64,000 nucleotides of DNA from an uncultured Chloroflexia bacterium (GCA_963833225.1 CAWHXD010000019.1:480001-544000); one strand, 5' to 3'; shown: positions 1 through 64,000, counted from the stretch's first letter. Program-made: numbers and translations. The notes: a model not told the origin generated them from the letters alone.

Positions 1-311
1 AGACGTGGATCGACGTGGACGAGCCGCGCCGGCCCAGCAGATGGGTCACGCTTCGCGCGCTCAAGGTCCTGCGTGCGGCAGCGGGGGCGGGAGCGCCCCG
101 GCGCTCGCCCGCATCACCGACTAGGTCGGACCCCCAGGCTCAGGGGGAGGGGCGGGGTGACCCGCTTCGTCTGCCGGTTCAGGCTGTCCAGCCTGGCCGT
201 CCGGGTCACCCTCCGGGTCCGCGTCGGCCGTCGACGGCGGCTGCTCGGGACGAGGCGTGGCGATGCGATCGGCGAGCTCGTCCGCCAGCTCATGGTCGAC
301 GAGCACGGTGA
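1..311 (+). CDS. C-terminal end of a prenyltransferase/squalene-cyclase-like repeat protein (partial, runs in from window edge)
   Basis: TWIDVDEPRRPSRWVTLRALKVL resembles the C-terminal PSxWxTLRALxVL motif of that family; the low-complexity tail overlaps the convergent ClC gene, so the end is uncertain. Confidence 0.4.
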   Translation, partial: TWIDVDEPRRPSRWVTLRALKVLRAAAGAGAPRRSPASPTRSDPQAQGEGRGDPLRLPVQAVQPGRPGHPPGPRRPSTAAARDEAWRCDRRARPPAHGRRAR

Positions 312-2340
312 CGCGATCCCGGGCCTCCAGCACCGTGTGCTCCGTCAGGGCGAGGCTCCGGCCGTCACGGCGAACGAGGATCGGCAGCGAGAGCGCCGGC
401 CATGGAAGCGAGGTGAGCCGGTCGCCAACCGGTGGCTCGTCGGACGTGAAATCGAGGTCCACGATGCGGAACCTTCGGAGCCACGAAGGCGCCGGCGCCC
501 CTGCGGGGGGACCGTCGCTGGGTGCCGCGGGAGGGGCGCCGGAATGCGACGTTGAGCCCCCAGTGCTGTAGGCACGGAGCAGGTCGTGGTGCGTCACCCA
601 GCCGATCACCCGGTGATCATCTGCGGACAGGACCGGCAGGCCCGCCGCGCCGTGCGCCAGGAGTCGGTCGAGTGCCTGCTCGAGGGTCTCGCTGGCGTGG
701 ACGGCGGGCACGGACTGGGCCAGGTCGGCGGCGGTGGCGTCGAACGCGCTTGTCCGCATCTGCTCCTCGACCCCGTCGGAGGTCACGATCCCGCGGTAGG
801 TGCCGTCCTCGCCCACCACCGGGAGCGCCGCGACACCATCGACGACCAACCGGTCGACGATCTCGGTCAGGCTCGCCGCAGTCGTGACAGGCGGAGGGAC
901 GGGACGCATCGCCTCGCCCACCGTCAGCAGCGTCATCGGGCTGGCCGCCGGTCCCTGGAGCACGTCGATGCCCCGTCGGCGGAGCTTGAGGGTATAGATC
1001 GTGTCGCGGCTCAGCAGCGAGGACACGCCCGCGGCGACCGCGATGGCGGTCATCATCGGCAGGATGATCTGATAGTCCCCGGTCAGCTCGAACAGGATCA
1101 GCACGGCGGTGATCGGCGCGTGCGACGCGGCCGCGAACACCGCGCCCATGCCGACCAGGCCGTAGGCACCGGGATCCGCCACCTGCCCGGGCAGGATGGT
1201 GTTCGCGATCATCCCAAACGCCGTGCCCAGCATGCCGCCCAGGAACAGCGACGGCGCGAACACCCCGCCGGACCCCCCGATCCCGATCGTCAGGCTCGTG
1301 GCCAAGGCTTTCCCGACCAGCAATACGAGGAGGAGCTGGAGCGAGTAGTTGCCGCTGATCGCCTGCTCCAGCGGCGCGTACCCCACGCCATACAGCTGCG
1401 GCACCACGAGCAGCAGCAGCCCGAGCACCAGCCCACCCGCCACCGGGCGGAGCCATTCGCGTCGCGGCTCCCAGAGTCGGTCGAGCACGTCCTCCATCCC
1501 GTACAGCAGCCGGATGAACCCGAGTCCGACCAGCGCGGCGACGAGGCCGAGCACCGCATAGAGCGGGTACTCGCCGATGCCCTGGATGGTGAACGGTGGC
1601 AGGGGAAGGAACGAGGACGCGCCAAACGCGGCGCGGCTGACGACGTCGGCTGTCACCGACGCGAGGACCACGGCCCCGAACGACCGCACCTCGAAGTTGC
1701 GCAGGAGCAACTCCAGCGCGAAGAACACGCCGGCGATCGGGGCGTTGAACGTGGCCGAGATGCCACCGGCGGCGCCGCAGGCGACCAGGAGCCGGAGGTT
1801 CGATTCGCTGACCCGAAGCGCCTGGCCAAGGGCCGAGCCAAGGGCCGATCCGATCTGCACGATCGGTCCTTCCCGGCCGACCGATCCGCCGGACCCGAGG
1901 CAGATCGCCGATGCCAGCGACTTGACCACCGCCACCCGCGGCCGGATGCGGCCGCCATGCGCCGCAACGGCAAGCATCACCTCGGGGACGCCGTGCCCGC
2001 GCGCCTCGGGTGCGAACCGGGCGATGAGCGGTCCGAACAGCAGGCCGCCCAACGCCGGCACCAGCACGATGAACCAGATCCCGAGGGCGGGGAACGCCGG
2101 ATGGACCGGCCGATCGAGGGCGCCGTAGTCGGACTGTCCCGTGAACAGGAGCGTGAATTCGCCGATCAGCCAGCGGAACGCGATCGCGCCCAGCCCGGCC
2201 CCGAGACCCGTGATCAGGGCGAGGATGACGAGCCCCGTTGGCCCTCGCTGCAGCGCATCGCGAGCACGCCCCAGGCGTCCGGCGGGCGCCCGGAGCCAGC
2301 CTTGCCAGCCTGCCACGCGTGCGGGTCGCAGACCGGCCAT
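121..2340 (-). CDS. ClC-family chloride channel/antiporter with CBS pair and C-terminal TrkA-C-like domain
   Basis: GHGVPE, GSVGREGP and GGVFAP motifs, many TM helices, CBS repeats, ILVRRDG...LEARDRVTVL tail. Confidence 0.93.
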   Translation of the reverse strand: MAGLRPARVAGWQGWLRAPAGRLGRARDALQRGPTGLVILALITGLGAGLGAIAFRWLIGEFTLLFTGQSDYGALDRPVHPAFPALGIWFIVLVPALGGLLFGPLIARFAPEARGHGVPEVMLAVAAHGGRIRPRVAVVKSLASAICLGSGGSVGREGPIVQIGSALGSALGQALRVSESNLRLLVACGAAGGISATFNAPIAGVFFALELLLRNFEVRSFGAVVLASVTADVVSRAAFGASSFLPLPPFTIQGIGEYPLYAVLGLVAALVGLGFIRLLYGMEDVLDRLWEPRREWLRPVAGGLVLGLLLLVVPQLYGVGYAPLEQAISGNYSLQLLLVLLVGKALATSLTIGIGGSGGVFAPSLFLGGMLGTAFGMIANTILPGQVADPGAYGLVGMGAVFAAASHAPITAVLILFELTGDYQIILPMMTAIAVAAGVSSLLSRDTIYTLKLRRRGIDVLQGPAASPMTLLTVGEAMRPVPPPVTTAASLTEIVDRLVVDGVAALPVVGEDGTYRGIVTSDGVEEQMRTSAFDATAADLAQSVPAVHASETLEQALDRLLAHGAAGLPVLSADDHRVIGWVTHHDLLRAYSTGGSTSHSGAPPAAPSDGPPAGAPAPSWLRRFRIVDLDFTSDEPPVGDRLTSLPWPALSLPILVRRDGRSLALTEHTVLEARDRVTVLVDHELADELADRIATPRPEQPPSTADADPEGDPDGQAGQPEPADEAGHPAPPPEPGGPT

Positions 2341-2503
2341 CAGGCGGGTTGGTGGAGCAGCGCCGCGGTCGGGCGTCGCATCGGCCGAGCGTGGGGGATC
2401 GCGTGCCCGATGGCCCGATCCGTCAGATTGGCCGGCATCGCGCCCCGTCCGGGTCCATCCACGCCGATCCCCTCAGCTCCTGCAGCCGCCACTCCAAGCA
2501 CGC

Positions 2504-2528
2504 GGCAAGCATAGCGCAATTGCTTGCC
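2504..2528. promoter_or_regulatory. Inverted repeat (candidate operator) overlapping a TATGCT -10 upstream of ClC
   Basis: GGCAAGCA-N9-TGCTTGCC perfect 8-bp arms. Confidence 0.4.
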
Positions 2529-2593
2529 AGGTGGCTATCATCAGCCGAGGCGTGGCCCGGACCCCCCCGAGAGCGTCGGTCGGCGCGGCCAGC

Positions 2594-3124
2594 TCAAAGC
2601 GGCAGATCGGCCTGGTGGTCGAGCGCGCGCGCGAGGGCGGCCTCCTCCACGGGCGTCAGGCGGTCCTCGAGGATGGGGATGTACAGCTCCTCCTCGGACA
2701 GGTGCGCCTTCAGCAGCGCATGCAGACGCAGCAGGATTCGCCGCAGGATGAGCACCGACCCACGATCGACTTCGGACGGCAAGTTGTCGATGAACGATCC
2801 GAGGCTTGCCACCAGTCGGCGGATCTCACGGTGCTCGATGGCCATGGGCACCGTCGAGTTGTGCGTGGCGGCAAGCCGCTCGAGCGTCGGATAGACCGCC
2901 GCCTCGACCGTGTCCATGTGGGGAACCAGGTCCCTCGTGAGGCCGTCGTGCGCTTCGCGCAGCAGCGGCAGCTCCTCGACGAGCCCCACCGTGTCAAGGC
3001 AATCGGAGGCGAGGCGCTCCGCGAGGCTGTCGAGAAGGTCGACGTGGTGCCACAACAGGTGGTGGTGCTCGTGCGACACGGTGGCCAGGGGCTGCATGAT
3101 GCCCTCCTCCGGTTCGGCGTCCAT
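2594..3124 (-). CDS. Hemerythrin (HHE) domain protein
   Basis: HEHH...HMDTVE...YP...EHREI...HLSEEE.YIP pattern. Confidence 0.85.
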   Translation of the reverse strand: MDAEPEEGIMQPLATVSHEHHHLLWHHVDLLDSLAERLASDCLDTVGLVEELPLLREAHDGLTRDLVPHMDTVEAAVYPTLERLAATHNSTVPMAIEHREIRRLVASLGSFIDNLPSEVDRGSVLILRRILLRLHALLKAHLSEEELYIPILEDRLTPVEEAALARALDHQADLPL

Positions 3125-3163
3125 CGCGCCGCCGGGGAGCCCCGGCGGCGCCTGCCCCGTCCG

Positions 3164-3418
3164 TCACATCTGGCTGCCCTCCCGGGATCCTCGCAGATCC
3201 TCGAGGTCTCGCTCGATGTCGCGGACCATCCGGTTCAGGTCCCCGAGTCGCGCTTCGAGCTCCGCCGCGGCCATCCCGGAATCACCCCGCCGCGGCTCTC
3301 GACCGCGCCGCCCCATGAACCGGCCGGGGTCATCAGGCCAGTCCCCGTAGCCCCAGCCGCGGCCGTGGGACCAGCCGCCGCAGGGAGGGCAGTCGTGCCA
3401 GCCATGCGAGCAACTCAC
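3164..3418 (-). CDS. Small Cys/His/Gly-rich protein with C-terminal coiled coil (copy 1)
   Basis: MSCSHGWHDCPPC...ELEARLGDLNRMVRDIERDLEDL; AGGAGG RBS; paralog at 16018-16281. Confidence 0.75.
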   Translation of the reverse strand: MSCSHGWHDCPPCGGWSHGRGWGYGDWPDDPGRFMGRRGREPRRGDSGMAAAELEARLGDLNRMVRDIERDLEDLRGSREGSQM

Positions 3419-3419
3419 G

Positions 3420-3833
3420 TCAACCTCCTTGCCGATCGTCGGGAACCTCGAGCCCGTCGAGGAACGCCTCGACCAGTCGGCCCCGCTCGCGCATCACCGA
3501 GATCCATTCCCGCAGGGCCTGGCGGCCCTCTTCGGTCAGCCGGTATGTCCGGCGTGCCGGTCCGTCATCCGTGACCCACGCCGACTCCACGAGCCCGTAC
3601 CCCTCGAACTCCCGCAGCGTGCGGTAGGCCATCCCGACATCGACCCCGTCCGGCGCGAGACACAGCGCATCGAGCTTGGTGATCAGGGCCGCTCCATGCG
3701 CCTCGCCATCGGCCACCAGGCGCAGCAGGAACGGCTCGAGCCACCGTCCGCGCCGCCCTCCGGGCCGGACCCAGCCGCGATGGGCATCGTGGTGATGGTG
3801 GGGGTGTGCGTGATCCGCCTCGTTCGATCGCAT
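3420..3833 (-). CDS. PadR-family regulator with His-rich N-terminus (copy 1)
   Basis: LEPFLLRLV..GEAHG...YRTLREFE..GLV...GPARRTYRLTEEG. Confidence 0.9.
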   Translation of the reverse strand: MRSNEADHAHPHHHHDAHRGWVRPGGRRGRWLEPFLLRLVADGEAHGAALITKLDALCLAPDGVDVGMAYRTLREFEGYGLVESAWVTDDGPARRTYRLTEEGRQALREWISVMRERGRLVEAFLDGLEVPDDRQGG

Positions 3834-3863
3834 ATGCCAATAGCATCCTCATGCGGATGGCAT
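3834..3863. promoter_or_regulatory. Two tandem ATGC-N5-GCAT palindromes abutting the PadR start
   Basis: ATGCcaataGCAT 3834-3846 and ATGCggatgGCAT 3851-3863; same motif precedes the second PadR. Confidence 0.6.
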
Positions 3864-4099
3864 TCTCAAGTGCCCCATCGCCCGTTGGAGATGACCTCAC
3901 GGCCCGGTGGTCCATCGCGAGTCCGCCCAGCGTCCGCCCGATCTGCGCGCGGGATCCACGAAAGGCCCACCCACGACGTGACATACGGCCGGTTGACAGA
4001 TGGGCCTCCCGGACGCCCACTTGCGGTTAGCGAGGGAGCACCCGTGCTTCAGGGCGTCCGCTCCTTGCGGGCTCACCAACTTCATGGAAGGGGACATCC

Positions 4100-5734
4100 A
4101 TGCGCAACGCCTCGTCCGCGGTCGGACGACGTCATCTGGTGCGCGCCGGCCTGAGCGGCGGCGTGTCGCTCATCCTGCTCGCGTCGCTGATCGGCCCGGC
4201 AGCCGTGCTGGCGGCCGTCGGCAGTCCGCCGACGCCGCAGAACGATGTCATCACGATGGATGAGAATGGGACGCCCGCCACCGGCAACGTCCTTGCCAAC
4301 GACACCGATCCCGATCTCGATCCGCTGACGGTCTCGTCATACGTCGGGGTGACCCCGACGTACGGCACGCTCACGGTCGAGACGAACGGCGACTACACCT
4401 TCACTCCCGCGGTCAACTGGCACGGCGACGCGACGGCCTGGTACTACGTGACCGACGGGGTCTACAACGTGCTCGCCTACATCACGATCCACGTGTACTG
4501 GGTCAACGCCGCTCCCGTGGCCGTCGATGACGAGATCGCCGCGACCGAGGACACGCCCGACACCTTCGCCGCCTCGACCCTGGCTGCCAACGACACCGAT
4601 ATCGATGGCGACACCCTCACCGTCACCGGCGTCGCGGATCCGGTCCACGGCGACGTCGAGCTCGCGGCCGGGAGCATCACCTTCACGCCCGACGCCGAAT
4701 TCTGCGGCACAGCCGGTTTTGACTACACCGTGTCCGACGGCGACCTCACGGATACCGGCACGGTGACCGTCGACGTCGAGTGCGTCAACGACGCCCCCGT
4801 GGCCGTTGATGACGCGAGCACGGCCGGTCAGGGTGGCGCGGACGTCGCGATCGACGTCCTCGCCAATGACACGGACATCGATGGCGACACGCTCGAGGTC
4901 AGCGATGCGGGGCCGGTCAGCCCGACTGGCGCCGGCACCGTCGCGGTTGGCGCGGGCGGTGGCGATGTCGTCTACACGCCATCGGTCAGCTTCACCGGCG
5001 ACGCAACCTTCGAGTACACCGTCACGGACGGGGAGCTCACCGACACGGCCCTCGTGACCGTCACGGTCAGTCCCGATGACACCGCCCCGGTGATGACTGA
5101 CCTCGCCACTGCCGTCGGCGGCGGTCGGGTCAATCAGACGGCCCCCGTCCGCATCAGCTGGGCCGGGACCGATGACGCCACCGGGATCGCCTCCTACCAG
5201 GTGCAGGCCAGCGTGTCTGGCGGCGCCTGGAGCACGATCTATACCGGGACTGCGACCTCCGTGAGGCAGTACTTCGCGTTCCGCAAGGACCTGGCATTCC
5301 AGGTTCGCGCGACCGACGTGGCCGGCAATGTCGGCGACTGGATCACGCTGAGCTCCAAGGTCCTGGCCTACCAGGAATCCTCCGCGTCAGTGAGGTTCAA
5401 CCCGAGGGGCTGGAGCCGGTGGGCCAGCCACAAGCACTCGGGCGCCGCCGCGATGTACACGACGACCAGGGGCAAGTCCGCCACGCTCACGTTCACCGGG
5501 TATGCGGTGGCCTTCGTGGCTCCGAAGACGGCCAACAGCGGTCACCTCAAGATCTACCTCGACGGCACGTACGCTGGTCGCTTCGACCTCAGCGCCTCGA
5601 GGACCAGGTACGGGAAGATCATCTTCCGCACCACGCTGGCCGACGGCCCTCACACGATCAAGATCGTCAGCAAGTCGTCCAAGCGGATCTCCGTGGACGC
5701 GTTCATCGTCCTTCAGAGCCGGTCGACGAAGTAG
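4100..5734 (+). CDS. Secreted Ig-like/cadherin-like tandem repeat protein with FN3-like and C-terminal beta-sandwich domain
   Basis: Signal peptide; three repeats (N)xAPVAVDD...LANDTDxDGDxL...FxYTVxDG; FQVRATDVAGN. Confidence 0.85.
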   Translation: MRNASSAVGRRHLVRAGLSGGVSLILLASLIGPAAVLAAVGSPPTPQNDVITMDENGTPATGNVLANDTDPDLDPLTVSSYVGVTPTYGTLTVETNGDYTFTPAVNWHGDATAWYYVTDGVYNVLAYITIHVYWVNAAPVAVDDEIAATEDTPDTFAASTLAANDTDIDGDTLTVTGVADPVHGDVELAAGSITFTPDAEFCGTAGFDYTVSDGDLTDTGTVTVDVECVNDAPVAVDDASTAGQGGADVAIDVLANDTDIDGDTLEVSDAGPVSPTGAGTVAVGAGGGDVVYTPSVSFTGDATFEYTVTDGELTDTALVTVTVSPDDTAPVMTDLATAVGGGRVNQTAPVRISWAGTDDATGIASYQVQASVSGGAWSTIYTGTATSVRQYFAFRKDLAFQVRATDVAGNVGDWITLSSKVLAYQESSASVRFNPRGWSRWASHKHSGAAAMYTTTRGKSATLTFTGYAVAFVAPKTANSGHLKIYLDGTYAGRFDLSASRTRYGKIIFRTTLADGPHTIKIVSKSSKRISVDAFIVLQSRSTK

Positions 5735-5781
5735 CCGGCAGCGAATGGTGAGCCGGCCCCGCCGGCTCGCGACGCAAGTCC

Positions 5782-5820
5782 GATCACCCGGCCCCCTTGT
5801 CCCCAGGGGACCGGGTGATC
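5782..5820 (+). terminator. Strong hairpin after the Ig-like gene
   Basis: GATCACCCGGcCCCCT...AGGGGaCCGGGTGATC; no U-tract. Confidence 0.55.
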
Positions 5821-5883
5821 TGCGTTCCCGGCATCGACGGCTCAGCCCGCCCGCGCCCGGAAACGCGCATCATCGGTGAGGTG

Positions 5884-6900
5884 ATGTCGTCGATCGACCC
5901 CAGGCCCGAGTCTCCCGGACGGACATTGCCGGCGCCGTCCCACCGCGGGGAGCTGTTCGCCGCCCTGGCCGCCATGGGCTTCGGGTCTGCCTATGTCGCC
6001 ACGTCGTTCGCGCTGCTTGCCTTCGAGCCGGTGCCGGCCGCAGCGTGGCGGAGCTTCCTGGCCGCGATCGCCGTCGGGATCCTGGTGGTCGTGCGTGGGA
6101 GTCGCCGCCGGCGCGCCGCCGGGGTGCCGCCCACGTCCGTCGAGGGCAGGGCGCCCGCCGTGACGATGACGGCGGTCCACCCCGGCGCCGCTCACCGCGC
6201 GGTCCGGATGCTGGTGCTTGCGACCTTTGCCGGACCGCTGTTCCTGGCATCGATGAACCTTGCGGTCGCCCACGTCGGAGCTGCGATCGCCGCCTTTGTC
6301 GCGGGGCTCTACGCCGTCCTGTCGGCGGTCATCGCGCCCGTCCTGCTGCCGGAGAGGCTGACGATGCGGGTGCTGGCCGGCTTCGTGCTGGCCCTGATCG
6401 GCACCGCCCTCCTCGCTGAGCTGGACCCCAACGGGACCGACATCGCGGGGATCGGCTGGGGCGTCCTCGCCGCGTCGTCGTTCGCGCTGTACCTGGTGCT
6501 CGCGCGTCGATGGTCGAGGCCGTTCCGCCTCGAGGGTGTCATGGTCGCGCTCTCCACCGGGGTTCTGAGCGCCGTTGTGCTTGGCGGGTTCGTGCTCATG
6601 ACCAATGCCGGGTCGCTCCTGCCACCCCGCCCGCCCGCCGAGGCGATCGTGGCCCTCGGCTGGATGGCGGCAGTGGCCGCGCTGGGCCCGGTCCTGACGG
6701 TCGCAAGCGTCCGGCGCATCCCGGCGGCGCGCTCGGCCGCCTTCCTGCTGCTCAACCCGATCACGGCGACCGTTCTTGCCGTGATCCTGCTCGGCGAACG
6801 GCTCTCACCGCTGCAGCTCGGGGGTGGCGCGCTGGTGCTGCTCGGGATGGCCGCCGCCACGGTCCCGCGCCCGGTGCGCAGGAATCGAATGGCGGGGTAG
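5884..6900 (+). CDS. EamA/DMT-family transporter
   Basis: About 10 TM helices; two halves ending LLPERLT and LLGERLS. Confidence 0.88.
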   Translation: MSSIDPRPESPGRTLPAPSHRGELFAALAAMGFGSAYVATSFALLAFEPVPAAAWRSFLAAIAVGILVVVRGSRRRRAAGVPPTSVEGRAPAVTMTAVHPGAAHRAVRMLVLATFAGPLFLASMNLAVAHVGAAIAAFVAGLYAVLSAVIAPVLLPERLTMRVLAGFVLALIGTALLAELDPNGTDIAGIGWGVLAASSFALYLVLARRWSRPFRLEGVMVALSTGVLSAVVLGGFVLMTNAGSLLPPRPPAEAIVALGWMAAVAALGPVLTVASVRRIPAARSAAFLLLNPITATVLAVILLGERLSPLQLGGGALVLLGMAAATVPRPVRRNRMAG

Positions 6901-6927
6901 GCGCCCGCCGTTCCCGCCAGCGTCGTT

Positions 6928-7797
6928 TCAGCCGGCCCGCGTGTCGATGAACCGCAGCCAGTTGCGCAGCTCGAGCTCCCGGACCTCGGGGTCGATGATG
7001 TCGTCGCCCACGTTGAGCTCCGCACGCAGCTCCGCCGAACCCGGGTTGGCGGCGAGCTCCTTCATCCTGGCCGCGTAGGTCGCCACGGCGGCTTCATCGG
7101 GGAAGTGCCCCTCCCGCACCAGCGCCTTCGCCCTCGCCGCGATCAGGCGTCCCATCTCGAACAGGTTGTACTCGGGATGGTATTGGGTGCTCCAGAACGA
7201 GGCCGCCCCGTCCTCGATGACGGCGGCCTGGATCCGGGTGTGGGCGTTGGTTGCGAGCGAGGGGGTGCCTGCGGGCAGGCGGGTGACCTCGTCGAGATGC
7301 ATGATGAAGGCATCGAACACCGCCGGCCTTCCCGCCAGCATCGGCGAGGCGCGCCCGGCATCGGTCAGCCGGATGTCGCGCGCCAGCCCCCACTCGCGCC
7401 CGCGCGGGTTCGCGGCCACCTCGCCGCCGGCCACCACGGACGCAAGCTGGAGACCCCAGCAGCTGCCCCAGCAGGCGGCTCCCGCCTGCATCAGCGCGCG
7501 CGCGAAGTTGATCTGCGCGGCAACTCGCGGGTCGTCCGCGTGATAGACGGTGAGGTCCGACCCCGTCCAGATGAACCCGTCGAAGTCGTCGATGGACGTG
7601 CCGGGTGGGAGCGCGAAGTCCGGGTCGGCGACGTAGACGATCTCGGTGGTGGCGTTGGGGGCTTCCCTCCGGAGGAAGGCGTTGAACAGGTCGTGCGGGT
7701 GACCGACGTCGGACTGGTCGAATCGCTCGCGGCTGGCCGCCGGATAGCCGTTCACGATGCAGAACCGGTGAGGCGCTGTGGTGGTGGGTGATGTCAT
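6928..7797 (-). CDS. Type 1 glutamine amidotransferase (GMP-synthase-like)
   Basis: IWTGS, nucleophile WGSCWGLQ, QYHPE; ATGA overlap with the upstream gene. Confidence 0.85.
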   Translation of the reverse strand: MTSPTTTAPHRFCIVNGYPAASRERFDQSDVGHPHDLFNAFLRREAPNATTEIVYVADPDFALPPGTSIDDFDGFIWTGSDLTVYHADDPRVAAQINFARALMQAGAACWGSCWGLQLASVVAGGEVAANPRGREWGLARDIRLTDAGRASPMLAGRPAVFDAFIMHLDEVTRLPAGTPSLATNAHTRIQAAVIEDGAASFWSTQYHPEYNLFEMGRLIAARAKALVREGHFPDEAAVATYAARMKELAANPGSAELRAELNVGDDIIDPEVRELELRNWLRFIDTRAG

Positions 7798-8591
7798 GTT
7801 CGTGCGACTCGCTGTGGAAAATCCGTGATGAGCCCGGTGATGCCGATCTCGATCAGCTGCGAGATGGCGTCGGGATCGTTGACAGGGTAGGGGTTGAGCC
7901 TGATCCCGCGGGCAAGCTGCTCCTCGATCTGCCCGATCGAGATCCGCGTGATCCGGGGATTGAACGTGTCGAAGAACGGGTCGCTGAAGTCGATCTGGTC
8001 GTCCGGGAACAGGCCAAGGACGGCCTGGACCTCGAAGTCGGGCCTGCGCTGCTTCAGCACCTTGAGCCATGCGTGTCGGGCCGATGAGAACAGGAGGCGA
8101 TCGGGCCCGATCCCCACCTCGTCGACCAGTGCGAGGACGGCGCCGACCACGTCGAACCGGTCCTTGGGTTCGGGCTGAGCCTTGAGCTCGAGGTTGAGGA
8201 ACCAGTCCAGCTCGAGCGTCAGCTCGAACGCTTCGCGAACCGTCGGGACCTTCTCGCCGACATTGGCATCCAGCTCGCTGCGCCCGATGGCGCCGGCCGC
8301 CACCTGCTCGAACGGGTCGTCCCGCTCGAACCAGGACCCGGCGTCGAGGGACCGGATCTCCGCCAGGGTGTAGGTCGAGAACGGCGCCGGAACGCGGTCC
8401 GGGAACTTGTCGGCGACGTCGGTCGTGCGCATCATCGCGTCGTCGTGCATCAGCACGAGCTGGTCGTCGGCCGTGACCGCGACGTCGGTCTCCCACCGGT
8501 CGGCGCCGACCGCATGCGCCTTGCGGGCAGCCGCCAGCGTGTTCTCCGGCGCGAGACTCCGGGCGCCACGGTGGGCGATGTTGGTGACCAT
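7794..8591 (-). CDS. Glycerophosphodiester phosphodiesterase
   Basis: IAHRGA..APENT, ETDV, HD, NLELK, GLITDFP. Confidence 0.92.
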   Translation of the reverse strand: MVTNIAHRGARSLAPENTLAAARKAHAVGADRWETDVAVTADDQLVLMHDDAMMRTTDVADKFPDRVPAPFSTYTLAEIRSLDAGSWFERDDPFEQVAAGAIGRSELDANVGEKVPTVREAFELTLELDWFLNLELKAQPEPKDRFDVVGAVLALVDEVGIGPDRLLFSSARHAWLKVLKQRRPDFEVQAVLGLFPDDQIDFSDPFFDTFNPRITRISIGQIEEQLARGIRLNPYPVNDPDAISQLIEIGITGLITDFPQRVART

Positions 8592-8838
8592 TCGGCTGTA
8601 TCGGCGTCTCCGACCCGGAGATGAGGCCATGGGCAACGAGTCCGGATCAAGAGTAGGGGATCAGGAGCGCCGGCGACCGGAGCTCGACCACGATCACCTC
8701 CGAGGCCAGCGCGGATCTCACCCGTCCGTTCAGCGGCGGGCCGAGCTGAGAGGTGGACGAGCGTGCAACGATCAATCGAACGTCGCGTCGCGGTCGAGGT
8801 CCGTCCGCGCGTGCGCCGTCGATCGGGAGGCGATGCCC

Positions 8839-9756
8839 ATGCGTGACCTCAAGCTGGGCCTCGTGCTCCCGCTCTACGAGGAACCGGAGACCGGGCAGCC
8901 CCACCGGTGGGACGAGCTGCGGGCCATGGCCAGGCTCGCGGAGGCCATCGGTTTCGATACGGTCTGGGTCCCCGACGAGCTCCTGTGGCGGGTGTCCGAG
9001 TGGTCCGGCCCGCGAGGCTGGTGGGAGTGCATTGCGGTGACCGGCGCCGTCGCGGAGGCGACCGAGCGGGTCGAGGTCGGGACCTGGGTGCTGTCCGCCA
9101 ACCAGCGCAACCCGGGACTCACCGTTCGTGCCGTCGAGACGCTGGACGAGATCAGCGGTGGGCGATTCGTGTTCGGTCTGGGCGCCGGCAGCGGCGACTC
9201 CGAGGCCAAGGCCTACGGACTCCCGCTCGACAAGGTCGTCAGCCGGTTCGAGGACTCGCTCGAGATCATCATGCCACTGCTGCGGACCGGCCATGCCGAC
9301 CACGAGGGGCCGTACCACCAGGCCAGGGACCTCGAATCGCGGCCGCGAGGACCACGGTCCGGTGCCATCCCCCTGATGGTGGGTGCCGGCGGTCCGAGGA
9401 CGATCGCCCTTGCCGCCCGGCACGCGGACATCTGGAGCTACTACGCGCAGGAGCGCAGCGAGCCCGCCGAGTTCGTGCCGCTGATCGCGCAGGTCGAGGC
9501 GGCGTGCGAGGCGATCGGCCGGGACCCGGCCACGATCGGCCGGTCGGCGGGGATCCTCGTGGAGCCAACCGACGCGACCGGCGCCGAGGCGACGGGCCTG
9601 GGCGTGCCGGTCCGCGGCTCGGCCGACCAGGTCGCCGATGCCATCCGGGCTTTTGCCGACGTCGGCGTGACGCAGGTCGAATGCATGCTCTGGCCAACGA
9701 CCATCGCCTCGCTCGAGGCGATGGGCCCGGTGGTTGAGCGCCTGGATCACGCCTGA
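8839..9756 (+). CDS. LLM-class flavin-dependent oxidoreductase
   Basis: AEAIGFDTVWVPDE, TLDEISGGRFVFGLGAG; GGAGG RBS. Confidence 0.9.
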   Translation: MRDLKLGLVLPLYEEPETGQPHRWDELRAMARLAEAIGFDTVWVPDELLWRVSEWSGPRGWWECIAVTGAVAEATERVEVGTWVLSANQRNPGLTVRAVETLDEISGGRFVFGLGAGSGDSEAKAYGLPLDKVVSRFEDSLEIIMPLLRTGHADHEGPYHQARDLESRPRGPRSGAIPLMVGAGGPRTIALAARHADIWSYYAQERSEPAEFVPLIAQVEAACEAIGRDPATIGRSAGILVEPTDATGAEATGLGVPVRGSADQVADAIRAFADVGVTQVECMLWPTTIASLEAMGPVVERLDHA

Positions 9757-9793
9757 TCGGCGCCGCTCGCCTTCTGCTCCTGCGCCGTGGTGA

Positions 9794-10219
9794 TCAGCCG
9801 TACTGGCTGAGCTCCACGAGATGGCCGTCCGGGTCCCGGGTGAAGCAGCGGGTCTCGAGGCCATTGACCACCGGTGGCGTCAGGAACGAGGCCCCGCGAG
9901 CGAGCAGCGTCCGGTAGACCGCGCGGCAGTCGGACACCCGGATTGTCATCGCGTGGCTCACGGTCGTGCGGTCCACCGGTGGCACGAACGTCACGTCCGG
10001 CTTGTCGGGCGTCGGTCCCCCGCCGGTGACCAGGAGCAGCCAGCAGCCTCCGAGCCGGAGCACGGCCGACGTTCCGCCGTACTCGCGATACGGCTCGGCA
10101 CCGAGCACGGACGTCCACCAGGTGCGGGCGCGCCCGATGTCGGAGACCACCAGGATGTGGGTCATCTCGATCCCGGCCTCCGGGAAGCCCGGCGCGGCTG
10201 GCTGATCGTCTGGGCTCAT
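9794..10219 (-). CDS. VOC/glyoxalase family protein
   Basis: LVVSDIGRA.....VLG...RDPDGHLVEL; GGAGGAG RBS. Confidence 0.85.
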   Translation of the reverse strand: MSPDDQPAAPGFPEAGIEMTHILVVSDIGRARTWWTSVLGAEPYREYGGTSAVLRLGGCWLLLVTGGGPTPDKPDVTFVPPVDRTTVSHAMTIRVSDCRAVYRTLLARGASFLTPPVVNGLETRCFTRDPDGHLVELSQYG

Positions 10220-10349
10220 GCGACTCCTCCAGCAGTGGGGGCGATGCCAGTTGGTCTTGGTCTCCACGTCTGCAGAGGCTACGTCGGCCCCGTGTAGGGC
10301 GGGCGTCGAGACCGGGATCGTGGCCAGGTCGCGGTGTAGGCTGCGAGCC

Positions 10350-11357
10350 ATGGACTTCGGATTCACGCTCAAGCCTGACCACAACGTCGCACGCTCCATC
10401 GCGCTCACGAGGCAGGCAGAGGCTGCCGGGTTCAGCTACGGCTGGCTGTTCGACTCCCACGTGGCATTCAGGGAGGTCTACCCGCTTCTCACGCTGATGG
10501 CCATCAACACCACCACGATGCGCCTCGGCACGTGCGTGACCAACCCGGCCACGCGGGAGCCAAGCGTGACCGCGAGCGCGCTCGCAACGCTCGATGAGAT
10601 CTCGGGGGGCCGCATGGATCTGGGCATCGGCCGCGGCGATACCTCGGTCCGCGCCGTCGGCAGGGCCCCCACCACCCTGAAGACCATGGAGGAGGCGGTG
10701 ACCGTCATCCGGGACCTGGTCGAGGGCCGCCCGACCGCGGATGGGCGCGGCGAGCAGGGGCTGAAATGGACGGGGCGCTGGAAGCTGCCCGTATGGATCG
10801 CCGGCTATGGCCCGATGGCGCTGGCCATGACCGGTCGCATCGCCGACGGGCTGATCCTGCAGCTGGCGGATCCGGACCTGGTTCGATGGATGGCCGGCAC
10901 CATGCGCGAGTCGGCCGAGAAGGCCGGTCGCGATCCCGCCTCGATCAAGATCCAGGCCGCAGCTCCGGCACACGTGGGCAGCCTCGAAGAGAGCCGTGAG
11001 CATGTGCGCTGGTTCCCGGGAGCCGTCGGCAACCACGTCGTCGACCTGGTGAACCGGTATCCGATCGACCAGCTGCCTGCGTCGCTGACCCGCTATCTCC
11101 GTGACCATGATGGCGAGCATGATCGCCGCCAGGACGAGTTTGGCGCCTCGGGCGCGTCGTCCGTGCCGGATGACGTCGTGGATCGATTCGCCATCGTCGG
11201 CCCGCCGGGCGAGCACGTGCGGCGGCTCAGGGAGCTCAGCGAGGCCGGCGTCGACCAGTTCAACCTCTACCTGATGAACGGGGACGAGGAGGCGCAGCTG
11301 GAGGCGTACGGGTCCTCCGTCATCCCCGCCTTGAGAGCGGCCCTCGGCGAGGCATGA
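10350..11357 (+). CDS. LLM-class probable F420-dependent oxidoreductase (TIGR03842-like)
   Basis: MDFGFTLKPD...GWLFDSHV...GTCVTNPATR...GIGRGD; leaderless TAGGCT -10. Confidence 0.85.
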   Translation: MDFGFTLKPDHNVARSIALTRQAEAAGFSYGWLFDSHVAFREVYPLLTLMAINTTTMRLGTCVTNPATREPSVTASALATLDEISGGRMDLGIGRGDTSVRAVGRAPTTLKTMEEAVTVIRDLVEGRPTADGRGEQGLKWTGRWKLPVWIAGYGPMALAMTGRIADGLILQLADPDLVRWMAGTMRESAEKAGRDPASIKIQAAAPAHVGSLEESREHVRWFPGAVGNHVVDLVNRYPIDQLPASLTRYLRDHDGEHDRRQDEFGASGASSVPDDVVDRFAIVGPPGEHVRRLRELSEAGVDQFNLYLMNGDEEAQLEAYGSSVIPALRAALGEA

Positions 11358-11364
11358 TCCGGGC

Positions 11365-11637
11365 GTGGTGACCGCGGCAACCGGTGGCTTCGACTTCGTC
11401 GCCGGCTGGCTCGTCGTTGCCTACATCCTCGTGGGCGTCTTCCTGGTGAACGCCTTCGCCGTCGGGGATCGGGTCGTCCGAGTGGCCAAGGAGGCCGTCG
11501 AGGCGGAGGATGGCAAGCGCCCGCTGGAGGGGGTCGCTTCGGACATGGCCTCCGCCCGGGCGGTCTACCTCGTCGGCGCGAACGTCGTGCTCTTCGCGGT
11601 CATCATCGCGGACATGGTCCTCAAGCCGTTGCCCTAG
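11365..11637 (+). pseudogene. C-terminal half of a DUF2269-like membrane protein
   Basis: Two TM helices ending in MVLKP; no N-terminal half or RBS. Confidence 0.5.
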
Positions 11638-11689
11638 GCGCGTCGCGGTGCCGGCGGGCCGTTGGCCCGCCGGCGACGGTTCGGTCGGC

Positions 11690-12940
11690 TCAGTAGTTGT
11701 GCACCACCGAGTGGAACGAGTTGGACTTGAGCCCGGTCACGTGGATGGTGCCCGAGCGGTAGATACCCCAGTACTCGTGCGCGATCGAGTTACGCGCGAC
11801 GAGCACGTGAACCGGCACGGACACGCTGCCGATAGCGATCCCGGTGCGCCGCGGATGCGACTGGAAGTCGGGGTCCGCGCCGTTGCCGGAGATCGTGTTG
11901 GCCACGACCACGTTGCCCGAGACGTTCTGGCCGCTCGTGTGCGAGTGGATTGCGACCCCGGCCTCGCCGTTGTTGCGGAGCACATTGGAGATCACGAGGT
12001 TGTCGTAGGACGCCATGCCTTCCGCCGCCGCGAACATGCCGACCCCAGCACCACCGTTGCCGATCGAGACGTTGTCGAAGATCGTGTTGTGGTAAACGCC
12101 GCCCTTGGTGGGATCGGTGGTCGCCGCGGGGTTGTGAGAGGGGAGCGTGATCCCGCAGTCCAGCTTGTTGTTCCGGGCGGTGTTGTAGGCGACCAGGTTG
12201 TCGTGGTTGGGACCCACCTCGTCGCTGAGCAGGATCCCGCCCACGTTGTCGTGGACGTTGTTCCGCAGGACCTTCGAGTCGGCGACGCTCATCAGGTGGA
12301 TCGCCTCACCGCAATCACCGGGGACCGGACCCTGCGCCTGGCACTCGAACGGCTGCGGGCTGTACGTCTCGGTTGCGCCCTTGTCGTTGAACTTGACCAC
12401 GTTGTCCGCGATGCGCACGTTCGACGTCAGCGCGGCAAGGATCCCCTCTGCGGGGGCGTGCTTGACGGTGAAGCCACTGAACGAGGTGCCCGCCGAGTCG
12501 GGCCCCACGATCAGGACGCCCCAGCCGATGATCCCGGCACTGCCCAGGTCACCTCCGATGTCGGCCACGATGCCGTTGGCGTTGATCACCGCGTGGTGGC
12601 CGACCAGGCTCAGCTTCTTGGGGATGACGACCGCTTCGTGATAGGAACCGCGACGGACGATGATCGTCGTGCCGGGTGCGGCGACGTCGATGGCGTGGTT
12701 GATGTGCCGGCACGGCGCAGCGTACGAGCACGGGCCTCCGTCGCTCCCTGTCGTTGAGACCCACAACTTGCCCGGGCTCACCGCCGCGACCGGTGCGGCG
12801 CCGAGCAGGACTGCGGCCAGGGCCGTCGCAATCGCGGCGGCACCAACGCGGACGAGCACCTGCCGGATGGTCCAGAACCTTGCCAATCGGCTGACAGGCC
12901 GATCGACGGGCATGGCAAATCGGCGGGACGCGGAATCCAT
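11690..12940 (-). CDS. Secreted right-handed parallel beta-helix protein
   Basis: Signal peptide, GSD..PCS.AAPC.HINHAI, repeated N-x-(V/I)-x-x-N-x-x-G-(I/V) motifs. Confidence 0.8.
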   Translation of the reverse strand: MDSASRRFAMPVDRPVSRLARFWTIRQVLVRVGAAAIATALAAVLLGAAPVAAVSPGKLWVSTTGSDGGPCSYAAPCRHINHAIDVAAPGTTIIVRRGSYHEAVVIPKKLSLVGHHAVINANGIVADIGGDLGSAGIIGWGVLIVGPDSAGTSFSGFTVKHAPAEGILAALTSNVRIADNVVKFNDKGATETYSPQPFECQAQGPVPGDCGEAIHLMSVADSKVLRNNVHDNVGGILLSDEVGPNHDNLVAYNTARNNKLDCGITLPSHNPAATTDPTKGGVYHNTIFDNVSIGNGGAGVGMFAAAEGMASYDNLVISNVLRNNGEAGVAIHSHTSGQNVSGNVVVANTISGNGADPDFQSHPRRTGIAIGSVSVPVHVLVARNSIAHEYWGIYRSGTIHVTGLKSNSFHSVVHNY

Positions 12941-13279
12941 CTACGGATCCTCCGACTATGACTGCGGCAGGTGATCGGGCTCGCCAGTGGCTCGGCGCGG
13001 CTCAGGCGGCCGGTGCTGGGGCCGCGCGTCTTCGCCTTCATCTGCACATGTGAGTGAACTCTAGTGCGATTCTCGGAACCCATCCCAGATCGCGGATCCC
13101 GACGTCCCGCGTCCCGTTCGCCGGGCGGCGCCGAGCGACTTGGCTGGGTTCGGATGGGGTCCGCGACCGGTCGGCGCTGGAGCGATGCGCCGTGGCAAGC
13201 GAATCCGAGCGAACCCGTCAGGGCGGCACCAAGGCACACGCGTAGTCAGGTTGTCGCGCTGAGCACGAGGCAGGGGAAG

Positions 13280-13355
13280 TGGAGCGGGAGACGGGGTTCG
13301 AACCCGCGACATTCAGCTTGGGAAGCTGACACTCTGCCAACTGAGTTACTCCCGC
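13280..13355 (-). tRNA. tRNA-Gly (CCC)
   Basis: 76 nt GCGGGAGTAACTCAGTTGGCAGAG...TCAGC-TTCCCAA-GCTGA...GGTTCGAACCCC GTCTCCCGC TCCA with encoded CCA. Confidence 0.97.
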
Positions 13356-13524
13356 TCGGGGACAGGTCCGCCTGAGCGCGGAGGCCATTCTAGCGGCCAC
13401 GGGCACCAGCGACAACGCTCCCATGCCGACAAGGGAGGTAGCTCCTAACGGCGTCTGCCTGCTGACCCCGGGTCGCTCCTGGATGACAACTGCCGCTGGG
13501 CTCTGTGGCAGGACTGCCGTCGCC

Positions 13525-13701
13525 CTACTGCGCCTCTGCCTCTGCCGAGGCGTCGGGCGTCGGCGCCACAAGCGCCTCGACGGTCGAGACCGCCTCCCCG
13601 TGCGCCGGTGCGAACTCGCAGTCCTCCGGACGGAGGAGGCACACCTGTCGGTCGCGGTCGTAGCCGGGGCAGTCCTCGGTCATGGGACATTCATCGATCA
13701 T
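13525..13701 (-). CDS. 58-aa four-cysteine microprotein (absent from ORF track)
   Basis: MIDECPMTEDCPGYDRDRQVCLLRPEDCEF...; TTGACA (13737-13732) and a GATCGT -10-like hexamer just upstream of the ATG. Confidence 0.55.
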   Translation of the reverse strand: MIDECPMTEDCPGYDRDRQVCLLRPEDCEFAPAHGEAVSTVEALVAPTPDASAEAEAQ

Positions 13702-13825
13702 GGCTCAACGATCTGCTCCCGGTTCCCGTCCTGTCAACCATGTCGGCGCGTGGCGCGGCATGACGCGCGACCTCCTCGCCGAGCGCGAGGACACGGTCTT
13801 CGCCTGGTGCCGCGCAGCCGGACCC

Positions 13826-13995
13826 TCATTCGCGTTCGTGCTCGCTGGCGAAGTCGCGCAGCCTGGCGATGTGCTCCAGCTCCAGTCCCACGCGATGGTC
13901 GGTCTCGACGAGCAGCGTTGGCGCATCCCGCGACGTCGCCCGGGCGTGGGCGTCAGGTTCGAACTGGTCATCGACCCAGGTCGCGGCTCGCCCGC
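13826..13995 (-). pseudogene. C-terminal fragment of a HAD-family (Swiss-army-knife-like) protein
   Basis: WVDDQ...APTLLVETDHRVGL resembles HAD motif IV and tail; no N-terminal part. Confidence 0.4.
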
Positions 13996-14056
13996 TGTTG
14001 CCGTCTCGGGCGGCAGACGCCGGTCGGGATCGAGGACATCTGCGAAGATCCGACCA

Positions 14057-14791
14057 GTGGGATGGGAAGCACTCGCGCAGTGGGGTGACGACGTCGCCCG
14101 CATCGAACCGCTCGCTGGCGGAGTCGCCAACGAGGTGTGGAGCGTGCGCCTCAGCGGGCGCCTCGCGGTCGGTCGCCTCGGTGCCAGGAGCGACGCTGAT
14201 CTCGCGTGGGAGACCGACCTCCTCGGGCACCTCGACCGTGAAGGCCTGACCGTGCCGGTGCCGATCCCGACGGCGGACGGACGGCTGTTCGCCGACGGTC
14301 TGGTGGTGATGACCTACGTGGAGGGCCGGCCGCCCGAGGCGGAGGCCGACTGGCGTCGCGTGGCCGACACGCTTCGCCAGCTCCATCGGTTGACGCAGGG
14401 CTGGCCGCAGCGCCCTGGCTGGCGATCGTCGACCGACCTCCTGCACGCCGAGACCGGGACGAAGATCGACCTCGGCGCGATGCCGCCTGAGGGCGTTGCT
14501 CGCTGCCGAGCAGCATGGGCGCGGCTCGCCGGACGTCAGACATGCGTCGTCCACGGCAACCCCAACAACCCTGGCAACGTCCGCATGACCGCCAATCGGG
14601 TGGCGTTGATCGACTGGGACGAGTCGCACGTCGACGTCCCGGATCTCGACCTGGTCCTGCCCTACAAGGCCGCCGGTCTCGACGACAGCGCGCACGACAT
14701 CGCCGCGCAGGCGTCGGCCGCATGGGAGGCCGCCGTCTGCTGGGACGACGACTACGCGGTCAAGCGGCTCGCCGACGTTCGAGCGGTCTGA
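14057..14791 (+). CDS. APH/choline-kinase-like phosphotransferase
   Basis: LAGGVANEVW, VPVPIPTADG, LRQLH, VHGNPNNPGN, LIDWDES. Confidence 0.8.
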   Translation: MGWEALAQWGDDVARIEPLAGGVANEVWSVRLSGRLAVGRLGARSDADLAWETDLLGHLDREGLTVPVPIPTADGRLFADGLVVMTYVEGRPPEAEADWRRVADTLRQLHRLTQGWPQRPGWRSSTDLLHAETGTKIDLGAMPPEGVARCRAAWARLAGRQTCVVHGNPNNPGNVRMTANRVALIDWDESHVDVPDLDLVLPYKAAGLDDSAHDIAAQASAAWEAAVCWDDDYAVKRLADVRAV

Positions 14792-14846
14792 CTAGCGACA
14801 GCGGATCAGGTCAGGCATGAGTCGCGTCCTCGGGCTCACTCGGGCC

Positions 14847-15317
14847 CTACGGCCTCGTCCGGAGGTCCACGCTGAAGTCCAGGTGCGCGCGGAGCAGGGT
14901 CAGGGCCACGCTCCATTCCTGGAGCGCCTCCGCCCAGGCGTCGATGGCCCCTGGCTGGTCGAGCGGGAACGGACCGTCCTCGAGCTCCAGCCGGGTCCCG
15001 TACCCGGCGGGTTCGATCGTGAGCCGGACGGTCGTGACCAGGCGCTCGTCCGGAAGCCACGGCCGGCGGAACGCGAACGCACGGCCGGCCCGGGCCTCGA
15101 TCACCTCCCACCACACGCGGCGATCCGGCCACACGAGCATCGTCCGCGTGTCGACGGCGAGCGCACCCTCGACTTGCTCCGGGAGCCAGCGTGCCAGCTC
15201 CTCGGGGTCGGCCCAGGCGCGGGACACGCGCTCGGGCGGGGCGTTCAGCCGCCGGACCATCCGGACGGTTCGCCGGAGCTCGGTCCCAGCAGGCAGGGGC
15301 AGGGTCTCATCGTCCAT
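14847..15317 (-). CDS. SRPBCC/AHSA1 domain protein
   Basis: RRLNAPPERV.RAWADPEELARW...GTRLEL. Confidence 0.85.
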   Translation of the reverse strand: MDDETLPLPAGTELRRTVRMVRRLNAPPERVSRAWADPEELARWLPEQVEGALAVDTRTMLVWPDRRVWWEVIEARAGRAFAFRRPWLPDERLVTTVRLTIEPAGYGTRLELEDGPFPLDQPGAIDAWAEALQEWSVALTLLRAHLDFSVDLRTRP

Positions 15318-15582
15318 TGACCGATCCCTCCGCTACCTCCTCGAGGTCTGGCCGGCGGCCGGGCCAACGCGGTGGTCGTGCCAAGGGTAGCCCGTGCCGG
15401 GCCGTTCCCGTCGGGACCGGATCTCGATCCGGCCCTCGGTGCGATGGCCATGTGGGCGGGATCGTGCTTGCCCTCGGCCTGCTCGCCAAACCGGGGTAGC
15501 CGCCCGCGTCAGACGCCGCGACCCACGAAGGCCGCCTCCCCGAATGTGCCGTTCGGCACTAGGGGCCTCCTCAAGCACATGC

Positions 15583-15595
15583 ATGCTGTTGGCAT
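15583..15595. promoter_or_regulatory. ATGC-N5-GCAT palindrome abutting the second PadR start
   Basis: ATGCtgttgGCAT immediately followed by ATG at 15596. Confidence 0.6.
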
Positions 15596-16016
15596 ATGGA
15601 TGCTGAAACCCACCCGATCCCTCACGTCGATCCGCACCACCATCACGACGGCTACCGCGGCTGGGTGCGTCCTGGTGGTCGGCGCGGCCGCTGGCTCGAA
15701 CCTTTCCTGCTTCGCCTCGTCGCGGAGGGGGAGGCCCACGGCGGGGCGTTGATCGCGCGCCTGAACGAGCTCTGCCTGGCGCCCCGACGGGGTCGATGTG
15801 GGAATGGCCTACCGAACGTTGCGGGAGTTCGAGGCGGAGGGGCTCGTCGGATCCGGGTGGGTGACCAACGACGGGCCGCCCCGACGCACGTATCGGCTCA
15901 CCGACCCCGGGCGAGGGGCGCTCGATGAGTGGATCGCCGTGATGCGCGAGCGGGCTCGGCTGATCGATGCCTTTCTGGACGGAACGGAACGCCTCGATCG
16001 AGGCAAAGGAGGTTGA
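15596..16016 (+). CDS. PadR-family regulator with His-rich N-terminus (copy 2; one extra C near 15785)
   Basis: ORFs 15596 and 15798 join into a full paralog of 3420-3833 if CCCC is read as CCC. Confidence 0.85.
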
Positions 16017-16017
16017 G

Positions 16018-16281
16018 ATGGGTTGCGGGCATGGTGGGCACGGCTGCGGGCCGTGGCATGGCGGGCCGTACGGCCCCGGCTGGTACGACCCCGTGGACTT
16101 CTATCAGGGGGACGACTGGCCGATGCGCCGCCGCTCGCGGGGCTACCGTCGGCCCGAGCGCGACACCGCTCCCGAGGAGCTCGAAGCTCGGCTGGCCGAG
16201 CTGCGCGACGAGCTCCATCGGGTGGAGGCCGAGCTCGGGAGCCTGCGTGGCTCTGACGAGGCGGCCGCCGGAAAGACCTAG
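16018..16281 (+). CDS. Small Cys/His/Gly-rich protein with coiled coil (copy 2)
   Basis: MGCGHGGHGCGPW...ELEARLAELRDELHRVEAEL; AGGAGG RBS. Confidence 0.75.
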   Translation: MGCGHGGHGCGPWHGGPYGPGWYDPVDFYQGDDWPMRRRSRGYRRPERDTAPEELEARLAELRDELHRVEAELGSLRGSDEAAAGKT

Positions 16282-16308
16282 CCGTCGGGCCGAGCGATCG
16301 GGAGGAGC

Positions 16309-17365
16309 GTGGCCGTGATCCAGACTTCGCGCGCTTGGACGAGCGCGACCCATGCCCTGCCGATCGCCTTTGGCCCCGTCCGTTCCCGTCGCCTCGGGTG
16401 GAGTCTCGGGATCAACAACGTCCCGCCCAAGACATGCACCTATTCCTGCGTCTACTGCCAGGTCGGCGCGACCGACCGGGCGCGTCACGAGCGCGAAGCG
16501 TTCTTCGAACCCGACGCCGTCGTGGCGGCGGTCCTCGAGCGCGTCGCGGCATGCGAGGCTATCGGCCAGCCGGTCGACTACGCGACGTTCGTGCCCGATG
16601 GCGAGCCCACCCTTGACCGCCACCTTGGCGAGGCCATTCGCGGCGTCGCGGCACTAGGCTCCAAGGTGGCCGTCATCACCAACGGCTCGCTCCTCTGGCG
16701 GGACGACGTCCGAAACGGAGCTCATGCCCACCGACTGGGTGTCGCTCAAGGTCGACACGGTCGACGACGCGGCCTATCGGCGGCTCAACCGTCCGATCGG
16801 GGATCTCCACCTCGAGACGGTCCTCGACGGGATGCGGCGCTTCGCCGCGGAGTACCGCGGGGACCTTGTGACGGAGACGATGCTCGTGGCCGGTCTCAAC
16901 GACGATGAGGCCTCGACCCGCCGCACGGCCGCCTTCGTCAGCGCCCTCAATCCGCTCCGGGCATACATCGCGACTCCTACCCGTCCGCCGGCCGAGCCGT
17001 GGGTGCTGGCACCCGCCGAGGACGTCGCCAGCCACGCGGCCGACATCTTCCGCACGTACGACGTCCCGATGTCGTCCCTGGTCGAGGAGATCGACGAGAG
17101 CGAGGCGCCGTTCGCGGTCGCCGGCGATCCCGCCCAGGGTCTGCTGGGGATCGTCGCCGTGCATCCCATGACCGAGTCTGCCGCTCGCGACTACCTGGCC
17201 AGGGCCGGCGCCGACTGGACGGTCGCCAGGCGGTTGCTCCACGAGGGCCTGATCGAGACGGTCCGGTACGGGGACCAGACATACCTGCGCGGTGTGCTCG
17301 AACGGCCGGGGTCGACGGCAGCGTCGCCGAGACGCCCTGGCCGTGTGACGAGACGAGTTGGGTGA
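16309..17365 (+). CDS. Radical SAM protein (Tyw1-like Fe-S oxidoreductase group; frameshift near 16714)
   Basis: FGPVRSRRLGWSLGINN, CTYSCVYC, GEPTL, VITNGSLL, then VSLKVD, ETMLV.GLND, PTRPPAE in the next frame. Confidence 0.85.
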
Positions 17366-17389
17366 ATCGATGACAGGAAGGAGCGCCGC

Positions 17390-17570
17390 CATGAGCTCCG
17401 GGCCCGGCGGGAACTGCGTCTGCCCGGAATGCGACGCGCGGGTCCCGCACCGGCGGGGTGTTCGTTGCGAGGAGGAGCGCTGTCCGAAGTGCGCCGGGAA
17501 GATGCTCCGCGAGGGCTCTGACCATCACCGGCTCTGGCTCGCGGAGCACGAGCCGGGGCAGGCCCCTTGA
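17390..17570 (+). CDS. Small zinc-ribbon/ferredoxin-like Cys-rich protein
   Basis: GPGGNCVCPEC...PHRRGVRC...CPKC..KMLRE. Confidence 0.7.
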
Positions 17571-17590
17571 CCGAGGACGGAGGTGGAGAC

Positions 17591-18067
17591 ATGACCAGAG
17601 CAGCGATCCACACACCACCGATGGCGCATCCCAGCGACGACGTGTTCGTGGTCGTCGACAACACCGAGCGCGCTGACGCGACGATCAGTGCCCTGCGCGC
17701 CGCGGGCTTCTCGGAGGCGGCCATCCACGTCTTCCGGGGACGAGAGGAGATCGTCGTGCTTGCCCGCGCCTGGGCGCGACACCTGGATGGGCCGGCCTTC
17801 CTCGTGTCGATCCTGGAGGCTTTCCTGAACGACGAGCGGAATATGGAGGCGATCTACGCATCCTCCGGCTTCGCCGGTCATGTCGTCCTGGCGGTCCACA
17901 CCCTGAGCCTCGGTGACGTCGACGAGGCGACGCGCGTCCTCCGCGACAGCGGGGCGCACGACACGTGGTACTTCGGCCGCTGGACGAAAGCGTCCCCTTG
18001 GCCCGGCGGGCCGGAACGCGAAATCACGAGAGGGACTGGTGGAGAGCATGATGGCCGAGGAGCTTGA
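17591..18067 (+). CDS. Hypothetical protein (general-stress-protein-like)
   Basis: A..TISALRAAGF...IHV...GHVVLAV...A.RVLRDSGA; fills operon gap with GGAG RBS. Confidence 0.55.
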   Translation: MTRAAIHTPPMAHPSDDVFVVVDNTERADATISALRAAGFSEAAIHVFRGREEIVVLARAWARHLDGPAFLVSILEAFLNDERNMEAIYASSGFAGHVVLAVHTLSLGDVDEATRVLRDSGAHDTWYFGRWTKASPWPGGPEREITRGTGGEHDGRGA

Positions 18068-18527
18068 GCAGCCTACGGCTCCCGCGCAGGGGCTCGTTGT
18101 CCATGACCTGGCGCGGTTGCTGGCCGACACGTACACCCTCTACCTCAAGACACAGGGCTACCACTGGAACGTGGTCGGACCGGACTTTCGCTCGCTCCAC
18201 CTGATGTTCGAGGAGCAGTACGAGGAGCTGGGCGACGCCGTCGACGAGATCGCCGAGCGGATCCGCACCCTCGGCGCGCTCGCCCCGGGGTCGTACCGGG
18301 AGATGGCGATCCTGGCGTCCGTGAGCGACGAGGAGGGCACACCCGAGGCTATGGAGATGGTGAACCGGCTGATCGATGCGAACGAGGTCGTCATCCGGAC
18401 GGCCGGCGCGGTCGTCAGGGCGGCCGAGGCGGCCGGTGATCCTGCGTCGCTCGATCTGGCGACGCGGCGGATCGCCGTCCACGAGAAGACGCTCTGGATG
18501 CTCCGCGCGACGGCGGCCGGGAGGTGA
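18048..18527 (+). CDS. dps: DNA protection during starvation protein
   Basis: LYLKTQGYHWNVVGPDF.SLHLMFEEQY, DEIAERIR.LG, HEKTLWML. Confidence 0.95.
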   Translation: MMAEELEQPTAPAQGLVVHDLARLLADTYTLYLKTQGYHWNVVGPDFRSLHLMFEEQYEELGDAVDEIAERIRTLGALAPGSYREMAILASVSDEEGTPEAMEMVNRLIDANEVVIRTAGAVVRAAEAAGDPASLDLATRRIAVHEKTLWMLRATAAGR

Positions 18528-18532
18528 GCACC

Positions 18533-19577
18533 ATGACCGAGATGGCCATCGGATATCGAGTCCATCGCCCGGCTGCTCGTCGCCCCCAGCAAGGGCATCC
18601 TCGCCGCCGACGAATCGCACGGCACGATCGGGAAGCGCTTCAGCGCCGTCGGCATCGAGTCGACCGAGGCGACTCGGCGGGCCTACCGCAACCTGCTGTT
18701 CACGACGCCCGGTGTCGAGGCGCACATCAGTGGGGCGATCCTGTTTGACGAGACGATCCGCCAGGCGTCCGATGACGGCACGCCGTTCCCGGACCTCCTG
18801 GCGCGACGGAGGATCATCCCCGGGATCAAGGTGGACCGTGGCGCGAAGGCGCTGGCGGGGGCGCCCGGTGAGAAGGTCACGGAAGGGCTCGACGGACTCC
18901 GCGAGCGACTTGTGGAGTACCGCGAGCTGGGAGCCCACTTCGCGAAATGGCGTGCGGTGATCAAGATCGGCCCCGATCTGCCGACCGACTATGCGATCCG
19001 GGTCAACGCCCAGGCCCTGGCCCGCTTCGCCGCGCTGGCCCAGGAGGCCGACCTCGTCCCGATCGTCGAGCCCGAGGTGCTCATGGATGGCGCGCACACC
19101 ATCGAGCGCAGCTTCGAGGTCACCGGGCGCACGCTCGAGGCGGTGTTCAGTGAACTCCATGCCCAGCGGGTGCGGCTTGAGGCGCTGCTGCTGAAGCCGA
19201 ACATGGTCCTGGCCGGCTACGAGTGCCCGGAGCAGGCGACGCACGCGGAGGTCGCCGAGTGGACGATCCGCGCCCTCCGCCGTCACGTACCGGCGGCGGT
19301 GCCCGGCATCGTCTTCCTGTCCGGCGGTCAGAGCGACGAGGACGCAACCGCCAACCTCGACGCGCTGAATCGCATGGGCGGACAGCCATGGCAGCTGTCG
19401 TTCTCGTTCGGCCGGGCCCTCCAGGCAGCGGCGCTCAGGGTGTGGGCCGGCGATCCCGGCAACGCGCCGGCGGCTCAGGGTGTGTTCGCCGGTCGGGCAG
19501 CGCAGACGGGAGCGGCCCGTGGCGGGATGCACCCGCCGGAGGCCGAACCCGTGGTTGCGCGTGACCGCGAGGGGTGA
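18533..19577 (+). CDS. Class I fructose-bisphosphate aldolase (frameshift near 18545)
   Basis: KGILAADES, GIKVD, FAKWR, PIVEPEV, LLKPNMV, FLSGGQS, SFSFGRALQ. Confidence 0.9.
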
Positions 19578-19580
19578 TGC

Positions 19581-20399
19581 GTGCGCCGTTCAGAGCCTCC
19601 GCACACGAATCGCGTCACGCCACCCGGTCAACGCCAACTGGTCCTGCTCCGGCACGGTGAAAGCGCCTGGAACCGGGAGAACCGGTTCACGGGCTGGACC
19701 GACGTCGACCTGTCGGCGGCCGGAAACGCCGAGGCTCACGCGTCGGCGGAGCTCCTGCGCGAGGCTGGCCTCGACTTCGATGTCGGGTTTACCTCAGTCC
19801 TCAAGCGGGCGATTCGCACGCTCAGGACCGTGGCCGACGACCTCGACCGGATGTGGGTGCCGGTTCACCGCAGCTGGCGACTGAACGAGCGCCACCCCGG
19901 TGCGTTGCAGGGGCTCAACAAGGCCGAGACCGCGGAGCGCTTCGGCGAGGCACAGGTCCACAGCTGGCGGCGGAGCTACGGAGTGCGACCACCGCCGCTC
20001 GTGCCTGGCGATCCCCGCTGGGAGCGGGATGACCCTCGCTATGCCGCCCTTGACGACGCGGAGCTGCCACGCGGCGAGTCGCTGGCCGACACGATCGCGC
20101 GCGTGCTGCCCTGCTGGCGCGAGGGGATTGCCCCCGCGCTTCGGGCCGGCCAGCGTGTGCTGGTCGTGGCCCACGGGAACAGCCTGCGCGCGCTCGTGAT
20201 GCATCTCGACCAACTCGGCGAGGAAGAGATCGCCGCCCTGACCATCCCCACCGGAATTCCACTCGTCTACCGCCTCACTGCCGAGCTGCGACCGATCGAT
20301 CACCGTTACCTCGGTGCGCGCCCGCGATGCGTGTCTTCGATGGCGTCGTGGCGGGCGCGACCACCTGGCCGCCGAGCGGTTATCGGCGGATGCGGATGA
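19581..20399 (+). CDS. gpmA: 2,3-bisphosphoglycerate-dependent phosphoglycerate mutase
   Basis: [51 protein letters not shown]. Confidence 0.92.
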
Positions 20400-21292
20400 C
20401 TCCGCGAGGCGTCACCGTGGCGATCGTGTCCGCGGTCCTCGGCGTCGTCGGTTGCGGCAGCGAGCCAGCGAACGACGGCCGTCCACTGATCGTCGCGACC
20501 ACGACGATCGTTGGTGAACTCGTCGCGCACGTCGCGGGCGACCAGGCCCGGGTCGAGGTCCTGATGCCGGTCGGGGCGGATCCGCATGATTTCGAGCCGT
20601 CCGCCCGCCAGGCGGCCAGCCTCCACGACGCCGCGCTGGTGGTCAGCAGCGGCCTGGGTCTCGAGGTCGGGCTTTTCGACGCGCTGGAAGCGGCGGCAGA
20701 GGAGGGGACGCCGATCCTCGAGCTCGGTCCAGCGCTCGACCCGCGGCCGCTGGGCGATAACGCCGGCGTGCCGGACCCGCACTGGTGGCTCGACCCGATC
20801 CGCGCGACGCGGGCGGTGGATCTCATCGGCGAGCGCCTCGGCGGGATCGCCGCAGGCGGCTGGGCGGCACGGGCGACGAGGTATGCCGACCAGCTGACGG
20901 CACTCGATGGCGAGCTCCGTTCCACTCTCGACACGATCCCGAGCTCGCGACGGACGCTCATCACGAGCCACGCAGCCTTCGGCTACTTCGCCGAGCGCTA
21001 CGACTTCACGATCATCGGGGTCCTCGTCCCTGGCGGCTCGACCCAGGCGCAGACGGATCCGAGACAGCTCGCCGAACTGGCGGCGGTGATCCGCGCCGCA
21101 GGCGTGCCGGCGATCTTCGGCGAGATGACGCTGTCGACCAACGTGGCCGACGCGCTGGCGGCCGAGGTCGGCGAGGAGGTCCGGGTGGTCATCCTCTTTA
21201 CCGGCTCGCTTGGCGAGCCCGGCTCGGGCGCCGATACCTACGTCGGGATGCTCCGCACGGACGCCGAGCTGATCGCCGAGGCCCTGACCTGA
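20396..21292 (+). CDS. Zn/Mn ABC transporter substrate-binding lipoprotein
   Basis: Lipobox [27 protein letters not shown]. Confidence 0.92.
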
Positions 21293-21297
21293 CCGCC

Positions 21298-22161
21298 ATG
21301 TTCGACTGGCTCATCGACCCCTTCTCGGTCCACTTCATGCAGCAGGCGCTCCTCGGCGGCCTGCTGGCCGCAGTGACCACCTCGCTCATCGGGACGTGGG
21401 TGGTCATCCGGGGGATGACCTTCATGGGCGATGCGCTTGCCCATGGCGTCCTACCCGGAATCGCGCTGGCGTTCGTCCTCGGGGTTGACCTGACCCTCGG
21501 CGCCGTCGCCGGGGCGCTCGTCATGGTTGCCGGCATTGCGTTCGTCCACCGCAAGGCCCGCCTGCGCGAGGACACCGGCATCGGTCTGCTCTTTGTCGGG
21601 ATGCTGGCCCTGGGGGTGATCATCGTCTCGCGGCTGCCGTCGTTCACGACCAGTCTCACGACCTTCCTGTTCGGCGACATCCTCGGCGTTCGATCGTCGG
21701 ACCTGCTCGTGCAGGCGGCAGCCGCTGCGATCGCCGTCGTCGGGATCGTCGTCCTCTACCGGCCCTTCCTCGTCCTATCGTTCAACGAGGCGAAGGCCCA
21801 GATGCTGTGCCTTCACCCGCGGCTGGCCCACATCGCGATGCTCACGCTGCTGACCCTGGCGATCGTCACCTCCTTCCGGGCGGTCGGCACGCTGCTCGTG
21901 TTCGGCCTCCTGATCGCGCCGCCCGCGACCGCTGCGCTGCTGGCGCGAAGCGTCCCGACGATGATGGTCACGGCGGCGGGTCTCGGCTGCGCCTCGGTCG
22001 TGATCGGGCTCCTGCTGAGCTGGCACCTTGGCACCGCCGCCGGCGCGACAGTCGCCGCCGTGGCGGTCGCCGTCTTCTTTGCGGTCCTCCTCGCGCGTGA
22101 CGTGGCTGATCCCGTCTTCCGTTCCAGGCGCCGGACCTCGGTCATCGATGGTGGCTCCTGA
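21298..22161 (+). CDS. Zn/Mn ABC transporter permease
   Basis: FMGDALAHGVLPG, EDTGIG, FLFGDIL. Confidence 0.92.
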   Translation: MFDWLIDPFSVHFMQQALLGGLLAAVTTSLIGTWVVIRGMTFMGDALAHGVLPGIALAFVLGVDLTLGAVAGALVMVAGIAFVHRKARLREDTGIGLLFVGMLALGVIIVSRLPSFTTSLTTFLFGDILGVRSSDLLVQAAAAAIAVVGIVVLYRPFLVLSFNEAKAQMLCLHPRLAHIAMLTLLTLAIVTSFRAVGTLLVFGLLIAPPATAALLARSVPTMMVTAAGLGCASVVIGLLLSWHLGTAAGATVAAVAVAVFFAVLLARDVADPVFRSRRRTSVIDGGS

Positions 22162-22981
22162 GGTGCGCGAGCCGGCTGTCATGGCTCGTGACCTCGTCCT
22201 CGCCTACGGCGAGCGCGTGGCCCTCGCGGCCTCGGACTTCGACATCCCGGCCGGCGCGCTGATCGCTCTCATCGGCCCGAATGGTTCCGGGAAATCGACG
22301 ATCCTCAACGCGATCTCGGGGCTCCTCGAACCGACCTCGGGACGGCTCGCGGTGCTTGCGGGCCCGCGACGGCTGGCGGCGATCGCCTACGTGCTCCAGT
22401 CGACCGCGGTCAACGAGGCGATGCCGGTCACCGTCCGGGAGGTCGTCGGCATGGGCCGTTACGGCGGCCTCGGGCCGTTCCGCCGGTTCACCACCCAGGA
22501 CCGGGCGCTGTGCGCGGCTGCGATGGACCGTCTGGCCATCACCGAGCTGGCATCGCGCCACCTCGATGAGCTGTCCGGCGGGCAGCGCCAGCGTGTCTTC
22601 GTGGCCCAGGGGCTTGCCCAGGCCGCCGACCTGCTGCTGCTCGACGAGCCGATCACCGGGCTCGACCTGCCGTCAACCGAGCGGATCCGCACCGCGATCG
22701 AGGAGGAACGACGACGCGGCGTCACGGTCATCCTGACCACCCATGAGCTGGCCGATGCCGCCGCTGCCGACTGGGTGCTGTTGCTGGCCGGGAGGGTCGT
22801 GGCGGCCGGGCCGCCCGACGAGGTCCTCGTGCCGGCGCGGCTTTCCGAGGCGTACGGTGTGTCGTTCGTGACCGAGGGCGGTCGCACAATGATCGACGAC
22901 CCGGGCCACCGCCCACGGGCGGCGCGGCATTCCGAGACACACGCACGCACGGGCCCCGACCTCGATGCGCTCCCCGAATGA
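22148..22981 (+). CDS. Zn/Mn ABC transporter ATPase
   Basis: GPNGSGKST, LSGGQRQR, LLLDEP. Confidence 0.92.
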   Translation: MVAPEVREPAVMARDLVLAYGERVALAASDFDIPAGALIALIGPNGSGKSTILNAISGLLEPTSGRLAVLAGPRRLAAIAYVLQSTAVNEAMPVTVREVVGMGRYGGLGPFRRFTTQDRALCAAAMDRLAITELASRHLDELSGGQRQRVFVAQGLAQAADLLLLDEPITGLDLPSTERIRTAIEEERRRGVTVILTTHELADAAAADWVLLLAGRVVAAGPPDEVLVPARLSEAYGVSFVTEGGRTMIDDPGHRPRAARHSETHARTGPDLDALPE

Positions 22982-23150
22982 TGGGACGGGGGACCGCCGC
23001 TGTGGCCGACCGCCGCTGTGGGCTGCTAAGAAGAAGGGATGCTTCCGCTCCCCCGTCCGCTCCCCCGCTCGTCGGATTCCAGACAAGAGGCTTGACATCG
23101 CCACGGGCGCTCAGGGGTTGAGCGCGCAACGTACTCGTTCGTGACGGCGC

Positions 23151-25442
23151 TCACTCCACCTTCTCGATCAACCCGCGCAGTGCAGCCTGGTCGGGCGCCA
23201 GCAGCTCCGCGACCCGGGTCCCGTTCACCTCCGCAACGATGATCTCGCCGAGCTCGGTCCGGACGTCGCCGTACAGTCCCAGCGCCTGCATCCGCTCGGT
23301 CTGGACCCGGTTGTCCTCGGTGGGGCTGACGTAGTGCACGGACCCTGCCTTGTAGCGGTGGACCAGGAACAGGTGCGCGAGCGTCATCAGCCGCCGCCGG
23401 CGGAATGCCGGCTCATACGTGCCCTGGTCGCGCACCGAGAGGATCGATCGGCCGCGCCGGTCGTGGATCGGGGCGAACACGATCGAGGCCACCCGCCGCC
23501 CATCGGCGCCCAAGAGGGTCAGATCCAGCAACTCCGAGCCGGCCCGATGGGGGAGCAGCCGCACTCGGAGTGCCTCGTCGACCCCGTTCGACGCCGCCCA
23601 CAGCGTGAGCCAGCTCTCGAGCAGCTTCTTGGGGACCTCCGTCTGGATCGCGTGCTGGTGCTGGGTTGAGCCCTTGCCCATCGCCATCGTCGTGGCGGTG
23701 CGCCCCGATGAGGCCCTCAGCGCGGCGTCCAGCCGCGGCCCGCCGACCAGCGTCTGCGGCGTCCGGTACGGTGACTCAAGGAGCCGGATCTTGCGCTGCA
23801 ACTTGGCCAGCGCCAGCATCCCCTCCTCCTGGAGCGAGCGAGCGAACTCCTCGCTCGCGACGCCGTCGACCTGGTGGCCGCCATAGGTGATGAAGTTGAA
23901 CACGAAGCCCATCTTCCCCAGCTCCTCGGGGAAGCGGCGCATCTCGTCGTCGCTCATCCCGGTGGAGTCCCAGTTGAAGGACGGCGACAGGTTGTAGGCG
24001 AGCATCTTGTCGGGATGCACGGCGTGGATGGCGTCGGCGAACTCCCTCGCGTCCGCGAGGTCCGCGGTCTTCGTCTCCATCCACAGGATGTCGGCGAACG
24101 GCGCCACGGCGAGCGACTTGGCGATCGCGTACGGGATCCCGCCCCGGACCTGGTAGTAGCCCTCGGGGGTGGCTGCGAGCTCCGGGTCCCACGCCACGTC
24201 GAGGCCCAGCGTGCGCGCGCGCTCCATGGCGACCGCGTGCGGGGCGCCCTCGGCGGACCTGAGCCACTCGTCTGCCGGCAGCGAGCGAGCGCCACCCTCA
24301 GACTCGGCCTCGCGCTGGCGGAGGTGGTCGGCGACGGCGTCGGCGTAGGTAACGAGCCCGGCCTCGTCATCCCACGCCTCGAGGAATCGGGCGGCGGCCC
24401 GATCGAACGTGGTGTCGACGTCGGCACCGGCAACGATCTCTGCCGCGGCCGCGTCCACCGCGGCCCGCAGGCCCGTGCGCTCGAGCCACGCATCGGCCGC
24501 GGCGTACTCGACGTCGGTGATCGCGTACAGAAGATGGCCGTTGAGCTCCTTGGCGCCGGCGGCGTGGAACCGGCGGATGAGCGCGAGGTAGGCGACCTTG
24601 TACGAGGGGACGTCGAGGTTGGTGACCCCGAGCACGAACGGCTGGTCCCGCTCGTCGGTCCGGGTCTCGATGAGGTTGGCCGACTCGGCATCGGTGCGGG
24701 CGACGATGATCCCGGGCACGCGCATGACATCGAGCTGGAGGCGGGCGGCGTTGAGGCGCTTGATCTGCTCGCTGGAGCTGACCAGCACCTTGCCCCCCTG
24801 GTGACCGCACTTCTTGGTGCCTGGCCGCTGGTCCTCGATGTGATAGCCGGGGACGCCCGCCTCCACGAACCGGCGAACGAGGTTGCGCACGTGGGGGTCG
24901 CCGCCGTGGCCGGTGTCGGCGTCGGCGATGATGAACGGGCGGTAGTCGACGGCGGGAGTCGCCTCGCGCTGGGCGGGGGTCATCCGGGAGCGCAGGTACG
25001 CCTGGTTGCGATCGGCGGTCAGCAGCGCGCGGACGAGGCCGGTCGCCTCGTCGGGCACCTGCGAGAGCGGGTATGACGCGAGATCCGGCCCCGGATCCTC
25101 GGTGGTCGAGCCCTTGGCCGAGGTCGCCCAGCCGCCCAGGTAGATGCCTTCGATCCCCAGGCGCTTCATGACCACGGCTTGGCCCGGCGAGTAGGGCCCG
25201 AAGGTGGTGACACTGCGGCCTTGGGCGAACAGCTCGCGCAGCCTCGCATGGAAGGCGGCGGCCGCCTCGCGGGCGACCGTGTGGTCCGAGGCGATCGTGC
25301 CTCGCTGCTCCACGACCTGGCGCGCCGAGTGGAGGCGGGTGAGCCCGGCGAAACGCGGCGAGGCGAGCCACGCGTGCGTCGCGGCGATGTCGTCCTCGAA
25401 CGGGGTCTGCGGGGCGGTCGTCAGGTCGAGCAGGGCGGTCAT
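23151..25442 (-). CDS. aceA: Isocitrate lyase, long ICL2 type with C-terminal extra domain
   Basis: [38 protein letters not shown]; 763 aa. Confidence 0.93.
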
Positions 25443-27385
25443 GGCAGGTCTCCGGTCTCGGGCAGGTTCGGCGGGGGCTTGGCCGCCGGCGCCGGCTGGT
25501 CAGGTCGCGAGTTGAAGTCCGGATTGGCGGTGAGGCGGGTGCCGTCGCGGGCGATGGCGGCGAGGTAGCGGTTCGCCCGCTCCCGCTCGGTGGTCGGGCC
25601 CTCAGCCTCGAGGCCGAGGTTGAGCAGGTCGACGTACCAGGCTGGCTTGGCCGCCGCCGGCACGTAGGCTTCGACGGCCGCGCGGGCGACCGGCAGCGTG
25701 GTCTCCTTGGAGTCGTCGTGGACGTCGCGACCATTGGCGGCACGCAACTTCGCGTGCTCCTCGTCGAGAAGTCGCGCGAACAGGGCCGGCGTCAGCGCGT
25801 CCCCGGCGCGGACACCGGTCTCGGTGTCGTCCTCGGTGAATGGGGCGGCCTTGTGCAGCCACTCCCACAGGATCGAGAGCCGGATCTCACCGGTGGCCAT
25901 GTCCTCCATGAGGTACAGCACATCGTCATCGCCGAAGAAGTCGGCCGGCTTGAGAGCGGCAGCCTGGAAGCCGCGCAGGAACGCGTTGCCGTACTGGAGC
26001 CCCACCGAGAGCAGGTCGCGCGCGCCGCGGACCGTCCGCGGGGCCGGCTCGAGGGCAGTCAGGGCAGCCGCATCGTCCCCGTCGTAGGTGAGGGCCGGGA
26101 AGGAGCGTCCCAGCTGGTTGGCCTCGCCGGCGCGCTCCCACACCGGGCGGATGACGTGGACCATCTTCCAGTGGGCGACCCACTTGCCGGACGCGCCTTC
26201 GCGCTGCTCGCGCTCGGCGCCGGCGACGGCCTTGCCCATCGCGGACTCCACGCCCCGCTCCGAGCCAACGGGGATCTGCGCCTCCATGCCGCCCTGCCAC
26301 AGCGCGAACTGTCCGAGCGCATCGGGCGTGTTGACGGCGCGCCGCACGCGGTCCTCGTACGCACGCATGTAGGCGTACGTCATGCCGATGGCATCGATGT
26401 TCGGATTGGCGAAGCTGTCATTCCCGTGGAGCGCGTCGGCGACCGAGTTGATGTAGTCCCAGCGCCCAGTGTTGAAGCCCACGAAGTGGCGGCCGAGCGC
26501 GGCCCGGATCTCCATGAGCTGGAACGCTGCCTCGAGCTGCTCCACCAGCACGTACACGCGGATCGTGGCCGGTGGGAGTTCGAGGTGCGCCTCAAGGGAC
26601 TCGAGCAGCTCGCGCCACAGCGCCGCCTCATCGGCACGCTGGATCTTGGGCAGGTAGAGGGCGACGCTCCTGCCCTCGTCGAGCAGCGTGCGCGCGTTGG
26701 CGGCGACGTACAGGACGAGGTCCACGATCGAGGCGCCGAACCCGGTGCCGTCGGCCCGTCGGACATGCCGGTCGTCGAGATGGAGACCGCGCGGGCGGAA
26801 CAGGCGCGTCGTGAACCGGAGCTGATCTCGCCAGTCGTCGATGATGCGCCTGCCCAGGAAGGCTGCTGCCCAGTCGTTCATCTCGGCGGCAACGCCTTCC
26901 GCGATTGCCAGGAACCCAGGGTCGGCCGCGTACGCGAGCCGCAGGTTGCGCTGGTTGTCGAGCGCCATGAACTCGGTCTGGCCAAGGGCGTCCTCGCCGT
27001 CGAACATCCAGCCGTCGGCGCCTGAGAGCAGCGCGTACGCCGGGCTGCGCAGGCTCGACGCGAGCGAGCTTCGCGGCTTTGTCGCGGGCCCGGTGCCCTG
27101 GATCCACTGGCGCTCAAGGTCTGGCGGGATAGCGGCGCCCTCGAAGCGGCCGGCACGGGCGTCGGCCACCCGGATCGAGGTCCTGCCGATGGTCGAGGCG
27201 GGGTCGAGGAAGGCGACCGGCTCTCCATGGCGGGCGCGCTCGAGCCGCCGGCGGGCCCGGGCAGCCATCAGGTCGCGGCGCGCGTCGTCGAGCGGGGTCA
27301 GCGCCCTGAGGGCCGCCAGGGCGCCAGGGGTCAGGACATCCTCGTACGCGGGAAGCAGACCGCGACGAAGCTGCAGCGTGTCCAT
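25439..27385 (-). CDS. aceB: Malate synthase
   Basis: [47 protein letters not shown]; ATGA overlap with aceA. Confidence 0.9.
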
Positions 27386-27532
27386 TATCGGGGGCCCGGC
27401 CGTCTCGTGGTCGTGGACGCAGCCCGTGGGGAGGGTTCGCGAGTGGGGCTCATGTCGGATCTCCGCAGTGGGTGGAGCCGAATCATGACGTAATCCGTCC
27501 CATCAATCCAATGCTTTGTTATGATAGTTAAG

Positions 27533-27547
27533 ATCAACGATATCGAT
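27533..27547. promoter_or_regulatory. LysR-type box ATC-N9-GAT in an AT-rich divergent promoter
   Basis: ATCaacgatatcGAT in the AT-rich patch between aceB and lysR. Confidence 0.55.
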
Positions 27548-27563
27548 GGAATCAGGAGATACG

Positions 27564-28481
27564 GTGCTGACCGCGCAGGTCGAGGGCTTCTTGGAGATCG
27601 CCCGGTTGCGGAACCTCAGTCGCGCCGCGGGCGTGTTGCACCTGACCCAGCCAGCGCTCACGGCCCGGCTGCAGGCGTTGGAGGACGAGCTCGGCTCGCC
27701 GCTGTTCGAGCGATCCAGGCGGGGCATGCGGCTGACCGGGGCGGGCCGGGCGTTCCTGCCCTTCGCCGAGCGAGCGCTCGAGTCGATCGAGGCCGGCCGC
27801 TCGGTCGTCGCCGAGCATGCGCGGGGGCTCACCGGCCAGCTCACGATCGGCACCGCCCCTGCCGTTGGCGCCTACGTTCTGCCCGGCTTGCTGGCCCGGT
27901 TCATCCGCGACTTCCCGGGCATCCGGCTGGTCGTCCGCACCGGGCACTCGGAGGAGATCGTCCAGGCGGTCGCGGAGGGCAAGCTCGACGTTGGCCTGGT
28001 GCGCGAGCTGCACCACCCGGGCGTCACGGTCCGTCCGCTGTACGAGGACGAGCTGGTGCTCGTGGCGCCGCCCTCCAACGTGCTGGCCCGCGCCGGTCAT
28101 GTGGAGGTGGACCAGCTGGCCGACACGACGCTGATCCTGTTCGACCGCACATCGTCCTATTACGAGCTGACGCATGCCCTGTTCCGCGCGGCGGGCGTGG
28201 CACCGCGGGGCACGATCGAGCTGGACAACATCGAGGCCGCCAAGCAGATGGTGCGCCGCGGACTGGGCGTCGCCCTGCTGCCGCACTCGGCAATCGCGGC
28301 CGACGTCGCGAGCGGGTCGCTTCGCGCAGTGGCGCTCGAGGGAGTGGCACCTATGCGCCGCCGCCTGGTCGCGGTCCGCCGGGCAGGGGCGCCCGATTCG
28401 GGCCCCGCCGTCGCCGGGTTTCTCGACATTCTCGACCGTATCGACGAGATCATCCCGGACGAGGGCGCCATCCTCGCCTAG
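27564..28481 (+). CDS. LysR-family regulator, divergent from aceBA
   Basis: NLSRAA..LHLTQPALTARLQALE.ELG..LFER; AGGAG RBS before GTG 27564. Confidence 0.93.
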   Translation: MLTAQVEGFLEIARLRNLSRAAGVLHLTQPALTARLQALEDELGSPLFERSRRGMRLTGAGRAFLPFAERALESIEAGRSVVAEHARGLTGQLTIGTAPAVGAYVLPGLLARFIRDFPGIRLVVRTGHSEEIVQAVAEGKLDVGLVRELHHPGVTVRPLYEDELVLVAPPSNVLARAGHVEVDQLADTTLILFDRTSSYYELTHALFRAAGVAPRGTIELDNIEAAKQMVRRGLGVALLPHSAIAADVASGSLRAVALEGVAPMRRRLVAVRRAGAPDSGPAVAGFLDILDRIDEIIPDEGAILA

Positions 28482-28569
28482 ACGCCTGCGCCCGCACCCC
28501 GCCCCGTGCAAGGTCCTCGGCTGGGACAGCCCCGCCGACCGACTTCCTGGCCCTCGATCGTGTCGGTGA

Positions 28570-28896
28570 TCAGGCTGCGGGTGGTCCCTCCTTCCGCTTC
28601 GCCTGGCTGGTCCGCAGGCGGTACGCCGAGCGGTCGGTCTCGAGGATGTGGGCCCGGAAGGGGTGCCAGTCGACGACCGCGGCGGCCAGCCGCGGGTTGG
28701 TGAAGCTGAGGAGCTCGGCGAGGTACGCCCGGTGGGTGATCCGGGACCGAACCGCCGCCGTGAGCTCGTCGGCCGGGGTCAGGCTGAGCCTCTGGTCGAC
28801 ATCGCCACCCGAGAGGAATCCGATCGCGCTGGGCAGGGCGACGAGCAGCACGCCGAGCATGAGCACGAGCTGGCCCCACCGTCGGCGGTCGTTCAT
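28570..28896 (-). CDS. Small hypothetical protein with N-terminal TM/signal segment
   Basis: Hydrophobic LVLMLGVLLVALPSAIGFL; GAGGA before ATG. Confidence 0.4.
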   Translation of the reverse strand: MNDRRRWGQLVLMLGVLLVALPSAIGFLSGGDVDQRLSLTPADELTAAVRSRITHRAYLAELLSFTNPRLAAAVVDWHPFRAHILETDRSAYRLRTSQAKRKEGPPAA

Positions 28897-29139
28897 TGCG
28901 TGCCATCCTCGGGCAATCGCCCGGTCGAACGCCCAGGGCCGCCCACGCTACAGGGCGGAGTTGCCCCGCAAACCACGCCCTATCGGACGCGGGGTGGGGG
29001 CAAGGCTTTGCCCGGACGCGCGCGCGACCGGCGGTGGCGACCGTTCTGCTCCGGCTGCTCCCCACGCAGCATGAGGGTCGGGCAACGAACGCTTCCTGGC
29101 GTGGCGGGCGAGATCCACGCCCTCGATGTCACGATGCCG

Positions 29140-29874
29140 TCAGTGCCAGTCGACGTTCACGACCTCCATCGGCCCGGAGAGGCCCTTGAGCGTCGCGCTT
29201 CGGGCCGCGGAGGTCCGGTGCGATTCGCCCACCGTCGCCACGCTGGCGACGATATCTCCGGCGCCCCCGAGAGCGGCGATCCGGGCGGCCTCGTGGACGC
29301 CCTTGCCGTGGAAGTCGCCGCCCACCTGCGTCGCATCGGAGGCATGAAGCCCGATGCGCACCTGGGGCGCGAACCCCTGCGTCGCCCGGTGTTCGGCGAG
29401 TCGCCGCTGGATCGCGATCGCGGCGGCCACGGCGAGGTCGGGCGAGTCGAAGCTGACGAAGAAGCCATCGCCCGTGGTGGAGATCTCCTCGCCGTCGTGC
29501 GCGGTGAACACCTCGCGCAGGGTCGTGTTGTGCCAGCGGAGCAGCGTCTCCCAGGCCTCGTCGCCCAGGGCCTCGACCAGGTTGGTGGAGCCGACGATGT
29601 CGGTGAACATGAACGTCTTGAGGACCCGCCGGGCGGGTCCGGTCTTGCCCCGCAGCTGCCAGGGCAGGAGCTCCGTGACGTCCTCGAGGACGATGGCCGC
29701 CGTCGGGCACGAGAACGCGGCGGCGCGGAGGATCTCCTCGTCGACGGTGTCCGGCCCGACCAGATCGCTCTTGCCGTAGTCGCCGGCCAGCCAGTCGAAG
29801 GCGGTCGGCGCGAGGGTGATGCAGTTGCCGGCCCCCACGCACTTGTGGCGGTCGACGCGCGCCCGGATCGCCAT
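29140..29874 (-). CDS. Ferredoxin-class III nucleotide cyclase fusion
   Basis: VDRHKCVGAGNC...CPTAAI followed by FMFTDIVGST, TGDGFF, VRIGLH, GDFHGKGVHEAARI; ATG overlaps upstream TGA. Confidence 0.88.
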   Translation of the reverse strand: MAIRARVDRHKCVGAGNCITLAPTAFDWLAGDYGKSDLVGPDTVDEEILRAAAFSCPTAAIVLEDVTELLPWQLRGKTGPARRVLKTFMFTDIVGSTNLVEALGDEAWETLLRWHNTTLREVFTAHDGEEISTTGDGFFVSFDSPDLAVAAAIAIQRRLAEHRATQGFAPQVRIGLHASDATQVGGDFHGKGVHEAARIAALGGAGDIVASVATVGESHRTSAARSATLKGLSGPMEVVNVDWH

Positions 29875-32800
29875 CAGCGGGACCCCACAGTGGCGAGTCC
29901 GCGGAAGGCCAGCGACGTCGCCTCGGCGCGGCTCGACGCTCCCAGCCGGGCCTGCAGGTGCGCCAGCCGGCGGGCGACCTCGTCCTCGCCGACGTCGAGC
30001 TCGGCGGCGATCTCGGTGTTCGTCCGGCCCTGGGTCAGCAGCTGGAGCAGGCGGCGATCGGCCGCATCGAGGCTGGGTGCCGCGCCGGCCGGCCCGGGAC
30101 CCGTGGCCGGAGCGGGTGCCTCCATCGGCCCCGCCAGCTCGACCAGCCGGCGCCCGACCGGCCCGGTGAGCCACCGGACGCGGATCGCTTCGTCGGCCGT
30201 GCCCTGCGCGATCCTGGCCAGCGTCAGTTGGAGGTAGCCGCGGACGAACGCCTGGACCTCGGGCGGACCCCCGGCAAGCAGCGCCCGGGCCGCGGGAATG
30301 AGGATCTCCAGGCTGGTGTCCTCGTGAAGCCCGGCCTGGAGCGCCTCGAGGGCGGCACCGCCGGATGCCGCCGCGGCCGCCGTGTCGCCGCGCGCCAGGG
30401 CGACGTGGGCCAGTGCGGCGTCCGCCTGCGCCACCCACGGGGCGTGACCCGGAAGGAGTGGCAGGAGCGACGTCACCTGCGCCACGGATCGCTCGACGAC
30501 CTCGACCAGCGCGGCGTCCCGCTCGGTCGTGCCGGCCGCCGGCAGGCCGTCGGCGGTTCCGCCTTCGATGTGGCCGGCAGCCTCGATCGCGAGCCGCGCC
30601 AGCGTCTCGCAGCGGGCGGAGGCCCGGCCGCTTTCCGTCGCGATCGCGACCGCCCGCTCGAGATGGCGGAGCATGCCCTCGACATCGCCGGCCCCGGAAC
30701 GCACGATTCCCCGCCAGGTCTCGAGCTGGCGGGCACGAGTGCGCGACGGGGCCATGGACGCGGCCGTGGCGGCCAGGTCGAGCCAGCGCTCCGCCCCGTC
30801 CACGTCGCCGAGGTCGAGCAGGGCGAGCGCCACGCCACCGGCGGCCAGGAACTCGGTGCTCCGGTCGCCCAGCAGCCGGGCCGCCCGGTGGGCATCCTCG
30901 CCGCGCGTGATCGCGAGGTCCGGGACCACCTTGGCCCGCGAGTACACGTGGACCCCGAACAGCATCTGGAGATCGAGCCGATCGCGCTCGCTCTCGGTGA
31001 CGATCTCGGACAGGCGCGACGTCACCAGGCGGATCTCCTCGAGGTGGCGCGCCGAGTTGGACAGGTGCATCGCCGGCCCGTACCGCGCGTAGGCCATCGC
31101 GATGACGGTCGACATGACCCCGGTCCGGTCGCCGAGGCGCTCGAAGATGCCGAGCGCACGCTCGAGCACGTCCGTCGCCTCGGTCATCAGCGGGCCGATC
31201 GGCGAGCCGAGGATGAGCGCCTCCACGTCGGCACCCGATGCCACCGCGGCAACCATCTCGTTGGCGCGGCCGGCCATCACCTCGCCGCCGAACCACGCCC
31301 GGCCGCGGGCGAAGTCGATCATCCCGATCTCGCGCAGCGCCGCCGCCAGCTGGCGCTCGTCACCGAGCTGCCCGGCGAGCTCGATGGCGCGGCGGTATGC
31401 CTCCTCGGCCGCATCGAGGTCGATCTCGATCGCGGCGCCGCCGAACGACTCGCCCAGCGGGCTCCGGAGGGCGGCCTGGCCAAGCTCCATGGTGGCCCGG
31501 AGCTCCGTCCTGGCATCCCCGCGCTCGTGGGCCCGGGCCCGGACCCGCCCGGCCAGCTCCGCGGCCGTCTCCTCGTCATGGCTCATCCGGAGCGCCGATG
31601 CCCGCCGCAGCTGGACGTCGAGCTCGACCTCCGGGTCACGCATCGCCTCGGCGAGCGAAGCGAGCTCGGTCAAGCCATCCAGCCGCTCGCCGGTCTTTCG
31701 AAGGACGGCGTACGCGTCGTCGCGAGTCGCGAGGAGGACCCGCCGGTCGGCAGGGGCCGACACGACCGGGAGCGCCTGCTCGACGAGCCGGAGCGCCTCC
31801 TCGGGGGCATTGGAGGCCAGGGCGGCGCTCGCGGCATCGATCGAGAACCGGGCGGCCCGGGCGGTATCGCCGGCGGCGAGCGCGTGCTGGGCCAGCATCG
31901 GCAGGCCGGCCGGGGCGGGATCGCCGCCCTCGAGCAGCAGGTCGACGACGGCGGCGTGGACCTGGCGGCGACGCGCAGCCGACAGGTGGCTTGCGGCGAA
32001 CTGGCGAACCTGCTCGTGCGCGAAGGTGTAGTCCGCGGGCTGGCCCTGCGGCTGCGCAAGCAGGAGCCCGGCCGCGACGGCAGGCAAAAGCTCGTCCGCC
32101 AGGGGGTCGGCGCCACCGACGGCACCCGACCCATCGACGGCATCGAGCGGAGCGGCCGGCGCGCCGCCGGCGCTGCCCGGCGAGGACACGGGCTCGGCGC
32201 CTCCGAGGCGAGCCTGGACCGCCCGCAGGTCCCGCAGGCTGAAGCTGCGGCCGAGGATGGCCGCGTCCCCCAGGACCCCCCGCGTCAGGGCGGGCAGCCG
32301 CGCCGCCCGGCGATCGATCAGCGTCCGGACCGCGGACGGGACGAGCCGCGCCGCGTTGCGGCCGAGCCGCCACACACCATCGATCTGCTGGAGCGTGCCG
32401 GCTTCGCGGTAGGTCCGCGACAGCTCCTCGACGATGAACGGCACGCCCTCGGACTGCGCGTGCATCGAGGTCGCCGATGCCGCCTCGACCGGACCGCCCA
32501 GCACCCGCTTGAGCAGCTCCGCCGTCTCGACCGAGGTGAACCGTCCGAGCCGCAGCCGCCGAAGGAGACCCATCCGCTCCATGTCGGCCACGAGGTTCAC
32601 TGCCTCGGTGACGGCCGCGAACTCGTCCGGCCGGATCGTCACGAACAGGAAGATGGGCCGATCGGAATCGCTGCGGACCACGTAGCGGAGCAGCCGGAGC
32701 GTGTCGTCGTCGGCCCACTGGACGTCGTCGATCAGCAGCGCGAGCGGCCTGATGGTGGCGAGCGTCGAGATCGCAACGCCCGCGAGATCGAAGGCCCGGA

Positions 32801-33290
32801 GGAGCTTGGCCTCCGGCGAGAGTGCCTCGTAGCCGCGCTCGTCGCGCCCGGAGATTGCCTCCACCACCCGCCCGACGGCGCTCTCCGCCGGGGTCCCGGC
32901 AGTCGAGTCCCGGACCGAGCTCGACGCGAACAGGCTTCTCGCGAGGAGGAACGGGCCCCGGATCTGCTCGTCGGCCGTGATCGCGACGCAGGTGAAGCCC
33001 CGAGCGGCGGCGAGCTCCGCGGCCGCAAGCAGGAGCCGTGTCTTGCCGATCCCCGGCTCGCCCTCCACGGTCACCGCGGCAAGGCGGCCACCCGCCTCGA
33101 CGAGCTCCTGGGAGACCGCCTCGAGCTCGGCGCTCCGGCCGATGACGGCGCCGGAGGCACGGCGCAGCTGGACCGCGAGCGAGCACTGGGGGCCGACCAG
33201 CGGGTCGAGGGCACCGCCGTCCGTCTGCCGGAGCGCTGTGCCCGCCTCAACGGACGCCGATGCGCCGCCAGGCCCGGCGGACGAGAGCAT
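29874..33290 (-). CDS. STAND/AAA ATPase with TPR-like helical region and C-terminal LuxR HTH
   Basis: IGRSAEL, GEPGIGKT, LLIDDVQWAD, SEGVPFIVEEL, YTFAHEQVR, GRTNTEIAAELDVG. Confidence 0.88.
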   Translation of the reverse strand: MLSSAGPGGASASVEAGTALRQTDGGALDPLVGPQCSLAVQLRRASGAVIGRSAELEAVSQELVEAGGRLAAVTVEGEPGIGKTRLLLAAAELAAARGFTCVAITADEQIRGPFLLARSLFASSSVRDSTAGTPAESAVGRVVEAISGRDERGYEALSPEAKLLRAFDLAGVAISTLATIRPLALLIDDVQWADDDTLRLLRYVVRSDSDRPIFLFVTIRPDEFAAVTEAVNLVADMERMGLLRRLRLGRFTSVETAELLKRVLGGPVEAASATSMHAQSEGVPFIVEELSRTYREAGTLQQIDGVWRLGRNAARLVPSAVRTLIDRRAARLPALTRGVLGDAAILGRSFSLRDLRAVQARLGGAEPVSSPGSAGGAPAAPLDAVDGSGAVGGADPLADELLPAVAAGLLLAQPQGQPADYTFAHEQVRQFAASHLSAARRRQVHAAVVDLLLEGGDPAPAGLPMLAQHALAAGDTARAARFSIDAASAALASNAPEEALRLVEQALPVVSAPADRRVLLATRDDAYAVLRKTGERLDGLTELASLAEAMRDPEVELDVQLRRASALRMSHDEETAAELAGRVRARAHERGDARTELRATMELGQAALRSPLGESFGGAAIEIDLDAAEEAYRRAIELAGQLGDERQLAAALREIGMIDFARGRAWFGGEVMAGRANEMVAAVASGADVEALILGSPIGPLMTEATDVLERALGIFERLGDRTGVMSTVIAMAYARYGPAMHLSNSARHLEEIRLVTSRLSEIVTESERDRLDLQMLFGVHVYSRAKVVPDLAITRGEDAHRAARLLGDRSTEFLAAGGVALALLDLGDVDGAERWLDLAATAASMAPSRTRARQLETWRGIVRSGAGDVEGMLRHLERAVAIATESGRASARCETLARLAIEAAGHIEGGTADGLPAAGTTERDAALVEVVERSVAQVTSLLPLLPGHAPWVAQADAALAHVALARGDTAAAAASGGAALEALQAGLHEDTSLEILIPAARALLAGGPPEVQAFVRGYLQLTLARIAQGTADEAIRVRWLTGPVGRRLVELAGPMEAPAPATGPGPAGAAPSLDAADRRLLQLLTQGRTNTEIAAELDVGEDEVARRLAHLQARLGASSRAEATSLAFRGLATVGSR

Positions 33291-34651
33291 CACGCCTCGC
33301 TCGCCGCCGACAGCTGGTCGGCATAGCGCTCGAGGGAGCGGGCCACCTTGGCCAGGGGCTCCATGAGGGCGGGTGTGCACGCCTGCCCGCAGCGACGGGC
33401 GAAGGCGGCCGCATCCCGAAGGCGCTCCTCCATCAGCACCCAGGCCGCCCGCTGGTGTGGCAGCAGGTAGTCGACCTGGTAGAACAGCTCGAACCCGGGG
33501 CCGGCGGTGACGCCGGGCATGTCCAGGCCGATGGGCAGCGTCGTGACCACGGTGCCGAGGGGCTTGATCGCGGTGTACATCAGGCCGACGCTGACGTCGG
33601 CCAGGACCTGGAGCTGCTCCGGCGATTCGTCGGTATGGGCGAAGTACCGGGACAACAGCTGGAGCAGCACCTCGTTGGTCACGTTGAGCAGGTCCATGCA
33701 GCGGGTCGTCCCGGGGTCCGTGATGAGGGGCACCTCGACCCCGGTCGACTGCGGCCGGACGTTGGCGGCGACGACGGGCCGCGCGGGCTCGAACCCCGGA
33801 TCCGCCTGCTTGAGCTCGAGGTATTCGTCGAGGATGCCCAGGAGGCGTCCGAAGTGGGCGTCGCGCCACTCGCCGCGCGCGCCCTCGCCCTGCTCGACGA
33901 TGGTGTCGATCGCCTGGTTCGCAGTGGCGAGGTCGGTCACCGCGACCAGCTCCGGCCACCGGAAGTGCTCCTCGGTCGCCTGGGCGCCGGGAGGCCCCAC
34001 GAACAGGCGCTCCGAGCCCAGTCTGCCGTCGAGGTGCTCGAAGCCGGCCTGGAGCGAGCGGTAGAGCTGGCCGATCGTGTCGAACTCCTGCAGCTGCGGC
34101 ACGATCTCGTCCGCCCCGCCATGCGGCAGCGGGACCGCCTGCTCGACCGCCGCGAACATCTCGGCGTCCTCGACGTCCATCCCCTCCGGCCGCTCGAGGA
34201 AGGCGAAGTGGCGCAGGGCTGCCTCGCCGAACGGCACCAGCTCGATCCGCACCCCGGCCGGGTAGGCATAGGCGGTCATCGGGAAGTTCGGCCGGGCGAG
34301 ACGCGGGGCGGCGCCGACCGCCGTGAGCAGGTTCTGGACGAGCGCGAGGTGGAGCATCTCCTGCTCGGCGATCTCCAGCAGCGTCTTGCGCCAGCGCTTG
34401 ATCGCCGCGAGCTGGTCCGGCGTCAGCCCCTCGTCCTCGGACTGCTTGAGCGAGAACGCCGCGAACAGGTACATGAGCATCACGAGGTGCTCGAGCTCGG
34501 CGGCCTTGCCCAGGGTGTAGACAAGCGCCTCGCGGTGCTCCAGGCCCCCGGTGTGTGCGTCGTCGGGCCCCCGTCGGATCTCCAGGACGGTGGCCAGCGG
34601 GCCGTGCGGGCCGGGCATGGCACTCGTGCCCGGGGTTGAACCTTCGATCAT
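33290..34651 (-). CDS. Ferritin-like domain protein (VioB-type ferritin-like family)
   Basis: AAELEH..MLMYLFAAFSL, IAEQEMLHL.LVQNLL.AVG, IVEQGEG, AHF.R. Confidence 0.82.
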   Translation of the reverse strand: MIEGSTPGTSAMPGPHGPLATVLEIRRGPDDAHTGGLEHREALVYTLGKAAELEHLVMLMYLFAAFSLKQSEDEGLTPDQLAAIKRWRKTLLEIAEQEMLHLALVQNLLTAVGAAPRLARPNFPMTAYAYPAGVRIELVPFGEAALRHFAFLERPEGMDVEDAEMFAAVEQAVPLPHGGADEIVPQLQEFDTIGQLYRSLQAGFEHLDGRLGSERLFVGPPGAQATEEHFRWPELVAVTDLATANQAIDTIVEQGEGARGEWRDAHFGRLLGILDEYLELKQADPGFEPARPVVAANVRPQSTGVEVPLITDPGTTRCMDLLNVTNEVLLQLLSRYFAHTDESPEQLQVLADVSVGLMYTAIKPLGTVVTTLPIGLDMPGVTAGPGFELFYQVDYLLPHQRAAWVLMEERLRDAAAFARRCGQACTPALMEPLAKVARSLERYADQLSAASEA

Positions 34652-34739
34652 GGGGCGCCTCCCAAGGGTTTGGGCGATCGAATTCGCGGAGGAACGCGGC
34701 GCCGGCCGGCGGACCGCGGGCGTGAGCGGAGCCGGAGAC

Positions 34740-35033
34740 TCACATCGCGGCGCCCTCGTCGCTCGCCGGACCGGACTCGTAGAACCGGTCGTCCGGGTAG
34801 CACCACCACCAGGCCTCGCCGGGCTCTGCGCTCCGGATCATCGGGTGCCCCGTCTCGCGGTGATGGGCCGTGGCGTGCCGGTTCGGGCTCTCGTCGCAGC
34901 AGCCTGTGCGGCCGCAGGAGAGGCACTGTCGGAGGTGGATCCACCGGCCGCCAGTCTCGACGCACGTTGAACAGACCCGGAGCGGCGCGTCAACCCGGAT
35001 GTCGGGCTCGAAGTGCTCGCAGTACGACGTCAC
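34740..35033 (-). CDS. Stand-alone UBP-type zinc finger protein
   Basis: CEH...CSTC...WIHLRQCLSCG.TGCCD.SPNRHATAH...GHPMIRS.EPGE.W.WCYPD. Confidence 0.9.
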   Translation of the reverse strand: MTSYCEHFEPDIRVDAPLRVCSTCVETGGRWIHLRQCLSCGRTGCCDESPNRHATAHHRETGHPMIRSAEPGEAWWWCYPDDRFYESGPASDEGAAM

Positions 35034-35293
35034 GTGGCAACTCGGGCAGCGACCTGCAGTGTGCGGATCCTGCGTGGCAGGTCTCGTTGCCCGGACACTA
35101 CCACCGAACGCCCGGTGGGCTCATGCGGCGAGCGCAGGTCGGACGTCCGGGCTCCGGCGAGAGCGCGAACGCCCAGGGCCGGCCACGGATGACGACCGGT
35201 CGTGATCGATTCGCACCAACGTGCGAGGATTGGAGCAACCCTGAATGTCGGCAGTCATGCCATGGACGAACCGGCGGGGCCGTCAGGAGCCCA

Positions 35294-38169
<2,876 letters not shown>

Positions 38170-38173
<4 letters not shown>

Positions 38174-39084
38174 GGATCCTCATCGCCGACGACGACGTGA
38201 CGTCTCGGCTCGTGCTCATCGGGGTGCTCCGCAAGCACGGCCACGACATCGTGGCCGCCGTGGACGGGGCGGAGGCCTGGGAGATGATGCGCCGACCGAA
38301 TGCGCCGGCCCTGGCCATCCTGGACTGGATGATGCCCGGGCTCTCCGGCGTCGAGGTCTGCCGCCGTATCCGTGACCTCCACCAGGACCAGCGGCCCTAC
38401 CTCCTCATCCTCACGTCCCGCGGCGAGAAGACCGACGTCGTCGCGGGGCTCGAGGCCGGGGCGGACGACTACCTGGCCAAGCCATTCGATCCGGGCGAGC
38501 TGCGCGCCCGGGTGGACGTGGGCCGGCGGATGATCGACCTCCAGGTCCAGCTGCGCAAGGCGCACGCGGCCGTCACCCACGCTGCCATGCATGACCCGCT
38601 GACCGGCGTCCTGAACCGTCGGGCGTTTGGCGAGGTCCTGACCCGGGCGGTGTCTGAGCAGCGCCGCCACCATGGGGGGCTGGCCCTCGGGATCTGCGAC
38701 GTCGACGAGTTCAAGAAGATCAATGACGCCAAGGGCCACCAGGCGGGAGACAAGGTGCTGTGCGGGCTCGTCCGCGTGGTCGCCGGCACGCTCCGCGGGC
38801 AGGACGTCCTGAGCCGGTACGGCGGCGACGAGTTCGTCGCCCTGGCGGAACAAATCAGCGAGGCCGACGCCGGGAGGTTGTTCGAGCGAGTGCGCGCGGC
38901 CGTCGCCGCCGATGCCATCGCCACGAGGGCGGGGGACGTGCCGGTCACGATCAGCTTCGGGGTCGCCACGTGGCGGGACGATGACACCGAGGACCAGCTG
39001 CTCGCGAGGGCCGATGCCGCCCTGTACCGGGCCAAGAGCGAGGGGCGAGATCGAGTCTGCCTCGACGGTGAACCGGCGCCATGA
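38170..39084 (+). CDS. REC-GGDEF diguanylate cyclase
   Basis: LDWMMPG, DPLTG..NRR, RGQD I-site, RYGGDEF; ATGA overlap with the kinase. Confidence 0.95.
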
Positions 39085-39148
39085 CGTCGTCGCAGGACGG
39101 CACGCCCGCCACCGATACCGAGGACGTGACACCCCCGAGACAGCCCTA

Positions 39149-39198
39149 TTGACCCTGCGCCACCCCCGGTGGTAGCGTCCGCAAGTCATCTTATGACT
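39149..39198 (+). promoter_or_regulatory. Sigma70 promoter plus palindromic operator
   Basis: TTGACC-N18-TAGCGT then AGTCAT-ctt-ATGACT (39184-39198) at the predicted transcription start. Confidence 0.65.
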
Positions 39199-39199
39199 G

Positions 39200-40703
39200 A
39201 TGACTTTTGAGGACCGGGCTATCCACGTCATCGGCTGCGACGTTGGCTCCCAGAGTCTCAAGGGTGTCCTGGTGGACGGCGACGCGCGCGTCGTCGCCGA
39301 GGCGGCCGAGGCTTATCCGATCACGTATCCGCGCGCAGGCTGGGCGCAGCAGGATCCGCTCCAGTGGACGGCGGCCCTTCGTCAGGTGATCCGCCAGCTC
39401 CTTGAGAGAAGTGGGGTTGACGGGTGCTCCGTGGCCGCAATCGGCCTCGCCTCCCAGGTGGATGGTGCGGTGGCCGTCGACGAGTCGCTGCGCCCGCTTG
39501 GCCCCGGCATCATCTGGATGGACAGGCGCGCCACGCGTCAGACGGAGCGCCTGCGCCGGGAAGTGGACCCGCAGGACGCCCTCCGGATCACCGGCCTCAA
39601 CATCGACGCCGCCCACGTCGCGCCGAAGATCCTCTGGCTCCGCGACGAGCACTCGGAGCAGGTCGCACGGACCCGGGCCTATCTCCTGCCGGGGTCGTTC
39701 GTTGTGGCCGACCTGACCGGGGAGGTGGTGGTCGACCATGCCAACGCCTCGTCCACGCTCCTCTACGACATCACGCGCCGGGACTGGTCGCCGCGGATGC
39801 TGGATGCCGCGGGGCTGGATCCAGGCCCTCCTTGGCCCGATCGCGGCCGCGCACGCGATCGCGGGGACGCTCCGGCCGGCGGTCGCGACGGAGCTGGGCC
39901 TCGATCCGGGCTGCCGGGTGGTCGTCGGGACGGGCGACGAGCATGGTGCCTGCCTCGGCGCGGGCGGGATCCGGGAGGACGTGCTGTGCGACATCACCGG
40001 GACGGCCGAGCCGGTGGCGTGCGCATCCACCGGACCCGTCATCGACCCCACCGGCCTGGTCGAGACGCACGGCCACGCGGATGACCGGGTCTGGCTCGTG
40101 GAGAACCCCGGCTTCGTCTCAGGAGGGAGCGTGCGCTGGTACCTCGGCATCACCGGTGAGGATGAGCGGAGCCTCGACCTGGCCTCCCAGGTCCCCCCGG
40201 GCAGCGATGGCGTGACCTTCCTTGCCGCGCTGAGCGGCGCCACGACACCTCGCTGGAACGAGCACGCGCGGGGCGTATTCGCGGGCCTCGGGCTCAACCA
40301 CGGAAAGCCCCATCTTGCCCGCGCCCTGCTGGAGGGGTGCACCTTCGCGCTGCGCGACCTCGTCGACCGGTTCCACGAGCTGGGGCTGGGAGGCCCCGAG
40401 CTCCGGGTGGTGGGCGGTGGCGCCCGAAGCGACGTCTGGCTCCAGATGAAGGCGGATGTCACGGGGCGGACGGTCCGGACCGTCGTCGCCCGCGAGGCCA
40501 CCGCGATCGGCGCCGCGCAGCTGGCCGGAGTCGGCGCAGGGCTGTTCCGCGATCTCGACGAGGCGGTCGACCGGCTCACCCGGCTGGGACCACGGGCCTA
40601 CGAACCGGACCCGGCCACCCGCGCCGCCTACGACGACGCATACGGGCGGTACCGGCGCCTCTTCGATGCCATCGATCCGCTGACGATGCCGACGAGCGCC
40701 TGA
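39200..40703 (+). CDS. FGGY-family carbohydrate kinase (xylulokinase-like; frameshift near 39830)
   Basis: IGCDVGSQSLK, IIWMDRRA, PKILWL, then GTGDE, TGT, ALLEG, GGGARS..WLQMKADV. Confidence 0.88.
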
Positions 40704-42127
40704 TGACGCTCACGACCCTCCCGGTGGACCTCGACGAGTTCCGGCGCGTCCTTGCGGACGGGCCCGCCGGTAGCGGACTGCAGTCGATCGGGCTCCGCGA
40801 GGCGGCCATCCGTGAGGGCGCCCTTGATCAGCTCGTGCCGGCCATCCTCCGGCTCGTCACCCCTGGCGCCCAAGTCGTGGTCCTGATGGATGCCACGCCG
40901 ATGCACCGCGGCGAGCAGGACCTCAAGATCCTGGTCCCCTCGCTCCTCGCGACCCAATTCCCGGTGCGGGTGGAGGTGCTGGGGCGGGACCGAGTTGAGC
41001 TCCACGCAGACGAGGCTGCGCTGGCGGAAGCGGACCGGGCGATCATGGGCGCGGCCTGTGTCGTGACGCTCGGCTCGGGCACGGTCACCGATCTCGGCAA
41101 GGATGCGACCTTCCGTGCCGGCGGAGTCCCGCTCGTAGTCGTCCAGACGGCTGTCTCCGTGAACGCGTTCTCGGATGACATGGCCGTTCTCCTGCGGAAC
41201 GGCGTCAAGCGGACGGTGCCGTCCCACTGGCCGAGCGCCCTGATCGTGGACCTCGAGACCATCGCCGACGCCCCTCCGTCGATGAACCGCGCGGGTTTCG
41301 GGGAGCTCATCTCCATGTTCACGGCTCCGGCCGACTGGTACCTGGCCTCCGCGACGGGGATGGACGACTCCTACGACGGGCGGGTCGTACAGCTGTTCCG
41401 CGAGCGCGCCGACCAGCTTCTCGCGATCGCGACGGGGGTCGCGGAGCGGCGCCCGGATGCGCTCGCGGAGCTGGCCGGCCTGATGACCCTGACCGGCATC
41501 GCGATGGGTGCCGCCGGCCGCACCGCACCGCTGTCCGGCATGGAGCACACCGTGAGCCACCTGCTCGACATGGCGGCGGAACAGGCGGGTCGTCCGCTGG
41601 CGTTTCACGGGGCCCAGGTCGGTGCCGCGGCCGCGGTCACCGCCGTCGTCTGGCGGCGGTTCCTGGAGCGGTTCGACCCGGCGAGCCTGCTGGATGAGGC
41701 GGCCTATCCGTCCGCGGCCGAGATGGAGCCCCGGGTACGTGAAGCGTTCCACGGACTCGATCCGAGCGGCCGGGTCGGCGACGAGTGCTGGCGGGACTAC
41801 GCGCAGAAGCTGGATCGGTGGAGGAGCCGTCGCGCGCACGCCGAGGCGTTTGTCCGCGCTTGGCCGGAGCATCGCACTCGGATCGAAGCGATCCTCGTGG
41901 CCCCGGGCGCGATCGCCGGTGCGCTCCACCGCGCGGGGGCGCCGGCCCGGTTCAGCGAGCTGGACCCGCCCATGGACGCCGCGACGGTGCGCTGGGCGAT
42001 CGGGAGCTGCCACCTGATGCGCAACCGGTTCACCATCACGGACCTGGCCTCGTTCACGGGCCAGTGGGGCGAGGCTGCTGTCGACGAGGTGCTCGCCGAG
42101 GCGACGACCATGGGTGTGGGCCTGTGA
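40703..42127 (+). CDS. sn-glycerol-1-phosphate dehydrogenase-like (AraM/EgsA family)
   Basis: GSGTVTDLGK, TAVSVNAFS, AGFGEL, SGMEHTVSH, HGAQVG. Confidence 0.82.
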   Translation: MTLTTLPVDLDEFRRVLADGPAGSGLQSIGLREAAIREGALDQLVPAILRLVTPGAQVVVLMDATPMHRGEQDLKILVPSLLATQFPVRVEVLGRDRVELHADEAALAEADRAIMGAACVVTLGSGTVTDLGKDATFRAGGVPLVVVQTAVSVNAFSDDMAVLLRNGVKRTVPSHWPSALIVDLETIADAPPSMNRAGFGELISMFTAPADWYLASATGMDDSYDGRVVQLFRERADQLLAIATGVAERRPDALAELAGLMTLTGIAMGAAGRTAPLSGMEHTVSHLLDMAAEQAGRPLAFHGAQVGAAAAVTAVVWRRFLERFDPASLLDEAAYPSAAEMEPRVREAFHGLDPSGRVGDECWRDYAQKLDRWRSRRAHAEAFVRAWPEHRTRIEAILVAPGAIAGALHRAGAPARFSELDPPMDAATVRWAIGSCHLMRNRFTITDLASFTGQWGEAAVDEVLAEATTMGVGL

Positions 42128-42975
42128 GCGCCCCGGCGCGCCCGACGAGTTACTTCCGGGGGTACGTGTTCGACCTCGATGGCACGCTCTACCTCGGCGA
42201 CTCGCTCCTCCCCGGCGCTGCAGAGACGGTGCGGCTGATCCGCGCGAACGGCTCCCGGGTGGCGTTCCTCACCAACAAGCCCCTCGAGCTCCCGGCCGAC
42301 TACGCGGCCAAGCTGACCGCGCTCGGCATCCCGGCGGTCGAGAGCGACGTTGTCTCGTCCACGGACGCCCTGCGGCTCTATCTCCGCGAGCATGCCGCCG
42401 GGGCGCGGATCTTCACCGTCTCCGAGCCGGTCGTTGCCGGCCTGCTCCGGGATGACGGGTTCACGCTGACCGACGATCCGGCGCAGATCGACGTCGTCGT
42501 GGTCTCGTTCGATCGCACCTTCGACTACGCGAAGCTGCTCACCGCTTTCCTTGCCGTCCGGCGCGGCGCCCGGATCGTGGCGACCAACCCGGACCCGTAC
42601 TGCCCGACGCCCGAAGGCGGTCTCCCGGACTGTGCGGCGATGCTCGCCGCGATCGAGACCGCGAGCGGTGGGCGGGCGGAGGCGATCGTCGGCAAGCCGT
42701 CGGCCCACATGTCACGCGCCGTTCTGGAGCGGCTGGGCCTGGAGGCGGGCGAGACGATCCTGGTCGGCGACCGGTTGCTGACGGACATCGCGATGGCACG
42801 GGCGGCCGGGATGGCATCCGCCCTGGTCCTGACGGGTGCCACCAGCGCTGCGGACCTCGCCGCGAGCGAGATCCGTCCCGACTTCATTCTCGATGGCGCC
42901 CACGAGCTCATCCCGGATGGCTCCGTAGCCGTTGAGTCCATACCCCAGCTCCCGACAGCGCCCGCACACGGGTAA
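42124..42975 (+). CDS. HAD-IIA hydrolase (NagD/AraL-like)
   Basis: FDLDGTLY, FLTN, ATNPD, VGKP, VGDRL.TDI. Confidence 0.92.
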   Translation: MSAPARPTSYFRGYVFDLDGTLYLGDSLLPGAAETVRLIRANGSRVAFLTNKPLELPADYAAKLTALGIPAVESDVVSSTDALRLYLREHAAGARIFTVSEPVVAGLLRDDGFTLTDDPAQIDVVVVSFDRTFDYAKLLTAFLAVRRGARIVATNPDPYCPTPEGGLPDCAAMLAAIETASGGRAEAIVGKPSAHMSRAVLERLGLEAGETILVGDRLLTDIAMARAAGMASALVLTGATSAADLAASEIRPDFILDGAHELIPDGSVAVESIPQLPTAPAHG

Positions 42976-42986
42976 ACGGAGGTCCC

Positions 42987-43664
42987 ATGGTCGAGTTCAT
43001 CTTCATGCTCACCTGGCACGACGCGACCGTCCCGGACGCCCTCGCCGTCTATGACGAGATCCGGTCGCTTCCGTTCAAGTACGTGGGGTTCAAGGACATC
43101 GGGCAGCCGACACCCGTGCTGCGCCGACTGGCCGAGGAGATGCATGCCGACGGCCGGGTGGCGATGCTCGAGGTCGTCTCGGAGCACGTCGATGCGGAGC
43201 TCAGGAGCATCGCGGCCGCGCGGGAGATCGGCGTGGACTGGGTCCTCGGTGGGACGCACGCGGTGGAGGCGCTGCCGCTCCTCGACGGCTCGGGACTCCG
43301 GTACTGTCCCTTTCCCGGGACGGTCGTCGGCCACCCGAGCGTCCTGACCGGGACGATCGAGGGGATCGCCGAGAGCGCCCGATCGCTCGGCGCCCTGCCC
43401 GGCGTGCACGGCCTCGACCTGCTGGCGTACCGGTTCGGAGGCGATGTCGAGCGCCTCATCAAGGAGGTCGTCGCCGCCTCCGCCGGCCCGGTCATCGCCG
43501 CCGGCAGCATCGACACGCTCGAGCGGATCCAGGGGCTTGATCGCCTCGGCGCCTGGGCCTTCACCGTGGGCAGTGCGATCTTCGAGAACCGGTTCCCGGC
43601 CGCTCACAACGTCCGAGCGCAGACGGAGTACGTCCTTCGGGCGGCCGGTGGGGGAGCGCCATGA
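42987..43664 (+). CDS. Uncharacterised TIM-barrel protein
   Basis: FIFMLT..D.TV, VGFKDIG, LEVVS, DLLAYR, IAAGSI, FTVGSAIF phosphate-binding-like end. Confidence 0.65.
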   Translation: MVEFIFMLTWHDATVPDALAVYDEIRSLPFKYVGFKDIGQPTPVLRRLAEEMHADGRVAMLEVVSEHVDAELRSIAAAREIGVDWVLGGTHAVEALPLLDGSGLRYCPFPGTVVGHPSVLTGTIEGIAESARSLGALPGVHGLDLLAYRFGGDVERLIKEVVAASAGPVIAAGSIDTLERIQGLDRLGAWAFTVGSAIFENRFPAAHNVRAQTEYVLRAAGGGAP

Positions 43665-44806
43665 GCAGTCCCGCGCCGCTGGTTCCCGTCGAGCCCGACG
43701 ACCGCGCCGATGTCGAAGTGATCGATATCGTGAAGGACTTCGGCGACGTCCGCGCGGTCGACAAGGTCTCCTTCGCGCTCGAGCCCGGGACGTTCTTCGC
43801 CCTGCTGGGGCCGTCCGGCTGCGGCAAGACGACGCTGCTCAGGATGATCGCGGGGCTCGAGGAGCCGTCCACGGGCGACATCCGGATCGGCGGCCGGTCG
43901 GTTACCGACGTCCCCGCCTACCGGCGCCACGTGAACACGGTGTTCCAGCAATACGCGCTGTTCCCCCACATGGATGTCGCGAAGAACGTCGGCTACGGAC
44001 CACGGCAGCAGAAGCGCTCCGCGGCTGACCGCGAGCGCGCCGTCGAGGAGGCCCTCCGGCTCGTGAGGCTGGAGTCGTACGGCCACCGCCGGACGTGGGA
44101 GCTGTCCGGCGGTCAGCAACAGCGGGTCGCCCTGGCCCGGGCCCTGATCAACGAGCCGACGGTGCTTCTCCTCGACGAGCCGCTCGGGGCGCTCGACCTG
44201 AAGTTGCGCCGGGAGATGCAGGTCGAGCTCAAGCGCCTCCAGCGGGAGGTCGGGATCACCTTCATCTTCGTCACCCACGACCAGAACGAGGCCCTGTCGA
44301 TGGCGGACCGGATCGCCGTCATGCGCGGCGGCCGGGTGTTGCAGGACGCCTCGCCGTCCACGGTGTACGAGGCGCCTGTCGATCGGTGGGTCGCGACCTT
44401 CGTGGGCCGCATGAACTTCTTCGCGGCGACGGTCGTCGAGCGGGATGCGCAGCGCGCGGACGGATGGATCGTCCGGACGGACCGCGGCCTCGTGGTCCCG
44501 GCCAGCAGCGGCTCGGACGGTCTTGCCGCCGGCAGCGCCACGACGCTCGCCATCCGCCCCGAACGCGTCAACGTCCGCATCCCGGACCCCGGCCAGCCTT
44601 CGGGGCAGCCGGCGACCATCGCCTCCACCGCCTACCTCGGCGACCAGATTGAGCTCACCCTGGATTGCCCGGTTCTCGGCGAGGTCCTTGCCAGCATCCC
44701 CAACGACGGACGGCTCCCCGCCGGCTCCGCGAACCCCGGAGAGGAGGTGGTGATCGACTGGCTGTCGGAATCGGCGCGTCTCGTGGTCGACGGATCAATG
44801 AATTGA
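43661..44806 (+). CDS. PotA-like ABC ATPase
   Basis: GPSGCGKTT, VNTVFQQYALFPH, LSGGQQQRVALARAL, TOBE tail. Confidence 0.92.
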   Translation: MSSPAPLVPVEPDDRADVEVIDIVKDFGDVRAVDKVSFALEPGTFFALLGPSGCGKTTLLRMIAGLEEPSTGDIRIGGRSVTDVPAYRRHVNTVFQQYALFPHMDVAKNVGYGPRQQKRSAADRERAVEEALRLVRLESYGHRRTWELSGGQQQRVALARALINEPTVLLLDEPLGALDLKLRREMQVELKRLQREVGITFIFVTHDQNEALSMADRIAVMRGGRVLQDASPSTVYEAPVDRWVATFVGRMNFFAATVVERDAQRADGWIVRTDRGLVVPASSGSDGLAAGSATTLAIRPERVNVRIPDPGQPSGQPATIASTAYLGDQIELTLDCPVLGEVLASIPNDGRLPAGSANPGEEVVIDWLSESARLVVDGSMN

Positions 44807-44836
44807 CCCACCCTGATCCACGGCAAGCACGGAGGA

Positions 44837-46054
44837 GTGAAGTCGATGACTCGTAGCGAACCTGGTCGGAGCCCCGCCGCCGGGGCGACCAACGCCCTTG
44901 ACCAACTGATCTTCGAACGGCGCATCAGCCGACGGCAGTTCCTGGGTGCCGCGGCCCTGGGATCCGCCTCGCTCGTGCTCGCGGCATGTGCGCCGACCGG
45001 CGCCTCGCAGGCACCAGCGGCCTCCACTGGTGGGACCACCGCTCCGGGCGGCGAGCCGGCCGCCAGCGCGAACCTCGGCGACACGCTCAACCTCGCGACC
45101 TGGCCCGGATACCACGACCCGGCCGATCTCCAGGCGTTCACCGATCTCACCGGGGTCGCCGTGAACATGCAGGTCTACGGCTCGACCGAGGAGATGGAGG
45201 CCAAGATCCGGGCGGGCAACTCCGGGATCGACGTGGTCGTCCCCAGCAACTATGCCGTCGAGGGCTGGGTCAACGATGGCCTGATCATGCCGCTCGACTA
45301 TGCGAAGATTCCGGGCTTCAACCGCGCCGATTGGAGCGACCGGTTCATGGACCAGTCGTTTGATCCCGGCAACAAGTTCACGATCCCCAAGAACTGGGGG
45401 ACCACGGGCATCGCCTACCGGTCCGTGAAGGTCAGCGAGGACATCACCTCGTGGAAGCAGTTCTTCGACCTCGCCGGTACCACGTACGCGGGGCGAGCCG
45501 TCATCGTGGACCACCAGATCTCGTCGATCGGCTCGGCAGCGGTGGCCATGGGTTACAGCCTCAACGCGAGCGCCCCGGATGAGCTGGCGGCGATCGAGAA
45601 GATGCTCACGGACCTCAAGCCCAAGCTGTACGCGATCACCAGCGACGTCCAGCCACCACTCCGGAACCTCGACTCGCTGCTGTCGATCGCCTGGACCGGC
45701 GACGGGCTACAGGTCAATCGCGACAACCCGGATGGCCGGTACGTCGTGGCCTCCGACGGCGGCGAGCTTTGGATCGACTCGTACTCGGTCGCCGCAGATG
45801 CGCCGCACAAGGACGCCGCGTACGCGTTCCTCGACTTCATCCTTAAGCCCGAGATCGCCGCCAAGGAGACGGCGTTCTGCCTCTATCCCCACGCGAACAA
45901 CAAGGCGACCGCGCTGCTCCCGGCCGAGGTCCGCGACAACCCGATCATCTACCCGTCACCGGACCAGCTGACCAAGCTCGAATACGCTTCGAGCGCGACC
46001 TACAACAGCCCCGAGCGCGCCGAAATGTGGGCGCGCATCAAGGCCTCGTCCTAG
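44837..46054 (+). CDS. PotD/PotF-like substrate-binding Tat lipoprotein
   Basis: SRRQFLG, LAAC, DVVVPSNY, FDPGNKFTIP..WGTTGIAY, AWTGD. Confidence 0.9.
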   Translation: MKSMTRSEPGRSPAAGATNALDQLIFERRISRRQFLGAAALGSASLVLAACAPTGASQAPAASTGGTTAPGGEPAASANLGDTLNLATWPGYHDPADLQAFTDLTGVAVNMQVYGSTEEMEAKIRAGNSGIDVVVPSNYAVEGWVNDGLIMPLDYAKIPGFNRADWSDRFMDQSFDPGNKFTIPKNWGTTGIAYRSVKVSEDITSWKQFFDLAGTTYAGRAVIVDHQISSIGSAAVAMGYSLNASAPDELAAIEKMLTDLKPKLYAITSDVQPPLRNLDSLLSIAWTGDGLQVNRDNPDGRYVVASDGGELWIDSYSVAADAPHKDAAYAFLDFILKPEIAAKETAFCLYPHANNKATALLPAEVRDNPIIYPSPDQLTKLEYASSATYNSPERAEMWARIKASS

Positions 46055-46057
46055 CCG

Positions 46058-46948
46058 ATGCAGGCGGAGCTCGCCGCCCGGTCGCGGCAACGGGGAGCCA
46101 GGGGGCGGCAGCGCGTGCTCGCCCTCCTGCTCTTCCCGTCCGCCCTGTGGTACGCGCTGTTCCTCCTCGCGCCGCTCGTCGTCCTGGCGGTCGTCTCGTT
46201 CGGCGTCAGGTCGCCGAATGGCGGCTATCAGCCGGCCTTCTCATTCGACCAGTACTTCCACCTCGCGACCAGGCTGACCCCGATCGTCAACACGGTCGTG
46301 CTCGGCTTCGCGGGCACGGCCGGATGCCTGCTGGTCGCGTATCCGCTCGCCTACGCCGTCACCTCTCGGGGTGGCTCCTGGAAGACGGTCCTCATGGCGC
46401 TCATCGTGATTCCCATGTGGACCAGCTTCCTGATCCGGACCTACGCTTGGATGTTCATCCTTGGTTCGAACGGGATCCCGAAGCTCCTCGGATACCTCGG
46501 CTTCGGTGACATCCAGCTCCTCAACACCCCGTTTGCCGTGGTCCTTGGCATCGTCTACAACTACCTGCCGCTGATGGCTCTTCCCATCTACGTCAGTCTC
46601 GAGCGGCTTGACCGGTCGCTTCCCGAAGCTTCCCGCGACCTTGGCGCCGGCTCGTTGGCCACCTTCCGGCAGGTGACCTTCCCGCTGTCGGCTCCGGGCG
46701 TGATCAGCGGCTGCCTGCTCGTGTTCATCCCCGCCATGGGCGAGTACCTCATTCCCGTTCTCCTCGGGGGCGGCAAGACCTACTTCCTCGGCAACGCCCT
46801 GGCGGACCTCTTCCTCCAGTCGCGGGACTGGCCGTTCGGATCGGCCCTCGCGACTGCCTTCGTCCTGGTGATGGTCGTCGTGGTTGCGCTGTACACGTGG
46901 GCGACCCGTCGGCTGTCCAGTCCGGGCCGGGAGGGCGGGCTCCTGTGA
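46058..46948 (+). CDS. PotB-like permease
   Basis: PMWTSFLIRTYAW, YNYLPLM.LPIY.SLE, EASRDLGA. Confidence 0.92.
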   Translation: MQAELAARSRQRGARGRQRVLALLLFPSALWYALFLLAPLVVLAVVSFGVRSPNGGYQPAFSFDQYFHLATRLTPIVNTVVLGFAGTAGCLLVAYPLAYAVTSRGGSWKTVLMALIVIPMWTSFLIRTYAWMFILGSNGIPKLLGYLGFGDIQLLNTPFAVVLGIVYNYLPLMALPIYVSLERLDRSLPEASRDLGAGSLATFRQVTFPLSAPGVISGCLLVFIPAMGEYLIPVLLGGGKTYFLGNALADLFLQSRDWPFGSALATAFVLVMVVVVALYTWATRRLSSPGREGGLL

Positions 46949-47913
46949 GCCGCGCCCCGACGCGCCGTCTCCTCGCCGGACTGTCCGGGGATCGCTTCTG
47001 GACGATCGCCGAGCGACTGGGTGACCGGCTCCTCCGGTCCTACGCGGGCATGGTCTACGTGTTCCTGTTCGCGCCGATCGCCGTGGTCGTGATCTTCAGC
47101 TTCAACTCCGGGCGGAGCGCCACCGATCTGGTCGGGTTCTCGACCCGCTGGTTCATCACCGCATGGAGCGACCAGTTCGTGCTCAGGGCGCTCAAGAACA
47201 GCCTCGTCATCGCCACCAGTTCCGCCGTGCTCGCGACGGTCGGCGGCACGCTCGCGGCACTCGCCATGCCGGCCGTCGGTCGGCGGACGCGCGGCGTGTT
47301 CGAGCAGCTCACCTACGTCGCCATCATCGTCCCCAGCATCGTGATCGGGATCGCCACCCTGATCTTCCTGGTCACGGTATTTGGCTGGCTCAACGCGTGG
47401 CTTGCCTACCTCGTCCCCGCGCACCCCCCGCGGCTCGGCCTGGGCGTGCACAGCATCATCGGCGCCCATACCCTATTCGCCATGGCCCTCGTCAACGTCC
47501 TCGTAAGGACACGCATGCGATCAATGGACCGGACGCTGACCGAGGCCTCCGAGGACCTGTACGCGACCCCCTGGCGGACCTTCGTGGAGATCACGCTGCC
47601 GCAGCTCCTGCCTGCGATCCTCGCAGGGTCCCTGCTGGCATTCACCTTCAGCTTCGACGACTTCATCATCGCGTTCTTCACCAGCGGCCAGGACCAGACG
47701 CTCCCGATCTTCCTGTTCTCGTCCATCCGACGCGGCGTGACACCGGAGGTGAACGCGATCGCCTCGTCGCTCCTCGTCGTGACGATCTCCCTGCTGCTGG
47801 TTGCCGGGCTGCTCCTCCGCGGCCGCAGTCGGAAAGCCCCCGAAGACACCCCGGACGCGGTGGAATCATCCAGCGACGCGGGGTCCGACCGCCCGGGATC
47901 CGCCGCGCCGTGA
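46945..47913 (+). CDS. PotC-like permease
   Basis: FSFN, EASEDL.A, FTFSFDDF, PEVNAI. Confidence 0.92.
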   Translation: MSRAPTRRLLAGLSGDRFWTIAERLGDRLLRSYAGMVYVFLFAPIAVVVIFSFNSGRSATDLVGFSTRWFITAWSDQFVLRALKNSLVIATSSAVLATVGGTLAALAMPAVGRRTRGVFEQLTYVAIIVPSIVIGIATLIFLVTVFGWLNAWLAYLVPAHPPRLGLGVHSIIGAHTLFAMALVNVLVRTRMRSMDRTLTEASEDLYATPWRTFVEITLPQLLPAILAGSLLAFTFSFDDFIIAFFTSGQDQTLPIFLFSSIRRGVTPEVNAIASSLLVVTISLLLVAGLLLRGRSRKAPEDTPDAVESSSDAGSDRPGSAAP

Positions 47914-48674
47914 CCGCTGCGCCCCTTCCGCGTCGGCGTCCCCTCCAGGCGGATATCGTCCGCGACGGCCTCCGCCGGGCGATCCTGGCAGGCGAGTTCC
48001 CAACCCGCTCGATCCTCCCCAACGAAGCGCAGCTGGGCGATCGGTTCACGGTCAGTCGAGCGACAATCCGTGAGGCGGTGCGCGGCCTGGTCGAAGAGGG
48101 CTACCTCGTGCGGCGCCAAGGGTCGGGCACCTACGTCACCGAGCGGCCGCTCCTCCGCAACTCGCTCGACGTCAACTTCAGCTACACCGCGTATCTCGAG
48201 AGCCTGGGCATCCGCGCCACCCGTCTCGTCCTCGGCATCTCACGGCGTGCGGCTGGACAGGCGGTCGCCGAGCAGCTGCGGCTCCCGGTGAACGAGGCGG
48301 TGGTCGAGGTCCGCCGCGTCCGGACCGCAGACGATCGCCCGGCGATCTACTCCATCGACGTGCTCCCCCAGGACGTCGTCGCCGACGCGGGCGACGAGGT
48401 CTTCGGAGGATCGCTCTATGCCTTCCTCGACCGAGTCGGCCACCGGGTCGCCCACGGCGAGGCAATCCTCGCCCCGGCCCAGGCTGACGAGGGGCTCGCG
48501 CGCGTCCTCGACGTCGCCCCGGGAACGCTCCTCCTCCACGTGGAGCAGGTGGACGTGGACGTGACCGGGAGGAGGGTGATGCTCTCGCGGGAGTGGCATG
48601 TGCCGTCTGTCATCGAGCTTCGCTGCTTCCGCCGCGGTCCGGGTTCCTCGGTCGCCAACGATCTCGGGGGATAG
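47910..48674 (+). CDS. GntR/HutC-family regulator with UTRA domain
   Basis: LPNEAQL..RF.VSRATIREA...L..EG...RRQGSGTYV. Confidence 0.92.
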   Translation: MTAAPLPRRRPLQADIVRDGLRRAILAGEFPTRSILPNEAQLGDRFTVSRATIREAVRGLVEEGYLVRRQGSGTYVTERPLLRNSLDVNFSYTAYLESLGIRATRLVLGISRRAAGQAVAEQLRLPVNEAVVEVRRVRTADDRPAIYSIDVLPQDVVADAGDEVFGGSLYAFLDRVGHRVAHGEAILAPAQADEGLARVLDVAPGTLLLHVEQVDVDVTGRRVMLSREWHVPSVIELRCFRRGPGSSVANDLGG

Positions 48675-49490
48675 TCACCCCGCCAGCAGGGGTCGAACGA
48701 AGGCGGCGGCCTGCCGCACCCCCTCCTCCGCGGGCTGGTAGGGATCCTCCTTCTCGATGCTCAGGATGCCGCCGTAGCCCACGGCTTTCAAGCCCGCGAC
48801 GAACGCCGCCCAGAACTCCGCACCGTGCCCGACGCCGACGGTCCGAAGTTCCACGCCCGCTCGTCCGGGTGCTCGAACGAACGTCCGTCCAGGACGCCGG
48901 CCAGGGCGACACCTGGTCGGGGACGAGCTGGGTGTCCTTGAGGTGGACGTGGTAGACCGCGTCGCCGAGTGCCCGGATGACCGCCAGCGGGTCCATCTGC
49001 TGCCAGAACAGGTGGGACGGATCGAGATTGGCGCCGATGATCGGCCCGACCTCCTCGCAAATCCGCAGCAGCGTCGGGACGTTGTACACGAGGTGGAGCG
49101 GGTGCAGCTCGAAGGCGATCCTGGTGACGCCGGCGTCCTGGGCGCGGCGCGCGATCCGTCGCCACAGGGTGCTGGCCTCGTCCCACTGGCGCTCGCGCAA
49201 CGCGACGGCGTCAGCGGGCCACGGGTACCAGACCCAGCTGATCGTGCTCGACCCGGGGCCGTCACCCGGGCACCCGGACATGGTGACGATCGTCGAGACG
49301 CCGATCCGGGCCGCAAGCTCGATCGTCGACAGGATGATCGCCTCGTGCGCCTTGTCGTGTTTGGGATGCATGACCCAGGACGAGCAGTTCAGGGCCTCGA
49401 TCCGGAGGGCTCGCGACTTGAAGGCCCGCAGGAATGTGTCCATGGCGCGAGAATCCGCGAGCAGATGGTCAATCTGCAGGTGAGGTATCG
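48675..49490 (-). pseudogene. Sugar phosphate isomerase/epimerase, N-truncated with frameshifts near 48900 and 48840
   Basis: TMSGCPG, AFELHP, GANLDPSHLFWQ, HVHLKD, W.FRTVGVGH, LSIE.ED spread across frames. Confidence 0.75.
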
Positions 49491-49711
49491 ACGAGGTCCA
49501 CGTCGGGAAGTTCCAGGAGCCCGGCGTAATCTCGGAAGGCTCCGCTCTCGGCCAATCCAGTGAGCGCACGCGCCTCGGCGAGGCGTTCAGGCACGAGGTC
49601 AGCAACGGCGACCACCCGGATGCGATCAGATCGCTGGTGATTGGCCGGCAGGTGGGAGTGGATTGCCGCATTGCCGCACCCGATCACCCCGACGCCGATC
49701 GTTCGCCTCAC
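49469..49711 (-). pseudogene. N-terminal fragment of a Gfo/Idh/MocA oxidoreductase
   Basis: VGVIGCG...HLP...VVAVAD...LLE.PDVDLV then stops. Confidence 0.75.
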
Positions 49712-50236
49712 GCCAGCTCCCTCCGGTTCGCCTCCTCAGCGAGGCCGTTGCCGATCGTTCGACGTGGGATCCGGTCCCGCGCTGGCCCCCCGCATCCACC
49801 CTGCGGATGAACCCGATCAGCCCCTCGAACCAGGTCTGCTCGTCATCCCACATCGCCATGTGGCTCCCGTTCGGGCACAGCAGGAACTCGCCCCGCGGAA
49901 CCGCCCGGCCATCATCTCCATGAACGCCGGGTCCATCGTGTCGTGGGTCGCGCCGATGACCAGCGTGGGCACGGTGATCGACCCCAGGTCCTCCGTCCGG
50001 TCCCACTCGACCAGGCGCCCGGAGAGCCCGAGCTCGCTCGGACCCTGCATCAGGACGCAGACCGCCTGGTTGATGTGCTCGAACGTGCGGTTCACGGCAT
50101 CCGGCCACGTCTCGGGTGGCATCCGCAGGACGTGGTGGACGTAGTGCTGCTCCATCAGCAGCTCCATGTACCGCGGGTCCTCGGTCCCGTCGACGGCCTC
50201 GAGCCGCCTGGCCTCGGCCAGCGCGGCCGGGTCCAC
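49708..50236 (-). pseudogene. C-terminal fragment of a proline iminopeptidase-family hydrolase (frameshift near 49890)
   Basis: MQGPSELG, WDR, VPTLVIGATHDTMDP, CPNGSHMAMWDD; the nucleophile-bearing N-half is absent. Confidence 0.75.
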
Positions 50237-50468
50237 ACGCGAAACTCGCCCTTGGGAGTCTGGATCGGGATCATCATCGTTCGTCGTTGGTCACGTCGGC
50301 TGCGCTCCTCGGGCTGGGTTCAGGTGACCGGGGGATCGTACGCCCCGGTCACGTTCTACCACGACCCTGTGCGTGGAGCGTGATCCTGCATCAACCCGCG
50401 GGCGACGCACCGGCAGCCTGACGGACCCGCGGACTGGCGGACTCCTCGCGTAGCCGACCTTCGGTGAC

Positions 50469-52448
<1,980 letters not shown>

Positions 52449-52505
52449 CTGCGGGTCCCCATCGAGTGGCCGGATCCGTCCGGGCTGTGAGCGGCGGCAA
52501 CGGTA

Positions 52506-52736
52506 TCAGTTGAGGTCCCGATCCTCGTGGACAGGGCGCCCGAGGCGATCGGCAGCGTCCGGGAGCCGGCCGCCGTGGATCACCACGATGGGCGCCTCAC
52601 CGCCCGCGTCCGAACGGGGATCGCCCGCGAGCACGGGGAGATCCGCCGGCCCGCCCGGCTCCAGCACCTCGCCCAGCGGCTGGTCGCCACCCGGCAGGAT
52701 CGTGACCCCGGTCAGCAACGTGTATTCGTGAATCAC
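52506..52736 (-). CDS. Mini amidohydrolase-like protein, internally deleted copy (possibly a pseudogene)
   Basis: Paralog of 55743-56048 lacking 41 codons in frame; TAGCCT -10 is 7 nt before GTG. Confidence 0.55.
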   Translation of the reverse strand: MIHEYTLLTGVTILPGGDQPLGEVLEPGGPADLPVLAGDPRSDAGGEAPIVVIHGGRLPDAADRLGRPVHEDRDLN

Positions 52737-52761
52737 GCAGGACAGGCTACGCCGTCGCGCG
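52618..52761. repeat. Direct repeat copy A (partner 55807-56073)
   Basis: 52618-52680 matches 55807-55869; 52681-52761 matches 55993-56073, with an identical 21-mer GACAGGCTACGCCGTCGCGCG. Confidence 0.9.
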
Positions 52762-52768
52762 CCCGCAA

Positions 52769-52840
52769 GCTCGCCGCGCGCTCGCTCGCCGCGCGCTCGC
52801 TCGTCGTGCGCTCGCTCGTCGTGCGCTCGCTCGTCGTGCG
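52769..52840. repeat. 15-bp tandem repeat, about 4.8 copies
   Basis: GCTCGCCGCGCGCTC x2 then GCTCGTCGTGCGCTC x2.8. Confidence 0.92.
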
Positions 52841-52873
52841 GGAGGGCCCCCTTACCACCGGTCTATTGCACGG

Positions 52874-55710
52874 TTGGGTTGGTCCTGCGAATCTCGTCGC
52901 GTGCGATTGCTCCCCTGGGCCGGGAGCCCGTGTCCGGGCACCGGTCCATCGCGCCGATTCAGCCTGACGCTGCCCTCCATCGTGGTGGCGTACGTCCTCG
53001 TTGCCGCCGCCTGGATCCTGGTCAGCGACCAGGTTGTCCGCTGGATCTTCGCGGACCCTGACATGCTGACCGCAGCCGCGACGCTCAAGGGCTGGGTCTT
53101 CGTGGCCGTCACCACGGGGCTGCTCGTGATCCTGCTGGCCCGTTACGAGCGCGAGCGCGAGCACCAGCGGGCCGCGCTTGCCGAGCGGGAGCGCACCTTC
53201 CGGCTGTTGGCCGAGCGCGCTCGAGACGTGATCTTCCGGTTCCGGGTGGCTCCGGACCTGGGGGTCGAGTACGTGAGTCCCTCGGTTGAGACGGCGCTCG
53301 GGTATCGGCCGGAGATGCTCATGGGCAACCCCGCGTTCGTCGCCAGTCTCATCCACCCCGACGATCCGCCGCTCGTCTCGGCCGACGCGGTAAGCATCCC
53401 GGACGGAGCGCTGGTCGTGGTCAGGCTTCACGCAGCCGACGGTCGATGGGTGCCGTTCGAGGTCAACATAGGCCGCCCGCCCGCGAGCGAGTCGGGCACG
53501 GTTACGGTGGAGGGCGTGGCACGCGACATCTCCGAGCGCCGGCAGGCCGAGGATGAGTTGCTCCGTCTGAACCGGGTGCGGCGGATGATGGCCGAGGTCA
53601 ACCGGAGCCTCGTTCGCGCGACCACCGAGCCGGAGCTGCTCGACGCGATCTGTCGGGCGGTGGTCGACGAGGGGACGTTCCGGTTCGCCTGGGTTGGGCT
53701 GATCGACCCGGAGACTGGGCGGTCGGTGCCCAGGGCTCACGCGGGCCACGAGGCGGGCTACCTGACCGCCGACGCCGGGAACACGGGTCCGCGCAAGCGG
53801 GCTCCGGGGCCGGTCGCCCGCTCCCTTGCGGAGGGCCGTCCGATCACGGTCTCCGACATCGCGTCGGATCCGATGATGGCACCCCGACGCGAGGACGCCC
53901 TCGCCCGTGGCTATGCATCCATGGCCTCCCTGCCGCTCATCGGTCGTGCCGGCCTGCTGGGCACGATGGCGATCTACGCGAGCGAGCCGAATGCATTCGA
54001 GCTGCGGGATGTCGAATTGCTGCGCGAGCTCGCAGCGGATCTCGCGTTCGGGATCGAGACGCTGCGCGACCGCGGGGCCCACGAGGCGGGCGCGGCGCTG
54101 CGCCGGCGCCTGGCGACGGCGGTCGAGCAGTCCCACGAGTCGATCGTCATCACGGACGCGGACGCCCGGATCCAGTACGTCAACCCCAACTTCGAGCGCC
54201 TCACCGGATACGCGAGCCAGGACGTGCTCGGCAAGAACCCGAGGATCCTGCAGAGCGGCGTCCAGTCGGAGGCCTTCTATGCCTCGATGTGGGAGTCGCT
54301 CCGGGCGGGTCGGCCGTGGGTTGGCGATCTCGTAAACCGGCTCCGCAACGGCGACCTGTACATCGAGGAGGCCGTGATCTCGCCCGTGCACGACGAGGCG
54401 GGGATGATCACCGGTTACGTCGCGGTGCAACGCGACGTCACGGACGAGCGCGCGACCGAGGAGCGCGCGCAGACCCAGGCACGGGAGCGAGCGCTGATCG
54501 CGGACGCGCTCGCGGCCCTCGGGCCCGAAGACACCGCCGAGCAGACGGCGGCCGCGATCTGTCGGCAGCTGGCCCGAATGCCCGAGGTGTCCGTCTCCTG
54601 GTTGCTGGCGTTCGATCCCTCCGGGGGAGCTCGGGTCCTGGCCGGCATCGAACGGGACGGCCACGTCTGGGCAGCAAGACTGCCCCGCGAGGAGCAGGCG
54701 GCACACCTGTTGGAGAGCGCCGCGCTGGGCCCGTGGGTGGAGCCGTGGCCGACGGACGGAGGCCCGCTGGCGCGGGACCCGGACGCTGATCTCCCGCCTA
54801 TCCGCCACGCCGCCTACGCCCCGATCCGCGTGGAGGGCGAGGTGGTTGGACTGCTCGGGATCGGAACGGCCGACGGCAGCGGCGGTTCATCGCTGACCGA
54901 GCGCCTGCCCGCCCTTGCCGAGTTCGCCGGGATCGCGGGAGTCGTGCTCGGCCCGTCGCTCTCCCATCGGACTGCGGGCGCCGCTTCCCTCGCACGGATT
55001 CGCTCCGTGCTCGACACCGGGGCGTTCCTCCCGGTGTTCCAGCCGATCGTCGATATCGTCCGCGGCGAGGTCCTGGGGGTCGAGGCCCTCACCCGCTTCG
55101 CCGACGGAACGCCTCCGGACCTGGCGTTCCTCGAAGCCGCGCGAGCGGGCCTCGGTCTCGAGCTGGAGCTTGCGACGGCAACGGCGGCCCTAGCCGCCGC
55201 GCGCGACCTGCCGCCCGGATCCAGCTCAGCGTGAACGTGTCGCCCACGCTGGTCATTGCCGACGGCGCCATCGGCAGCCTGCTGCGGACGGCGGCCCGGG
55301 AGCGGCCGATCCTGCTCGAAGTCACCGAGCACGAAGAGATCGGGGACTACGCGGCGTTCAGGGGCGCGGTCGCCGCACTCGGCCCGGGCGTCCACCTTGC
55401 CGTGGACGATGCCGGCGCCGGGTTCGCCAGCATGCGCCACATCCTGGAGTTGCGACCCAGCCTTGTGAAGGTGGACCGATCGCTGATCGCCGGCATCGAT
55501 CGCGACTCGGCCCGCCAGGCTCTCCTTGTGGGGTTCCAGCACCTCACCCGATCCATCGGCTGCGAGCTCCTCGCCGAGGGGATCGAGACGGAGGGCGAGC
55601 TCGAATCGCTCCGCTCGGCCGGACTCACGCTAGGGCAGGGCTACCTGCTCGGCCGTCCGGCCCCGATCGCAGAGGTGCGGCTGGATCCGCTCGTCGGCCG
55701 CGGGGGGTAG
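52874..55710 (+). CDS. Membrane PAS-GAF-PAS-GAF-EAL c-di-GMP phosphodiesterase (start uncertain; frameshift near 55217)
   Basis: 2 TM, PAS and GAF motifs, FQPIV...VEALTRF, then NVSP, LEVTE, AVDDAGAG, KVD, AEGIET, GQGYL. Confidence 0.87.
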
Positions 55711-55742
55711 TGCTGCACCGGCCAGCGCGGGGCTCCGGGCCG

Positions 55743-56048
55743 TCAGGCGTCGGCGTGTCCCCGGCGGAACACGGCCAGCGCATCAGGAGGGCTCCCGTTG
55801 TCGCGCGGATCGCCCGCGAGGACCACGAGATCCGCCGGCCCGCCCGGCTCCAGCACCTCGCCCAGCGGCACCACGAACGCGCCCCGGAACTCGATGACGT
55901 GCGAGTCGCCCCGGGAGATTGCCCGCACCTGTGCCTCGGAGCCGAGGGCGAGGACCGTCCCCTGGGCCCACGCGATCGCCTCGCACGGCGCCTGGTCGCC
56001 GCCCGGCAGGATGGTGGCGCCGGTCAGCAGCGTGTACTCGTGCGTCAT
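55743..56048 (-). CDS. Mini amidohydrolase-like protein (beta-sandwich only)
   Basis: LLTGATI...EAIAW..GTVLALGS...VIEFRGAFVVP joined directly to LEPGGPADLVVLAGDP; leaderless TAGCCT. Confidence 0.65.
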   Translation of the reverse strand: MTHEYTLLTGATILPGGDQAPCEAIAWAQGTVLALGSEAQVRAISRGDSHVIEFRGAFVVPLGEVLEPGGPADLVVLAGDPRDNGSPPDALAVFRRGHADA

Positions 56049-56073
56049 GCGAGACAGGCTACGCCGTCGCGCG
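55807..56073. repeat. Direct repeat copy B (partner 52618-52761)
   Basis: See copy A; carries an extra 123 nt (55870-55992). Confidence 0.9.
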
Positions 56074-56124
56074 TCGGCCGGCGCGCCAGACGGCCACGGA
56101 CTTCGTGCATGATGGCGCGCACCG

Positions 56125-57904
56125 ATGACGACCCTCGACCCGGCCCCCTCACCGCACGCCGTCCTCGCGGTCCCCCCGGGCCCGTACCTATACGTGCCCC
56201 GGCAGCCCGTGCCCGACCCCACGCCCCTCGAGGCTTGCGATGCGGCCGTCGCGGACCTGCGAGCCGCCGCGGACCGCTGGGTGCGCACCTCGCCGGAGCG
56301 CAAGCGGGACCTGCTGGACGAGGTGCTGCGCGCCACGGAGCCGCTGATCGGCGCCTGGACCCGGATCGGGTCCCTGCACGAGGGCCTTGACCCCACCGGT
56401 CCCGATGCGGCCGAAGAGACGATCGTCGGCCCGTACGTGTTCATGCGGGGCGTCCGCCTCCACCGGCGGGCGATCGACGGGATCATCCGGACGGGCACCC
56501 CGCGGATCCCCGGCGGCGTGCGGACCCTGCACGATGGCCGCGTGGCGGCGCGCGTGATGCCCTCCGACTGGCTCGACACCCTCGCATACCTCGGGATGAC
56601 CGCCGATGTGTGGATGGAGCCCGGCGTCACGGCGGAGACCCTGCGGGAGACGATGGCGACCGCCTGGCGCACCCCGCCGCCCGCCCGGGTCTGTCTCGTG
56701 CTCGGCGCCGGAAACGCCAGCTCGATCGGCCCGCTGGACACGATTCACAAGCTGTTCGTCGAGCAGCAGGTGGTCGTGCTCAAGCTCCACCCGGTGATGG
56801 CCCACCTCGCCGAGATCCAGGCGGCGGCCCTGGCGCCGCTCGTCCGCGAGGGCGTGGTCCGGGTCGTCGTGGGCGACGCGGTCCAGGGCGGCTACCTCGC
56901 CCACCACCCGGGCGTGGACACGCTCCACATCACCGGCGCCGACCGCACCTATGACGCCATCGTCTTCGGCTCCGGCCCCGAGGGTGAGGAGCGCAAGCGG
57001 CGCGACGACCCGGTGATCGAGAAGCCGTTCTCCGCCGAGCTCGGCAACCTGACCCCGATCATCGTCGTCCCCGGGCGCTGGTCCAACCGGGACCTGGACC
57101 TCCACGCCGAGAACATCGCCTCGATGCTCACCAACAACGCGGGCTTCAACTGCACCACGTCACGCGTGATCATCACCGCACGGGGCTGGTCCCAGCGTGA
57201 CGCGCTGCTGGACCGGATCCGGCGCCGCCTGGGCCAGCTGCCCCCGCGCCTCGCGTACTACCCGGGCGCGATCGAGCGGTTCGGCGCCTTCAACCGCGTC
57301 CACCCCGAGGCCGAGACTGTTCGGGACCGCGGCCCACGGCGAGCTGCCGTGGATGCTGATCCCGGGGCTCTCCCCCGACGCCACCGCGGATCCCTGCTAC
57401 CACGTGGAGGCGTTCTGCAGCGTCACCGCCGAGACCCCCATCGACGCCATCGACGCCACGACCTTCCTCGACCGGGCCACCGCGTTCGCCAACGAGCGCC
57501 TGTGGGGGACGCTCAACGCGACCCTGATCGTGGACTCCCGGACCGCCCGTGATCCGGCAACCCGCCCGGTCCTCGAGCGCGCGATCCGTGACCTGCGCTA
57601 CGGGACCGTGTCGCTCAACACCTGGTCCGCCGCCGGGTACGGGATCGGGATCACGCCCTGGGGCGCCCATCCCGGCAACCCCCGCCACCACATCGGATCG
57701 GGCACCGGGTTCGTGCACAACCCGCTGATGTTCGAACGCGCCGAGAAGACCGTGATTCGCGGCCCCTTCCGACCGTGGCCGAAGCCTCCGTGGTTCTCCA
57801 GCCACCGCCGCGCCCACAAGCTGATGCCCGAGCTCACCAGGTTCGAGGGGGACAAGCACCCCGGCCGCCTGCTGCCGATCCTGTGGTACGCGATCCGCGC
57901 CTGA
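56125..57904 (+). CDS. Aldehyde dehydrogenase-family protein (frameshift near 57315)
   Basis: LGAGN, VLKLHP, HITG, AELGN, NNAGFNC, EAFC, GTVSLN.W. Confidence 0.82.
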
Positions 57905-58064
57905 CGGGCTCCGCCGGGCGTCGTCAGGCAGTGACGATCCGGCGCTGCTTGATCCGGGTCGCGTCGGCTGCGAACGGCCCGTCGCCCAGCCCGTAGGTCA
58001 TCACGATCGGCTGCATCGGGGCGATGTTTCGCAAGTGGCAGAGGGCATCGACGGCGCGTGGCGG

Positions 58065-58469
58065 TCACACCTCCGGCGTCAGCTCCTGGAACAGCGTCAG
58101 CTGGAGCCCGGCGGGCGCCTCCAGCCGCGCGTTGAGCGACCCCCAGGGCGTCTCCACGGGTGCCGCGAGCAGCGTCGCCCCGGCGTCGGCCGCCCGCTCG
58201 GTCACCGCAGCCGCGTCATCGACCTTGAACGCGATCCGGACCTGACCCGCGACACGCCGGCCCACCTCGAGCCGGTCGATGTGCTCCGCGTGGGGCACGT
58301 CCGACAGCTCCAGCGTCGCCCGTCCCGCGTCGAGAATCGCCACGTGGCCGCCGCCATCGTCGAACGAGCCGATCTCCCGCAGCCCCAGCACATCCCGGTA
58401 GAAGCGGAGCGCCTCGTCGTAGTCGGGCGCGGTCACCACCAGCCGCAGCTCGTGCACGCCGTCGGCCAT
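58065..58469 (-). CDS. VOC/glyoxalase family protein
   Basis: ELRLVV...YDEALRFYRDVLGL...ETPWGS.NARL.AP.GLQLTLF. Confidence 0.88.
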   Translation of the reverse strand: MADGVHELRLVVTAPDYDEALRFYRDVLGLREIGSFDDGGGHVAILDAGRATLELSDVPHAEHIDRLEVGRRVAGQVRIAFKVDDAAAVTERAADAGATLLAAPVETPWGSLNARLEAPAGLQLTLFQELTPEV

Positions 58470-58622
58470 CGTCGCCTCCTTCGCCCCCGGTCCCGCCCCC
58501 CAGGAACAGATCGGACCCGGGCGCGGTTCCGTCGCTCCCGGGTCCTCGCCCGCCATCCGTGGCTACGGACAACGGGTTACCGATGAGCGTACCAGCCCTT
58601 GGGAGCCGCGCCTCCATCACCG

Positions 58623-60647
58623 CTAGATCGCCACCGCTGCCCGCAGCCCCTCGAGCACCGCCTCCTCGATCGTGCGCGGAGTCAGCACATCGCCCGCAGC
58701 CATCACCCGGAACGAGCCATCCTCGGCGGCGGCTTCGAGCTCGTTGAGCAGCCCGTCCGCGGGCACGGTGCCCTGGGCGAGCACCAGCGCCGATGTGTCC
58801 TCCACCACGACCGGCTCCGAGGTCAGCACGTCCTGGAGGAACACCGCGGTGGGATCGGCTCCGAATAGGCGCAGCTGTGGACGGATCTCCACCCGGGCCC
58901 GGCGCGCGGACGCGGTCATGGTGTCGCGGATGTACTGCTGGAGGCGCTGACCGGCGTGGTACCCGGACGACGCCAGGGTGACCCGCCGCCCGCCACTCGC
59001 GAGCATCGTCGCGACCCCCAGGCCCACCCAGTCACACCGCCAATCCGCGACGACGACGTGTCCGCCGGGCACGGGAGCGCCCCTGATGACATCCCACGCC
59101 TCGAGCACGACCGGTCGCCCCGACAGCTCAAGCGGTGGCCGGTAGGGCACCGCGCCGGTCGTGACCACGACGACCCGCGCGCCGGACGCGCGGACGTACG
59201 CCAGATCCGCGCGGATACCGGTCTGGATCGTGACGCCGGCCCGCCGCGCCTCGCCCTCAAGGTTCGTGATCGCGCCGCCCATCTCGGCCCGCCCCGGTAG
59301 CTCTCGCGCGAGCCGGACCTGTCCGCCGACCCACCGCTCGGCCTCGACCAGCGTGACCCGGTGTCCGCGCTCAGCCGCGACCGCGGCCGCCTTGAGCCCG
59401 GCCGGCCCACCCCCGATGACCAGCACGTCCGCGCGCCCGGACGCGGATACAACGGCGTGGCGCGCGAACCCCGGCTCGCCGTCGCGCGGGAAGTCGCGCT
59501 CCCGGCCGCTCTCGGGGAACTGGACGCACGAGATCGGGAAGCCGGCGTGGAAGTGACCGATGCAGGCCTGGTTGCAGCCGATGCACGCCCGGATGTCGTC
59601 GAGGCGGCCCTGCGCGGTCTTGGCGGGCAGCTCCGGATCGCAGATCAGCGCCCGGGTCATCACGCACAGGTCGGCCTGGCCCGCGGCGAGGATCGCCTCG
59701 GCCTCCTGGGGCTGGTTGATCCGCCCAGCGACCATCACCGGCACCCCGATGACGGCCTTCGCCCGGGCGGCGAGCGGCGCCGTGTAGGCGTTCGCGATGG
59801 GCGTGGGCGGGACGATATGGTCCGAGCCGGCGAGCGTTGCCGAGGTCCCGGCCACGACGCTCACGTAGTCCATGGCGTGATCGGCATCGAGCGCAGCCAG
59901 CGCCTCGAGCGCCTCGTCCTCGGTGAGCCCCTCGGGAGTCACCTCGCCGATGGAGATCCGCAGCCCCACCACGAACCCCGCACGCGTGGTCGCCCGGCAT
60001 GCCGCCAAGGCCTCGCGCAGGAACCGCAGCCGCCCGGACGCGTCGCCGCCCCACTCGTCGCTGCGCAGGTTGGTGCGCGGGTTCAGGAACTGCGACGGCA
60101 GGTACCCGTGGGAGGCCACCACCTCCACGCCGTCGAGGCCGGCCCCCTCGAGCCGTGCCGCTGCCGCGCCGAATCCCGCCACGATCTCGCCGATCAGCGC
60201 CGGGGTCATCGCCCGTGGCATGACATGGAACCGCTCGGTCGGTACGGCGCTCGGCGCCCAGGCCACGGCCAGTGTTCCGTCGGCGGTCTCCATGATCTCG
60301 CGCCCGCCGTGGAACAGCTGCCCGAACACGGTCGCCCCGTGACGGTGGATCACCTCGGCCAGGCGGGTGAAGCCAGGGATCGCGTCGTCCGTGTCGGCGG
60401 TCAGCTCCGACGAGGTGTAGCGCGCCGTCGGGTGGACGCCGGCGACTTGGATGACGATCAGGCCGACGCCGCCCCGTGCCCGCGCTTCCTGGTAGGCGAT
60501 CAGCCGGTCCGTGACCAGCCCGTCCACGGCCATCACGGTGTCGTGGCCGGAGGACAGGATCCGGTTGCGGATCGTGGTGCCGCCGATCGTGATCGGCTCG
60601 AACAGGTGGGGGAAGGCAGGGTTGGACATCACGGGTGACGTTGCCAT
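58623..60647 (-). CDS. NADH:flavin oxidoreductase (OYE barrel + Fe-S + FAD/NAD domains)
   Basis: LFEP..IG...RNRI, QLFHGG, HGYL.SQFL.P.TN.R.DEWGG, CIGCNQAC, IGGGPAG. Confidence 0.9.
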   Translation of the reverse strand: MATSPVMSNPAFPHLFEPITIGGTTIRNRILSSGHDTVMAVDGLVTDRLIAYQEARARGGVGLIVIQVAGVHPTARYTSSELTADTDDAIPGFTRLAEVIHRHGATVFGQLFHGGREIMETADGTLAVAWAPSAVPTERFHVMPRAMTPALIGEIVAGFGAAAARLEGAGLDGVEVVASHGYLPSQFLNPRTNLRSDEWGGDASGRLRFLREALAACRATTRAGFVVGLRISIGEVTPEGLTEDEALEALAALDADHAMDYVSVVAGTSATLAGSDHIVPPTPIANAYTAPLAARAKAVIGVPVMVAGRINQPQEAEAILAAGQADLCVMTRALICDPELPAKTAQGRLDDIRACIGCNQACIGHFHAGFPISCVQFPESGRERDFPRDGEPGFARHAVVSASGRADVLVIGGGPAGLKAAAVAAERGHRVTLVEAERWVGGQVRLARELPGRAEMGGAITNLEGEARRAGVTIQTGIRADLAYVRASGARVVVVTTGAVPYRPPLELSGRPVVLEAWDVIRGAPVPGGHVVVADWRCDWVGLGVATMLASGGRRVTLASSGYHAGQRLQQYIRDTMTASARRARVEIRPQLRLFGADPTAVFLQDVLTSEPVVVEDTSALVLAQGTVPADGLLNELEAAAEDGSFRVMAAGDVLTPRTIEEAVLEGLRAAVAI

Positions 60648-60728
60648 GGCCGAAGGATGGCGCGTTGGCAGGCGCGCGTGCGCGGCTGTCGCGAGGGGCG
60701 GGAAGCGGCCCCTGCTATCGTCCTCACC

Positions 60729-61583
60729 ATGGACGGCCTCCTGCGCGAGCCCGCGGATCCCGAGCTGCCGGCGTTGGTCCCGGCGCCCGCGGGCCTCGCC
60801 GCGCACTGGCTCGGACGGGTTGGCTACCGGGACGGCTGGGACCTCCAGAAGGCCCTCGCGGCTGCGCGCGCGAACGGGTCGATCGGGGACCAGCTGCTGC
60901 TCCTCGAGCACCCGGCCGTGCTCACGCTTGGCCGCGGTGCTGATGACGCGCATGTCCTCGCAACCCCGGCGCTTCTCGAGGCGCGGGGCATCGAGCTGCT
61001 GCGCGTGGAGCGGGGCGGCGAGGTGACCTATCACGGGCCTGGCCAGCTGGTGGCGTATCCCATCATCCGGCTCGCCGATCGGGACCTGCTCCTGCGGCCG
61101 TTCGTCCGGGCGCTCGAGGCGGCGCTCGTCGAGACGTGCGCGGCGTTCGGCGTCGTCGCGGAGCGCCGCGATGGGCACCCCGGCTGCTGGGTGGATGCCG
61201 GGGGCCCGCGACCGCGCAAGATCGGTGCCCTGGGGATCCGCATCGAGCGAGGCACGAGCTACCACGGGATCGCGCTCAACGTGGACGTCGATCTCGCCGA
61301 CTTCGGGTTGATCGACCCCTGCGGGATGCCCGGTCTCGACTCGACGTCCATCGCCCGCGAGGCGGGTCGCCCGGGCGAAGCGCCATCGACCGCGCGGGTC
61401 GCCGAGGCCGCGACCGTGTTCGCGCGGGCCTTCGCGGCCAGGATCGGAGCCCCACTCGAGGGTGCACTCCCGCCGGACGCAGACCCGGTGGCGGAGCGGG
61501 CCGTGCTGGACCGGCTGACGACGACGGCCCGCGCCGTGGCGCGCGCCGGCCGGCCACTGACCGCGAACAGGGGAACCCCGTGA
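60729..61583 (+). CDS. lipB: Lipoyl(octanoyl) transferase
   Basis: LLEHPAV.TLGR, RGGEVTYHGPGQLVAYP, KIGALG, HGIALNV, I.PCG. Confidence 0.95.
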   Translation: MDGLLREPADPELPALVPAPAGLAAHWLGRVGYRDGWDLQKALAAARANGSIGDQLLLLEHPAVLTLGRGADDAHVLATPALLEARGIELLRVERGGEVTYHGPGQLVAYPIIRLADRDLLLRPFVRALEAALVETCAAFGVVAERRDGHPGCWVDAGGPRPRKIGALGIRIERGTSYHGIALNVDVDLADFGLIDPCGMPGLDSTSIAREAGRPGEAPSTARVAEAATVFARAFAARIGAPLEGALPPDADPVAERAVLDRLTTTARAVARAGRPLTANRGTP

Positions 61584-62583
61584 GCCAGGGCCTGTTCGAG
61601 CTGCGCAAGGACGCGATCACCGGCTGGTGGGTCGCGACGATGGTGGACCGCACGTTTGCCCGTGAGCGGTTCGCGCTGCCCGCCGCGCAGGTCGACGATC
61701 ACGGCGACTGCTTCAACTGCCGGATTCCTCCCGGCGACGGCGTCCGGCTGCGCACCCTCAAGGACTTCGCGTTCACCGTCGCCGGGACCGAGGAGGAGGC
61801 ACGTGCCCGCGACGGTGCGGTCGCCCAGGTCACCATCTCGGACGCCCGCGCCGCTGGCGCCTGGCGGACCGCGGTCGCCCCGCCGGCGAGCATCGTGCGC
61901 TTCACCAGGTGGGCAATGGGATCATCGAGGAGCTGCTGCGCCGCTGCCGGGACGAGATCGTCGCGAGCCGCGCCGCGAACCGGACGCAGTATGTCCAGGT
62001 GGTCCAGAACTGGGGGGCCCAGGCGGGCGCTCGGACCAACCACTGCTGCTTTGATCTCTACGACCTTCCGCAGATCCCGCACCGGATCGGGGAGGAGCTG
62101 GGCGGCGCCGCGCGGTTCCTGATCCGCGAGGGAGAATGCCCGTACTGCCGCCTCGTGCGCGAGGAGGTACACCGTGGAGATCGCCTGCTCTATGCGGACG
62201 ACGCGGCCGTGGCGTTCGCACCCTGGGCCGGCCGCTCGGCGTTCGAGATGTGGGTGGTCCCGCGCCGCCACGACGCCGATTTCGCCCGGGCAAGCGACCG
62301 GGACATCGCCGCCGCGGCCGAGGCGCTGCGGAGCGTCCTGGCGAAGCTCGCGGTCAGCCTCGACGGGCCGCCGTACAACCTGGTGCTCCACTCGGCGCCG
62401 CTCCGGGAACAGGTCGACGCCACCTACCACTGGCATTGGGAGATCCACCCCCGGTTGCGTGAGATTGCCGGTCTCGAGCTGGGCACCGGTCTGCCGGTGA
62501 ACCCGGTCTCCCCGGAGGACGCCGTGGACGAGCTGCGGACCGGCCCCGACCCCGAGGTCCCGCTGGAGCACCCGCGACGGTGA
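61580..62583 (+). CDS. Galactose-1-phosphate uridylyltransferase-like protein with altered active site (frameshift near 61885)
   Basis: ELRKD.ITG.WV, CFNC, NWG.QAGA, CPYC, FE.WV.P..H, PYNL.LH, YHWHWEI.PR, AGLELGTG..NPV.PE. Confidence 0.8.
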
Positions 62584-62604
62584 CCCAGGCAGGGGGAGGA
62601 AGCC

Positions 62605-62630
62605 GTCACACGCTGGCGGGTCATGCCGTC
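62605..62630 (+). promoter_or_regulatory. Candidate ECF-type autoregulatory promoter
   Basis: GTCACA-N16-CGTC upstream of the sigma gene. Confidence 0.35.
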
Positions 62631-62695
62631 CTAAGGGTCTGGAGCGCCGTGCTCCGTAGTGGGGGGCAGCCTGGAACCTTCAGCCCGGAGCATGC

Positions 62696-63367
62696 GTGGT
62701 CGCTGACACCTTCGAGATCGAACAGCCGCGGGGACGACCCGCCCGCTCGGCCGTGACGGCCGCGTGGGACCGCGACGAGGCTTACCGGTTCGTCGAGGAC
62801 CTGTTCGCGAAGCACCAGCACGAGATCTACGCGTACCTCGTCCGGATGCTGCGTGACCCGGAGCTGGCCGCGGACCTCGCCCAGGACGCGTTCGTGAAGG
62901 CTTACAAGGCCTACGACTCGCTCCAGAAGCCCGAGAACGCCCGCGCATGGCTGTACCAGATCGCCCACCGCGTGGCGCTCGACAACCTGCGCCGCCGGCG
63001 GATCGTCCGGTTCGTACCGCTGGTGGGCGAGGCGCGCAACACGGCACCCTCGGCGGAGCACCTCGCGATGGACCTCCGGCTGTCCGCGGATCTCCAGGCC
63101 GCGCTCGAGAAGATCCCCGAGCGACAGCGCGCGGCGCTCCTGCTCGCGGAGCTGCACGACCTGACCGGGCTCGAGCTGGCGGCCGCGCTCGGCGTCTCGC
63201 ATGTCGCGGCCCGGGCCCTCCTGACCCGCGCCCGCGAGAGCCTCCGCCGGGCCCTCGCCGAGGAGCGCCGGACCATGGCCGAGGCCGAGGCGGCCGCCGA
63301 TGCCGCCGCCGGGGCAGCGCTGGACGCGGCCCGGGATGCCGCCCGCCGTGGGGGGAACCGGTCGTGA
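62696..63367 (+). CDS. ECF sigma factor
   Basis: AADLAQDAFVKA, AWLYQIA.R.ALD.LRR, PERQRAALLL, LAAALG. Confidence 0.92.
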   Translation: MVADTFEIEQPRGRPARSAVTAAWDRDEAYRFVEDLFAKHQHEIYAYLVRMLRDPELAADLAQDAFVKAYKAYDSLQKPENARAWLYQIAHRVALDNLRRRRIVRFVPLVGEARNTAPSAEHLAMDLRLSADLQAALEKIPERQRAALLLAELHDLTGLELAAALGVSHVAARALLTRARESLRRALAEERRTMAEAEAAADAAAGAALDAARDAARRGGNRS

Positions 63368-64000
63368 GCCCGCTGTTCCGCCGTGAGACCGACCATGACC
63401 GCGCCCGCGAGCTTGCCGCGCTCGAGGTGGATGAGCCGCTTGCTCCCGTCGATGCAGGCTGGCTCGACGTCCACCTCGCCACGTGCGCAGAGTGCACCGC
63501 GATTGCCGATGCCTACCACGCCGACCGCCTCCTGTTCGCCCCGCTCCGCGGGACGGCACCGCAGCCGCCGCGCGACCTGTGGGCCCGGACCGCGGCGGCG
63601 ATCGATGCCGAGTCCACGGCGGATCGGACCGCCGGCGCGCGGCCGGGATCGGCGCCACAGGGTCGCCACCTGCGCGGGCTGCCCCTCGCCTCGCTTGCTC
63701 CCGTGGCCGGCCTGGCCGCCATCGCGGTGATCGTTGGCTCCGTGCTGCTCAACGGTGCCACGGTCGCCCCGGGACCCGTGGGTCCGTCCGGCCCGGCTGC
63801 CACCGCGATGGCGCTGGACCCGGGTCGCGTGTCCGTGGTCACACGGGGCAAGGATGGAAGCCTCTCCGTCGTTACGGCAGGGGTTGATGAGGTCTGCCCG
63901 CTGATCGCCGATCGGTGCGAGGCGGCTGACCCCTCGTTCGAGACGTCGCCGCTGCTCGGGCTCTCGGGCTCCGACGACATTGCCGCGATCATCTCGCCGC
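63364..64000 (+). CDS. Zinc-finger (HxxxCxxC) membrane anti-sigma factor, partial at window end
   Basis: GTGA overlap with sigma; WLDVHLATCAEC; TM segment APVAGLAAIAVIVGSVLL. Confidence 0.85.
   Translation, partial: MSPLFRRETDHDRARELAALEVDEPLAPVDAGWLDVHLATCAECTAIADAYHADRLLFAPLRGTAPQPPRDLWARTAAAIDAESTADRTAGARPGSAPQGRHLRGLPLASLAPVAGLAAIAVIVGSVLLNGATVAPGPVGPSGPAATAMALDPGRVSVVTRGKDGSLSVVTAGVDEVCPLIADRCEAADPSFETSPLLGLSGSDDIAAIISP

Follow-up and report, generated by a model that had tools for sequence, protein, structure and literature searches.

Four minus-strand genes of an uncultured soil Chloroflexia bacterium, encoding a zf-UBP mini-protein, a ferritin-like protein of family PF12902 (ferl), a STAND-LuxR regulator and a ferredoxin-cyclase fusion, fall into two conserved units. 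By sequence comparison, their association is more than chance. They are tentatively regarded, at somewhat under even confidence, as two units joined into one redox-linked signalling module around a di-iron enzyme. With equal reserve, an Fe-S-gated cyclic-nucleotide and transcription module is proposed to control, or to read, the candidate di-iron redox enzyme ferl.

Gene content and junctions

The window is the whole analysed stretch of 64,000 nucleotides (GCA_963833225.1 CAWHXD010000019.1:480001-544000). Translation gives four uninterrupted minus-strand ORFs within 29140-35033 (Table 1), each with a third-position GC peak of the coding type in its own frame. The four co-oriented genes and their domains, named in an earlier sequence-only reading, are borne out by ORFs, coding GC and Pfam. 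The TGATG junctions it described are genuine, each a stop/start overlap of 1 nt, at 29874 (STAND/cyclase) and 33290 (ferl/STAND), where the open-frame translations start one codon ahead of the ATG; the 88 nt that separate the UBP stop codon (34740) from the start of ferl (34651) are likewise confirmed.

Table 1. Features of the cluster and its upstream flank, in window coordinates.
Feature	Position	Strand	Description
Ferredoxin-cyclase fusion	29140..29874	-	244 aa; Pfam Fer4_13 E 1e-6 / Fer4_15 E 2e-5, Guanylate_cyc
STAND / LAL-type regulator	29874..33290	-	1138 aa; Pfam AAA_16 E 8e-16, GerE/LuxR E 6e-7
ferl, PF12902 ferritin-like	33290..34651	-	453 aa; Pfam E 8e-43
Shine-Dalgarno GGGAGG	34658..34663	-	6 nt 5' of ferl ATG; direct reading
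zf-UBP mini-protein	34740..35033	-	97 aa, GTG start; Pfam PF02148 E 2.3e-14
Intergenic region toward divergent hybrid histidine kinase gene	35034..35293	no strand	gene calls; presumed promoter region of the cluster
Hybrid histidine kinase gene, divergent	35294-38173	+	gene calls

Neighbouring genes encode isocitrate lyase, malate synthase, a LysR regulator, an orphan 108-aa ORF, the hybrid histidine kinase and a REC-GGDEF protein. A consensus scan of 28400-35400 detects neither a sigma-70-like promoter nor a terminator, and no Rfam match lies in 28000-36000. Inverted repeats upstream of the cluster are short and unremarkable. A Gly-Gly C-terminus, the type of free tail that a zf-UBP pocket binds, is present in none of the four proteins. 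By its nearest relatives, MAGs of Chloroflexota / Candidatus Limnocylindrales, the host belongs to Chloroflexota and not to the actinobacteria. Six cyclase-domain genes and seven cNMP-binding genes are present in the window's genome and are counted in support of the module.

STAND-cyclase unit

The STAND protein consists of an AAA_16 NTPase (residues 49-215) and a LuxR HTH (1079-1128), both assigned by Pfam, with a long, presumably helical middle between them. Walker A is GEPGIGKT and Walker B is LLIDD within LLIDDVQWAD, read from the translation. The approximately 860 residues between NTPase and HTH contain no Pfam TPR match at E <= 0.01, and a sequence comparison with the PDB yields no relative at E <= 0.001. 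A STAND homologue lies immediately upstream of the cyclase in 80/80 cyclase-centred loci, and the 1-nt overlap recurs in 54 of 68 called gene pairs; gene starts were trimmed by GC3-GC2 score, and the four anchor genes were labelled by best match. STAND and ferredoxin-cyclase are thus an invariant unit across the loci surveyed. The pair is kept across many related species (cyclase identity 71-93%) without an effector gene. Its deep lineages are five in number and 47-62% identical.

The ferredoxin-cyclase comprises a single-cluster ferredoxin (residues 6-62), a conserved ELLPWQL linker and a class III cyclase domain (87-214 and beyond). Orthologues are nearly all 244 aa long. Matches to Fer4_13, Fer4_15 and Guanylate_cyc (PF00211, E 3.9e-9) exceed the Pfam cut-offs, and the ferredoxin domain matches Thermotoga ferredoxin 1ROF (E 8e-7). 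C12, A15, C18, C56, P57, D92, D136, H194 and R198 are invariant in 83 sequences, which keep both the ferredoxin motif C12-x2-A15-x2-C18 ... C56-P57 and the two metal-binding Asp of class III cyclases (D92 and D136). Ala at the second position (A15) presumably denotes a 3Fe-4S cluster. The canonical substrate Lys and transition-state Asn are absent: Ser132 (77/83 sequences) and His194 (83/83) occupy what we take, from alignment with the Rv1900c domain, to be their respective positions. Arg198 is retained. Cyclase activity and product are therefore predicted only, and the absence of the canonical Lys and Asn counts against the best explanation.

The closest solved cyclase relatives are the domains of Rv1900c (LipJ; PDB 1YBT/1YBU; E 7e-23) and Ma1120 (4WP3 and others; E 1e-20). 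In the alignment Rv1900c, like the ferredoxin-cyclase, has His at the transition-state Asn position and is devoid of the substrate Lys; it is reportedly active without the two canonical residues (2005 EMBO J paper). The N-terminal partner domain differs: Rv1900c has an alpha/beta hydrolase where the window's cyclase has a ferredoxin.

A split cyclase and LuxR pair may exist in mycobacteria (Rv0891c, Rv0890c), an idea not used here as evidence. In common with the mycobacterial 'CHD+LuxR' proteins Rv0386, Rv1358 and Rv2488c, whose cyclase-ATPase-LuxR composition is described in the portion of PMC3466318 available, the cluster combines a class III cyclase, an AAA_16-type NTPase and a C-terminal LuxR HTH as a unit. 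The STAND protein matches the NCBIfam cyclase-fusion model TIGR03903. Many Chloroflexota genomes have cyclase-domain matches within open frames of 850-1270 aa, which are probably fused cyclase-regulator forms. In the Rv0386 type, however, the cyclase is N-terminal to the NTPase and in cis, whereas here it is a separate ORF downstream of STAND; since it does not lie at the regulator's N-terminus, simple gene fission does not account for it. The window's cyclase also differs from the mycobacterial proteins in its own ferredoxin domain, and the earlier description of a split-off cyclase with an Fe-S domain holds (separate ORF; Fer4 domain by Pfam). A ferritin-like partner of the mycobacterial proteins is not reported in that same portion of PMC3466318.

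Ferritin-like unit

Ferl matches PF12902 with 147 bits (Pfam cut-off 22.3). The AF2 model (pLDDT 90.1) has an N-terminal four-helix bundle and a C-terminal helical domain. Across 58 sequences E54, E98, H101, E153 and H266 do not vary, and the candidate ligands E54(H55), E98-x2-H101, E153 and E256...H266 show little or no variation. Fold search with the predicted model gives weak resemblance of the bundle to Dps and bacterioferritin (E > 0.1). Ferl is probably a di-iron oxidoreductase, uncharacterised to date. The only significant solved match is 3HL1 (CC_0557, Caulobacter vibrioides, 'ferritin like protein'), a structural-genomics entry for which function is not given (sequence E 0.005; Foldseek E 3.5e-7, TM 0.61 on target). 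CC_0557 is shorter than ferl (about 290-317 residues), 20% identical and lacks part of the C-terminal domain. The family is large (3632 representatives at 50% clustering); of the papers tied to the PF12902 accession only two mention it, each in passing and with no tested function.

Fer4_19 and two CDGSH Fe-S domains are present in 5 of 10 long ferl homologues scanned. A ferritin-like/CDGSH architecture appears in the available part of PMC5859297. These fusions share the ferl domain (36-60% identity) and are likewise tied to Fe-S domains, the latter being fused to the ferl homologue, whereas in the window the Fe-S domain is on the cyclase, two genes away.

The zf-UBP mini-protein matches PF02148 with 53.8 bits (Pfam cut-off 22.7). 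Cys and His columns are largely kept (38 sequences). PDB 2IDA, a bacterial hypothetical protein, is a full-length relative (E 1e-23). Stand-alone bacterial zf-UBP mini-proteins are a widespread, function-unknown family according to the accessible sections of PMC2602986, where adjacency to ferl is not mentioned. A UBP homologue lies less than 700 nt from ferl on the same strand in 37/80 ferl-centred loci, and is found with one ferl subfamily only.

Beside the second ferl subfamily, a convergent gene encoding Rieske and cNMP_binding domains lies downstream in G140, L218 and G292, and is present in 6/6 metagenome contigs with downstream sequence. The window's genome contains no Rieske-cNMP fusion, which counts against the best explanation. 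With the Rieske-cNMP protein as query, genome contigs yield generic Rieske-domain matches only (query residues ~1-100; actinobacteria and others). No description of a cNMP-binding Rieske protein is found in the literature searched. The position of ferl beside a cNMP-binding Fe-S carrier in these sister clusters places it downstream, not upstream, of the nucleotide.

This neighbour bears on the claim of the sequence-only reading that ferl reports to the cyclase. Ferl would then be a sensor of O2, ROS, NO or iron that signals by passing electrons to, or contacting, the ferredoxin domain, with cyclase and STAND as pure outputs. Adjacency and co-occurrence fit such a sensor equally, as does the upstream position of ferl in the same operon, with its stop/start overlap into STAND in the window; the ties of ferl homologues to Fe-S domains and a weak globin-like match in one of them (Bac_globin E 0.0084, below cut-off) also favour it. 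We nevertheless consider it unlikely. The Rieske and cNMP neighbour and the Fe-S fusions suggest rather an Fe-S-fed redox enzyme downstream of cNMP, and the wide occurrence of ferl without any cyclase suits an enzyme more than a dedicated sensor.

Association of the two units

Ferl lies beside STAND-cyclase in 30/80 ferl-centred loci, or 30/66 when 14 negatives whose flanks are short are left out. It adjoins in 28/66 determinable cyclase-centred loci; the other 38 are without nearby ferl, which counts against the link. The gene order proposed earlier therefore recurs, but only in a minority of determinable loci of either kind. Counts within two genes of STAND or cyclase are 44 for ferl and 29 for UBP; no further family exceeds 5, and the remaining recurrent neighbours are functionally unrelated. 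Full-length PF12902 genes are present in 6/7 genomes with a full-length ferredoxin-cyclase vs 10/294 without, in a 301-genome sample of the phylum (Fisher p = 5.5e-8, relatedness of genomes ignored); related genomes are not independent, so that such counts overstate support. The co-occurrence of ferritin-like protein and ferredoxin-cyclase, which the earlier reading had proposed to look for, is thus found.

Five arrangements are observed: UBP-ferl-STAND-cyc, STAND-cyc-UBP-ferl, STAND-cyc-ferl (L199), cyc<-STAND<- ->ferl (L200, L389) and STAND-cyc-flavoprotein-ferl (L218; flavoprotein with Pyr_redox_2). Represented among them are 4 of the 5 deep STAND-cyclase lineages and two subfamilies of ferl, which share 40% identity. 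The TGATG overlap of ferl with STAND is not general (3 of 27 pairs; median gap 46 nt in the authors' gene calls). Of the system of four genes, the non-random ferl/STAND-cyclase link stands, while a single fixed cluster does not: two units, STAND-cyclase and UBP-ferl, are distinguished.

Several observations count against the link. STAND-cyclase and UBP-ferl lie on different contigs in at least 15 assemblies (accession prefixes compared), and ferl is apart from STAND-cyclase in G292, G293, G160 and L390. Locus L105 has the downstream flank of the window and is without ferl. Adjacency is gained or lost at least 8 times on the tree of STAND+cyclase; the deepest clade (10 rows) has 0 adjacent, 7 apart and 3 without determinable state. 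Distant, proteobacterial ferl homologues are without nearby STAND, cyclase or UBP in 78/80 loci.

Absence of any functional link would mean independent conserved units that were neighbours once in an ancestor and are now separating, the window being a leftover. The losses or gains of adjacency and the separated assemblies fit this account, and every window-type case falls in one class of closely related MAGs. Adjacency recurs, however, with the other ferl subfamily and in other orders and orientations. Co-occurrence across genomes speaks against it as well, no other neighbour is kept in low-synteny loci, and the cNMP-binding Rieske gene beside ferl is an independent thematic tie to the cyclase. 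This account is judged improbable.

LAL regulators often control biosynthetic clusters. Ferl as a VioB-like biosynthetic enzyme, with the STAND-LuxR protein as LAL-type regulator of a small natural-product cluster, is very improbable. The C-terminal part of ferl is homologous to the C-terminal VioB region of the VioB / StaD / RebD iminophenyl-pyruvate dimer synthases and matches positions 792-937 of the VioB model TIGR04492 (E 2.8e-22), but the score is 78.4 bits against a cut-off of 1250, the N-terminal half (about 560 VioB residues) is missing and pathway context is absent. Biosynthetic genes are, as previously stated, absent next to the cluster in the window (neighbour scan), nor do they recur in 158 related Limnocylindria-type loci; the biosynthetic reading was rejected for want of a recurrent biosynthetic neighbour.

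STAND NTPases are frequent in defence systems. The alternative offered earlier, a STAND-based role in stress or defence, here taken as an anti-phage or stress system that signals by cyclic nucleotide (Pycsar-like or Avs-like), has the slightest probability of all and was rejected on the PADLOC result. None of the 4 proteins has a system-level match (ferl and UBP nothing; STAND one stray HTH-level match), and the weak PycC matches of the cyclase (E 3e-5 to 1e-3) arise because the class III fold is common to both. As its output STAND carries a LuxR DNA-binding domain, the pair is conserved across species without effector gene, and the neighbours scanned show no genes of mobile elements.

Proposed mechanism

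The preferred reading remains the redox-linked module of two units, whose association probably couples redox state to signalling. Unit 1 would be the STAND-LuxR regulator, translationally coupled to a three-cysteine ferredoxin with an Rv1900c-type class III cyclase. Unit 2 would be ferl, the probable PF12902 di-iron oxidoreductase, accompanied in the window by the zf-UBP mini-protein. The Fe-S domain of the cyclase may gate the enzyme in response to redox or oxidant state, sensed as its electron load or as the integrity of its cluster. Two outputs are envisaged, a cyclic nucleotide and the ATP-switched STAND-LuxR protein. Ferl would be a redox enzyme under control of both, transcriptionally in the window's operon. 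In the sister clusters, post-translational control of ferl may be added by the Rieske [2Fe-2S] carrier with its cNMP-binding domain. We infer the metal content, the enzyme activities, the direction of the signal and the physical contacts.

In a bolder form, to which we give rather low credence, Fe-S carriers would be joined to both a cNMP writer (ferredoxin-cyclase) and a cNMP reader (Rieske and cNMP-binding protein), closing a loop from redox state to cNMP to electron supply around a new PF12902 di-iron enzyme family. STAND-LuxR would be the transcriptional arm and zf-UBP an accessory metal or redox subunit.

Significance

A wide range of sensor domains is known from class III cyclases. The literature searched reports no Fe-S ferredoxin input to a class III cyclase and contains no prior description of the combination, in agreement with the earlier statement. 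The links of ferl and of the cNMP reader (Rieske) to STAND-cyclase are new. If the loop is not real, an invariant STAND-cyclase gene pair is still documented and the presumed taxonomy put right. If the proposal is true, it would provide the first physiological handle on PF12902, and the compact, fixed-length 244-aa Fe-S-gated cyclase would be a tool or biosensor scaffold. For abundant, uncultured soil Chloroflexota, it would mean that redox or oxidant state feeds directly into a second messenger.

Description of the gene cluster

The cluster consists of four open minus-strand reading frames, each with coding-type third-position GC in its own frame. They encode a zf-UBP mini-protein (UBP), a PF12902 ferritin-like protein (ferl), an AAA_16–LuxR regulator of the STAND class and a fusion of a single-cluster ferredoxin domain with a class III cyclase domain. 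The sequence-only reading is upheld on the arrangement: the four genes are present, stop and start codons overlap by 1 nt at both TGATG junctions, UBP ends 88 nt from ferl, and no neighbour is biosynthetic. A GGGAGG ribosome-binding site, read from the sequence, precedes ferl. Neighbouring genes encode isocitrate lyase, malate synthase, a LysR regulator, an orphan 108-aa ORF, a divergent hybrid histidine kinase and a REC-GGDEF protein. The host organism does not belong to the actinobacteria. The close relatives found for ferl and for the cyclase all come from Chloroflexota MAGs, many of them titled Candidatus Limnocylindrales or Limnocylindria. The genome containing the window is 3.89 Mb in size, in 20 contigs, and 86% complete.

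Genes of the window cluster, Rieske/cNMP-binding genes beside ferl and long ferl homologues
Feature	Location	Strand	Description
zf-UBP	window 34740-35033	minus	97 aa; Pfam PF02148, E 2.3e-14
ferl	window 33290-34651	minus	453 aa; Pfam PF12902 Ferritin-like, E 8e-43
STAND regulator	window 29874-33290	minus	1138 aa; Pfam AAA_16 at 49-215, GerE/LuxR at 1079-1128
Ferredoxin-cyclase	window 29140-29874	minus	244 aa; Pfam Fer4_13/Fer4_15 at 6-62, Guanylate_cyc at 87-214
Rieske-CNB gene	L200:15008-15784	minus	convergent with second-subfamily PF12902 gene
Rieske-CNB gene	L218:9304-10305	minus	convergent with second-subfamily PF12902 gene
Rieske-CNB gene	L390:10261-11121	minus	convergent with second-subfamily PF12902 gene
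Rieske and cNMP-binding halves	L378:6844-7592 (G292)	plus	convergent with second-subfamily PF12902 gene
Fer4_19 + two CDGSH homologues of ferl	P0128, P0130, P0140, P0163, P0169		660-1250 aa

Rieske-CNB, Rieske [2Fe-2S] + cNMP-binding fusion; L, fetched locus; G, genome of the Chloroflexota sample; P, ferl homologue.

The isocitrate lyase (763 aa) and malate synthase (648 aa) genes form a glyoxylate-shunt unit (window 23151-28481) with a 4-nt overlap and a divergent LysR regulator gene alongside; the same trio also lies downstream of STAND-cyclase in locus L105, which has no ferl. The hybrid histidine kinase (PAS-PAS-HisKA-HATPase-REC-REC-Hpt, about 959 aa) overlaps the REC-GGDEF diguanylate cyclase gene by 4 nt (window 35294-39084, plus strand); the pair is divergent from the cluster, and the pairing is not kept in related loci. 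The 108-aa ORF (window 28570-28896, minus strand) shows coding-type GC3 and is 243 nt away from the cyclase gene, on its downstream side; it has no match in Pfam, in PADLOC or by tblastn in 158 Limnocylindria-type loci.

Conservation of gene order

Eighty ferl-centred and 80 cyclase-centred loci were fetched from species-representative genomes. In each of the 80 cyclase-centred loci the STAND gene is immediately upstream of the cyclase gene, and 54 of 68 pairs show the 1-nt overlap (own gene calls). UBP is found less than 700 nt from ferl in 37 of 80 loci, upstream in 35 and downstream in 2. STAND/cyclase is present in 30 of the 80 ferl loci, or in 30 of 66 determinable ones, since 14 of the 50 negative loci have one flank of under 5 kb. 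On the cyclase side, where three loci with under 2 kb of upstream sequence were left out, ferl is present in 28 and absent in 38 of 66 determinable loci, with 11 more undetermined. In at least 15 assemblies, distinguished by accession prefix, the two units are on separate contigs. On a FastTree phylogeny of STAND+cyclase DNA (78 rows including the window), ferl adjacency changes state at least eight times; in the deepest clade (10 rows) adjacency never occurs, seven rows having the units apart and three being undetermined. Because STAND-cyclase is invariant, UBP-ferl looser and the two units often but not always joined, the cluster is not one fixed system. The proposal of a single four-gene system is not supported in its original form, the joined order being kept in fewer than half of the determinable loci.

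Association of ferl with the STAND-cyclase unit

Several independent observations place the joining of UBP-ferl with STAND-cyclase above chance. Very little other synteny is seen around these loci. Within two genes of STAND/cyclase there are 44 occurrences of ferl, 29 of UBP and no more than 5 of any further family; the corresponding counts around ferl are 52 for UBP, 37 each for STAND and cyclase and 10 for the next family (counts span 159 loci, some contigs being fetched twice). The remaining recurrent neighbours (GNAT, cold-shock protein, several DUFs) are unrelated. Gene order varies and proximity is kept: UBP-ferl-STAND-cyclase is the commonest order, STAND-cyclase-UBP-ferl is found in L026/L114, L029/L101 and L030, L010/L095, L124 and L039/L117 have an insertion of one or two genes, and ferl lies 6.8 kb downstream in L133.

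The association extends to deeper lineages. Full-length ferredoxin-cyclase is encoded in only seven of 301 sampled Chloroflexota genomes (G000, G293, G160, G277, G261, G140 and G292). The order in G261 is STAND-cyclase-ferl, with a ferl 79% identical to that of the window. In G140 the STAND and cyclase genes point away from a ferl that belongs to a second subfamily (40% identity), and in L218, a Dehalococcoidia-labelled MAG, the order is STAND-cyclase-Pyr_redox_2 flavoprotein-ferl, again of the second subfamily. In G292, G293 and G160 ferl is on a different contig, and in G277, the seventh cyclase genome, the STAND gene is at a contig end. STAND proteins of the deeper lineages are just 47-62% identical. 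A full-length PF12902 gene is present in 6/7 cyclase genomes versus 10/294 others of the same sample (9/293 without the unpublished G272; the ten include a broken gene in G285); Fisher p = 5.5e-8, which overstates the support because the genomes are related and represent perhaps four or five independent lineages. Within the order of G140 the cyclase is encoded in G140 alone (1/39 genomes); the STAND-cyclase unit is therefore patchy and probably horizontally transferred.

G079, 97% complete and the sole other genome of the window's genus in the sample, has neither a ferredoxin-cyclase orthologue nor a PF12902 gene, so the module is patchy even within the genus. The L218 flavoprotein (6543-7952, plus strand), a 469-aa pyridine-nucleotide-disulfide oxidoreductase with Pyr_redox_2 and dimerisation domains encoded between ferredoxin-cyclase and ferl, may be where NAD(P)H feeds the electron chain. 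Directly upstream of STAND, where the window has ferl, the G293/G160 lineage has a gene for a small SnoaL-like protein (L196:14280-14657, minus strand; L198:5574-5987, plus strand).

Fe-S and cyclic-nucleotide-binding domains encoded beside or within ferl homologues

Downstream of the second-subfamily ferl, G140, L218 and G292 each have a convergent Rieske-CNB gene. The two halves of the G292 gene are out of frame with each other (L378:7128-7185), either through a frameshift or assembly error or through natural division into two genes. The gene also follows ferl in 6/6 metagenome contigs with downstream sequence (L388-L393), among which L392 is probably from the same organism as L218; STAND-cyclase adjoins in L388 (partial) and L389, not in L390. 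None of eight ferl loci fetched from genomes lacking ferredoxin-cyclase has a Rieske-CNB gene, and a literature search gave no description of this architecture.

Fer4_19 and two CDGSH domains are present in five of ten long ferl homologues scanned, one of which, P0128, shows a weak, sub-threshold Bac_globin match as well (E 0.0084). In a set of 80 distant, largely proteobacterial ferl loci, the encoded form is mostly 628-718 aa long (own gene calls). A Ferritin-like/CDGSH architecture is given in PMC5859297. Together, the Rieske-CNB neighbours and the Fer4_19/CDGSH fusions indicate that ferl is repeatedly wired to Fe-S carriers. In lineages with the cyclase, these carriers are joined to a predicted cNMP-writing or cNMP-reading domain.

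Features of the encoded proteins

Among solved structures, the Rv1900c (E 7e-23) and Ma1120 cyclase domains are nearest to the cyclase. Across 83 orthologues no variation is seen in the two metal-binding Asp, in Arg198 or in a His that stands where the transition-state Asn usually is; the substrate Lys is mostly replaced by Ser. The Rv1900c domain has the same His and is reportedly active despite it. The ferredoxin domain keeps C-x2-A-x2-C...CP in 83/83 sequences, the three-Cys pattern usual in 3Fe-4S ferredoxins. The ELLPWQL linker and the 244-aa length are nearly fixed among orthologues. STAND carries Walker A and Walker B motifs and has no sequence relative in the PDB.

The AF2 model of ferl is confident (pLDDT 90.1, pTM 0.90). 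In fold comparison only CC_0557 (3HL1, E 3.5e-7), an uncharacterised protein, matches it significantly; the bundles of Dps and bacterioferritin rank next, at E > 0.1, and the match to VioB is partial and far under the cut-off. In 58 sequences 33-83% identical to ferl of the window, E54, E98, H101, E153 and H266 do not vary and H55 and E256 hardly do, a Glu/His set compatible with a putative di-metal site, not proof of one. UBP matches the bacterial stand-alone zf-UBP structure 2IDA over its full length (E 1e-23); this family is described as mini-proteins of unknown function in PMC2602986.

Proposed function and relation to known systems

The Fe-S domain may gate the cyclase by redox or oxidant state, with STAND-LuxR as a putative ATP-switched transcriptional arm co-translated with the cyclase. 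Ferl would be an Fe-S-fed redox enzyme under the control of both. The opposite signal direction, in which ferl is the sensor reporting to cyclase and STAND, was the earlier proposal and is less likely; the Rieske-CNB genes beside ferl favour action of the nucleotide upstream of it. The window's genome has six cyclase-domain and seven cNMP-binding genes, and no Rieske-CNB fusion was found in it. Control of ferl as an enzyme would be transcriptional in this organism, and UBP may serve as an accessory subunit.

Among known systems the mycobacterial CHD-ATPase-LuxR regulators come closest, fused cyclase-NTPase-LuxR proteins to which STAND is related. The cluster differs from these in lacking the defining cis fusion, and in gene order, ferredoxin input and ferl partner. 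PADLOC assigned the cluster to no defence system. Literature on PF12902, ferredoxin/class III cyclase, bacterial zf-UBP, CDGSH/ferritin-like, Rv0386/LuxR, Rieske/cNMP-binding and Limnocylindria/adenylate cyclase gave no description of the combination, in agreement with its initial presentation as undescribed. The ferl link, the co-occurrence of ferl and cyclase, and the Rieske-CNB link are new elements. The module is real, unstudied and conserved in part only; it represents a novel variation on cyclase/STAND signalling, with a plausible, putative redox logic.
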